A stretch of DNA of 64,000 bases, from assembly GCA_038087875.1 (NCBI GenBank), contig CM075988.1, forward strand, positions 9,984,001-10,048,000, given 5' to 3'. The position numbers and the translations under genes are program-made. Origin of the DNA: Malacoraja senta. Taxonomy: Eukaryota. This document shows, piece by piece, positions 1 through 64,000 of the stretch; positions within the stretch are counted from its first letter, which is position 1, and each line of letters opens with the position of its first letter. A model generated the notes under the pieces. That model had not been told where the DNA came from. It worked only from the letters and a program-made list of their open reading frames with translations, and searched no databases.

Positions 1-155
1 TAGCCACAAAAGGGGGCTTGCTTAGTATAAAAGCCCTGGTGGTAGTGTGAGCACTCTCTCTTCCTTTCCCCCTCTGGAACCATGATTAAAGGCACGTTGG
101 TTTTACCTGATGGTTTCTCGATGGTTATTTAAGTATCTGACTCCAGTACTTAACA
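1..155 (+). repeat. 5' LTR (3' part only)
   Basis: Matches 5071-5225; ends TAACA; TATAAAA at 26-32 and ATTAAA at 85-90. Confidence 0.95.
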
Positions 156-156
156 G

Positions 157-166
157 TGGCGACGAG
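157..166 (+). promoter_or_regulatory. Primer binding site, probably tRNA-Ser(GCU)
   Basis: TGGCGACGAG 1 nt after the LTR; complementary to the ...CUCGUCG-CCA 3' end of vertebrate tRNA-Ser(GCU). Confidence 0.8.
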
Positions 167-676
167 ATTAAAGAACCCTGATGTCTTACCGACCTCGGCA
201 TCCTGAAAGATCGAGTGGAGAACGCTCCCCGCACCCTCCCAAGGCAAAGAAGCTTGGTAGAGGCGGGTGTGTGGTTGAGGCTGGACTGGAGCTCCAAAGT
301 TGTGAGGGTTGGGGCAAAGTGCAGTCAAGGGGGAGAAGTGACCTCGGAGAGCGGGCCCCAGGAACGCATTGGTAGTTGGGGTGAATACCGTCGGTAGTGC
401 ATAGTGTGCCGGTGGGGGTTTTCCAGTTTCAGCAGTTAAAGAGGCCTGTATACCCGATGGAGGCTGAAGAGACTGGTTGGAAACGGACCTAGAGGGTCCA
501 GGAAAAAGAAACGCTGCGAGAGAAGGGCGCAGACAGGGCGGGAACCGCCATTTTTGGCACGCCTAAAAACCGGAAGAGAAGGGTGCAAAAGCAGGAACCG
601 CCATTTTTGGCACGCCTAAAAACGGAAGAGAAGGGTGCTATTTTACAAGTTTTACAAATTCCATTGAAGCTAATTG

Positions 677-3600
677 ATGAGCAACATGGCAATAAAAGGA
701 AAATTTGGAATCTTCGAGAGCAACTTAGAGACTTGGGACACATATTTGGAAAGATTTGATGTTTTCTGTACTGTTAATGATATAGCAGATGATAAGAAAG
801 CTGTGAATTTATTGAATTATATGGGTGCTAAGACTTATGGATTAGCAAAGGGGTTGTTACATCCTACAAAAGCTGCAAATGCAACATTTAAACAGATATC
901 TGATAAATTAAAGGAACACTTGAATCCAGCACCATTGTTCTTATCTGAGCGTTTTGCATTTTATAAAAGGGACCAGCAGTTAGAAGAAACTGTGGCACAA
1001 TTTCTGGCAGAGCTAAGAACATTAGCTGTATTTTGTAAATTTGATGATTTTTTAAATCAAGCATTACGGGATAGATTTATTTGTGGATTGAAAAGTGAGA
1101 CTCTATTACAAAAACTGTTAGCTGAGGGTGATATAGATTTGTCCAAAGCATTTACAATGGCTACGTCATTTGAGAAAGCCCAAGAGGGCGCGGCGGCCAT
1201 ACAACAGAAGAGTCCAGAGTTTGAAACCCATAAATTACTACCAAAGGCTGAGAGATGTGTCCGGTGTGGAAAAACCACTCACCATCAGAAAGATTGCTGG
1301 TTTAAAGATAAAATATGTAATGGATGTGGAAAAGTGGGTCACATTGTACGGGCTTGTAGGTCAAAGAAGCCTGGTAGAAGTGAACACTATAGAGCAAGGA
1401 CATTGGGGGCTGAGGCCAAGTTAGTCCATGAAGTTAGGGAAAGTAGTGTGAGCAGCAGTTGTAGTGACTCAGACGTAGAAGCAAGAGAAGTAAGTTGCTT
1501 AAAGATTAAAGCAGTGCAGAATTCGACAGAACTGGATACAATGTGGGTAATGGTGACCATTTCAGGAGTTTCATTGAAACTAGAACTGGATACTGGTTCA
1601 GCGTTAACGGTGATAAATGAGAAGGATTATTATAGGTATTTTTCACAAGAACGGTTGCAGAAGACTAATATTGCTTTAAAAACTTATACGGGTCAAAAGG
1701 TTAGGCCAAAAGGAAGGATTGAGGTATCAGCCAAGTACAATGGTATGACAGTGAGGAATCTGTTTATATACGTGCTGAGGGAAGGCGGACGGCCATTACT
1801 GGGTAGAGAGTGGGCTAGGAGACTGAAATTTGATTGGTCAACTATTCACACATTAAAGCACAGGGAGCTGGGGTTAACAGGGCCCTTGCAAAGTAAATTG
1901 GTTGAAGTAAAGCATAGGGAGCGGGGGTTAATAGGACCCTCAAAAAGTAAATTGGCTGAAGTGTTGGCAACAGCTCCAGAGGTGTTTCAATCAGGACTTG
2001 GCAAGTTGGTTGGTATTCAAGCTACTATATCAATTACTGAGGGGTCTGCCCCCAAGTTTTTTAAACCTCGACCAGTACCTTTTGCAATTAGACCAGCAGT
2101 GGAAGCTGAATTAGATAACTTAGAGCAACAAGGAGTGCTCTCAAGGATAGATTGGAGTGAATGGGCTACACCTATTGTGCCGGTTATGAAAAAGGCTTTG
2201 CCGGATGGCCCGGGATTAGCACAGAAAGTACGTATTTGTGGTGATTTTAAAGTTAGTGAATCCAGTGTTAAAAGTAGTACAATATCCATTGCCAAAGATT
2301 GATGAGATTTTTGCCTCATTGGCAGGAGGGCAACATTTTTCTAAAATAGATCTGGCACAAGCATATTTGCAGATGGAGGTAGAGGAAGATTCCAGACATT
2401 ACCTGACGATTAATATGCATAAAGGCTTGTATAGGTATAATAGGTTGGTTTTTGGGGTAGCTTCGGCGCCGGCTATGTGGCAGAGAGCCATGGAGCAGAT
2501 GCTGCAAGGTATTCCAGGTACCCAATGTTACTTGGATGATATTTTGATCACAGGTAGGACGGTGGAAGAACACCTCTCCAATTTGGAACGGGTGTTGGGC
2601 AGGTTAAAACGTTATGGCCTTAGGGCTAACAAGGCCAAGTGTGACTTCTTCAAGGAACAACTGGCGTATTGTGGACATTTGATTGATAGACATGGGTTGC
2701 ATAAATCACCAGACAAAATTGCTGCGGTGGTAAATGCGCCAGCTCCGGTGAATGTGTCACAGTTACGCTCATTTCTGGGACTGATAAATTACTATCATAA
2801 ATTTTTGCCAAACCTATCTGCTATCCTGTATCCATTAAATGGATTGTTAAAATCAGGGGTGAAATGGAATTGGTCGTTGGAATGTGTGAAGGCATTTGCT
2901 GATAGTAAGGTCTTGATTACATCAAGGAAGGTGCTTGCACATTTTGATCCAGCAATACCAATTAAGCTGGCTTGTGATGCATCTCCTTATGGTATAGGTG
3001 CAGTGCTTTCACATCAGTTTCCAGGGGGTCATGAACGACCAATTGCTTTTGCATCAAGGTCATTGTCCACGGCTGAAAAGAATTACGCCCAAATTGATAG
3101 GGAGGCTCTTAGCCTGGTATGGGGTGTTAAAAAATTTAATCATTACTTATATGGACAGAAATTTACATTGATTACGGATCATCAGCCGTTGGTTTCGATA
3201 TTTAATCCAAAAAAGGGGGTGCCCTTGATGACGGCACAGTGCTTGCAGAGATGGGCCTTGTTTTTGGGTGCACATCGTTATGACATCCAGTATAGAGGCA
3301 CAAAGTTGCATGGGAATGCAGATAGTTTGTCAAGATTGCCATTACCGATTGTAAGTGATGTACCAATGACTGATGTGGCAGAATTGTTTCATATGTCCAT
3401 TTGTGAAGTGTTGCCAGTGGATAACAAACGTATAGAGCGTGAGACAAGGAATGATAGGATTCTTTCAGGGGTATATGATGTAACAGTACGAGGGTGGCCA
3501 GCGGAAGGAGATTCTCGGTTTCCTCAATATTCAGCAAGAAGAGAACAATTGTCTACGTGCAGGGGTACCGTGATGTGTGGTTCTAGAGTGGTGATCCCCC

Positions 3601-4808
3601 AAAAGTTACAGAAACAAATCTTGGAGGAACTACACGTTGGTCATCTAGGATGCACTAAGATGAAAAGTCTGGCTCGTGCATATGTATGGTGGCCAGGTAT
3701 TGATGGCCAGATTGAGGAATTGGCCAAAAATTGTTCTGGCTGTCGGCTTGAGCAGAAGACACCTCCATTGGCCCCTATCCATCCATGGGAATGGCCGTCT
3801 GGTCCATGGAAACGGGTTCATATTGATTATGCAGGACCCTTTCAAGAGTCTATGTTCCTGGTGGTAGTAGATGCACATTCGAAATGGCCAGAGGTTATAA
3901 AGATGTCCTCGACTACGTCTCAGAAGACGATTGCGACGTTACGAACAATTTTTGCAAGGTATGGTTTGCCTGAACAAATATGTTCGGATAACGGGCCTCA
4001 ATTTGTATCTGAAGACTTTAAGACGTTTCTGAAGACTAATGGCATTAAACACTATACGTCGGCACCTTATCATCCGGCAACAAATGGACTGGCGGAGCGT
4101 TTTGTACAGACCTTTAAGAAGGCGCTTAAAGCAATGAAACATGAGGATCTGCCTATGCAAAATAAATTGGACAATTTTTTGTTCAACTATAGAAATGCGG
4201 TTCATGCTGTAACAGGTCAATCACCTGCGATGGTGTTTTTCAACAGACAGTTGGGTTCCAAATTGGACTTAGTTCGTCCTGATCTTAGAAGACAAGTGGA
4301 ACAGAAAGTGTTCCATTGTGCACCTCAACGTCTTACCAGGAGTTTCCAGGTTGGTGAAGCTGTACTTGCCCGCGATTATAGAAACCAGAAATGGCAGCCG
4401 GGAGTTGTTGCGGAGGTACAAGGACCTCTAATGTATGCAGTCAACACGGCCGATGGCCAGATTCGCCGGCATGTGGATTAAATCGTACAGTCTACTATTG
4501 CTCCTCATCTGGAACCTCGGTTAAGTGCTTCGGATCAGCCAGTATCAATGGGGGGCCAATGGTCGAATAAGGAATTGGAACCTATTGTGCCTATGTCTTG
4601 TTATCCTGTTCTAGCTGCCAAAGAAGCACCTATGCCTTCGTTGGATATTTCACCAGCTAAAGTAGCAGTACAGGTTCCTGACCAGTTGGTTGCAATACCA
4701 AAACAGGTGTTCCCTAGCTCGGAAGTGCGGTGTTCGCCTGTAGAATCTGGATTAAGACGCTCAACCAGAATATCAAGGCCGCCACAGAGGTTGATTGAAG
4801 AACTTTGA
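677..4808 (+). pseudogene. Gypsy gag-pol polyprotein; single ancestral ORF broken by a frameshift (~2255) and a stop (4479-4481)
   Basis: Two CX2CX4HX4C knuckles; protease LDTGS; RT YLDD; RNase H CDAS/TDH/NADSLSR; integrase HHCC plus HIDY-SDNG-GLAER; C-terminal RRSTR..PPQRL in frame after the stop. Confidence 0.95.
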
Positions 4809-5008
4809 CATTGAATACGGGACTGACTAAGTGATGGTTACTGTGTGTGTTTTTTTTTTTTTCCCCTCACGTATTGGTGATGGTGTTATTATATTGTGCT
4901 TGCAAAATATAAGGTGAAGGTGATAATGTAATTTTGTCATCTATTATATGATCTGTTGTAGGTATGGTGTACTTTTCCCCTTAGTTTTTGTGTAAAACTA
5001 AGGGTTTT

Positions 5009-5020
5009 AAAGGGGGAGGA
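5009..5020 (+). promoter_or_regulatory. Polypurine tract
   Basis: AAAGGGGGAGGA 1 nt upstream of the 3' LTR. Confidence 0.9.
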
Positions 5021-5021
5021 T

Positions 5022-5225
5022 TGTGGTGTATGCCCCTTTAAGAGATATCATACACCTATTGTAATACCGGTAGCCACAAAAGGGGGCTTGCTTAGTATAA
5101 AAGCCCTGGCGGTAGTGTGAGCACTCTCTCTTCCTTTCCCCCTCTGGAACCATGATTAAAGGCACGTTGGTTTTACCTGATGGTTTCTCGATGGTTATTT
5201 AAGTATCTGACTCCAGTACTTAACA
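5022..5225 (+). repeat. 3' LTR, 204 bp, TG...CA
   Basis: Starts TGTGG after the PPT, ends TAACA, matches 1-155. Confidence 0.95.
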
Positions 5226-5990
5226 AGAACCTCCCACGAACCAGCCACTCAAAGTGGACTGGGAGATGACATTGACATTGCATTTGGAGGATTTTGTGAA
5301 GGAGTTAGTATTTACCAATGAGTTGAGCTCTCTACAGTAGATCATCAATATCTGCACAGTGTACAGAGTTGCCTGTGGACCAAGGTGTCATAATTTCAAT
5401 TGTGTAGGAAGGGACTGCAGATGCTAGTTTACACTGAAGATAGATAGAAAATGCTGGAGTAACTCAGCAAGTCAGGCAGCATCTCTGGAGAAAATAAATA
5501 GGTGACCTTGTTCAGACTAATTCCTGGGCTTTGAACTGACTTTCCTGCAGGCAGCTAAAGGCCAGTGCAGTGGATATTGTTGTCAATGTCTACCTTCTTT
5601 GAGTGGTTGTTCTAAGATTAGGGAAATGATTCATCTTGTCTAGCAGCTTATCGTGATTAGCGATGGTCTGGTTATGGGCGGCAAGGACAGTCTGGTGAAA
5701 GACCTCTATTTTCGAGGTATTTAATGTAAGGACCATTCTCTCATTTGCTTCAAGGAAGGAATTGGTGAAAATTTGGACTTTGGTCTCCAAGTGGGTCCTT
5801 ATGCAAGTTTTGTCTGTACCCCATGACTCAATGATGGTGTTTGGAATGAGCTCGGTTCTGGAAGGGAGGTGATGAAGGTTTTTTACTGTACATTGAATCC
5901 ATTTAATCAAGGAAACCATTGGACACGAGATAAAACATTGCAATAAGGATGCTTGGGAAGACCATTAGCCTTGTTCTGCTTGACAACATC
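5226..5990 (-). mobile_element. Degenerate RTE-clade LINE RT fragment, interrupted by a PLE end at ~5401-5520
   Basis: Translation ...NSFLEANERMVLTLNTSKIEVFHQ...NHFPNL resembles the post-YADD region of RTE; boundaries approximate. Confidence 0.6.
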
Positions 5991-6489
5991 ATCAAATGAC
6001 TTTATGTGATCTGCGGGTCACAACTTATTTATCATCATGAATAAAGGTAGAGAATAATATTGATTTTGGGTCATTCATAATACGGAGAAGCATATTTATT
6101 GTCTAACTGTAAATAAGTATTAATAAACATTGATACATGCTCTTCATTTAAAATAATATTTATTTAAAGAGTACAGCATGTTCTAGATCTCAGTGCTCTA
6201 CTTTGTAGTATTAAATGAATAGATGTTTATGAATTTAACGGAAATTTAAAAAAAAAACAATGAGAGAGATTTTTGTGTTTTTTTGTTCTCAAAGCATAAG
6301 AGGTTGATGTAGTTTGGTCTATTCGTTTCCATGTAAACTATCTTTGGATATAAAACAATGTTTTTTTAAATATTAAATGTCTAAATTTAATGTTTAGAGG
6401 CATTTTGTTTGCATAACTGTAAGTGAACTCACAATGGAGCTGTGGTGTTAGAATGAGAGGATTCTGTATTGATCACAACTGGAGACTAA

Positions 6490-6770
6490 AGGGCCTGTCC
6501 CACTTACGTGATTTTATTCGGCGACTTGCCGGCACCCGTCATAGTCGCAGCAGGTCGCCGAAAATTGTCAAAATGTTCAAAATCCAGCGGCAACCAGAAA
6601 AAAAGTACGATTCTTTGGGCGACTACTCATGACATGTCACGGGGTGACGCCTGTATGGTCGTGAGTAGTCACCCAAAGAGTTGTACCTTTATCTGGTCAC
6701 TGCTGGATTTTCAACATTTTGACGGGTGCCGGCAAGTCGCCAAAAAAATTGCGTACATGGGACAGGCCCT
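6490..6770. mobile_element. PIF/Harbinger-like MITE (palindromic; same family as 50568-50910)
   Basis: TIR AGGGCCTGTCCCA.../...TGGGACAGGCCCT, long inverted arms, flanks TAA/TGA. Confidence 0.8.
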
Positions 6771-6879
6771 TGACTACAATAGGAAAGAATAGAAAATATC
6801 CAGTACATAAAACTATACGATGACTTTTTTGCAATTTACCAAAACAATGATTGGATTTTAAGAGGCAGTACTTAAAACA

Positions 6880-7195
6880 GAACAACGAACAATACAGCAC
6901 AGGAAAATACCTTACAGTCTACAATGTCTGCTGAAAATAATGCCAAGATAAATTAATGCCATCTGCCTGCATGTATCCATATCCTACCATTCCCTGCAAT
7001 ATCCACATGCCTATCTAAAATCCTCTTAAACGCCACCACCGTATCTGCCTCCAGCACCACCCCTGGTCTGTTACAGAAATCCATGTAACAAACTTTGCCC
7101 CTCTCACCTTAAAGCTGTGTCCTCTATATTTGACATTTGCACCCTGAGCAGAAAATGCTGCCTCTCTACCCTATCTATGCCACTTATAATATTAT
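6880..7195 (-). mobile_element. CR1/HER1-like LINE 3' fragment
   Basis: Reverse complement resembles the CR1 tails at 20301-20697 and 36100-36254. Confidence 0.7.
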
Positions 7196-7518
7196 ATGCA
7201 CATGCAAGTATGCAAATATTGTCAAATGCACAAGCAATGAAGAGATAGACGATTCACAGCAAGCAGAGAAGACATGCATTCAAATCGACCTTTGCTTTGA
7301 TAACTTTCACCATTAACAAATAATTTAATGTATCCTACCATTGAAATTATGGATTGAGCTGGAGTACATTTGTGGAAATTGAGCAGCCTGGGTGAGGCCC
7401 ATGTATGTATTCCACAATGTGTAGCATGTCTGTTAATATGGGAGCCACATTTTCTGACAGTAAATTGCAAATTACAAGACCAGCAACAATTTAAGTGACC
7501 ACTGAATTTTAATTTTGG

Positions 7519-7685
7519 TAGATAGACATGAAATGCTGGAGGAACTCAGCGGGTCAGGCAGCATCTCTGGAGAAAATGGATCAGTGACGTTTCGGGTCAG
7601 AACTCTTCTTCGGAGAGTCACCCATCCATTTTCTCCAGAGATCGTGCCCGACCCGCTGAGTTACTCCAGCATTTTGTGTCTATCT
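7519..7685. mobile_element. Fold-back pair of Penelope-like element (PLE) ends
   Basis: 7519-7588 is the inverted complement of ~7617-7685; degenerate hammerhead core on the minus strand at 7585-7613. Confidence 0.75.
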
Positions 7686-8799
7686 CTGGAGAACATGTTC
7701 CCAAGAGATGCTGCCTGGCCCACAGAGTTACTCCAGTATCCTGTTACTGCAATGATGGCAGGTATTTGATGAAACTGGAACTCAGAAGCTACAATGCGGG
7801 CTTTCTCTTTGTATGCAAAAGCAACACCTCATTCAAGGGATTACGATTTTAATCCTTTTGTTTGTTCTTGATAGCAATCATTCTCAATATTCTCATCAGT
7901 GGACTATACATAAAGCTTAACAATCCCTCAGTTCAGGCTATTAAAATATGGAATGAATCCCTGTGGATAAAAAGTTCAAGAGGCATCAACCATGTCCACG
8001 AAACACTGTTACTCAGTTGCTCTGTTGCTATGAACTAATAGATTTTTTTTAAGGGCAGCTCCCTGAAATGAATGGCTGAGAGGCTTCCATTATTTAAAGG
8101 AATTTGGTTATTTTGCTGGTGACATCTGCCTGTGAATGATATTGGGAATTTTTTTTCAAAGATGAATCTTTATTTTACAATTACATTTTCAGAGGTTTAG
8201 TCTAATCTGTGAACTGTTATGAAACTTTGACACTTATTTTCTAATTTCAGAGGAATCATTTGTGTGCAGAATTAGTGGACTGCACATGTTAATTCCTTGT
8301 GTTACAGTTTAGTACACAGTACGTGTGCATTCAAATTGTGTATGACTTGCATAGATTATATGAATTAGATTATAATATATGTTAATGTCATACATGGTAT
8401 TAAAATGCACAAAAAAAGCCTGTAGCCTTCCACAAAATACTCAAAATGCCTTGAAGATTGCGAAATATTACTACTTCATTTACGCTATTTAAAGTGACTA
8501 TGGCAGAAATATTAAAATGCAAAGAAGCTTCAACATCACAAATATCAGTTTATTCAAGAGTCAAGCATCAAGAATGTTTAATTGTCATATGTATCTACAA
8601 TAGAACAATGAAAATCTTACTTGCTGCAGCTTAAAAGGCTCATTAATGTAATTACACATAAATAAATGTATAATAATCAAGAGTATAATAAATTATTCTT
8701 CGTAATACTTGGTAAACACAGTGCAAAATGTGGCAGTGCCAATTGTAACCCCAACTCACCAAAGCCTGGATACCCCTATGTACTTGAGAACATTCATGG

Positions 8800-8905
8800 T
8801 TCTGAACAAGGGTCTCGACTCGAAACATCACCCATTCCTTCTATCCAGGGATGCTGCCTATCCCGCTGAGTTACTGTCTATTGTTACTCCAGCATTTTGA
8901 GTCTA
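8800..8905 (+). mobile_element. PLE 3'-end fragment with degenerate hammerhead motif
   Basis: CTGAACAAGGGTCTCGACTCGAAACATCACC followed by GATGCTGCC...GCTGAGTTAC. Confidence 0.7.
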
Positions 8906-10019
8906 TCATGGTTTTACAAAGAATCCCCCAAATCATTACAGGAATCTAAGAACAAGACACCAACTCTTTCAATTAACTCAATTTTTATGATTTCTGCGGC
9001 TGATAGCAATCATTGACCAATTTCACCGCTGTTTCTAGGATGGCTACAAATGTATGTTGTGTCGAGACTTAAAGTGAGATCTGCCTCCTCCTGCAACAAT
9101 AAACATAAGTCTATTAATTGTTGGATCTGTGGTAGACCATTCGAAAAGGAAGGAGGATTCATGATGAATGATTAGGTAAATTATTAATTTGAGAAACTAT
9201 TTAAAAAATGCCTGAGGGGGCAAGGACTTGTAGGAATATAGGATTGTGATTTATGTTTACATCCATTGTAATATCTAATTTGGCTTGCTGTTGTATCATC
9301 CCAATTAATCAAACTCAGAGGCAAGAGTCTTTTGGTTTACCTTTGGCAGTGCCTTTGGTTCTAATGTTCAATTAGACCTAACATTTTAATCCTATGGACG
9401 GTTAAAAGATGTTCTTTAAAATTAACTTTGCGTTGTGAAGGGAAAGAGAATTGTTCATTTTAGTTCAGAAAGGAAGAATAAGTTAGTTCAGGAATTACAA
9501 TAACACAATTAGAGATGTTCAACTTATGAGACATAACAGTTCAGAATCGCAACGTGACAGCTTACCTGGATCCAATTGGTTGAAGTAAAATATCAATTAT
9601 TAAGTTTCTAAAAATCATAGTTTAATGTCTGTGTGCTGGATGGAAATATGCAACATACTTATTCTGATTCTACAGGTATTTAACTATTATGGAAAATCTC
9701 TAGACTGTTTGGTCCATCAGATCTGCATTGGCTCTTGTAAAGGGTCCATCATTATTCCCATGCCCTTGTATTTCTGCCCCAGCTTTCCACACTTTTCTTT
9801 TAGATGGAGTATTGACATTTCCATTAGAAACATCCTGTCTCCGGGCCATTACTTATAACCTTTAGGCATGAAATAGACACGACTTGAACATTGGCAAAGA
9901 TGGTTTCAACATCTAAATTGTACATATTACCTTTTTTCCTCTCCCAAATATTCCCTCTTCTCGCCCGCAAACGATGACCTTAGCGATTTGTCCCAATGAC
10001 CACTGGTTTTCTTGATCAT

Positions 10020-10210
10020 GTTTCACACATATGGTGGATATATGGAATGAACTACAGGCATTTGGACAGGGACATGAATGGAAAAGGTTTAGAAGGATAT
10101 GAGCCAAAGGTGGGCAAGTGGGACCAGCGTAGATGGGGTACCATGGCCAGCATGGGCAGGTTGTACCGAAGGGCATATTTCCATGCTGTATGACTCCATG
10201 ACTCTATGAC
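10020..10210 (+). mobile_element. CR1-like LINE 3' tail
   Basis: ...CCGAAGGGCATATTTCCATGCTGTATGACTCCATGACTCTATGA terminal repeats. Confidence 0.75.
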
Positions 10211-11134
10211 CGAGTGAGTGCTTTCAAAGTGTATGTTAGGAAAGAGAATATTGACCAACAAATGGAATATGACTGGCATTAGAAATAACGTGTTCTTATT
10301 GATAACTAAAAGCTATACGTTGAATTCAGTGAATAATGATTACGTGTTTGATTACTGGCTCTTTCCACCAGAGTATTGAAGGGAATTGAACTCTCCTGAC
10401 TATCGTGCTGATCAAAACTCCAACCCACCTACCAAACCCAGTAGCATCCTGTCTGTTGCATTATTTCACAATACAATTGTCAACTGTTCCTTCCAAGACA
10501 CCTAAACAAAAGCACAATGTACAGAATTTGTTTATCTGAGGTAAAAATAGAAAATATTACTTGTGCAGTGAATACTACTACTCAGTGAGTACTGAGTAGT
10601 TCTGACAACATCCGTGGAAAGAGGAATAATATCAGTAAATATTTAATGTATAGTTTTCAAGCAAGTGTGGAGGAGGGTGAACGGTGAGAAAGATATGAAT
10701 AAAATGGAAGACTGCAAGAACATCTTTTGCCTTCTACCCAGTCAGCAACGTTCCATTTTGTTATTACCTGATGTTTATTGATCTCTGTGTTTTTCACCCT
10801 TTTGAAAAATTAAAGTTTTTTTACCTAAATTGATAACATTATTTATTTACTGGTGCAGATGAGCATTTTCACATTTTCCTGCTTCATTAAAAAAAACTAC
10901 TGCGAACTCCTAGCTTTATAATTTGTGAAGTTTGTTTGGGATAACAATGTTGCCTCAATTTGTCAGTTATTTTGACTCCTCTCTACCTCAATGACCCCCA
11001 TCGTCTCTGGTACTGGGTTATCCTTTGAGTTTGCTGCAGTGCTCTTTCCCAGAGCACGTGTCTTCAGGGCTGGCTCAGTACTTATGTTCTCCCTGGCAGA
11101 GCCCGCTGATAGGAAATGCAACAAGAAAACAGGT

Positions 11135-11562
11135 GTGTTTGACAGCACTGGGCTTCTACCCGCTGGAATTTATAAGGTTGAAGGGGGACCTCATTGAAAC
11201 TTACAGAATAATGGAAGGCACAGATAGAGAGGATATGGAAAGGACGTTTCCACTGGTGGGGGAGTCTAGGACCAGAGGTCATAGCCTCAGAATTAATTGG
11301 CACTCTTTTAGAAAGGAGATGAGGAGGAATTTCTTTAGTGAGAGGGTAGTCAATCTGTGGAACTCATTGCCACAGAGGGTTGTGGCCAAGTCAGTTGATG
11401 TTTCTAAGGCAGAGATAGACAAATTCTTGTTTAGAACAGGTGTCAAAGGTTATGGGGAGAAGGCAAGAAAATGGGATTAGGAAGCAGCCATGATTGAATG
11501 ACGGAGTGGACTCAATGGGCCAAGTGGCCTAATTCTACTCCTATAACGTGTGAACTTGTGAA
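11135..11562 (+). mobile_element. CR1/HER1-like LINE ORF2 C-terminus and tail
   Basis: RLKGDLIETYRIM...SRTRGHSL...NFFSERVVNLWNSLP is the CR1 ORF2 end. Confidence 0.9.
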
Positions 11563-12205
11563 AACAAACCTGATCTACCATGTGAGTGGACCTTGATTAT
11601 CACCAGGCATTGATAGAAAGCAGCAGAAACAATCCCAACTTAACTGAAATATCTGAGCGAGACTGGTCTTCACTAATAAATCTTCAGCACTTCCCCCATC
11701 GATGGAGGAGTTTAAGCACATCAATGTTCTGTGGGCATCATAGAGCTATGTTAATTGTAGAAGATGAGGTGAAGGGGCAGCCAGTCAATTACCACTGGAC
11801 ATGAATGGAGATGTCTAATTTTTCTGTCTCGACCCGAAACATCACCTATTCCTTTTCTCCAGGGATGCTGCCCGACCTGCTGAGGTACTCCAGCATTTTG
11901 TGTCTATGTTCAGTGTAAAGCAACATCTCCAGTTTCTTCTTGCACTGTTCAAGCTGGATTTATTTTGTTAAGCATTCATTTATGGAAGTATAGATATTTT
12001 TGTACTTTATGATGCAGACAAATGGGATTTCTAATGATGTCAAAATAATAAAATTCATATACACTCAACATATTTGATCATCCTCCATTCATTGTGTCTC
12101 CCCTCTTTATCAACTTTAAGGTTTAGGTTTAGATTTATTACTGTCACATGTGCCAAGGTATTGTGAAAAAGCTTTCTCTTGCATGCTGTCCAAACAGTTT
12201 GGATA

Positions 12206-13148
12206 TCTATATAATTAAAAGTCTAAATCTGACCACTTCCTGTTTGCACTTCATATTGATTTTAGAAAAAATGCTACCACTTATGGCTGTGATTTTTGGC
12301 CATCTTACTCAGAGTCCCCCTCCGCTGCGCAGGACAAAATGATTTTTCCCATTGATGAAAAGTAAAAGACTTATTAATGTTTTAAAAATGTTCAGATTCT
12401 CTCTCCTGTCAATCACGCCATGAAGGCCACGCCCATTTCAGTGGGAGGGGAGGGACTATAAAACCCGGAAGTGTGGACTGCCTCAGTCTCTGCAAGATGG
12501 GGGAGCGAGAGGTTACGACTCTCAGTCTGAGCTGTGAATAACACTGAACACATGTCTACTAAACTGTGAGTGTGGTTTTACTGACCTGAGAGTGCCCTTA
12601 ATGTGGTTTGAAAATGAAGTTCGAAAATGCTAAAGTGATTGGTTTGAAAATGCAAAAGTGGTTGGTTTGAAAATGCAAAAGTGGTCGGTTTAAAAATGCA
12701 AAAGTGGTCGGTTTGAAAATGCAAAAGTGGTCGGTTTGAAAATGCAAAAGTGGTCGGTTTGAAACTGCAAAAGTGGTCGGTTTGAAACTGCAAAAGTGGT
12801 CGGTTTGAAAATGCAAAAGTGGTCGGTTTGAAAATGCAAAAGTGGTCGGTTTGAAAATGCAAAAGTGGTCGGTTTGAAAATGCAAAAGTGGTCGGTTTGA
12901 AAATGCAAAAGTGGTCGGTTTGAAAATGCAAAAGTGGTCGGTTTGAAAATGCTAAAGTGGTCGGTTTGAAAATGCTAAAGTGGTCGGTTTGAAAATGCTA
13001 AAGTGGTCGGTTTGAAAATGCTAAAGTGGTCGGTTTGAAAATGCTAAAGTGGTCGGTTTGAAAATGCTAAAGTGGTCGGTTTGAAAATGCTAAACTGGTC
13101 GGTTTGAAAATGCTAAAGTGGTTGGTTTGACAATGGATGGTTTGAAAA
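12206..13148 (+). mobile_element. Non-autonomous Helitron-like element, 5' part
   Basis: A|TCTATATAATTAAAAG start typical of Helitron 5' ends; no TIR or TSD; homologous to 13149-13520. Confidence 0.7.
12641..13123 (+). repeat. 23-bp minisatellite, ~21 copies of GGTTTGAAAATGC(A/T)AAAGTGGTC
   Basis: Head-to-tail array read directly from the sequence. Confidence 0.97.
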
Positions 13149-13980
13149 TCTATATAATTAAAAGTTTAATCTTGACCAATTCCTGTTGGTGCTGAATATT
13201 GATGTTAGAAAAAACACTACCACGTATGGCTGTGATTTTTGGCCATCTTACTCAGAGCCCCCCGCCGCTCATCAGGTGCCGAGGATTTTTCCCATCGATG
13301 AAAAATAAAAGAATTATTAGAGTTTTAAAAATGTTGAGATTCTCACTTCTGTCAATCTCTGCCATGAAGGCCACGCCCCTTCCAATGGGTGGGGGAGGGA
13401 CTATAAAACCCGGAAGTGTGGGCATTGCTCAGTCTCTGCAAGATGGGGGAGGGAGAGGTCGCGACTCAGTCTGAGCTGTGAATCAACTGAACACACTGAA
13501 TGTCTACTGAACTGTGTGGTTTTTATGTGCTTTTGATGTGCTAAGTGGTTTTGTTGTGTTTTATGTGGTTTTATGGTGGTTTTACCCTGCTTAAAATGGT
13601 ATGAAACTGCACTTGAATTTGGTGGCCTTGCACCCTGCTTGAAGTGGTATGAAACTGCACTTGAATTTGGTGGCCTTACACCCTGCTTGAAGTGGTATGA
13701 AACTGCACTTGAATTTGGTGGCCTTGCACCCTCCTTGAAATGGAATTTCAAGGAATAGCCGTGAGCCAATTGCCAGTCCACCTGCCGTGAGTGAGCTGCC
13801 AGCCCAAGAATCCATTCGGCCCACAATGTCCATACTAGACCTCTGGAAACCAGTCTCTTCAGCCCACAACACCCATATTAGCACTCCAGAACCACCCCCC
13901 CCCCCCCCACCACTGGCCACTAATATTGGAATTGGTGGAGTGGTGGAATATTGCGTTGGAGGACCAGCCCTCCCGCGTGA
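13149..13980 (+). mobile_element. Second Helitron-like element nested in the first; 3' CTAG end not visible
   Basis: A|TCTATATAATTAAAAG at 13149, about 370 bp similar to 12206-12575. Confidence 0.7.
13585..13728 (+). repeat. 48-bp tandem repeat, 3 copies
   Basis: CCCTGCTTGAAGTGGTATGAAACTGCACTTGAATTTGGTGGCCTTGCA x3. Confidence 0.95.
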
Positions 13981-14169
13981 TTTACAAAAATCAAATTGAG
14001 TTGTAATGGATGAAGTCAAGCACAAATACAATTGATTGAAGAAAGGGCAAGGATATAGTTCTCAAAATGCTACCACATTTTAGTGCATAAGTTCCTTCAA
14101 CCATACTTATCCAATAACCACTGCACCAGTCATACTTCTATTAAAGTATCATGTACACCAAGTACATTC

Positions 14170-14560
14170 CCCACCCCTCCTTCCTTTGCCTGTGCCCCAC
14201 CTGAATTTGCATCTATTGCTCCCTCCTCTTCCACCTACATTCCTTTCTCTAGCTTCACAATTCACAACTCTTCAATCCTTTTGTCTCACACCTTCTGTCT
14301 TTTCATCTCTGGCTTTTGTCAACCAACTGCCTATCAACCCCCCTTTCCCCCCTCATCTATATCACCCTATTACTTGCCAAGCGTTCTCTTGCCTCTACTC
14401 CCTTCTGGCTTTCGTTCCTCCTTCCCTATAATCAGTTTGAAGAAGAGTCCCAACCCGAAACATCTACTATCCACATTCTCCAGAGATGCCTCCAGACCTG
14501 CTGAGTTACTCCAGCACTTTGTGTCTTTTTTTTTGTAAACCAGCATCTGCAGTTCCTTTT
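14170..14560 (+). mobile_element. PLE 3' UTR/pseudo-LTR fragment
   Basis: Pyrimidine-rich body similar to the reverse complement of 55330-55660; degenerate hammerhead at 14436-14465; ends CAGCATCTGCAGTTCC. Confidence 0.7.
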
Positions 14561-16024
14561 CTCCCCCTGGAGATACACTTGGAAAAGGCTCAAGGCATAA
14601 ACACTCAACAGCCCAGTCCGTTTACAACTGACTTACTATTACTACCTATTGGATTGAGTGACAATATGTCAGTTGTGGTGAATAATTATGTCTAATGACT
14701 TTATACTTGGCCTTGAGAGTTATATATCACATCTGAGACTGCTACTTGGATTATTTGTTTCCTGAATGCACTTGTAATTGATGCCTTAATAACAGTTTGA
14801 AGACACTATCCAAATCATGTCCCGTGTCAAAGCATTTGTAACCCGTGTCCAATGAGCTTAATAATGGTCCTTCCAAAAGAACAAGGTACATTTATGCAGC
14901 ACCTTTAATGGAGACATCCCTCACCTCTCCCAAACCATGTTCACCATTTCTGATTCCAGCACCTTGATAATTTAGAAACATGCTGTCAATTTGATTAACA
15001 GCTGATGGAACAACTGTTTATTGCCAGCTGCAAGAATCCTTCCAGGGAAAATGCATGGAAATTGTAGCTAATTAACCATTTTTAATAGATGACAAAAAAA
15101 AATCATTATATGCAAATATTTCAGGTAAGAATGATACTGTGTTTTCAAGGTAGAATAAATCATATTGTTGTGCTGCCACAAATGTGATCAGCAGTAACAA
15201 AATAATAATTCAAAGAATTACATTAATCCTGCTGTCTAAGGAGAAAACACTTGCACAAAAGGAGTAACAAGTCTGGGGAATGAATTCTGAATAAAAACAT
15301 GCGCAAAGATTGCATGATCAGAAATGAAAGTAAAATTAACAAGGAAATGAAGTGTGCAATAGCGCCAATGATGTTCTTTGTTTTTAAGTGATAAACTAGA
15401 GACGCAATCATTACAAATTCACATTTTCATTGAAAGCGTGTGTGCTGTTTCAAGCAGAATGACCCTCTCTAAGTTAATCATTATCCACCCACAGTTTCTG
15501 ACTTCTGAGTCATTTCATCAAACCTACTTATCACATTTATCATATTTGTTTCTGACAGACAATTTATTTCTACAGTTCATTAAAAAAGTCTATAAGAAGA
15601 TTTGGAATGAGATACGACCAGCGTTTTCTGCAATCATACTCCCCCGAGAGCCATTCAGAAATATATTCTGGGCCCTGAAAATCACTGAAAGAACTGTTAG
15701 AATGTTGATTAAAAAAGATATGACCTGCATCTCCCAACGATTAAGGCAGCTAGTTGCAAATGAGAGAACATCTCTTTTGGGGCTGACAGGAATTCTGTGA
15801 AGGCCTTCATAAATTGAATGGGCCAAATGGCCTACCCTAGGCTGTGAGAAAACATGGCAACGATACAGGGCTCAAGAATGAACATGGTCTGCAGCAGTTG
15901 GTGTTACATCATCAAACCCATACCTCTCTGGACATCATTGTTAGTGTTCCAGTTCAGAAATATCTTAAATATGTGTAAATATAATTTGTGCCTTTTAATT
16001 GTATAGAGGGGGATTTTGCTCAAT

Positions 16025-16402
16025 AGTTAAGTTTAGTTTAGAGATACAGCGTGGAAACAGGCCCTTTGGCCCACCGGGTTTGCGCCGACCAGCAATCCCC
16101 GCACATTTACACTATACTACAAACTCTAGGGACAATTTCACATACCAAGCTAATTTACCAATATACCTGTAAGCCTTTGGAGTGTGGGAGGAAACCAAAG
16201 ATTTCGGAAGATATCCTTCATCTGTAGACTGTGGATTGGTTGATTGTAATCATTTTCTTTGACAATAGCCATGAATAATAGCTTTTTCACTGTACCTCGG
16301 TACACATGATGAACTCCACACAGTCAGCACCTGTAGTCGGGATCGAACACAGGGTCTCCAGTGCTGCAAACACTGTAAGGCAGAAACTGTACCGCTGCGC
16401 CA
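16025..16402 (-). mobile_element. tRNA-derived V/HE1-like SINE, interrupted by a LINE tail fragment
   Basis: Reverse complement of the SINE at 19302 and 42292. Confidence 0.7.
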
Positions 16403-17524
16403 CCAGTTATTTATTATCATATGTACCAAGGCACGGCAAGCTTCTTTCTTTTGCAAACCGATCAGTGGGATTATTGCCATACTCAAGTACAATCCATGAC
16501 TACATACTGAACGCATAGAAACAGCCCACAACCCAGGTTGTGGCACCATTTCCAAAGTCCCAGCCAGTGAACCCTCATCCCTCTCTGCAGGCTAGAGGCA
16601 CCGCCTGAAGCCAAGCTTAAGGGCATAGAAGGTAAGATGCCGAGTTGTTCTTACAGGCCTTTTGTCCAGCATCCAATGCCTTCAAGGCAGAGTACCAATC
16701 GGTGTATTTTTTTATTGACCATTTAAACATTGAAAAAGGAATACGATGGAGTGCTTTTCACTGAAATTTCCATCAGTGATACCTCTGATGCAACTCCAAC
16801 CTCAACTCCTAATCTTCACCATCACCTGAAGATGTATTGAGACAAAATCCTCATTGAGAATTCAAGCACAGCTGTTCTTTAAAATATACATGAGCCCTTT
16901 TAGCAATTGGACTTCTGCCTGAGAACTCAGGCCTCTGGATGATCTCAGTTAGGAATAGATAATGGTGGGTAAAACTGGACAAGAAAAAACCATGGAAGGC
17001 TAGAGTTGAACAAAAGTAACAGCTGGCAATGAAATAAATAAGTCTTATAAGGCGACAATGCAATTGCCCTGAGGCCCACCAACATAAACCTTAATCACGC
17101 AAGCTAACTTGATCAGAATAACCTGATTCTGGCAGAGGTGCCACTACTGACATTTCTGTCAGCTTGCATTCCCACTGCAGTGGTTTTGAGACAAATACAA
17201 GGTGACAAATGTTTTATATTTCAAAAGTTCAGCATCATGGCGTGTTAGTCCACTTCCACCCTGATGGAGTGACTTAGCAATCTCTTGGATTACGTTACAC
17301 ATTTTGTGGCATCTATGTAAAAATGTGAAATAATCTTACTTTGGGATGAGTTCAGAATCCAGCAATGGGAGAAGGGGCATTTTTAAAATTGATCCTGTGC
17401 ATTACTTGTGCTGCCCTAGTTAGGTGCTCTGCAGCACTCAGTTTCAGCCAAGAGAGCCCACCCATGATTCCTTGCCAGCGATGTATTGGATGAGCTGTTT
17501 CAGTAAATAGTCTAAAAAAATACA

Positions 17525-17715
17525 CTAAGTGCTGGACGTGTCAGGCAGAATCTCTGGAGAACATGGATGGGTGACATTTCGGGACTGGACCATTCTTCTG
17601 ACTTCTGATCCTGACCTGAAGGAGCCTTCTGGTCCTGACCTGAAATGATGCTGATCCATATTCTCCAGAGATGCTGCCTGGCCCTCTGGGTTACTCCAGT
17701 ATTTTTGTCTTACTT
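17525..17715. mobile_element. Fold-back pair of PLE ends
   Basis: Inverted arms ...TCTCTGGAGAACATGGAT / ATCCATATTCTCCAGAGA... Confidence 0.65.
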
Positions 17716-17736
17716 TGTAGTCTGTGATGTTCATTT

Positions 17737-18270
17737 TCAGTTTAGTTTGGTTTATTGTCACGTGTACCGAGGTACAGTGAAAAAGCTTTTATGCATGCTA
17801 CCCAGTCAAAGAAAATGATTACAATCAAGCCATCCACAGTCTACAGATGAAGGATAAAGGGTATAACATTTAGTGCAAGATAAAGTCCAATAAAGTCAGA
17901 ATAAGAATAATTCCAAGGTCTCCAATGACGTAGATGGGAGGTCAGGACTGCACACTATCTGGTGAAAAGACAGTCCAGTTGCCTGATGACAGCTGAGAAA
18001 AAACTGTCCCGGAACCTGGAGGTATGCATTTTCATACTTCTGTACCTCTTGCCTGATGGGAGAAGGAAGAAGAAGAGTGACCAGGGTGAGACTAATCCTT
18101 GATTATGCTGGTGGCCTTCTCGAAGCATGAAGTGTAGATGGAGTTGATGGAAAGGTTGGTTTGTGTGATGGTCTGAGCTATGTCCACTACTCTCTGCAAC
18201 TTTTTGCGGCTTGGATGGAGTTATTCGCAAACCATGATGTGATGCATCCATTATTTTATGTCTAAAGTCC
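17737..18270 (-). mobile_element. Rex1/Babar-like LINE 3' fragment
   Basis: LLPSGKRYRSMKMHTSRFRDSFF C-terminal motif; tail TGTACCTCGGTACACGTGACAATAAAC. Confidence 0.8.
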
Positions 18271-18719
18271 TCATAGCATTGTGCTATTCTTTTGACTATT
18301 GGAGCTGAGGCTATGTTTTGGGCAAAGCAGCAAGCCTCACTTATGGCCAATTTTGATTCATAGTTTGATGGCAGATTTTTTCTAAACCCTAGCTTTGATT
18401 AGACCAGGGTCATCAACATAACAGTTACAATGGACTCTGAGTGCTTCATTCTCGAAAGCTAATTACACCCTGACATTTGTTTCTCTGTGTGATAGTTTTG
18501 AAATCTATTCTGACATTTGACTGGGTTGACTGTGCAGAGTTTGTACATTCATCCTATGACCGCGTTGATTCTCCGGTTTCCTCCCGCTTTTGAAACAACT
18601 TGGGGCTGGTAGATAAATGGCCACTGTAAATTGCCCTCAGTAAGAAGTAGAATCTGAGGCTGTTGTCTTGAATATAGGGAATAAGGAAAGTTTTGGTTTG
18701 AATTGCTTAAAAGGAAAGG

Positions 18720-19018
18720 CATGGGGAAAGAGCCCTCCTGCCCTCTGAGTCCACACCGACCATCGATCATTCGTTCACACTAGTTCTATCTCGCTAACGT
18801 TTGCATCTACTCCCTCTGCATTAGGGGCAATTAACAGAGGCCAATTAGCCTATAAATCCTTTAGGATGTGGGAGAAAAACTGAGCACCCAGAGGAAATCC
18901 ATGTGTTCACAGGGAGAACCTGGAATGGTCCACACAGACAGCATCCAAAGTCAGGATCGAACCCTAGTCCCTGGCGCTGTGAGGCAGCAGTTCTACCAGC
19001 TGCACCTCTGTGCTGCCC
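18720..19018 (-). mobile_element. V/HE1-like SINE
   Basis: Reverse complement of tRNA-like head, V domain and tail. Confidence 0.7.
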
Positions 19019-19301
19019 AAATGGCAAAATTGGATAGTTCTGCAATTTTGCATGGATAAGATGGTCCAAATGACCTTTTCCCATGTGTTAATGGGGCACG
19101 GAACATAGAATAAGTCACTGAATAGTAAACGTGTAACAAAAAAGGGCAGAATCAAAGGTGTTACACTGTAGTAAAAGCAGCTATAAACATTTACTGCAAA
19201 ACACAAAGTGCTGGAGTAATTCAGCCAGGCAGACAGCATCTGTGGAGGACATTGATAGGCGATGTTTGGGTCAGGACTCTTCTTTGTCTATGTCTTCCAC
19301 A

Positions 19302-19568
19302 GGGACAGCACGGTGGCGCAGCATTAGAGATGCTGCCTTACAGCGCCAGAGACCCGGGTTTGATCCTGACAACGGGTGCTGTCTGCACAGAGATGTATGT
19401 TCTCCTTGTAACCGCGTGGGTTTTCTCCGGGTACAGTTTCCTCCCACATTCTTAAGTGCGTAGGATGCAAAACTGGGTGTCACAGAGAACTGGGGTATGG
19501 GTGATTGTTGCTCGGCACAGTCATGGTGAGCCATAGGGCCTGTTTCCACACTGTTTCTCTACACTAAA
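19302..19568 (+). mobile_element. V/HE1-like tRNA-derived SINE
   Basis: A box GGTGGCGCAGC, B box GGTTTGATCC, V domain GCGTGGGTTTTCTCCGGG..TTTCCTCCCACA, CR1-like tail GGGCCTGTTTCCACACTGT. Confidence 0.85.
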
Positions 19569-19944
19569 AAAAATAATAAAGATGCTACATGACCCACTCA
19601 GGATTCCAGATTCAGATCCTTGTGTCTCCATGTAAACATCTGCAGGTTATTTCCAAGCAAGGTCTGATAGATCAACGGTTCTGTCCTGCACTGACATGTT
19701 ATCTCAAATTGGAAGATCAAAGTTATTAGATCTGCTTTTTTTTGTGGAGCAAAGTCAGCAATTAACAATGAAAACTATTGAAATCCACATAGTTCATATG
19801 GAATCTTCATGGATAAAACCTCCCTCCTCTCCCCAAGGCGACTTCAACCTGCCTCCAAACTCACATCATGCATCGGACTCAATTATATGAGTATAATTAC
19901 AAGACTGACAATACCCTGTAGTGCTGTGGGAGCAATATACTGTC

Positions 19945-20697
19945 AAATGTATTATAAATGGTAGACCTCTGGGGAGTGTTGTTGAGAAGAGGGATCTAGT
20001 AGTGCAAGTGCGTGGTTCCTTGAAGGTCGAGTCACACGTACAGTAGATAAGGTGGTCAAAAATTCTTTTGGTACATTGACCTTCATCAATCAGTATTGAG
20101 TATAGATGTTGGGAGGTCATATTGCAGTTGTATTAAACATTGGTGAGACTGCATTTAGTCTATTGTGTGCAGTTCTGGGCACCATGTTATAGGGAAGATA
20201 TTGTTAAGCTTGAAAGGATTCAGAGAAGATTTACAAGGATGTTGCCAGGATTAGCCGGTCTGAGCTATAGGGAAAGGTTGAGTAGGCTGGGTCTCTATTC
20301 ATGGAGTGCAGGAGGATAAGCGGTGATCTTATAGAGGTGTATAAAATCATGAGAGGAATAATTCGGGTAGATGCACAGAATCTCTTGCCCAGAGTAGGGG
20401 AATCGAGGACTAGAGGATATAGGTTCAAGGTAAAGGGGAAAAGATTTAACAAGGGTCTGAGGGGTAACTTTTTCACACAATGGGTGATGGGTGGATGGAA
20501 CAAGCTGCCAGAGGACATAGTTGAGGCTGGGACTATCCCAACATTTAAGAAACAGTTAGACAGGTACATGGATAGGACAAGTTTGGAGGGATATGGACCA
20601 AATGATATGGACTAGTGTAGCTGGGACATGTTGGCCGGTGTGGGCAAGTTGGACTGAAGGGCCTGTTACCGCACTGTATCACTCTATGACTCTATGA
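19945..20697 (+). mobile_element. CR1/HER1-like LINE ORF2 3' fragment and tail
   Basis: YCVQFWAP...RRISGDLIEVYKIMRG...FFTQWVMGGWNKLP; (CTATGA)n end. Confidence 0.92.
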
Positions 20698-22435
20698 TGG
20701 CTTATAAAAGACTTGGAGGTTTTTCTTTTGCCTAAGTTCTATATATAGGATCTTGCTGTGAGCAGATTAACGATCTCAATCTTCTCACAATTTTTAAAGG
20801 ACAATTTTGAGATGTGTCTGATCATGGAGAATAAAGATACCTCATTATGAATGGTGAGGCTTTGTTTGCATTGAAGAAACCCACTATTAAATGGAGGGCT
20901 GGAAGTGCAATTGAAACAGCAGTAGGGGAGGGTGTTTTATTGTACCTTCAGTATCTATACACTGTAAATGGATCGATTGTAATCATGTATTGTCTTTCTG
21001 CTGACTGGTTAGCACGCAACAAAAGGAACAAAAGGTTTTCACTGTACCTTGGTACACGTGACAATATAACAACTGAATTGAAGTTAAACTTCAATTTGTC
21101 TATCTGGTCTCCTATCACTACCTGAATCTCTTGGTCACAATCCCTTTAACTTTTAGTTCCAGTTCTTCTGAATCTTGATTTTCCCTTTCAACTTGCCATC
21201 TTTCCTCCCCTCATTCCTATTGCCTGTCGAACTCTTCCAACCTAACAACCTCTCCCTCCCCAAACCTCGATGTTTGAGAATCAACTCAAGCCTATCAATC
21301 TCGCACTGTCAGACAGGCCACAGAGAAATCAGGTGATAATGAGATGAATACATTAATTTCTGAATAAAATGCACAGTGCTGGAGTAATTCAGCGGGTCAG
21401 GCAGCATTTCTGGAGGGAAAGGACAGACAATGTTTCAGGTCAGGTCATGACCCATTGAAGGGTCCCAACCTAAAACATTGCCTGTGAATCCGCTCTGGAG
21501 ATGCTCCAGAATTGTGACTCTCTGTGTGCTTTGATTAGATTGTGTGCAGAACATGCATTTCGCTGTATCTCTGTACATGCAACAATAAATAAAGTGAATT
21601 AAACTAAACTCTGTTCACCATCGCTTCACACTGCATATTATGGAAACTGAGGACAGGGTGAAGATAAGAACAGCTTATGGTGCTCATGAATCTTCACCAT
21701 TTACAAAAGTGCACATCCAGTGTAGCTTCAATGGCATCTACCCAACAAAGTGAAACTGCCCAGTGAAGTGACATCTAACTGTAAGCCAAGTCCAATACAG
21801 CCAATTACTGCTGGATATGTATACTCTGAGTCATCATTAACTGAAGGAAGCTGCTCCAATAACATTTTTCAGTGATAGCTATTTTTTATTCCACCAGATC
21901 CCTAATTTCCATATTTCACTATAACTTTGATCCCACCACACACAAAGGCAATGAATTCCAGCAGTGCGGTGTGAATGATCATCTTTCATATGAAGATACC
22001 TTTCGAATGGACCTGTTATGAAGGCACATAAATGAACTGAAGTCAGTGGAAACCCCGGGAGTAGTCTTGACTGGCTTAAGTTTAAAACAAGGTTGTGCAA
22101 GCTCAATCAGTTCAGCTTTGGGACATCACTGCAGGAGCTCTACAGGGTGAAAAACAATCTGATAGATGGAATGTGCAGGCCATGCATCTACATTCATGCA
22201 TTTGCAGTCTTGTGTGTCTTCAGCTTTACAGGGTAATGTTCTGAGGCAAAACATCTTTATATTTATCTGTTTCATCAATGATCTTTCCCTCTTAACAAAG
22301 ATGAGAATGTTTCCTGATAATTGCATAATGTTCAACTCTATTTGCAAATTATCGGCCATTGAAGTATCCTGCACTTGCAAGCAGGAACATCTGGATGGAG
22401 ATCAGGGAAAGGGTGACATGTAACATTTGTTTCTA

Positions 22436-22632
22436 GGGCGGTGCAGTGGTGGAGTTGCTGACAGAGACCCGGGTATGATCCTGGCTATGGATGCTGACGG
22501 TACGGAGTTTGTACATTATCCCTGTGACCGCGTGTTTTTTCTCCAGGTGTTCCGGTTTCCTACCATATTCCAAAGACTTGCAGGTTTGTAAGTTAATTGG
22601 CTTCTGTAAATTGTCCCTAGTGTGTAGGATAG
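22436..22632 (+). mobile_element. V/HE1-like SINE, 5' part; split by DIRS and continuing at 29253-29338
   Basis: tRNA head and V domain; resumes with ...GGCGTGGACTC...CTGTATCTCTAAACTAAAC after the DIRS. Confidence 0.85.
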
Positions 22633-22858
22633 AATAGTAAGATTAAACGAGAACTTACCAGTTTGAAGTTTGATCTTTATTTTATGAGGAGTTACATTGG
22701 TGATTACGTGAAGAAGTCCCGCCTGTGCGCATGCGCGTCAATCTTCAAAGCAGCGGTATGAAATCGCAGATAACAGAATATTTGAAGTAACATAGTAAGA
22801 TCAGCAACATGAGAACTACCATATGACCTTTATGAGAGAGAGGGTTGGGCGTGGTGGG

Positions 22859-22970
22859 CACGTAATCACCAACGTAACTCCTCATAAAATAAAGATCAAA
22901 CTTCAAACTGGTAAGTTCTCGTTTAATCTTACTATTTTACTTCGGAGTCACGTGAGTGATTCCGTGAAGA
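22859..22970 (-). other. DIRS internal complementary region (ICR)
   Basis: Joins the complement of the right terminus (22633-22710) and the left terminus (29217-29252) through CTTACTATTTTACTTCGG. Confidence 0.9.
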
Positions 22971-25086
22971 GTTCAAAGCTCTGTGATTTCATGCCGTAGA
23001 TTCAAATCCCGGCGTCTCACTGCATCGATTGACTCGGGATGAGTGAATAATTAACAATGGATTAACCATGACATTGATTTAAATGTATTAATGGTTTATG
23101 TGAATAAGTAAATCAATAGCAACCCGTCTATCTCAGGGGAGGCTAAGATTTGAATGCAAAACAGAATGGGCAACTAGCCCTGGGTCAGCAATCAGCCTAT
23201 GGAAAAGCATTTTTTCGAAAACTAATTTACTTGACCATCCTGCGGCTGTGAGGAGATGGTCGATGGGAATATCCATTGCCCTGGCCGCTGATGTTGATGC
23301 CGCCCTGGTGGAATGAGATGTAAATTGGTAGTGTTAATACCCGCATAAACCAGAACCTTCTTCAGCCACCTTGAAATAGTCTGAACCGACCTTTTCTTGT
23401 GTGGTTGTTTGTGGCTAATAAACAATGCTGACTCCACACCTCTTAGGGTTCTGGTGGCCTTGTTAAAATATATAGCAAATGTGCCCATACTCATAGACAC
23501 GAGTCCTTGGGTATGCCGAAATATGACTAAGGATGTAGCTGGAGCCCCCTGGTGAAATATTGTTAACACACTGTACATATCCAATACTGTCTATATTTGT
23601 ACTGAGAACTTGTGTTAAAGATATCTCTTACAAACTCGGTATCCGGGGTTGAAAACCCGACAGAGTGGGTCCCGTTTGCTGCAACCAATATGATGGGAAA
23701 GTACGTTGGGCACAGTTAATGGCCCTATAACTGAATTATTGTCAAAACCCATTTAAGCATGAAATGGAAGACATCAGTAATCTGTACCGTATTAAATGTA
23801 ACATTAATATTAAACAAACCGATTCCAAACTACTCAATAGGAAATGTACTGCTTTTTCGGTGCTATCCCTGCACTCTGCAATGAGCACATCCATGGATTG
23901 ACGTGACAATCCGACCCGTAAGGCAGTCCATTCAGAATGTGTAAGCCAATAATTGTTTTATTATGCAGAGGCTGGCTTCCTGAACCACAGTTTGAACCAG
24001 CAAAGTTTTCGTTTTTAGAATAACCGTATATGGTTGTATTATTATGCCTGACGGAAGCGGGAAGCATGGCTGCATAGCCAGTCCGACTGTACGATAACTA
24101 AAGCGAGATCTTGCTGACTTTATTTCAAGACCCGACTGATGAGGCAAAATGGAGAAAGGCATAAAAGAACATTCCTCCTTCTTGTGGCGAAAATATCTCT
24201 CTCACCACTGTTATACCACATATTTTTGCAATCAGTGAAAAAGCATGAAACATATTTTCATAAATACTTTGTGATTCAACACTTATTCTGTGTTGTCCTA
24301 AATCTGAACTTGATGATAAACCAGTGGCAAGGGATTAGGTAAATATTACAGGATACTACTTGATTGCCATTTGACTAACATCTGCCACCACCGTAGTGTA
24401 TCAACTTGAAGCTGGGGTTGTAGATTATGTATTCGCTCACTGGCCCTTTACCCATGGGATGCGTCTAGCGTCTATAGCTAGTTGATAACAACAACTGAAG
24501 AATTGGCAACTCATGCAAATCTCCACCTCCAACTCGAGATGACATTCGCAATTTTCCCTCTTAGAGCACTTAGCTGGAGCAATGCTGAATACTGTTTGTT
24601 CATCATTGTGACTTAGGTAGCTTCAGCTGGTCATAGCATAAGCCTGTTAATAATCACCCACATGTCATTTGAGAGATTGCTACTTGGCACGATGTCAGTT
24701 CCCCGACTTGCACAGCTGACTCACAGCTACTATATTGCCAATACTCTAGATTAATAGGATTCAGTTTTATAAAAGGTTTCTATTAACTCCAATCTCGTGC
24801 CCCAAGGCGGAGTCATAACTAATCAATAGTTAAAGGTAAATTCCAATGACCAACAAGTCTATTTGGTAACAACTTAAGTTAGCTGGATGGATGAGCCCAA
24901 TTTCTCAAATATAGTTTGAGACTGAACCGGTGATTTTATCAAAATACAGCGTTAGAAATATCATACAGACCAGATATAACAAATGTTTTCGAACTCTGAG
25001 TCCAAACACCGATTTTATAATTAGTTGAATACCCTGGGAATATACTTTATCCCATTTTGCAATGTTTTACTGTTATTAGTACAGTT

Positions 25087-27140
25087 TTTTATTTTTTATT
25101 TTTTTTTATTTTATTTTATTAGAAGTTAATACAATACAAAACAATACAGTGGTACCTAATTTTAGGTGCCAACTATGTCATAACGTAATACATTCTATGT
25201 ACAACCTCTAGTTTTATGTTTTTGAAAAGGAGGTAAAAAAAAACAAAAAATAGAGAGAAGAAAAAGAGGAAAAATAAATAGTAGAAAATAGAAAAACGTG
25301 AAGTGTGTATATAAGAAAAGAAAAAGTAGAAAGTAGAAATAGTAGAAAAAGACCCTTAAAAAAGAAATTTTCAAATCTTTGTTCGGAGATGTAAATCTAT
25401 CCACGACCTGACCTGAAATCAGTAATCTTTACGGTACTGCTGCATCACATGATTCCAAAAAGTCGATGAAAGGGGACCAACTCCTTAAGAATTGGTCATA
25501 TTTATCTATTAGGCGGAGTCTCATTTCTTCAAGGTGTGCTATGTCCGTCATATTCCTAATCCACATTTTAATAGTTGGTATAGCTGTATTTTTCCAAAAT
25601 TTAAGTATCAATTTCTTTCCAATTATTAACCCATAATTAAAGAATACTTTTTGGTCTTTGTTTAAATTGATATCTTCTACTATTACTCCAAATATAATCC
25701 ATTCCGTATTAGATTCTATTCTTGACTTGAAGAGCTTTGTAAATATATCAAATATATCGCTCCAAAATTTATTCAACTTTGTACATCCTACAAATGAATG
25801 TGTTATATTGGCATTTTGAAACAAACATTTATCGCATCTGGGAGAGACGTTTGGGTAGAATATATTCAACCTCGTTTTTGAATAATATAGTCTATGTAAT
25901 AATTTAAATTGAATTAAATTATGTCTTGCATTAATGGAACAATTATGTGTGTTCATCAGATACTTTTCCCATCTATCTTTTGGGATCTTTATCATTAGTT
26001 CATGTTCCCAATCTTCTCTTAGTGCCTCTGTTGAGGGTAATTCTCTATTTAATATACTATTATAAAAATATGATTAGTTTTTGTGAATCAGCCTTAATAT
26101 TCATTGCTTCTTCTAAAGGGTCTAAAAATATAGTTTGAAATCTATGTATATATTTCTTCATAAAGTCACATATCTGTATATATTTAAAATATTGATTATC
26201 ATTCAGTTTAAATTTTAATTTTAATTGTTGAAATGATAACAATTTGCCCAATTCATACATATCTCCTACTTTCCTAATCCGCAGTCTATCCCATTGTTTA
26301 TATGTTTTGTCGATAAGAGATGGGTTGAATGCAGGATTATTCAGTATTGGGGTTAATACTGATAGATTATTTAATTTCAAGGATAATTTTATTTGTTTCC
26401 AAATTCTTATTGTATTGTGAATAATTGGGTTCTTCTTATATATTATACTATTCAATTTTATCGGTGAGAACAAGATCGTTCCTATATCGTACGGGAAACA
26501 CTCCTCTTTCTCCATTCTTATCCACTCCGACTGGTGAGTGGAACTATCCAACCAGTACATTATGTTCTTAATATGCACTGCCCAGTCGTAATACGTAAAG
26601 TTAGGTAGTGATAACCCCCCAACTTCTTTAGGTTTACACAAATGCTTTCGTTGAATTCTGTGTGCTCTATAATCCCATATAAAATTAGTGATATTAGAAT
26701 CTAGTTTTTTGAAAAAATATTTCGGAATATATATTGGGATCGCTTGAAACAAATATATTAATTGTGGTAAGAAAGTCATTTTTATAGCGTTAATTCTACC
26801 TATCAATGAGAGCGGGAGCGTTTTCCAAAATTTAATCATAACATTCAGTTTATTTAATAGTGGCATAAAATTGGCGCTAATTAATGATTTGTGTCTTCTC
26901 GTAATTTGAATACCTAAATACTTGAATTTTTCTGTTGCAATTTTGAAAGGGAATTTCAATAAGTGTCTCGCATCCTGTGGTTTTAAAGACATAATTTCGC
27001 TTTTATTCCAATTCATTCTATATCCTGAAAAATAACCAAATTCCTCAATTAGTGTTAATAAGGTGGGGATACTCGTTTGTGTATTAGTAATATATAAAAG
27101 AATATCATCAGCATATAATGAAATTTTATTCTTTGAGTCC
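25087..27140 (-). mobile_element. 5'-truncated L1-clade LINE (ORF2 RT to C-terminus, 3' UTR, poly-A)
   Basis: 14-bp TSD TTATTAGTACAGTT at 25073-25086 and 27141-27154; poly-T on the + strand; KISLYADD and CDKC..HSFVGC motifs. Confidence 0.95.
25429..27140 (-). pseudogene. L1 ORF2 fragment with one frameshift near 26070
   Basis: ORFs 26060-27163 and 25429-25995 join into an RT-thumb to CCHC zinc knuckle region. Confidence 0.9.
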
Positions 27141-29252
27141 TTATTAGTACAGTTAAACGACATTCTCCATTTTTCATAATGAACAGGCCACTCCTGCCAT
27201 CATTCCATGGGTGCTTTGCACGATTTTCGAGCCTGTCTTGAAAACGACAATTCTGGCCCTAATTCCAAACTTGCTTGGAATGCTAGTATTGTGCCCTCTA
27301 AGCAGATGACAATTCTTTTATCCTTTGAGTGCTGTACAAACAAGTGTAAATATTACCTACTTGTGAGTGGTCCACTTACCCATGTTTTGGAAGTGCCGGA
27401 CCCACCTTGTTGAGTAGGACTGGTAGGGTACGTGGAACCTGTGCCCAGCTGTCATGCTGCCACCAGCTTCAGTGAACTGCCCACTGCCGATGAAGGCATA
27501 GGGTGCGTTGTTGCCAAAATGCCGTTCATCCATGGAGCTGCAGAGCGCCAGCTGCGCATCTGAGTTGACGGCCGCCTTGTTCCTGGTCCAAACCCGGAAT
27601 CTGCACCTCTCTTGTAGGGATACCTCCTTTTTTCAGATTTGCCGACCACCGGTGGCTTAACCTTGCTGCGTCTCGGACAGCTGCCCTCCATCGATTGTTC
27701 TAGCGAACGCAGTGATTCCTGAGCCCAGCAGCTTCAGGATTCTTGCAGCTCACCTGACCCCATATCACCTGGTTCACAGCTGGCACCTTAAGCAACACGT
27801 AGTTCCCCGAGGTCTTGTGCTTCTTTGTGGTCTCATCCATCGTGAGCACCTGTAGCTGATGGGAGACTAAGTAATTTATCGTGGAGGCCAACTCATCTCC
27901 CAGTGCCTCTCCAGACTCTGACGGGTCAGCGAATCGTACTACCAGGAATGGGACATCTGGCAGCTGCCGTCTTCGCCTGGATTGAACTCACCGTCAGAGT
28001 CGGGGTCAGAACTCAGCTGACCCATTGCACGCGCCTCATCAATGAGGGTGCTATCAAGCAGCCCTCTACTAGGTGCTGCTGGTGCGGCCTCTTCTCCAGC
28101 CTGCCGCCGACACTACTCCTGCTCCTGGAGTGTGCCCTGGGGGATCAACCTATGCAAAAGGTGCTCCATTTGGGATAACCGTTGAAAAACGGTATCCAGC
28201 CCCGGAGAGGAATTCTCTGCTCCTGACTCTGCCGAGTCAGTGGGCCTAACAGACTTGCTCGTGGCCTTACGCCCGACTGTCGCTGGCTCTGTGCTTTGCA
28301 GCACCAAGTCTGCAGCCGCCCCGCTCCCCGCTGGCGACTGTGCAGGGGTATGAGGCAGCCGTTCACCGACCGCACTCCCGCGGCTGTCTACCAATTTTCT
28401 TGCGGCTTGCCTCTTTCCCTTGGTCGTCTTGTCCATGGAGTTGTCCTGGAAGAAATACACAGCACAGCACCACAGCAAAACAACCCGAACTCCAGCTAAG
28501 TTTGTGGCACTTACCTGGAGATTTAAATCCTCACAGCCTCCGTGCGCCAATGCGGCTAGCGCGCTCACACACTAAGCAGCCCTGCCCCAGGCACTGCTGG
28601 CGCGGCCTGTACCATAGGCCCGTCCTCATACACTAAGCAACCCTGCCCCAGGCACTGCTGGCGCGGCCTGTACCATAGGCCCGAGCTGGTGCCTGTGAAG
28701 CGTTAAAAATAACAACAAAATGCATGCAAACACATACTTATTTCCAGAAGGGAAACCCTCTCAGCCCGACTCCTCCGAGTTCAATAGGGCTGTTTTATTT
28801 CATCTGTGCTCTCACCCCATGCCTGGGGCCCACAGAATGACGATTCTGTGAGTCACTGGTGTCTGCAACTCTGGCGGTAACCCCGCCTCCCTGCGTGTTC
28901 TACCCGACCCCGGGAACCCCAGCAGGTTTGAAACCACTGACCGCTTTGTCAGTGGCTTTAAACGCGAACCCGACAACCCGACTATCCGCTTCCGCGGTCG
29001 GAACTGGGGTTTCCCCACAGCCCATAGTCGGTCCACTCGCCGGACTTCGCCAAATCCTGCCGGATACCTCTGTGAAGAGAGGTTCCTGCACGAACATTAA
29101 ACCCGGTAAGTGATAAAAACTTACCTGTAGGTTTCAACACCGCCGGTAGGAGCGATGCCCTGCCAGTCCGGTGCTTCGCCATGCGAACGACGATATGACG
29201 CGCACAGGCGGGACTACTTCACGGAATCCCTCACGTGACTCCGAAGTAAAAT

Positions 29253-29338
29253 TAATGTACGAGTGACGTTGGTTGGCGTGGACTCAGGGGCCGAAAAGTC
29301 TGTTTCCACGCTGTATCTCTAAACTAAACTAAATTAAA
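29253..29338 (+). mobile_element. V/HE1-like SINE, 3' part
   Basis: Tail continues 22436-22632; ends (AACTA)n. Confidence 0.85.
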
Positions 29339-30034
29339 CGGCCAGGTAATTTCTGTCCAACAGCCTAATTTTGACATTCAGCGGTATTGCATTCATCATA
29401 TTCCCTTTGCATCAATATCTGTGGCCATTATTCACTGGATCAATTTCAGAAATAACTGTGGTACAAGAGCAGATCAAAGTCTGAGAATTCAGTGTTTTTT
29501 GACTCATATCCTGACTTTTAAAACCTTTCCACCAGCTTTAATGCACATCAGGGACATGACAGAATAGTCTCACAACTGGCTGGATGAGTGCAACGCTCAA
29601 AAGGGCATCAGCATCTGAGGTAAATTAGAATGCTTGATTAACAATCTTTCCCTTGAAACACTCACCCCTCCACCAAACATGCACAGGTGAACAACATATT
29701 CTGCAGTATCATCTCATGACAGCCTCTAGTACAGTAACTCCCAAAGTTACATCCCCTACATCCAGGGACAAAGGCAGAAAGTGCAAATGAATGCCACCAA
29801 CTAAATGTTCTCCCCCAAATCACACAAGCCCCAGACTTAGGAACTTTATCACAGTTCCTTCATTGTTGCTGGAAACTCCCAACATAACAGCATTACAGAT
29901 AGACACAAATGCAGGAGTAACTCAGTGGGCCAAGTAGCATCTCTGGAGAAAAGGAATAGGCAATGTTTTGGGTCGAAACCCTTATTCAGCCACCTTCAGA
30001 CTTCTTCAGACTTCAACAGCACTATGATACTATC

Positions 30035-30330
30035 TCATAGTAAGACCCTTTAAGAATAAGGGGTAGGCCATTTAGGACTGAGATGAGGAAAAACTTTTTC
30101 ACCCAGAGAGTTGTGAATCTGTGGAATTCTCTGCCATTTATGGCAGTGGAGGCCAATACTGGATGTATTCAAGAGAGAGTCAGATATAGCTCTTAGAGCT
30201 AATGGAATCAAGGGATATGGAGAGAAAGCAGGAACGAGATTGATTTTGGATGATCAGCATTGATCATATTGAATGGCGGTGCTGGCTCGAAGGGCCGAAT
30301 GACCTAATTTCCATGTTTCTATGCTTCCAT
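30035..30330 (+). mobile_element. CR1/HER1-like LINE 3' fragment
   Basis: GAGATGAGGAAAAACTTTTTCACCCAGAGAGTTGTGAATCTGTGGAATTC as in 11135-11562. Confidence 0.85.
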
Positions 30331-30500
30331 GCCTTATCATAAGACAAAAGCAGTTCATGAAAATGGCTCACAGACATTTGGGAGAAGGACAAAAAATATG
30401 GGTCTTGCCAGTGATTCCTACACTCCATAACTTAAGAAAAAATAAATGAGAACACAGGTGATCGAGCCACCTCTGCCATCTCAGACTGGTTATGAAGTAG

Positions 30501-30687
30501 ACACAAAATGCTGGAGAAACTCAGCGGGTGAGGCAACATCTATGGAGAGAAGGAATTGGCAACGTTTCATTTCGAGATGAAACATCGCCAATTCCTTCTC
30601 TCCATAGATGCTGCCCCACTCTCTGAGTTTCTCCAGCATTTTGTGTCTACCTTCGATTTTACCAGCATCTGCAGTTCTTTCTTAAAC
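30501..30687. mobile_element. Fold-back PLE-end insertion with 16-bp TSD
   Basis: ACTGGTTATGAAGTAG at 30485-30500 and 30688-30703; inverted arms ~30497-30570 and ~30577-30650. Confidence 0.85.
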
Positions 30688-32205
30688 ACTGGTTATGAAG
30701 TAGTCTTCCAAAAGTGATACTAAATGTGGTATCCAAAATACTTATTGGGTGGTAAATGGTAGACTTTGGACATCAGATCAGTGGACTTTGATTGACCGAA
30801 TGTTAATTTTTTTTCTCTGATTCATAAGCGCCCTGTATTTTCATCCATTGTTATCTACTCTTTGTTCAGTAAGAACACAGACACGCTAGAAACATTTCCA
30901 AAGATCCCATTCTTATTCAAAGCAGCAGAAGGTTCAGTGGAAAGGGTCACTATGCAATCTTCTAATTCACACCAGGATTTCCCTCCAAAGTTAATGATTG
31001 CCAGGGAGATTTTGCTTTCTAAAATATTAAGAATGATACTGACACATGCAGCATGCCATGATGTCAAAATGTCTCAATGTATTCCTTACAATGAATTAAT
31101 ATGAATAAATTGTGATGTGCAGAGACTTTTAATGCAAACAGAAAATGTTCACTTACATGTTCATGTAAATGCCTCCACAAGAAGTGAAAACATAAAGGTC
31201 AAATGTTTGGCAGGGGAAGCAAAATTAAAATAAAAGCATATTATGTATGCATCACTTAAGACAGAATGTCATCAGAAATAAATTGCTTGTTTACAAGATG
31301 TTACATTGTACTCGTAGATAATGCTGTCACATTATTAATAAATAAAATGCCTAATTCCTTCAATTTTGAATAAAGTTGTCCTGCTAGATTGAGTCCCCAG
31401 ATCAGCACATGTCTCCAGGAAAGTATCTATCATCCCCAGGTCTAGTGTCTGCTATTGCTACAATTAACTATTTTCAGAAATCTTCCATGAATCATACATC
31501 AGTCTCTTGCAACCCTCTGAGATCATTGCCGACAGGGCGACTGTCACCCATTTACATTTGCATAGGTTTATAGCTCGACCGGCAATCGCAGGGCAAACTA
31601 TTGACAGGTGGCTAAAACCTCATTCAATTACCGGAGAGGATCTGTGTTTTTTTTTTTAAGAAGTAGCATTAGAAGACAATTTCTGTGTTCTATATTCATG
31701 AAGCATCAAATTTCTTTACACACAGCTGCTGTAGGGAATACTGTAAACAGACCCTGACTCATTTAAGAAGCCTCTGAATTCCTGTCTGAAGATGGGTCTA
31801 ATTGGCCTTGTAGCTGTTGTCTCTCATGCAGCTGTCCGAGTACATGGCCTGGTTATACTGTAAATTATCTGTCTAATCCTATCTCCCATTGTTTATTGCT
31901 TGGAATTTGATAAAAAAAAGTATCTCCTAAGTTGGCTGTTTTAATTGTATTTTACTCCCAGAATTAGATTGCAGTCTGAGCTCACAGATTTCGCTGTTAA
32001 TGTATCAAATCACGTTAATCATAAACCAATCACACAATCTTTTAATTTTTTATTTAAAAATCATAATTCAAATGTGATATTTTGGGACAGCCCTTCAAAT
32101 GCTTATTCAAATAAATATTTTTGCAACATGAAAATTATTTCTCATGGTCCCATCTGGAAATAATATTTATTCATCTGTGTATATTTGTGATTCATAAATA
32201 GCTCT

Positions 32206-32888
32206 TTTAAAAAATAAATATTTTAATTTTATTAGAAGTAAGTACAATTGTATACAATCATATTTTCATAATACCTTTTATGTACAGCTTCTTATTTTTT
32301 AAATTTTTTGTAATAAAGAAGAAAAAGAAAAAAGTTAGATAATGAAAAATAGAAAAATGTGAGATATATGGTGTGTGAAAAAGAAAAATAGAGAGTGAAA
32401 AAAGAAAGTTAAGACATAGAAAATAGAAGAAAGAGAGTAAAAGAAGAAAAGAGAAGAAAAGAAAATAGAAGTAAGGAGATCATTTATAATCTTGACCATC
32501 CCCAGTCACGGATTAGCTTTTACACCTGTGTTGCACCATATGTTTCCAAAAAGACGACAAATGGAGACCAACTCGTTATGAATTGGTCAAATGTATCTAT
32601 TAGGAGGAATCGCATTTCCTCAAGATGTGCGGTATCCAACATACTTGCAATCCACATTTTGAGCGTTGGTATTGGTGTATTTTTCCAAAATTTCAATATT
32701 AATTTTTTTGCTATTATTAAACCATAATTAAAAATTGACTTTTGAGATGAGCTCAATTTGTTCCCATCTTCCATTACCCCAAATATAATCAATTCGTTAT
32801 TGGGTTCCATTTTTGTCTTAAATAATTTTGTAAATATTTCGAAAATATCACTCCAAAATCCATGAAGTTTTATACAAGAAACAAAAGA
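32206..32888 (-). mobile_element. 5'-truncated L1 (ORF2 C-terminus and 3' UTR)
   Basis: 16-bp TSD ATTCATAAATAGCTCT at 32190-32205 and 32889-32904; protein is homologous to 25429-25800. Confidence 0.92.
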
Positions 32889-32968
32889 ATTCATAAATAG
32901 CTCTATTGAGTATGTCATGATGTTTGCTGTAACAGTATTGTTCTGGAACAGAATCCATACAACCATTA

Positions 32969-33227
32969 GGGTGGCATGGTGGAGCAGCGGTAGAGTTGCT
33001 GCCTTACTGCCTTACTGACCCAGGTTCGATCATGACTACGGGTGCTGTTTGTATGGAGTATGTACATTTTCCCTGTGACCGTTTTTCTCTGGGTGCTGCA
33101 GTTTCCTCCTACATTCCAAAGACCCGCAGGTTTGTAGGTTAATTGGCTTCTGTAAATTGTTCGTAGAATTAGTGTAAGGGTGATCGTGGTTGGCGTGGAC
33201 ATGTTGAACCGAATACCTCTAAACTAA
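32969..33227 (+). mobile_element. V/HE1-like SINE
   Basis: tRNA head GGTGGAGCAGCGGTAGAG...GGTTCGATC and V domain. Confidence 0.85.
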
Positions 33228-33988
33228 AGAAAACATTATGAACAGCCTATGTTGAACACTAGTGGGCGATTAATCCATGGAGGAAGTGTTGAAATCTGAG
33301 GCTGCCAAGTTGTTGCCAGTGTTATGACTTTGATTCTGGTTCAGAATCAATATTGCTCCCTGAATACAATATTAAAGTTGCCTGTTTCCTATCAATTAGG
33401 ATTATATATACTTCAAAAGATCAAGAAATTGCAGGCTATGGAAAACTAGCACAGAGAAAAAGATGGTCTTGGTAATGGCACTGAATTAATGTTGTCATGT
33501 CCATGGTAGAGTGAAAAGCTTGTGCTTGTGTGCTATCCAATTAAACCATACTATACTGTACATGAGTACAGTCATACCATACACAAGTACAACAGATCAT
33601 GCAAAGAGATAAATACCTGAGTGCAGAGTATAATTTTACTGCATTGTAGCATTCAACTTCCAGAGAAAAACATCCAATATCCCCAATGAAGTAGGTTGGA
33701 AGTTCGGGACTACACCCAAGCTCATGGGAGGACTGTTTAGTTGTTTGATAACCAAGGGGAAAAAGCCGTTCCTGAGTTGGAGCCACAAGAAACTGCAGAT
33801 GCTGTTTTTTTTTTAAAAAGATACAAAATGCTGGAGCAACTGAGCGGGTCAGACAGCATCTCTGTATATTTACACCTGTATTTTGTGCCTCTTCCTGAGT
33901 CAGGTGAATTCATGTTTTTGTATCTTCTGCCTGATGGGACAAGGGAACAGAGGGAATGACCAGGATGAAAAGGGGCCTTGATTATGTT

Positions 33989-34790
33989 CTATATCTCTCT
34001 ATATCACTCTATACCCGTTCCCCTGACTTTCTGTCTGAAGAAGGCTCTCGACCCAAAACGTCGCCTATTAATTTCTCCAGAGATGCTGCCTGATCCGCTG
34101 AGTAAAAGGCCTGTCTCACGAGTCTGCGGTCATTGGCGGCGAAACAGGAAGAATCTACCGCTCCTGGGCCGCCATAGACCGCGCACTCGGTCAAACGCAC
34201 AATTCCGGGGCCGTGCGGCGTTGTTCCCAACACCGCACGGTGCTAAAATAAAACCAACACTGTTCAAATATATGTCCCTACCGCACAGCCTCCGCCAGTG
34301 ATGCACGAGTGCGGCACGGCTGCTGCCATAGCCGCCGCCAGTGTGGCTCGAGCGCCGTGCGTCGAACTTGCACCACCACAGCCTCCGCCAGTGAGGCACG
34401 TGTGCGGCACGGCCGCCGCCACAGCCACCGCTACAGCGCCGCGATCAGCACAGCCGCCGCCACAGCCGCCGCTAGTGAGTCACGTGTGCGGCACGGCCGC
34501 CGCCACAGCCACCGCTACAGCGCCGCGATCAGGACGGCTGCCGCCACAGCCCCGCAGATCCAAAATGACGTCATCGCAGTCGGCCCGCCCTTTTTTTAAA
34601 CTTACCGCAAGCTCGTGGGATCAGCCGTATTTAAATCACTCGGCCCCTGCGCAGCACCTGTGCGGCGCTCCCGTGGCATAGGCTCGGCGCTCTCGCCGTT
34701 GCCGTGCGGTCCCCTCTACAGGCGAAGCCGCGCTTCACCGCCGATGACCGCAACACCGTGAGACAGAGCCTTTACTCCAGCACTTTGTAT
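33989..34790 (+). mobile_element. PLE end with 13-bp TSD, split by a MITE
   Basis: CCTTGATTATGTT (33976-33988) / CCTTGATAATGTT (34791-34803); hammerhead-like core at 34035-34062. Confidence 0.75.
34106..34771. mobile_element. GC-rich PIF/Harbinger-like MITE with internal 84-bp repeats
   Basis: TIR ..CTGTCTCACG..TGCGGTCAT../..ATGACCGCA..CGTGAGACAG..; flanks TAA/TTA. Confidence 0.75.
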
Positions 34791-36099
34791 CCTTGATAAT
34801 GTTGGCTGATTTTCCTGAGGCAGCATGAAGTGTAGATGGGGTTGATGGCAATGGATTGGGCTACATCCACAACTCGCTGCAATTTCTATGAGTCCTTGGG
34901 AAGATCAGCCATATTCATATTGAATGGTGAGACGCAATTGAGGGACTGAGTTTCAAAGGTTTCAAAGGTCTTTTATTGTCACGTGTACCAATTAAGGTAC
35001 AGTGATACTCGTATATTGCCTACTTATTCGAGTTGCCTACTTATGCACCAGTTATCATCTGTTCTTTTGCTTTTACAACATAACATTGACCCGTACATGC
35101 AATGTAGGTAACCGAATAATGATTTAACTTGAGACTTGCCATTAAAATTTCCCCAAAGGTGCTATTTGTCAAATGTTCATTGTCTTGTTACTTCTTACAG
35201 CTTCTGGGCTTTATTCCACTATGTGACTCTGGCATATTAAGGCTATTCTGTAGTTTAATTTATCTGCCTTTTCTTTGCTTTCTCTTAAATATTTCACTTC
35301 ACCATAGGTAGTTGATTTCATTCTCAGATATTTCAATGGACTGAAAATCCAGAACCTTTTTAAATACTGGGATTTAAATATTGTTCTTCACCAATATAAT
35401 GCATTAAAATTCTCTGTTAATGTCATTTTTTTTTAAGTGGACCTGTGGTAATTACCAATCTAGCCTTTCTCAACCAATATTGCTAATTAAAGTGTAATCG
35501 TTTTCAAACCGATATGGTATAATGTTCATTGCAACATTGTATAGTGAGCAGCAATTGCTATTCCCCAGTGCTTCCACAAGGAGTTCACCTGGGAGATCAC
35601 AGATCCAAGCACATTCTCAGATATTAGTTCACCTTGTAACCATAGACCTAAGGCAACTTCCTCAGCTAGCCACTGATTTACGGCATTTGGAAAAGTGGCT
35701 ATCATGGTCATTCAGAAAGACACAGGGAACTATTTACTCATTTGCCGTAACATCATGAAATATTACCACTGGATTGGAAGATTAGTATTAGCTGGGTAAT
35801 TGCAATGATACATTGGTCAAATCAAACATTGCACCATACAACATGTAAGTATGTTGAAACAAATACAAGGCACCTATCAGGACATCTCAGTATGTTCGGT
35901 AATTGTTGCTGCAGTTCAAGAATAGCAGCATCATAATTGTCAGATATTTTGCTTTAGTGATATTAGTGAAAGAAACGGTGTTGGTTAAGCTACTGTGAAA
36001 ACACATCAGTTGTTTCTGTTTGAAATAGGATCACGTATCCATATAGCACCCTCCGAGGGGGAATAAGGGATAGTTGTTCAATGGGAATAGGGCAGAGGT

Positions 36100-36254
36100 C
36101 TTTGAATAGTCTTAAGGCGTTAAAGTGCTAAGCTTTCTAAATACCACAGGAGTGGTGGTGGAAACACATACAATAGTGGTGTTTAAGAGTCTTTTAGACA
36201 GGCACATGGATATGCAGGGAATGGAGGTACATGGATCATGTGTTGGCACATGAG
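36100..36254 (+). mobile_element. CR1-like tail, 5' part; continues at 41037-41125 after the DIRS
   Basis: ...TTAGACAGGCACATGGATATGCAGGGAATGG... resumes ...TGTGGGCTGAAGGCCCTGTTCCTGTG...TTCTATGTTC. Confidence 0.8.
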
Positions 36255-36466
36255 ATTTTACTTCGGAGTCACGTGAGTGACTACGTGAAGAACCCCGCCA
36301 GTGCGCCTGCACGTCATTACGTCAGACGCCTTGACGCAAACGGACGTGAGGAGCAGAGCTCCTCCAGTGGATTTGTAGTTTTTCAACTACAAGGTAAGTA
36401 GAAACTTTTTTCATGTTTTCCAGGTCCGTTTACTGTGGGTCTGTGGGGATTTTTTCCACAGACGCC

Positions 36467-37740
36467 ATGGAAAAAACGGGCAGGGGGAAGAGGCGAGCGA
36501 CACAGCCGACAGAAAGTCGGGAAAGTCGGGAGTCTGCGGTTAGAGACCAACCGCCTCTAAACCCTGGTACAGTCGCCAGCGGTGAGCATAGCGACTGTGG
36601 ACCTGGGGCTGGTGAAAACACAGTCAGCACCTGTCAGGCAAAAGACAAAGTTTAAATCACAACGGCCCACGGAGGGAGTCCCAGGCAATGGAGTAGCTCC
36701 AGGGCTAGATACTGCTTTCGAGCGTATTGCCCAAATAGAAAGCCTTTTACATAGGCTGTTGGAGCAAAGTTCACTCGGGGAGGAGTGTACTGAAAGCCAA
36801 GCTGCAGGAAGCAGCTCAAACAGCTCCTGGTACAGGGCTAGATACTGCTTTCGAGCGTATTGCCCAAATAGAATGCCTTTTAAATAGGCTGTTGGAGCAA
36901 AGTTCACTCAGGAAGGAGTGTACTGTAATCCAAGCTGCAGGAAGCAGCTTAACAGCACCTGGCTCAGGGCTGATGGAATGCACCCTCAGGAATGAGGAGC
37001 GTGCTACGGGTCATGAGATTTCAGACCCCGACTCTGACGGTGAGGCTGTACAAGGTGATGAACGGCAGCTGCCAGATGTTCCACCCCTGGCAGTAGGATT
37101 CGCTGCCCCGTCAGGGTCAGGAGAGCCATTAGGAGAAGAACTGGCCTCCTTAATAAATTACTTGGTTTACCATCAGCTGGAACAGCAGGAGATGGATGAG
37201 TCTGCTAGAAAGCAGGAGACCCCAAGTAACTGTGGGTTGCTGAAAGCAGCAGCAGTGAACCAAATTATCTGGAATCAGTTGCAGAGAATATTAAAGCTGC
37301 TGGGTTCTGGAATAACTGCTTTTACCAGAATAGCAGGTAACAGCCAAGAGATGACGAAGTTGCATCAGGAAGCACTGGGGTTGCTATGCGGCACCCACTT
37401 CGAGATCAATTATCTGAGGAAAGTGCTATACGGCCTACTATGAATCCGAAATTCGCAGCACTCTGCAAACCAAGTAATATACAATTACCCAACTTACTCT
37501 TTGGAGAGGATCTCGGGAGACGTATTAAAGAGTTGGAAGATGAAGCGAAAACAGGATTGATAAAAACATCAATGGTTGCAAAGTCTGTAAAGAGGAAGTA
37601 TCCTTTCAGACGTCATACGGATCCTAGACCAGGACCAAGTTGCTCATCAACTCAGGGACATAGCTGGTGGCCTGCAGCGGGAGTAAGGACCAGTGGTGGT
37701 GCTTCCGGGAGAATCCAGGGATCTCAGAATACTCAAATGA
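36467..37740 (+). pseudogene. DIRS ORF1 (gag-like), frameshifted
   Basis: MEKTGRGKRR... homologous to MDKTTKGKRQ... of the minus DIRS; PSNCGLLKAAAVNQIIW and LLFGEDL motifs. Confidence 0.75.
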
Positions 37741-39556
37741 CTCAAGAGGTAGGTGGACCTGGTTCTCAGGGGAACATACTAACTGGATTAAGTCCAAAAG
37801 TTGGAGGTAGATTACGTCTCTTCTATAAACATTGGAAGAAGATTACTTCAGATGTGGTAATTCTGAATAATATACAAGGATTTCAAATTGAATTCAATCC
37901 AAATTATGATTTGCCTGTCCAGCATGTTCCTAGCAGAACTCTCCACTTTGCGAAGTAATGGAGGTTCAAGTTGCGCTTCAAAACCCTATATATAAAAGGT
38001 GTTATTGAAGAATCAGTCCACCAAATTCACCAATTTGGGTCAAATATATTCCCTCGATCAAAAAAGGATGGAGGATGTAGGATTATTATAGACTTGACAA
38101 GTCTGAATCCTTTTGTTCAGTGTCTGTTCACTTGCAAGATATGAAGTATCTTAAATTTACATGGATGAACCAATTAGGGCAGTTCAAAGCTCTGCCTAAC
38201 GGGTTAACGTTCCCTCCCAGAATATTCATAAAATTGTTAAAATCAATTCTGGGGATGCTGAGAGCCAGGGGCATGTACTAATGGCATACCTGGATGATGT
38301 CCTGATTATAGGAAGGACAAAACAGTCAACAGAAGCATCGGTTGCAGTAATAAAATCAAACTTTTGAAAGTTTGGGGGTTTCTAAATTCATCCAAAGAAA
38401 TCAAGGTTAAAAACATGTACCTCGATTGATTATTTGGGGTTCACAATTGATTTAGCCCAAATGCAAATTACTTTGCCCAGTGAAAAAAGGGTGGAGTTGA
38501 TTAAAGATTGCAGTAATCTGTTAAACGAGCAAAAACCTCTAATTAGACAGGTGGTTCGAGTACTGGGAAAATTTGTAGATTCCCAGCAGTCCAGTATGGA
38601 CCATTACATTATCAACAGCTGCAGAGAATCAAAGAACAGGCACTGAGAGTAAATGCTGGTCATTTTGATAGAACCATGCAAGTAACAACAAATGCTGTTT
38701 CTAATCTGCAGTGGTGGATTCTACATGTCTCAAGCAGTTCAGGCAAAGTGCTGATTGAACAACCTTCCATGATATTACAAACTGATGCCAGTGCACTAGG
38801 ATGGGGTGCAACTGACTTAACATCGAGCTGCGGAGGCAGATGGAATCAGGAAAAGTTAGTGTTACTGCAGACATGGGGAATTACCTATTTGGAGCTTTTA
38901 GGAGGTTTCTATGGACTCCAAGCTTATGGTTCTAACACAACTAAAAGGAAGGTTCAAGTTCAAATTAATAAACACAACAGTAGTTGCCTATATTAATGAT
39001 ATGAGTGGAATTAAGTCGGTGTCATGTGACAAAATGGTTAAATCAACTTTGGTCTTGCTGTATTGAAAAGAACATTTGGATTTCAGCTATCTATCTACCA
39101 GGTAGAATAAACACGATAGCAGACACCAGGTCACGAAAAGTTCCATGATAATAAAGAATGGATGTTGAATCAAGAGGTATTCAATGATATAGTAATCAGA
39201 TTTGGAATGACCGACATCGACTTGAATCATCAGCTATCGAGATATGTCTCATGGAAACCAGATCCAGGAGCAGTGGCGATTGATGCTTTCTCGCTACATT
39301 GGGGTGGTATGTTTTCATATATATTTCCACCTTTCTGCCTCATAAGCCAATGTTTGTTTAAAATCAGGCAAGATGCTGCTTCGAGGGTATTGGTAGTACC
39401 AGATTGGCCTACACAGCCATGGTATCCGTTGATATTAGAATTAACAACACAAATGTTGATGAAAGTCCCAAAAAAGAGTAATTTATTGCTGCATCCTGTA
39501 CAGGGGAACAACATCCATTATATGATCGTTTGGATTTGTTGATTTGCAGGTTTTAA
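37737..39556 (+). pseudogene. DIRS ORF2: reverse transcriptase, RNase H and methyltransferase-like domain
   Basis: VGGRLRLFYKHW; MAYLDDVLII at 38281; LQTDASALGWG; YLELL; DAFSLHW..YIFPPF..VVPDWPTQPWYP. Confidence 0.9.
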
Positions 39557-39569
39557 GAATGCCTTTTCT

Positions 39570-40520
39570 GGGACGAGGACTGTCTGAGCATACTGTGGAC
39601 ATGCTTACGGCAGCCTGGAGGAAGAGCACTCAAAAACAGTACCTTTCTTATATTAAGAAATGGGAAGAGTTCTGTGCACAAAAGAATGTGCAATAAAGTA
39701 CTGCAGATATTTCAAATGTTTAGAATTTCTGTCAAAACTTTATTATGATGAAGGTCTGAGTTGTAGTGCAATTAATTCAGCCAGAAATGCATTGTCCTCA
39801 TATTTGGTTCTGGATTCGGAAAGAAACTCAATTGGGTCACACCCAATTGTTTCCAGACTAATGAAAGGAATCTTTAATTCCAAACCACCGAAACCTAGGT
39901 ACGTGACAATCTGGGATGTAAGTGTGGTACTGAAACTACTTCGTGAATGGTCATCAAGTGTGTCTTTACCTTTGGTCAAGCTTAGTATGAAAGTATTCAT
40001 GCTTATGGCATGAGTGACAGCACAACGAGTGCAAAAATTTGGAAAATTACAAATAGACAGTATGGAAGTAACTGAAGACAAGGTTACATTCTATATCTAT
40101 GACCTACTAAAGTAAATTAGGCCAGGTGTGACAGGATTTAAAATTATGCTAGCAGCATATCCAAATGATCCATGTCTCTGTATTAAGACATATTTATTAC
40201 AATACATTGAGGTCACAAAGAATTTGAGAATACGGAAACTGGGTTGTTGATCACACACAAGAAACCACACAAGAGAGTTTCAATACAGAATATTTCCAGA
40301 TGGATAAAATAAGTCTTAACAGCTGCTGGTATTAACACTTATGTTTTTACGTCTCACTCGACTAGGGCAGCAGAAACGTCGGCGGCCAGGGCAAAAGACG
40401 GCCCCGTCGACCATATCCTCGCAGCCGCCGGGTGGTCCAATGAGTTGATGTTTCAACATTTTTACCATCGGCCTATTGTTAATGCGGGGTTGTTTGCTGA
40501 AACTATTTTAAGTTCTGTGT
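39570..40520 (+). pseudogene. DIRS tyrosine recombinase, several frameshifts and stops
   Basis: INSARNALS, HPIVSRLMKG, WDVSVVL, VTAQRVQ, HSTRAA (~40354), AAGWS, FQHFY (catalytic Tyr ~40463). Confidence 0.9.
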
Positions 40521-40690
40521 AAATTCCTCTGGTTTAAAGGGGATCTGATTCATTTCATTATTGAAATGAATTACTGCATTTGTGGTACAAATGTTATTAT
40601 GAATGCATGATTGATTATTTTCGTTCCGAGTCAATCTATGCAGTGAGAAGCCGGGATTGATCCACGGCAAGAAATCACAAAGCTTTAAAA

Positions 40691-40804
40691 TCTTCACGTA
40701 GTCACTCACATGACTCCGAAGTAAAATAGTAAGATTAAACGAGAACTTACCTAAGTTTGAAGTTTGATCTTTATTTTATGAGGAGTTACGTAGGTGATTA
40801 CGTG
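40691..40804 (+). other. DIRS internal complementary region (ICR)
   Basis: 40691-40727 is complementary to 36255-36291; 40725-40804 is complementary to 40957-41036. Confidence 0.93.
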
Positions 40805-42291
40805 CCCACCACGACCCTACCCTCTATCATAAAGGTCAGATGGAAGTTCTTGTATTACTCGTTTTATTATGAGACTATATTACTTCGGTTGTTGTTTTTT
40901 GTGATTTCACACCGCTGCTTTGAAGATTGACGCGCAGGCGCACTGGCGGGGTTATTCACGTAATCACCTACGTAACTCCTCATAAAATAAAGATCAAACT
41001 TCAAACTTAGGTAAGTTCTCGTTTAATCTTACTATTAATTTATCTTGCATCATGTTTAGCACAGATGTTGTGGGCTGAAGGCCCTGTTCCTGTGAAGTTT
41101 TTTTCTACTGTATGTTCTATGTTCAGATGGCTGATATTCAGGTAACATTTTTTGTTGTTGTTTTGCTTGTGAGAATAATGCAAGCAAGGAATCCAATCTC
41201 TGTATAATCATTTATGCCGACCAAACGGGTGATGGCAGTCTCAATCAGCCAGTACAGAGAGCCATTTAAGGGGCAATGTTTCCACCATTATCATGCTCCT
41301 GTAGTATTTCGCAAAGTCGCTAAGTAATATTCTGCTATTTTAATAGGGCTTTAACATACACTAGAGCCAAATTAATCCGACAAGCAGGTAAGACAAAGTG
41401 AAATATAATATCATACAAAATGGAAAATATAGCATTTAGCCCAAATGAAAATGGGGCATAGATTTGTAAAATGTGCTGCTGCAGAGACGCGTCTTGATCC
41501 TGAAATAATAACTGTGATATTTGGTATGAATAGAATCATAGAAACATAGAAAATAGGTGTTGGAGTAGACCACCCAAAACTGCCCTGGGCACCACCTGCC
41601 AACTGCCACCATGAACGGCCGCCTCGATCCGCTATAACCAAAATCCATTTATATACAGCTCCGTAATTGCGAGAGTTTGCTGTAATAAATGAGATGTTGC
41701 TATATTTTGGAATCAGCACAATCTAGCAGATATCTCCCGTGCTGAATGAGAGTTTTCATTTTGTGTTCAATTTATCTTTGGCTGCTTTGAGCGTTGCCAA
41801 ATTCATATGTTGAACATATTGCACATCAAAATTGAAAAAACAACAACAAATAATTTCATAGATTCATACAGCACAGAAACAGCTCCTTTTTTTCACCTCA
41901 TCATGGGAAATCACAATGACAATTCTATTTGTTGGCATTGAGCCCCTTTCTCTCAATGCCTTTCCTGTCTGCGTACCTGGAGAAATTCCTTTTAAACACG
42001 GTAATTGTATCTGTCTTTACCACCTCCTCTGGCATCTTGTTCGTTTACTCTTCTGGGAAGCATAGCCAAGCTGAAATGGGGCTTCCAACAATCTTTGAGT
42101 CATTTGATGTCGTACAAATACCTGTTCACTACCACCATATGGATCCATGTTTGTGCCAGTGCACTCTAACGCTGAATGAGGCAATGCATTTGATCTTAAA
42201 TTTGCCATCAAGATTTATATATGAATGTGAATGAGGCAAAGATTCGGTGGTCAACAAAGGCGAGATCAACAAAGGGAAGGTCAGAAGTGAC

Positions 42292-42600
42292 GAGCGGCAT
42301 GGTGGCGCGGCAGTGGAGTTGCTGCCTTACAGCGCCAGAGACCAAGGTTTGATCCTGTCTACGGCTGCTGTTTGTACGGAGTTTATAAGTTCTCCCCTTG
42401 ACCGTGTGGGTTTTCCCGGGTGCTCTGGTTCCTCCCACATGTCAAAGATGCACAGGTTTGTATGGCTTCTGTAAATTTTAAATTGCCCCTAGTGTGTGTG
42501 AGACAGTGTTAGTGTACGTACGGGGATCGCTGGTCGGGGTGGACTCGATGGGCTGAAGGGCCTGTTTCCACGCCGGAACTCTAAAACGAAAATCTAAAAC
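42292..42600 (+). mobile_element. V/HE1-like SINE
   Basis: tRNA head, V domain and CR1-like tail. Confidence 0.88.
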
Positions 42601-43064
42601 AAAATTATTTGCCCCTCTCTCTTGAACCCATTTGGAGTTTCACTCTGTAGATCAGCTTGCACAGTAGACTTCATTGAAAATCTATGTCGTAATAAATTTG
42701 TGGGCTACACTACTAAGCCACAGAGTTAAATTTACAAACTCAGCCAGCATTCACACTGATGCCATCACTTTACCTACAGCCACTCTATAAAATGGCAGCG
42801 GAACAGCTAGTAGAATCCGGGTTCAATCCTGACCTTTGGTGTTGTCTGTGTGGAATTTATACATTCTTCCTGTGACAGTGTGGGTACCCTCTGGTTGCTC
42901 TAGTTTCCTCCCACGTCTCATGGACATGTGAGTTATTAGGCTAATTGTCTGAGGGGAATTTGAAGAGAATAAGCTTCAAGGAGAAAGCTTGGAGGAATGT
43001 GGTCATTCTGTGAACCGTCATAGGCTCAATGAAATTAATCTAAATAAATAAAATGATAAGATAC

Positions 43065-43245
43065 TTAAAACATAGAAACATAGAAAATAGATGCAGGAGT
43101 AGGCCATTCAGCCCTTCAAGCCAGTACCACCATTCAATATGATCATGACTGATCATCCAGAATCAGTACCGAGTTCCAGTTTTCTCCCCATATCCATTGA
43201 TTCCGTTAGCCCTAAGAGTTATATCTGACTCTCTCTTGAATACAT
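43065..43245 (-). mobile_element. CR1/HER1-like LINE tail
   Basis: CATAGAAACATAGAAAATAG...; reverse complement of 30160-30330. Confidence 0.8.
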
Positions 43246-43322
43246 CAATCAAATACAACAAAATTAGGTGCCATGCTTTGTCCTGCCTCTCCTCTCTCCC
43301 AGCTTTTTTCCCTCCCTACAAT

Positions 43323-43355
43323 GTCTGAAGAAGGGTCCCGACCCGACACGTCACC
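43323..43355 (+). ncRNA. Minimal type I hammerhead ribozyme motif in a PLE end (one core substitution, GAAA>GACA)
   Basis: GT-CTGAAGA-A-GGGT(CCCG)ACCC-GACA-CG-TC-ACC. Confidence 0.6.
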
Positions 43356-43439
43356 TATCCGTGTTCTCCAGAGGTGCTGCCTGACTCGAGAACCTGGATA
43401 GGTTTTGGGTCTAGACCCTTTTTCAGACATTTAGACTGG

Positions 43440-43839
43440 AACTGGGCCTGGAATCCAGTGTTGACAGCGCCGGCCTGCTGGTGGCCGGGGGGGGGGGGGA
43501 AGCGGGGGGGGGGAGGGAGGGGGATCGGCAGAGTCAATAGTTGCGTACAGCGGGTGGCCGGAGTGCAGCTAAGGGTCGGCGGTGGTAGCGGCAGCGGCAG
43601 ATGCTGTCTGGAAGTGGCCGAGGGAGCAGTGTGGACCAGCGTTGGCGGCCGAAGGTCCGGCTTGGAAGCGGCATGAGCCAGAGGTGGCACGGGCATCTGG
43701 GGCCGTAAGCGGTGGGGGAGATGGAACCAGCCGGAGGTGGCACAGGCACCCATTGATAAATCCAATGTCAGTCCAAACCAAAGTCCAAAATATAACCAAA
43801 GTCCGTTACAAAGAGGTCCGTTAAAACCAGAGTTTACTG
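43440..43839. mobile_element. Tc1/mariner (Tigger/pogo-like) non-autonomous fragment, one end only
   Basis: Ends ...GAGTTTACTG|TA (reverse complement TA|CAGTAAACTC); a similar end lies at 41672-41682. Confidence 0.5.
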
Positions 43840-45465
43840 TATGTTATAACCACATTATCAAAAACAAATCTCTCTTGGGTTTTTTACAATTTTGGGAAAC
43901 TTCCACTTCTCACCCAACAAGGCAGGAAATGTTATTTTTGTTAAGCACACTACGTCTACCAAACAGGCAGCATGAACTATGGCAGCATGATAGCAGATCC
44001 TGTTTGAGAGTAAATCTGTCAACACAGACTCCTTTAGCAGGGCAACATATGGTATTAAAGCACTTTAGGCTTGACGATACTTCTGAAAGGAAAAGTCCTG
44101 TCAAGCTGTGAGAGTTAGTGTTAACATCATGTGATTCCATCAGTAAACCATGACAGTAAACCTTGCACCAGGAAGTAGGAGGTGTTGAAGTGTTACCTGT
44201 TCCAGCGTTGACTCTGCCTGAAGTTATATATTATTACTTATTACTGACCTCTTCTGCTCTGCTCTGTTTCTCCTGTATTACACCCACTCTCAGATGAGGT
44301 AGGCCCAATATTACATCACAAAACTCAAGGACCTACAATGTACACTCAGCAAAAAGCTGCTCATTCTTTTTTAATTTAGGTACAATTAGGCATGTGATCT
44401 TGACTAAAAACAACAAACTGTGAAAGAAAGATTGATCTCTCCAGGTGAAGCCGTGTGCAACAAGACTCTTAACGTACATTGCAGAATCGGGTGTTAATGA
44501 ATCATAGAGCTACACTGCATGAAACTGGCCTTCATCTCAACCCGTCCCTGCCAACCAAGAGGCCTATCTGTGCTAATCCCATGTGCTTGCATTGGTCTAT
44601 ATCCTTCAGACCCTTACTGGAGGACGATCTGTCATGGACACCAACAGCTCTCTATGGTCAAGATGAATATTCAGTTCATTTTTTGTCAGTTTAATTTAGT
44701 TTATTGTCACATGTACCAAGGTACAGTGAATAGCTTTTGTTGCGTGCTAACCAGTCAGCAGAAAGAGAATACATGATTACAATTGAGCCATCCACAGTGC
44801 ACAGTGCACTGATATTCAAAGGTCCAGGCAGCAGTCAAGAGTTGTTCCTGGGTCGACTGCCTGTCCCTTTTTCTGTGCCTGCATGTCCCTGGAGAGGGAA
44901 AACGTGGTGTTCATGGGGACTTTGGAGGTCTTTCGTGAAGCTGGTTGCCCCTGGTCTCCAGGGTGGGATATGGATGATAACGTTGTTATTTGATGGTTGA
45001 TGTCTGCAAGCTGCACAAGCACTTTTGATTTATGCAGTACTTTTTAACTATGATTATGCAACAAAGGCTTCTTGTTAGGGAAACAAAAACAGCAATCTGT
45101 GGGGCTGTCTATCAAGCAGCAGTCTATCAGTGCTGCAAACTATGTATCTGCACTCTGTATCTTCCCATTTGCTCCACCTATTGTAGTTCAGTTTGATCGT
45201 ACTTCAGTTTGACTTGATTTTAATTATGTATGGTGTGTCTGAACAGTCTGGATACCAAGCAAAACAAAGTTTACCTCAGTACAGGCGACAATAATAAACC
45301 TAAACCTAAACCGAGAAGCAATATAATACTTTTGAGGACAAAATAAGTAATGGGGACGATCTGTATTCCAAAAAAACAGTTTACGTTTTAAACACTTCCA
45401 GGTATAAAATTTATGACAGTATTCTATCAATGATTTGGTGATTTTTTACTAAATTTTAGTACCTG

Positions 45466-45775
45466 GATTAGACTTTACTTTAGAGATAGAGCATGGAAAC
45501 AGACTCTTCGGTCCACCGAGTCTGCACCAACCATTGATCACCCTGTACACTAACCTACACACACTAGGGTCAATTTTTAAAAACTTACCAAAGCCAATTA
45601 ACCTAGGTCTCCAAAATCCTGCACAACTTTGGAGTGTGGAGAGGAAACCAAGAAAACCCACACGATCACAGGGAGAACGTACAAACTCCATACAGACAGC
45701 ACCCGCAGTCAGAATCGAACCCGGGTCTCTGGCGCCGTAAGGCAGCAACTCTACCGATGGGCCACCGTGCCGCCC
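45466..45775 (-). mobile_element. V/HE1-like SINE
   Basis: Reverse complement of a full SINE with intact head GGGCGGCACGGTGGC. Confidence 0.88.
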
Positions 45776-46714
45776 AATTCATTGGGATAGGAGACGGAGA
45801 TACAGAAAAGCATTCTGAAGTTCAGCGTTCAGCGTTCAATATGTCTGAAGTGAAACCACATGAACCACTGAGCTATGAAATATCTGAGGCAACTGTCAGC
45901 GACCGCTGAGTGCTATCATTAGTGTCCACATCTCATTAACATTCATGTTTTTATTCCCCTCAAAAACATTTTACCAGTGTTTACATATCTGAATAATGAA
46001 ATTAATATTTGACATGATTTATGGTTTGCAGTGAATTAGATGGAGGAACAATGGAGGATCTGAAAATTAGATACCTGCAGCTTGATACAGATACCAGAGC
46101 TGGCGACTCAGTGGAGAATGATTCATTGCATATCCTAGCAGACTGAATAATGAATGAATTAATTACATGAATAGATGATTCAATGCCCTGTCTTTATACG
46201 TATATCTCTGCCTATATATTTGTGCCATTAGATTATTCTGTATGTCCATGAACTGATAATGAGATTTTTCCTTTAGGGTTTAATATATTTATGAAGGAGT
46301 ATAGAAGCCAGAAGGTTTAGCAGAGATTCAAAAGTTAGATTATAATTTGGAGGATGCTTTAGGAAACAGTAAAAAGCATATGTGGAATGTAATGCTGAGG
46401 CTTTATAAGGTGCTGGTCAGACCGCATTTGGAGTATTGTGAGCAATTTTGAGCCCCTTATTCCTTCTGAACGTACACCATGAGATGTGCTCAGACTGACA
46501 CACACAGATCCATTTCACTTGCCTCATGTTTGTGGAAGTTACATTGCACCATTTAAATTCCTCCATCGTTCCTGCCCTCCCTCAATGTTCTTGTTTCATC
46601 CCTCTGTTGCCGGCTCCCACTGATATTTGGTTCCTGTAACAATTCCCTTTGCCTAAGTATACCAAGATTCATAGTCAGAGAGCTGAACAGAAACAAGTCC
46701 TTCAGAGGACCAGA

Positions 46715-46858
46715 TTGGGGTGGGAGATTGCAACCTTCACGTGGTCCTCCCTGTTTCGACGAATGCAATCAACCTGGTGTGCACAATCAAATAAGATCAA
46801 ATAGAACAAGTTGTCCTACAACTTTAGGCTGTGCACGCCATACGCAAGAAGAAGAAGA
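46715..46858 (+). mobile_element. Short non-LTR retroposon 3' end with (AAG)n tail, possibly Ingi/Vingi- or RTE-type
   Basis: 11-bp TSD AGAGGACCAGA at 46704-46714 and 46859-46869; ends CCATACGC(AAG)n. Confidence 0.75.
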
Positions 46859-48159
46859 AGAGGACCAGAACTATGGTTCCTACTTGTGCTCACCCTCTAT
46901 GCCTTCTTTAGCCCTGAGTCACTCTGACCCTCTCTTATTCAAAAGCGCCTTTGAAACATTATATTATCTGGGTTTACTACCTCCGCTGGCAACTCACTCC
47001 AACTGTATAACCACTACTCTCATCCCTTGGACGACTTTTAACTTTCTCCCCTGTCTCATTAAACCTATATCCTTCAGTTTTAGATTCTCTGACACTGAAT
47101 ATTCATCCTTTCTATGCCCCTCATAATCTACAAACCTCTAAAATGCCCCCCCCCCCCCAGCTTCCTATCAACAAACACAACTAATCTGATCTCTCCTTGC
47201 AACTAAAAAAAATGTAGAAAACATTAATGTTCTCCAGAGATGCTGCCTGACCCGCTGAGTTACTCCAAACCTTTGTGTCTTTCTTTTGTAAACCAGCTCC
47301 TGCAGTTCCTTGGGACAACATTCCGGTGACTCTCTTTTACATTATTTTTAATGCCACCGCACTCTTCCCACAGAACAGTGACCAGAACTGTACATAGTTC
47401 CTCAATTGCAGCCTTTCCAATGTTTTGAACTGGTGCAATATAATCCCTTAATTCTTATGCTGAATACTTTGGCCTACGAAGACAAGTAGATCAAATACCT
47501 TCTTCACTACTTTACCCGCCCATGTTACCATTACAAGGGAACTATGGCACTTGCACCCCCAAGTGTCTCTGTACATCAACACTCTTAAAGTCCTGCCATT
47601 GTTAGTATTTGACATCACTTCAATGATTCCATGACTTTATTGTCACATGTACTTAGGTACAGTGAAATTATTTGTTTTTGCATATAATCCGTTAAAATTT
47701 AGTTTAGTTTAGTTTAGAGATATGGCACGGAAACAGGCCCTTCGGCCTACCGAGTCCGCACCGACCTGCGATCCCCGCACACGAAAGGGGCTGTCCTACT
47801 TGGGCGACATAATCTGCGAGTTTAGAAGGGTGTCTTCGACCTTCAAACACGCAGCATGGTTGACACATGGTCCTAGGAGGTCCCATGAGGTCGCTGGAAC
47901 ACTCCTTCATGCTCGAGGGAAGTTCCTGCATACTCGTGGCCTCAGCTTGGTCGCGGTGTAAAATTTGGTTGGCGTGGTTCTTTTTAACTCGTAGTGCAGT
48001 GGAGTGTGGTCGCTATTTAGTTACAGGCAGTCGAAGGCAGCCGTAGGCAATCTTCTTCGCTGACCGGGCATTTTGATTGGCTCATCGGAGTTTTCAGGAC
48101 CAAGGAAACCTACCGGTAAGTAAAATGCCCGCTAAACTTTATTATACTTTTTAAAAGTG

Positions 48160-49760
48160 TCTCCACTCCTTCTCCCCCCCTTCTCTTCCCCCCTTCTCTT
48201 CCCCCTTCTCTCCCCCCTTCCTCTCCCCCCCTTCTCTCCCCCCCCTTCTCTCCCCCCCTTCTCTCCCCCCCCCCTTCTCTCCCCCCCCTTCTCTCCCCCC
48301 CTTCTCTCCCCCCCTTCTCTCCCCCCCTTCTCTCCCCCCCCTTCTCTCCCCCCCCTTCTCTCCCCCCCTTCTCTCCCCCCTTCTCTCCCCCCCCTTCTCT
48401 CCCCCCCCTCTCCCCCTTCTCTCCCCCCCCTTCTCTCCCCCCCTTCTCTCCCCCCTTCTCTCCCCCCCCTTCTCTCCCCCCTTCTCTCCCCCCCTTCTCT
48501 CCCCCTTCTCTCCCCCTCTTCTCTCCCCCCCTTCTCTCCCCCCCTTCTCTCCCCCTCTTCTCTCCCCCCTCTCTCTCCCCCCCTTCTCTCCCCCCCTTCT
48601 CTCCCCCCCCTTCTCTCCCCCCCCTTCTCTCCCCCCCCCTCTCTCCCCCCCCCCTTCTCTCCCCCCCTTCTCTCCCCCCCCTTCTCTCCCCCCCCCTTCT
48701 CTCCCACCCTNNNNNNNNNNNNNNNNNNNNNNNNNNNNNNNNNNNNNNNNNNNNNNNNNNNNNNNNNNNNNNNNNNNNNNNNNNNNNNNNNNNNNNNNNN
48801 NNNNNNNNNNNNNNNNNNNNNNNNNNNNNNNNNNNNNNNNNNNNNNNNNNNNNNNNNNNNNNNNNNNNNNNNNNNNNNNNNNNNNNNNNNNNNNNNNNNN
48901 NNNNNNNNNNTCTCCCCCCCCTTCTCTCCCCCCCTTCTCTCCCCCCCTTCTCTCCCCCCCTTCTCTCCCCCCTTCTCTCCCCCCTTCTCTCCCCCCCTTC
49001 TCTCCCCCCCTTCTCTTCCCCCCTTCTCTCCCCCCTTCTCTCCCCCCCCTTCTCTCCCCCCCTTCTCTCCCCCCCTTCTCTCCCCCCTTCTCTCCCCCCT
49101 TCTCTCCCCCCCTTCTCTCCCCCCCTTCTCTCCCCCCCTTCTCTCCCCCCCTTCTCTCCCCCCCTTCTCTCCCCCCCTTCTCTCCCCCCCTTCTCTCCCC
49201 CCCTTCTCTCCCCCCCTTCTCTCCCCCCCTTCTCTCCCCCCCTTCTCTCCCCCCCTTCTCTCCCCCCTTCTCTCCCCCCCTTCTCTCCCCCCTTCTCTCC
49301 CCCCTTCTCTCCCCCCCTTCTCTCCCCCCTTCTCTCCCCCTTCTCTCCCCCCCTTCTCTCCCCCTTCTCTCCCCCCCTTCTCTCCCCCCCTTCTCTCCCC
49401 CCCTTCCCCCCTTCTCTCCCCCCCCTTCTCTCCCCCCCTTCTCTCCCCCCCTTCTCTCCCCCCCTTCTCTCCCCCTTCTCTCCCCCCTTCTCTCCCCCCT
49501 TCTCTCCCCCCTTCTCTCCCCCCCTTCTCTCCCCCCCCCTTCTCTCCCCCCCCTTCTCTCTCCCCCCCTTCTCTCTCCCCCCCTTCTCTCTCCCCCCCTT
49601 CTCTCTCCCCCCCCTTCTCTCCCCCCCCTTCTCTCCCCCCCCCCCTCTCTCTCCCCCCCCCCTCTCTCTCCCCCCCCTTCTCTCTCCCCCCCCTTCTCTC
49701 TCCCCCCCCTTCTCTCTCCCCCCCCTTCTCTCTGACTCTCTCCCCTTCTCCCCCCCACCT
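48160..49760 (+). repeat. Polypyrimidine satellite, approximately (C5-9 TTCTCT)n
   Basis: Almost pure C/T, read directly from the sequence. Confidence 0.97.
48711..48910. other. Assembly gap (200 N)
   Basis: Run of 200 n. Confidence 1.
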
Positions 49761-50567
49761 CCGTGTTCTCTAAAGGACGTGAATTTCAGACAGGGCTCCC
49801 CCGCTTTCCCTGGCCCCCGCCTTTGCGATGTGTTTGTGCGTGTGCGGTCGGTCAATCCAGCTCGCGGTTTCAACGCGGGCAGTCGATCCAGCTCGAGGAT
49901 TTCCAGGCGAGTGCCCTCGAGCTGGAAGGTCGAAGACATTCTTCTTAACTCGCGGATTAGGTCGCCCAAGTGGGACAGCTCCTTAACACTAACCCCCACA
50001 CTTTAGGGACAATTTACATTTATACCAAGCCAATTTACCTACAAATCTGTACGTCTTTGGAGAGTCAGAGGAAACCGAAGATCTCGGAGAAAACCCACAG
50101 GGTCATGGGGAGAACGTACAAACTCCGTACAGACAGCACCCGTGGTCAGGATCAAACCCCGATCTCTGGCGCTGCAAGCGCTGTAAGGCAGCAAACTCTA
50201 CCGCTGTGCCACCGTGCCTCCCTACATCATACAGCAGACTTCATCCAGGCAGTACACAAAGAGTCGCTACGTTTCGGATGCCGACAATGTTCCTAACTTC
50301 CCTCAGCGGAGGCCTGCCGGGATGTAAAAGAGAAATTGTCTTGTGTTTAAAGTAAAATGTACACATAAAGCTTCAGAGACAAGGATTTTACAAGCTGTTT
50401 TATTTGCTCCTATCACAGTGTTATACTCAACATTTCTCTGAATCAATCTAAACAAACAAACCTGCTCAAGTGACCTGATTGACCACCACAACACTATTTA
50501 TGTAGAGTGAAATCAGAGTCCATTTTCATCTTCCATGGTTGTTGAAGTGAATAGAGGGTCTCCCTAA

Positions 50568-50910
50568 TGGGCCTGTCCCACTTACGCGATTTTTTCGGCG
50601 ACTGCCAGCACCCGTCATAGGTCGTTGCAGGTCACTGAAAATTTTCAACATGTTGAAAAATCCAGCGGCGACCAGAACAAGGTACGACTGTTTGGGGGAC
50701 TACTCACGACCATACAGGCTTCACAGGCGACACATGTCGCCAGGGTGTCGCCTGTATGATTGTGAGTTGTCTCCTCATTCGCCCAAAGAATCGTAGCATC
50801 TTTCTGGTTGCCTCTGAATTTTTAACATGTTGAAAATTTTCAGCGAACTGCAACGACCTATGACGGGTGCCATCAGTCGCCGAAAAAGTCGCGTAAGTGG
50901 GACAGGCCCA
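50568..50910. mobile_element. PIF/Harbinger-like palindromic MITE
   Basis: TGGGCCTGTCCCACTTACGCGA.../...TCGCGTAAGTGGGACAGGCCCA; flanks TAA/TTA. Confidence 0.85.
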
Positions 50911-51241
50911 TTACAAAACCAATCATAAATCCTGCTCTTAATAAGGACACGAGTTAAACATTTGTCAAACACTAGTCAAATGTTAATCTCTGAAGGCATA
51001 AGCAGACTCGTTTGTGATTGGGATTCACATTTCAGATCTCATTCCCAGGCTGAATAATCTCTTTCCATGCTATAGTTCTGTGATTCTGGCTCATGCCTCC
51101 TTATCTCTGCAATCTTCACCAGCCCTGTCATTCACTAAGATCTCTGCATAACCCTCAATACTGACCACTTACCCATCCCTTTGTATCCTCATGGACTGCC
51201 AGTCCTTCAGCCAGCTAAGTCTTCTGCTGTGAAATTCCTTA

Positions 51242-51804
51242 AGGGGCTGTCCCACTGCGGCCACCTAATTGGCGAGTTTAGAAGAGTATACGAGAGTTTG
51301 AAAAAATGTCATGTAGAAGACCTCCTTCGACCTTCAACTATGTTGAAGACTAGCTTCGACTAGCTTTGGGAAAATTGGACACTGAATAGTGGAGAGTGAC
51401 GACGACCTTTGATCTCCAACCTCCCTTCGACCTCCCTTCGACCTCCCTTCGACTATGTTGAAGACTATCTACGACTACCTTCAACTACCTTCGATTACCT
51501 TTGACTACCCTTGATTTCCTATGAATAACATGCCGACCTACTACGACCTACTTCGACTAAACCTACGAGTAAAAAAAGTATCGATTTTTTCCATGGTGAC
51601 CTTTTTTTACTTGTGGGCATTTTTTAACATGTTGAAAAATACGCCGCGACCTAGGTGAGGCCTCGAGTACACGGGGACTACTCTCGAGCATGAAGGAGAG
51701 TTACAAAGACCACCTAGGACTGCGTTTCGACCATGCTGCAAGTATGAGTTGAGGGCAAACTTGTCTGAACTCACGGATTAAGTCGCCGCAGTGGGACAGC
51801 CCCT
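51242..51804. mobile_element. PIF/Harbinger-like MITE, probably inserted in an L2-like fragment (~51030-51970)
   Basis: TIR AGGGGCTGTCCCACTGCGGC / GCCGCAGTGGGACAGCCCCT; TSD TTA/TTA; internal CTTCGAC repeats. Confidence 0.85.
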
Positions 51805-52924
51805 TTACTTAAGCTTCTCTCTCTCTCTCCTTCCTCTAATAAGATGCTCCTCAAGAGCCTACCTCTTCCATTCTGCTTTTAGTTATGTTCCAGTCCTCAG
51901 CTTTGGGAATTGCTCACTGAAATGGCCTGGGATGTTTTATTTCATCAAAGAATCTCTGTAAACGTAAGTTGTTTTCATAAAACTACAAAATTTGGAAAAA
52001 TATTCAAATCTTTCCATTGTTGTATTGAAACAGCAAATTTTGTTTTAATATGCATTCATTCTATTTTACATTCTACACCTTGTGGGTGGCACAATGGCAC
52101 AGCTGGTAAAGCAGCCAATGACCTGGGTTTGATCCTGACCTTGGGTACTAGCATTGTTGAGTTTGCACGTTCATCCTGTGACGACCTAGGTTTACTCCTG
52201 GTGCTCCAGTTTCCTCCTACATCGCAAAGACGGTGGGTTTGCAGGTTAATTGGCCTCTGTAAATTGCCCCTAGTGTATAAGGAGGGGACAATAGAAATGC
52301 GCAAGGTTATGTGAACAGATGTGAAGGCATAGAAATAAGACACCTTCACTCTGCATTGTAATTGAATAATACACTACTAAGGCCAGCAGTGTGCCAAATA
52401 AGTGCAGGAAGCTGCTTTCTTTATCTCTGGGATTTCTTGAACTTTGAAACAGTGTTCAACTATCTAAACTTGTAAATGATTGCACGGTCTCTGGACTGTA
52501 CTGCACTGTAAATGGAACAAGTGTGAATAGGTAATAGATGTTTGGTGTAGACCTGGGCCTGTTTCCATGCTACATCTTTCAATCAACCAACCATTCTCAT
52601 ATGTTTAAGAAAGAACTGCAGATGCTGGAAAAACGAAGGTAGATGAAGAATGCTGGAGAAACTCTGCGGGTGAGGCAGCATCTATGGAGAGAAGGAATAG
52701 GCGACGTTTCCTTCAAATCCACACATCTTTGGGATGTGAGAGGAAACCGGAGCACCTGGAAACCCACGTGGTCACAGGGAGAATGTGCAAAAAGACAGCA
52801 CCCGAGGCCAGGATCGAACCTGGGTCTCTCGTGATGTGAGGCAGCAGCTCTACCAGCTGCGCCACCGGGAAGAAAATGGGAAGAAAAATCAAATGATTAA
52901 GTTGTGCTGGAAAGGAATGATTAA

Positions 52925-53235
52925 TAGCCCTGTCCCACGGTACGAGTTCATTCCAAGAGCTCTCCCGAGTTTAAAAAAAATCGAACTCGTGGTAAGCACG
53001 GAGAATGAATGTAGCGGGTACGTCGGAGCTCGGGGACGTCTCTTAGCGGCTCGTACCGCTAACGGCAGGTACTCGGGAAGACTCGCTAATGGCAGGTAAG
53101 CAGGGGAAGACTGTTGAAAAATGTCCACGAGAGCCCTGGGTACTGACGAGTGGCCATTACCGTAAATCTCCGAGTTCGAATCAGAGCAAACTCGGGAGAG
53201 CTCTTGGAATAAACTTGTACCGTGGGACAGGGCTT
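52925..53235. mobile_element. PIF/Harbinger-like palindromic MITE
   Basis: AGCCCTGTCCCACGGTAC.../...GTACCGTGGGACAGGGCT; flanks TAA/TTA. Confidence 0.8.
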
Positions 53236-53950
53236 TTAAGCTGCTATGTAAGATGATATAGACTCAAAGAAACTAAATGACCAAATATTGTTACATTTGC
53301 TGATCTTGGTGGCACTGGTCATGGATTCATAAGATGAATCTCCTCTGGATTTCCATTAGACCATCTCTGTAATTATACTTTCCTTCCCAATGTTTTAAGC
53401 TGACATTCTGTCAATTTCTTCGGCACTTTGGTCAAGAACTAGCTCCATTGTCTGTTTTCCTCAAGCGCAGCTTTCCGCTTAAGTCGCTGTATGAGAAGGA
53501 TGCTCCTGATACTGACCTCACCAGACAAAGTAATTGGTTTTCAAGCAAAGTTTACCTGGGTCACTGGAACATCTGGCTGCAAATTTGCGCCTTTGTAGAG
53601 ATTTGGGTTTGTAAACATTTTCTCGTTAAAGGAAACAAACTGCATCAATAGGATCTTTCTGTGAGGTTAAAGAGGCGCCGTGTTCTATTTAAAAATGGAA
53701 AATTGCAATGGCTTGTTCACAGTCAGACTCCATGGCCTGATGTTCAGAATGACATTGTGCTGCAGAGTGAAAAATTTCCAATTAACTTTGATGTGAGGGC
53801 AGTTTGTGGATTGATAGAGAATTTAAATTATTCACTTGTAAATACCATATAGAGCTCCACTAATAAAAAAGGATGCATTTTCCAAGAAGAGATACATTAG
53901 ACAATCGCTGTGAGATGAACCTAAAATAAAGTTTTTTTTTTTAATGTTTT

Positions 53951-53983
53951 GTCCGAAGATGGGTCTCAACCCGAAACGTCACC
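53951..53983 (+). ncRNA. Minimal hammerhead motif in a PLE end (CUGA>CCGA substitution)
   Basis: GT-CCGAAGA-T-GGGT(CTCA)ACCC-GAAA-CG-TC-ACC. Confidence 0.55.
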
Positions 53984-54944
53984 GATCCATGTTCTCCAGG
54001 GATACTGCCTGACCTGCTAAGTGATTCCAGCTCTTTGTGTCTTTTATTGTATTCTAATCTTTAGTCTTACAATACACGTTAAAAAAAGGTTCCTTGGGCA
54101 AGTTAGCCAAGGGTGTTTGGAGCTGTCAAGTCAATGACAAAGTCTACATGAGATATGGTGGATAAATCAAAAATGTCAGGGAGAACGATCTTTGCAGTAT
54201 ATTCTGTTTTATTTCAGGCAAAAGGAATTGCAAATGTTGGATTAGAGCAAAAAAGCACTGGAGGAACTTAGCAGGTCAGGAAGAATCTGTGGAGAGAAAT
54301 GGATTGACCATGTTTTGAGTTGAGTCCTTCTTCAGACTGATAGTAGTAGGGGGAGAAAGCTGGAAAAGATTTGGGGGAAAAAACATATTTTTGCACTGGT
54401 TTATCAAAGAAATAAGAAGAAAGCAATTTTCAGTAGAATTACTACTTGTTCTATCTCTCAGTTGCAGTTGCCTTGCCATTATAAGCTTCTTTGAGTGGGT
54501 ACAAGCTATTATTTATGATGCATTAATTCCTCTTCAGTGGGAGCATGTTTTAGATCATTTAAATGCTTGTTTTTGATTATTTGCATATTATTTCTTCTCC
54601 ATTTCAGCTCTGATGTTTTGAAGTTGAGGGTGACGGAAAATGTTCATTTCTTAAGACACTGTGTTTCAGCCTCCTGTTTGCTCAGCTAATATCTAGGCTC
54701 GAGCCAATGCTTCTGCACCATTCAGGGAGATGTCTCAGGATAAATTATCTTTCCTTCTCATTTCTACTTCCCGCATGGAAACATCTGTCACCACAACTCT
54801 GAAATGAAGAACTCACCATCTGGACCATGGCAGATGCAAATTGATGACCTGCCATCCTCTCGCACAACATGTTGCATAGAACACATCCTGTAAGAGTATT
54901 TTCCATATTTTGTTTTTGTGGTGCTTAACTGCAAATGTCCTCTT

Positions 54945-55303
54945 ACTACCCAGTGATATGAACATTGATTTCTCTGACTTCAAGTAACCCCTGCATTCCC
55001 CCTCTCTCCATCTCTCCCCCACCTTCCAAGTCGCACCAGGTTCTCGTTCTCGCCTAGCAAACAGCTAACAACGGCCTGTTTCCTATATCATTATTACTTT
55101 TTTGCATATCTTTCATTCATTTGTTCCATATCTCTCTACATCTCTCATCTATATCTCTCGTTTCCCATTCCCCTGACTAGTCTGAAGAAGGGTCTCGACC
55201 CGAAACATTCCTTCTTTCTAGAGATGCTGCATGACCCACTGAGTTACTCCAGCATTTTGTGTCTATCTTCAGTTTAAACCAGCACTTGCAGTTCCTTACT
55301 ACA
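54945..55303 (+). mobile_element. Penelope-like element 3' end (ORF tail and pseudo-LTR)
   Basis: ...PSDMNIDFSDFK* ORF end; CTGAAGAAGGGTCTCGACCCGAAAC at 55182-55206; terminus GCAGTTCCTT. Confidence 0.8.
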
Positions 55304-55329
55304 CAATGTCTACTTAAATATAATTTGTA

Positions 55330-55960
55330 AACTGCAGATGCTGGTTCATAAAAGAAGACACCAAATATTGGAGTACCTCTGGAGAACGTGGATAAGTGAA
55401 GTTTTGGCTTGGGACCCTTCTTCAAACTGATTGTGGTGGGGAGGAGGAGCTTGAAGAGAGGAGGAGCAGGACTGATGAGTGATAGGTGGATACAGGGGAG
55501 GGGGGATTTTTGATAATCAGATGGTTGGATAAAGACCAGAGATGAAAAGACAAAATGTGTGAGATAAGGTTAGAAGATATGCAAATTATGAAGCTAGAGG
55601 AAGGTATCGAGATGGAAGGGCAGGGGAGAATTGGGTGCATTTTGGTGGTGCACAGGGAAAGGATGGCGAAGGAAAAATATGATTATTAAAAAAGGGGGCA
55701 AGGTGGTCTATAGATTAGTTACCTGAAAATGGATAATTCGACATTCATGCTGTTAGATTTTACGTTTCCAAGCAGAATATGAGGTGCTGTTCCTCGTATT
55801 TACACGTGGCTTCACTGTAGTAATGGAGGAGGCCCAGGATAGAAAGGTCAATATGGGAATGGGAAGATGAGTTAAAATGATTAGCAATCAATAGATGCAG
55901 CAGACCTTGGTGGACCAAGTGCAAGTTTTTGTCGAGACGATTGCTGAATCTTCGCTTGCT
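55330..55960 (-). mobile_element. Penelope-like element 3' fragment (GIY-YIG endonuclease C-terminus)
   Basis: ANHFNSSSHSHIDLSILGLLH...EEQHLIFCL is typical of the PLE endonuclease C-terminus. Confidence 0.85.
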
Positions 55961-56559
55961 CTCGAAAATGTAGTGTGGCCTCCAGAGATGCTGCCTGGCC
56001 TGCTGAGTTTCTCCAGCACTTTGTGCCTTTTTTTCCTCTTCAATAATATCTTTTCTTTTTATGGAGATTCCTCTCTTCACCTGCCCATTTTACCCAATAA
56101 GAGTCAGTAATGAGATGATGATGGCGAATGTTACTCTGCAAATAATGCAGGTAGTTGTGGAAGACGGCGTGGTGGAAAATGTTTTGGGTTGTTAGTGAGG
56201 GAATTTCAACAAGGTATTCTGGTAATGGGAACAACCATTTAGAATTTGAAACATGGTCAACTAACTTCACACAATCACCGACAGTTTGTACGTTTTATTA
56301 CTGAATATTCCAATAATTGATGCAGTTGAGTTTAGTCTACACAAACACTAATTGTAACCAACTGGCACAAAACATAAGAATATAAGAACTGAGTTGGTCA
56401 CTAAAAATTAATCACTGGCTCTTTTTTATTCTATGCTTTCATTCCTATTACATATTCTAACATCAAACATAATTTCATTAGAAGACTTAGCAAACTCTGT
56501 TAAGTTATTGGTCATTAATAAATATGGTAAAAGGTGGAACAGAATGTTGTGTTGCAACA

Positions 56560-57300
56560 TCAATCACTTTCAATTCTCGTGCATCCAATTGTTATATGTG
56601 ACAAGATGGAGTGGGATGGCTTTTGTTCGTTGGTGTGAGAACTCCTTTCTCACTAAACCTGCTTCTCCTGACTGTGCCACACATCCTGAGGGCTTCTATC
56701 TTCACTGGATGGACTGTACGGCATCCTTAGGCAAGGTCAAGAGAGCAGAGGGGTCTGCTTCCTAATCAACGTCTTGTGTGGCAATTCTGTTGACCTCCTG
56801 CGGCCGTTGCTGGAAAACCTAAGTGTCATCCTGACTTCCTGCCTCTGGAATTCACTTCAGCTCTCCTAACAGCAGTCTGCCCCATGCTGATGCTAAGCTT
56901 GTACTGGATGAACTGTACATCACTACTTTGAAAGGGAAAACCCTGAGGCCTTATTCATAACAATCGAGGACTTCAAACAGGCCAACGGTGTGAGTGTGCT
57001 ACCAAAATACTATCTGCATGTCTCCTGTCCCACTAAAGGTCCAAACCTTCTCAACCACTGCTACACAATCATCAAAGGTGCCTACTGCTCCATCTCCCAG
57101 CAGCATTTTGAAATATTGTCCTCCTGGCTGTGCTCAACTCCCTGCAAACAAGCGGAAATTGAAGCGTGAGGATCTGGTATAGAAAGCCATACTGTGTTGT
57201 TCTGAGGATATAGATCCAGACCTTCGCGACTGCTTTGAGTCAGTGGACTGATCCATATCTAAGGACTTTGCGACCAACCTAAATGAGCACATCGCTACTT
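56560..57300 (+). mobile_element. Degenerate Rex1/Babar-like LINE endonuclease region
   Basis: PDCATHPEGFYLHWMDCTASLGK...GVCFLIN-like; downstream LRDCFESVD* remnant. Confidence 0.6.
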
Positions 57301-58339
57301 TCAATGTAACATAACTGTGTAAAATTACAGGTAAACATAAAGTGCCATTTTCCTTGCATTTGAAGTTTAGAACTGGAATCATAACCGTACTTGAAGTGAA
57401 GATGAATTTCTTTACTTGGTGGGTAGTGAATCTTTGAAATTCTCTACCCCAGTGGGCTATGGATATTTAGTCAAATAATCTATTCAGGACTGTAACTGAT
57501 TGATTTTTATGTACCAATGGAATAAGGGAAATGGCAGACAAAAGGCAGTGGGGGTAAAAAATGAGGCACTGAAGTAACAAATGGGAGACAACTTCAAGTG
57601 AATATGTGACTGACTCCTGTTATATTTTAAAGCTTCATAGATTCCTAAAATTACATAGCATGAAAACAGGTCCTTCGGCCCAAATCATCCATACTGACCA
57701 AGGTGCCTATCTAAACTAATTCCATTTACCCACGTTTTGGCCCTTTTTCCTCTACACTTTTCCTATCCATATTTCTTTTAATGTTTTTATTCTGCCTGCC
57801 GCTACCACCTTCTCATGCAGCTCATTATCTTTCCATTGCAATAATTGCTCATACTCATTATCCCAACTTTCCCTTCCACATTTGACCACATCCCATCTCG
57901 GTTAATAATTTGCCTTCAATTCTTTTTTGTTTCTGAAAACCTTCTGAAAACCTTTCAGTAAGGAGATGTAAATCACATCCCTGGACAATATGGTGTCTAA
58001 CATTTTAATAACTTCCTCAAAAATTTCAATTTCAATCAGATTTGTTGGACAAGATATGCCCTTTAAAATTCTAGGTTAGATCTCTCTAATTGGTTCAAAT
58101 ATCTTGAAGTGCTCAGACGATCTCTCCTTAATTATACAGTAGATTCTAATATCTTCCTCACAACAGGCGCCAAATTAACTGGTCTATAATTCCGTGTTTA
58201 CTCTCTTCTTTCTGTCACTTTATGCCAGTTACATTAGTGTAATCTTGCCAGCAAACCCAGCACAAAGCATTATCAGGGAGTTTTAAAAACAAATTAGTTG
58301 GAATCAAAGACAAATATGTTCATGTTTTACAGGACAAAT

Positions 58340-58650
58340 ATATTCAGGCCAAGACAGAGTGGATGTGGAGAGTCCAGGACCAGAAGTCCTAGCCTCCAAA
58401 TTAAAGGATGTTCCTTGGGGAAAGGGATGAGGAGGATTTTCTTTAGGCAGAGGGTGGTGAATCTGTGGAATTCATTGTTATAGAAGGCTGTGGAGGCCAA
58501 GTCAATGGAAACATGTGTCAAGGTTAATGGGGAGAAGGCAGAATGGGGTTAAGAGGGAAAGATAGATCAGCCATGCTTGAATGGCAGAGTAGACTTGATG
58601 GGCCGAATGGCTTAATTCTGCTCCTATCACTTATGAACTTGTGAACTTAT
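58340..58650 (+). mobile_element. CR1/HER1-like LINE 3' fragment
   Basis: GESRTRSPSLQIKG...FFRQRVVNLWNSL. Confidence 0.85.
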
Positions 58651-59631
58651 AAACTTAAGTTCAGGGTCGATTAAGACAAGCTTGGTACCATCCTCCTCCA
58701 CCCCAAACCCCACAAAATGTAACTGATCGCAAGGTTAAAATAAAAATTAATGACCTGAATTGAAGAAACTCTTCAAATTTTATTAACGCTTTTCACTGTA
58801 CCTCAGACCAGGTGACAATAAACTAAAGTAAACCAACTACATTAAATTAAACTAAATTGAAAAACAGTGATGAGGAAGCACTTTCCTTTTATTTTCTTAC
58901 CAAAAAAAATAAAAAATTGCTAAAACACTGACAAATGCAGACTTTTTGATATATTTGGTTTAATGTCCTTTCTTTAAACACATTTTCAGTATTTTTAAAT
59001 CAGATTTTTCATTGCTGGAGATTTTGCCATCTTTAATAAAAATCTTGTTTTTGCTGAAACACATTTTCAGCGGATTAATGACTGCACTAGGTTTCTACCC
59101 TTTAATACATAAAGGAGCCATATTCAATTGAAAGAGCCTGGATGAAAGAACTGCATTTCATTATGCTGCCCAGTTGTAGTGTTGCATGAGAGCTTTTACA
59201 TTGTAACTCCACACTTTCGGTGGAAGCTTAAATTGTAGAAGCCAATTTCAATCATATTTGGGGAGCATTTATTTTGATTATTGGCAATCTTATTACCACT
59301 TACATTTCACAAAACATGTAAGTTATGTGCTATTTCTAGCTTTTAATCTTTTACAAAAAAGATACAGCTTTAAATTTGTACAGATTTATTCTCGACAACG
59401 AAGCATTATTTTTGTGCAATAAAGTCAGTTTGTTTTAAGTTTAGTGGAACAACTCTGAATTATTTATGAACAAACTGCTTATTTATGAAATTAACTATTG
59501 TATAGTCCTTTGTCAATCACTCATATTGAAATGTACCAAAATGCTATGAAATATTTTGTGACCTTTATGAGTCTTGCATAAGATTTTACACGATGTACAA
59601 TAATCTCCATTGGGACTTCACATGCCTGAAA

Positions 59632-59805
59632 TCATAGTCATAGAGTCATAGTCATACAGCATGGAAGCAGGCCCCTTCAGCCCAATTTGCCCAAGATGCC
59701 CCATCTACACTAATCCCACCTGCCCGCATTTGGCCCATATCCCTCTAAACCTCTCCTATCTACAGTATGTGCCTGTCCAAATGCCTTTAAAATGTACTTA
59801 TAGTA
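59632..59805 (-). mobile_element. CR1-like LINE tail
   Basis: TCATAG repeats followed by the reverse complement of the CR1 tail. Confidence 0.75.
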
Positions 59806-60529
59806 TCCACACAAAATCACAATAGTATTTTTATTGGTGTGAAATATCGATTGTGGTATCCTTGGAAATAATCTAGAGCATATTTCTGCTTATTTTTAAT
59901 TAAAAGAAGACTTTTGAAGAATCATTATATGCCATGTGACTTAACAATGAATGAATTCACTTCTTATTGTCATGGACATATATTACAAAATGGGTATATT
60001 ATTGTTTGTCTTCTTACCAACACATTAATGTTGCAGCTCCCAGCACATATAAATACAGATATACATATGGGAAGTTAGGAAGCCAAGTATAATTCAGCCT
60101 TGGATGTGATATAATCACTAAGAACTGCACTGCATTTTCATCTTTAATCTAGCAGAGGCTGGAAAGATGATAATCCTTATCTCTGCTTCCTGTAAAAAAC
60201 TTAATTATGACAATATAGCAGATGGATAAAATGCTGCCAAAGGCATAAAATATTTTAAATGGACTTAATAGGGGGAGGATAAGATATGTTGTAATCCCAT
60301 TTTAGATACCCTTTTAAATGCATTTTTTAGATTATGCTTGTATTTGGGTTCATTGAATAAGGAAGACTTGTTGGTACATCCACATTTATTTCTCCTTCAG
60401 GAAATTCCAAAGTACAACAGCATCCTTACAATGAGTAATTATGAGACATCAAAAGGAGCAGCTACAACAAGATCCCACAAGTAATGGCGTGATAATCACC
60501 AGATCATTTCTCTCAAAAATATTAATTAA

Positions 60530-64000: not shown

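Follow-up and report, generated by a model that had tools for sequence, protein, structure and literature searches.

Conserved candidate splice signals in DIRS1-like retrotransposons of Malacoraja senta and a possible spliced route to the recombinase

Can a retrotransposon that replicates through RNA keep introns and, if so, which of its RNAs would be message and which template? The question is raised by two DIRS elements in a 64,000-nucleotide stretch of Malacoraja senta DNA (contig CM075988.1, positions 9,984,001 to 10,048,000; referred to below as the window), for which a sequence-only reading had proposed a shared spliceosomal intron just before ORF1. The answer that we prefer, which the conserved signals make moderately probable, is that DIRS1-like elements splice their mRNAs and that only unspliced RNA is reverse-transcribed into new copies. 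The leader intron is probably the lesser part of this case; the stronger part is an internal donor together with an acceptor at the start of the recombinase.

Both elements of the window are DIRS1-like retrotransposons and both copies are defective. The plus-strand copy carries the following features.

36255..41036 (+), DIRS1-like element, family C; belongs to a young subfamily of high copy number whose Gag and Pol frames are broken
36394..36461 (+), candidate 68-nt leader intron, AAG/GTAAGT ... TTTTTTCCACAG/
36410..36423 (+), inner acceptor-like site, 30 nt past the leader donor
36467..36469 (+), Gag (ORF1) ATG
37746..37754 (+), D2, internal donor GAG/GTAGGT, phase 0, in the Gag/RT linker (E/VGG)
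39520..39549 (+), putative branch point at -27, then acceptor A2 (TTGTTGATTTGCAG/), which coincides with the first conserved recombinase residue
39550..40520 (+), coding region of the tyrosine recombinase; this copy is frameshifted
40692..40804 (+), internal complementary region (ICR)
40928..41036 (+), right terminus, with AATAAA at 40986 and a donor-like GGTAAGT at 41010

The minus-strand copy carries the following.

22633..29252 (-), DIRS1-like element, family M; most of pol unrecognisable
28693..29124 (-), putative first intron (432 nt) in the leader of the minus family
28446..28514 (-), candidate intron of 69 nt ahead of ORF1, the orthologue of the plus intron; donor within a hairpin
28434..28436 (-), Gag (ORF1) ATG
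27400..27408 (-), internal donor of the minus family, eroded: AAG/GTGGGT
23935..23952 (-), position of the recombinase acceptor; site lost in this copy, kept in four of six aligned family relatives

Inverted termini, an ICR complementary to both of them and a right extension are present in both elements. The inverted terminal repeats of the plus element have their arms at 36265-36316 and 40928-40979, and the terminal trinucleotides are of the NTT type (ATT at each end), a DIRS1-like feature according to the consulted sections of PMC3266345. The five fragments taken from the window itself gave no family above the cut-off; the intact relatives L111 and L120, which the window copy matches piecewise, gave PF00078 and PF00589 above the cut-off and a weak Dam match (E 0.003). 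The closest named relatives of Gag were little-skate proteins.

Copies of the plus subfamily (about 3000 candidates) are 97-98% identical and have frame breaks in common; none of 30 fetched loci reads open for more than 100 codons from the Gag ATG. Because the Gag frames of the fetched loci are broken and copies share frame breaks, this subfamily is probably mobilised in trans. Across lineages the first 35 nt and the ICR are nearly identical, the coding DNA of these lineages being only 55-70% alike, and such termini would permit cross-mobilisation of defective subfamilies. The right terminus of each copy [40986-41016 (+) and 22681-22653 (-)] holds AATAAA and, about 20 nt on, a strong donor-like GGTAAGT; the complement of the latter lies within the ICR and resembles the 5' end of U1. 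The arrangement could control 3' end formation. The minus leader, 29124-28446 (-), seemingly contains a donor-hairpin unit twice, about 600 nt apart, with 61-nt repeats in variable number between the two units. Frames within the minus element at about 25400-27200 (-) are presumably LINE-like, a name assigned from their motifs, and two long frames with integrase motifs at 674-4481 (+) of the window were recognised by eye as a Ty3/Gypsy-like gag-pol.

Leader signals

Every coordinate given by the sequence-only reading was confirmed: GTAAGT at 36394, the acceptor end at 36461 (68 nt) and the ATG at 36467 in the plus element; GTAAGT at 28514, the acceptor at 28446 (69 nt) and the ATG at 28436 in the minus element, together with the upstream donor at 29124 and the acceptor at 28693. 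Its statement that splice signals, lengths and positions are kept in both elements stands; the accompanying statement that the interiors differ holds only in part, since they align with 46 of 74 columns identical, a score reached by 8 of 1000 interior shuffles. Judged from their sequence, the introns of the two elements are orthologues, and common ancestry explains part of their likeness. Two copies alone are therefore little proof, and for this reason more lineages were collected. The acceptor-like site ending at 36423, which the sequence-only reading overlooked, matches the 36461 acceptor in strength and is probably too near the plus donor for use. Among 30 minus-family loci the four splice sites were intact in 23/24, 24/25, 22/23 and 22/22 of the copies in which the context was found.

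The splice motifs proved better conserved than the neighbouring leader, as the earlier proposal would have it: in 14 plus-family copies, variable columns numbered none of nine in the donor and three of 14 in the acceptor, as compared with 25 of the 49 interior columns and 39 of the 75 exon 1 columns. The signals also persist in 12 of 13 lineages. Intron-less genomic copies, which the same reading had suggested looking for, were sought; none was found against 1558 unspliced copies for the plus intron and none against 15 for the minus intron. That genomic copies always keep the leader segment fits an unspliced template and fits the absence of splicing equally well. Of the sequencing runs compared with the plus element, three presumed to be RNA gave no coverage of it and five of unspecified kind covered it as DNA would; none of the joints listed for the latter (seven of seven in one listing, 15 of 164 in another) had GT..AG ends, and these blanks count neither for nor against splicing. 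The idea of a spliced mRNA set apart from an unspliced template gains partial support.

Donors and acceptors were scored with a matrix of textbook frequencies. The leader donor was the top-scoring of 214-292 GT sites per element in seven of the eight elements listed; in the eighth, L119, the leader is deleted. When 400 dinucleotide shuffles were scored, no more than 2% of them equalled the donor-acceptor pair in any of the 15 correctly anchored leaders; the donor taken singly was equalled by no more than 1.25% in 11 leaders, and the acceptor taken singly by no more than 5% in only nine; these scores leave out L158 (mis-anchored), L075 and L127, and the lineages share ancestry and so are not independent.

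The lineages were gathered by recombinase-profile and junction-pattern searches of the genome. Sixteen clusters at 85% were merged into 13 lineages with coding DNA 46-78% identical, and copies without a findable left end were dropped (5/40 in one set, 4/20 in another). A GTRAGT donor and a YAG acceptor precede the Gag ATG in 12 of the 13 lineages (13/13 leaders from these 12); the thirteenth, L127, has a donor and no clear leader acceptor. The acceptor AG lies 1-20 nt ahead of the ATG in 12 of 13 leaders and 53 nt ahead in one, and a pyrimidine tract with YAG directly before the ATG is kept in 12 of 13. Intron length is not conserved, ranging from 26 to 115 nt from the proximal donor (the two shortest measure 61 nt if counted from the upstream donor); seven of 13 leaders have introns of 40-58 nt, one of 26 nt would need the upstream donor and those of the window are 68-69 nt. 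Lengths of 40-58 nt and shorter are at or below the usual vertebrate intron minimum.

Tandem donor sites are both present in seven lineages, the proximal site alone in three (the plus family included) and the upstream site alone in two. Their loss is reciprocal, with at least one always kept, and lineages that lose the GT within the hairpin retain the upstream donor. A hairpin (z <= -3) covers the proximal donor in eight of 14 leaders; it is absent in the plus family and kept where its GT is lost. No consensus structure was found over 21 leaders. The leader feature is thus genuine and selectively maintained, and belongs to a larger group of splice signals.

Signals at the Gag/RT linker and the recombinase start

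Further sites were found by scanning 38 aligned elements, a set that leaves out nine copies with large indels and the minus copy of the window. One is a donor located in the Gag/RT linker, the other an acceptor where the recombinase starts. At the linker donor, Val is encoded by GTA in 12/12 lineages and Glu by GAG in 11/12, and the flanking residues of the linker differ. Such fixation is uncommon in the background, being seen in only five of 99 conserved fourfold columns, one of 11 Val columns and none of seven Glu columns; a sister motif, xVGGR, about 15 residues downstream, uses eight different codons. In one sublineage Gly has become Cys and the donor is still kept. The conserved block is about 20 nt long and often folds locally; a long-range partner had no conserved position among 12 elements.

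The linker donor lies within the Pol frame in phase 0 in lineages with fused and with overlapping Gag and Pol alike. Some lineages have a single frame; in the others the Gag frame ends shortly ahead of the linker and is overlapped by Pol in the -1 frame. The heptamer TTTTTTA occurs in seven of ten overlap-type copies versus none of five fused-type copies, a count in which the class of L127 is uncertain, and is likely to be a -1 ribosomal frameshift site. It stands 120-147 nt upstream of the linker donor in L135, L161, L123, L154, L155, L163 and L127. A motif F[LF]G was seen near the C-terminus of 71 of 96 long Gag homologues.

Two RefSeq isoforms of the little skate, XP_055504905.1 and XP_055504906.1 (LOC129705380), match Gag exactly to the Glu of the linker donor; past it, both switch to a different frame within the same element's RNase H region, at starting points six residues apart. 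RefSeq isoforms of this type usually rest on transcript alignments. The pattern, known here from the proteins alone, reads as one donor with two acceptors 18 nt apart and would imply use of the linker donor, which is quite probably active as a 5' splice site. The isoforms do not join the recombinase acceptor. A conserved Gag-terminating acceptor in RNase H, which they suggested, was unsupported, those acceptors not being conserved here. At the start of RNase H (the equivalent of about 38781) an acceptor-like CAG, in frame and immediately ahead of the TDAS motif, reaches scores of 5.6-9 in five lineages with fused Gag-Pol but <=4.4 in those of the frameshift type, and is mostly absent in the plus family. 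The skate gene model P0100 (XP_055487569.1) appears by eye to fuse a DIRS Gag to host sequence of seemingly cytokine-receptor type.

The recombinase acceptor, TGYAG, is present in 13/13 lineages, with TRAY at -27 in 11/13. The recombinase frame opens just 0-8 codons ahead of it; in two of the 13 lineages a TAG at the junction closes the frame, which thus opens exactly there. Conserved recombinase residues begin at the junction. A start codon is not conserved: Met is absent within 100 codons in three of 13 lineages, comes first after 39 residues in one and lies 14-18 residues past the acceptor in nine. In the two copies with unbroken Gag-Pol the linker donor and the recombinase acceptor are separated by 1919 and 1922 nt, intervals that by arithmetic would join the recombinase in frame. 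The acceptor is nevertheless weaker evidence than the linker donor, because Cys-Arg codons yield it easily; it lies within coding sequence of Pol, eight of 18 background Arg columns are fixed as AGR, and protein constraint accounts for the conservation of other acceptor-like sites. No conserved slippery heptamer was seen by inspection at the Pol/recombinase overlap. Genomic copies with the linker donor joined to the recombinase acceptor numbered none versus 1601 unspliced, in a pattern search that covers only exons ending VNRAG, such as those of families C and A.

Two further sources were set aside. In a distant metagenomic DIRS, L151, the linker donor scores 8.5 (rank 2 of 110) and shares its phase with an acceptor at the recombinase start; it was given little weight, the acceptor being weak (3.0) and its better-scoring neighbours out of phase. 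Five of 27 long recombinase proteins look like Gag plus recombinase without RT (P0003, P0005, P0008 and P0011 by BLAST, P0027 by eye) and were not counted, being gene predictions with odd middles.

Proposed splicing and its alternatives

A splicing programme behind the kept signals is likely to be real. In the form proposed here, the short leader intron would be removed from mRNAs; for the exact 36394/36461 pair this is fairly probable. The linker donor, acting as a 5' splice site, would be joined to the recombinase acceptor, so that RT-RNase H-methylase would be swapped for the recombinase in the Pol frame and a Gag-recombinase fusion would result; the join and its fusion product, the boldest step of the scheme and the one that lends itself best to a test, are a possibility to which we give a little less than even weight. 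Very short introns and donor hairpins may hold splicing inefficient so that template RNA survives, which is speculative. The whole scheme, with the integrating enzyme delivered as a spliced Gag-recombinase fusion and with hairpin-masked donors and ultra-short leader introns reserving the template, is offered tentatively.

A marker intron was removed on transposition of DIRS-1, less completely when it was placed between the left repeat and ORF1 (PMC7192593, consulted in part). Spliced RNA as predicted here would retain both termini and the ICR. Taken together, these two points mean that the model needs an added step excluding spliced RNA, and they raise the question of how spliced RNAs with both ends and the ICR are barred from transposing.

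The donors might instead be kept chiefly for the landing of U1 snRNP, which would shield full-length RNA from premature polyadenylation or assist its transcription and export, productive leader splicing being rare. Donors surpass acceptors in strength and conservation, leader introns are in many cases very short, intron-less copies number zero against 1558, a donor-like GGTAAGT lies about 20 nt past AATAAA at the right end in 7/15 sequences scanned, and U1 plays such a role in plant Copia elements according to the consulted part of PMC5580714; all of this would be expected. The pyrimidine tract and YAG kept just ahead of the ATG in 12/13 leaders would not be, the skate isoforms would mean that the linker donor is actually spliced, and translation of the recombinase is left unexplained, so that we consider this account unlikely. 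It is rather improbable, too, that the motifs are inherited by-products of RNA hairpins used in packaging or priming and of conserved protein motifs, the recombinase being made through frameshifting or non-AUG initiation. The hairpins over the proximal donor in 8/14 leaders, kept where the GT is lost, and the folding of the linker block speak for such an origin; yet the 21 leaders have no consensus structure and the plus family no hairpin, lineages without a GT in the hairpin keep the upstream donor, no conserved slippery heptamer was seen at the Pol/recombinase overlap, the recombinase frame is closed at the junction in two lineages and the skate isoforms leave Gag at the linker donor.

Were the leader donor comparable to a retroviral major splice donor and joined to distant acceptors, chiefly that of the recombinase, an env-like subgenomic recombinase mRNA would be produced. 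It is the strongest donor of the element and often sits in a hairpin, and the Met 14-18 residues past the acceptor in 9/13 lineages could serve as a start. Exon 1, however, has no conserved in-frame ATG, 4/13 lineages offer no Met that could be used close to the start of the recombinase, and in the remainder conserved residues precede the Met, which makes this arrangement very doubtful. Splicing of the mRNAs with an unspliced template remains the reading that we prefer. The exact junctions now given can be tested in existing shark and skate RNA-seq; with strong donors in over 1500 copies, the family could also contribute to chimeric transcripts of the host.

Relation to known systems

With the retroviral system of major splice donor and env mRNA, the DIRS elements described here would share a strong donor some 140 nt in from the 5' end, frequently within a hairpin, and the use of unspliced RNA as the genome. 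They differ in having no LTR, integrase or env, and their nearest acceptor precedes the Gag ATG. Introns are reportedly mentioned by Goodwin and Poulter in some YR retrotransposons, with which the present elements would share the retention of introns in a recombinase-encoding retroelement.

With the DIRS1-like elements described in the consulted parts of Piednoel et al. (2011; PMC3266345) and of the Xenopus study PMC9210276, the elements have in common the inverted terminal repeats, ICR, right extension and T-rich termini, as well as Gag, RT, a methylase-like domain and the recombinase. They differ in that Gag and Pol form one frame in some lineages and a slippery-site overlap in others, and in that the recombinase scarcely overlaps Pol. 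In a term search of the available text of PMC3266345, PMC9210276 (main text), PMC3783388 and PMC2685390 the words intron and splic- were absent. Native splicing of DIRS1 was likewise unreported in the literature searched, which took in the accessible parts of PMC6681497, PMC5890265, PMC8547959 and PMC13465315; nor was expression of the downstream recombinase frame addressed in it. If true, the proposal would explain the expression, in DIRS elements, of a recombinase frame without a start codon.

A further parallel is with Ty1/Copia elements (Arabidopsis EVD, in the consulted part of PMC5580714, and Drosophila copia as cited there), in which, as proposed here, the template RNA retains an intron and splicing starts at a conserved donor close to where Gag ends. 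Copia splicing yields Gag alone, whereas Gag plus recombinase and an additional leader intron are predicted here. Should the prediction hold, the device by which retroviruses and Copia separate spliced from unspliced RNA would extend to a retroelement order without an integrase.
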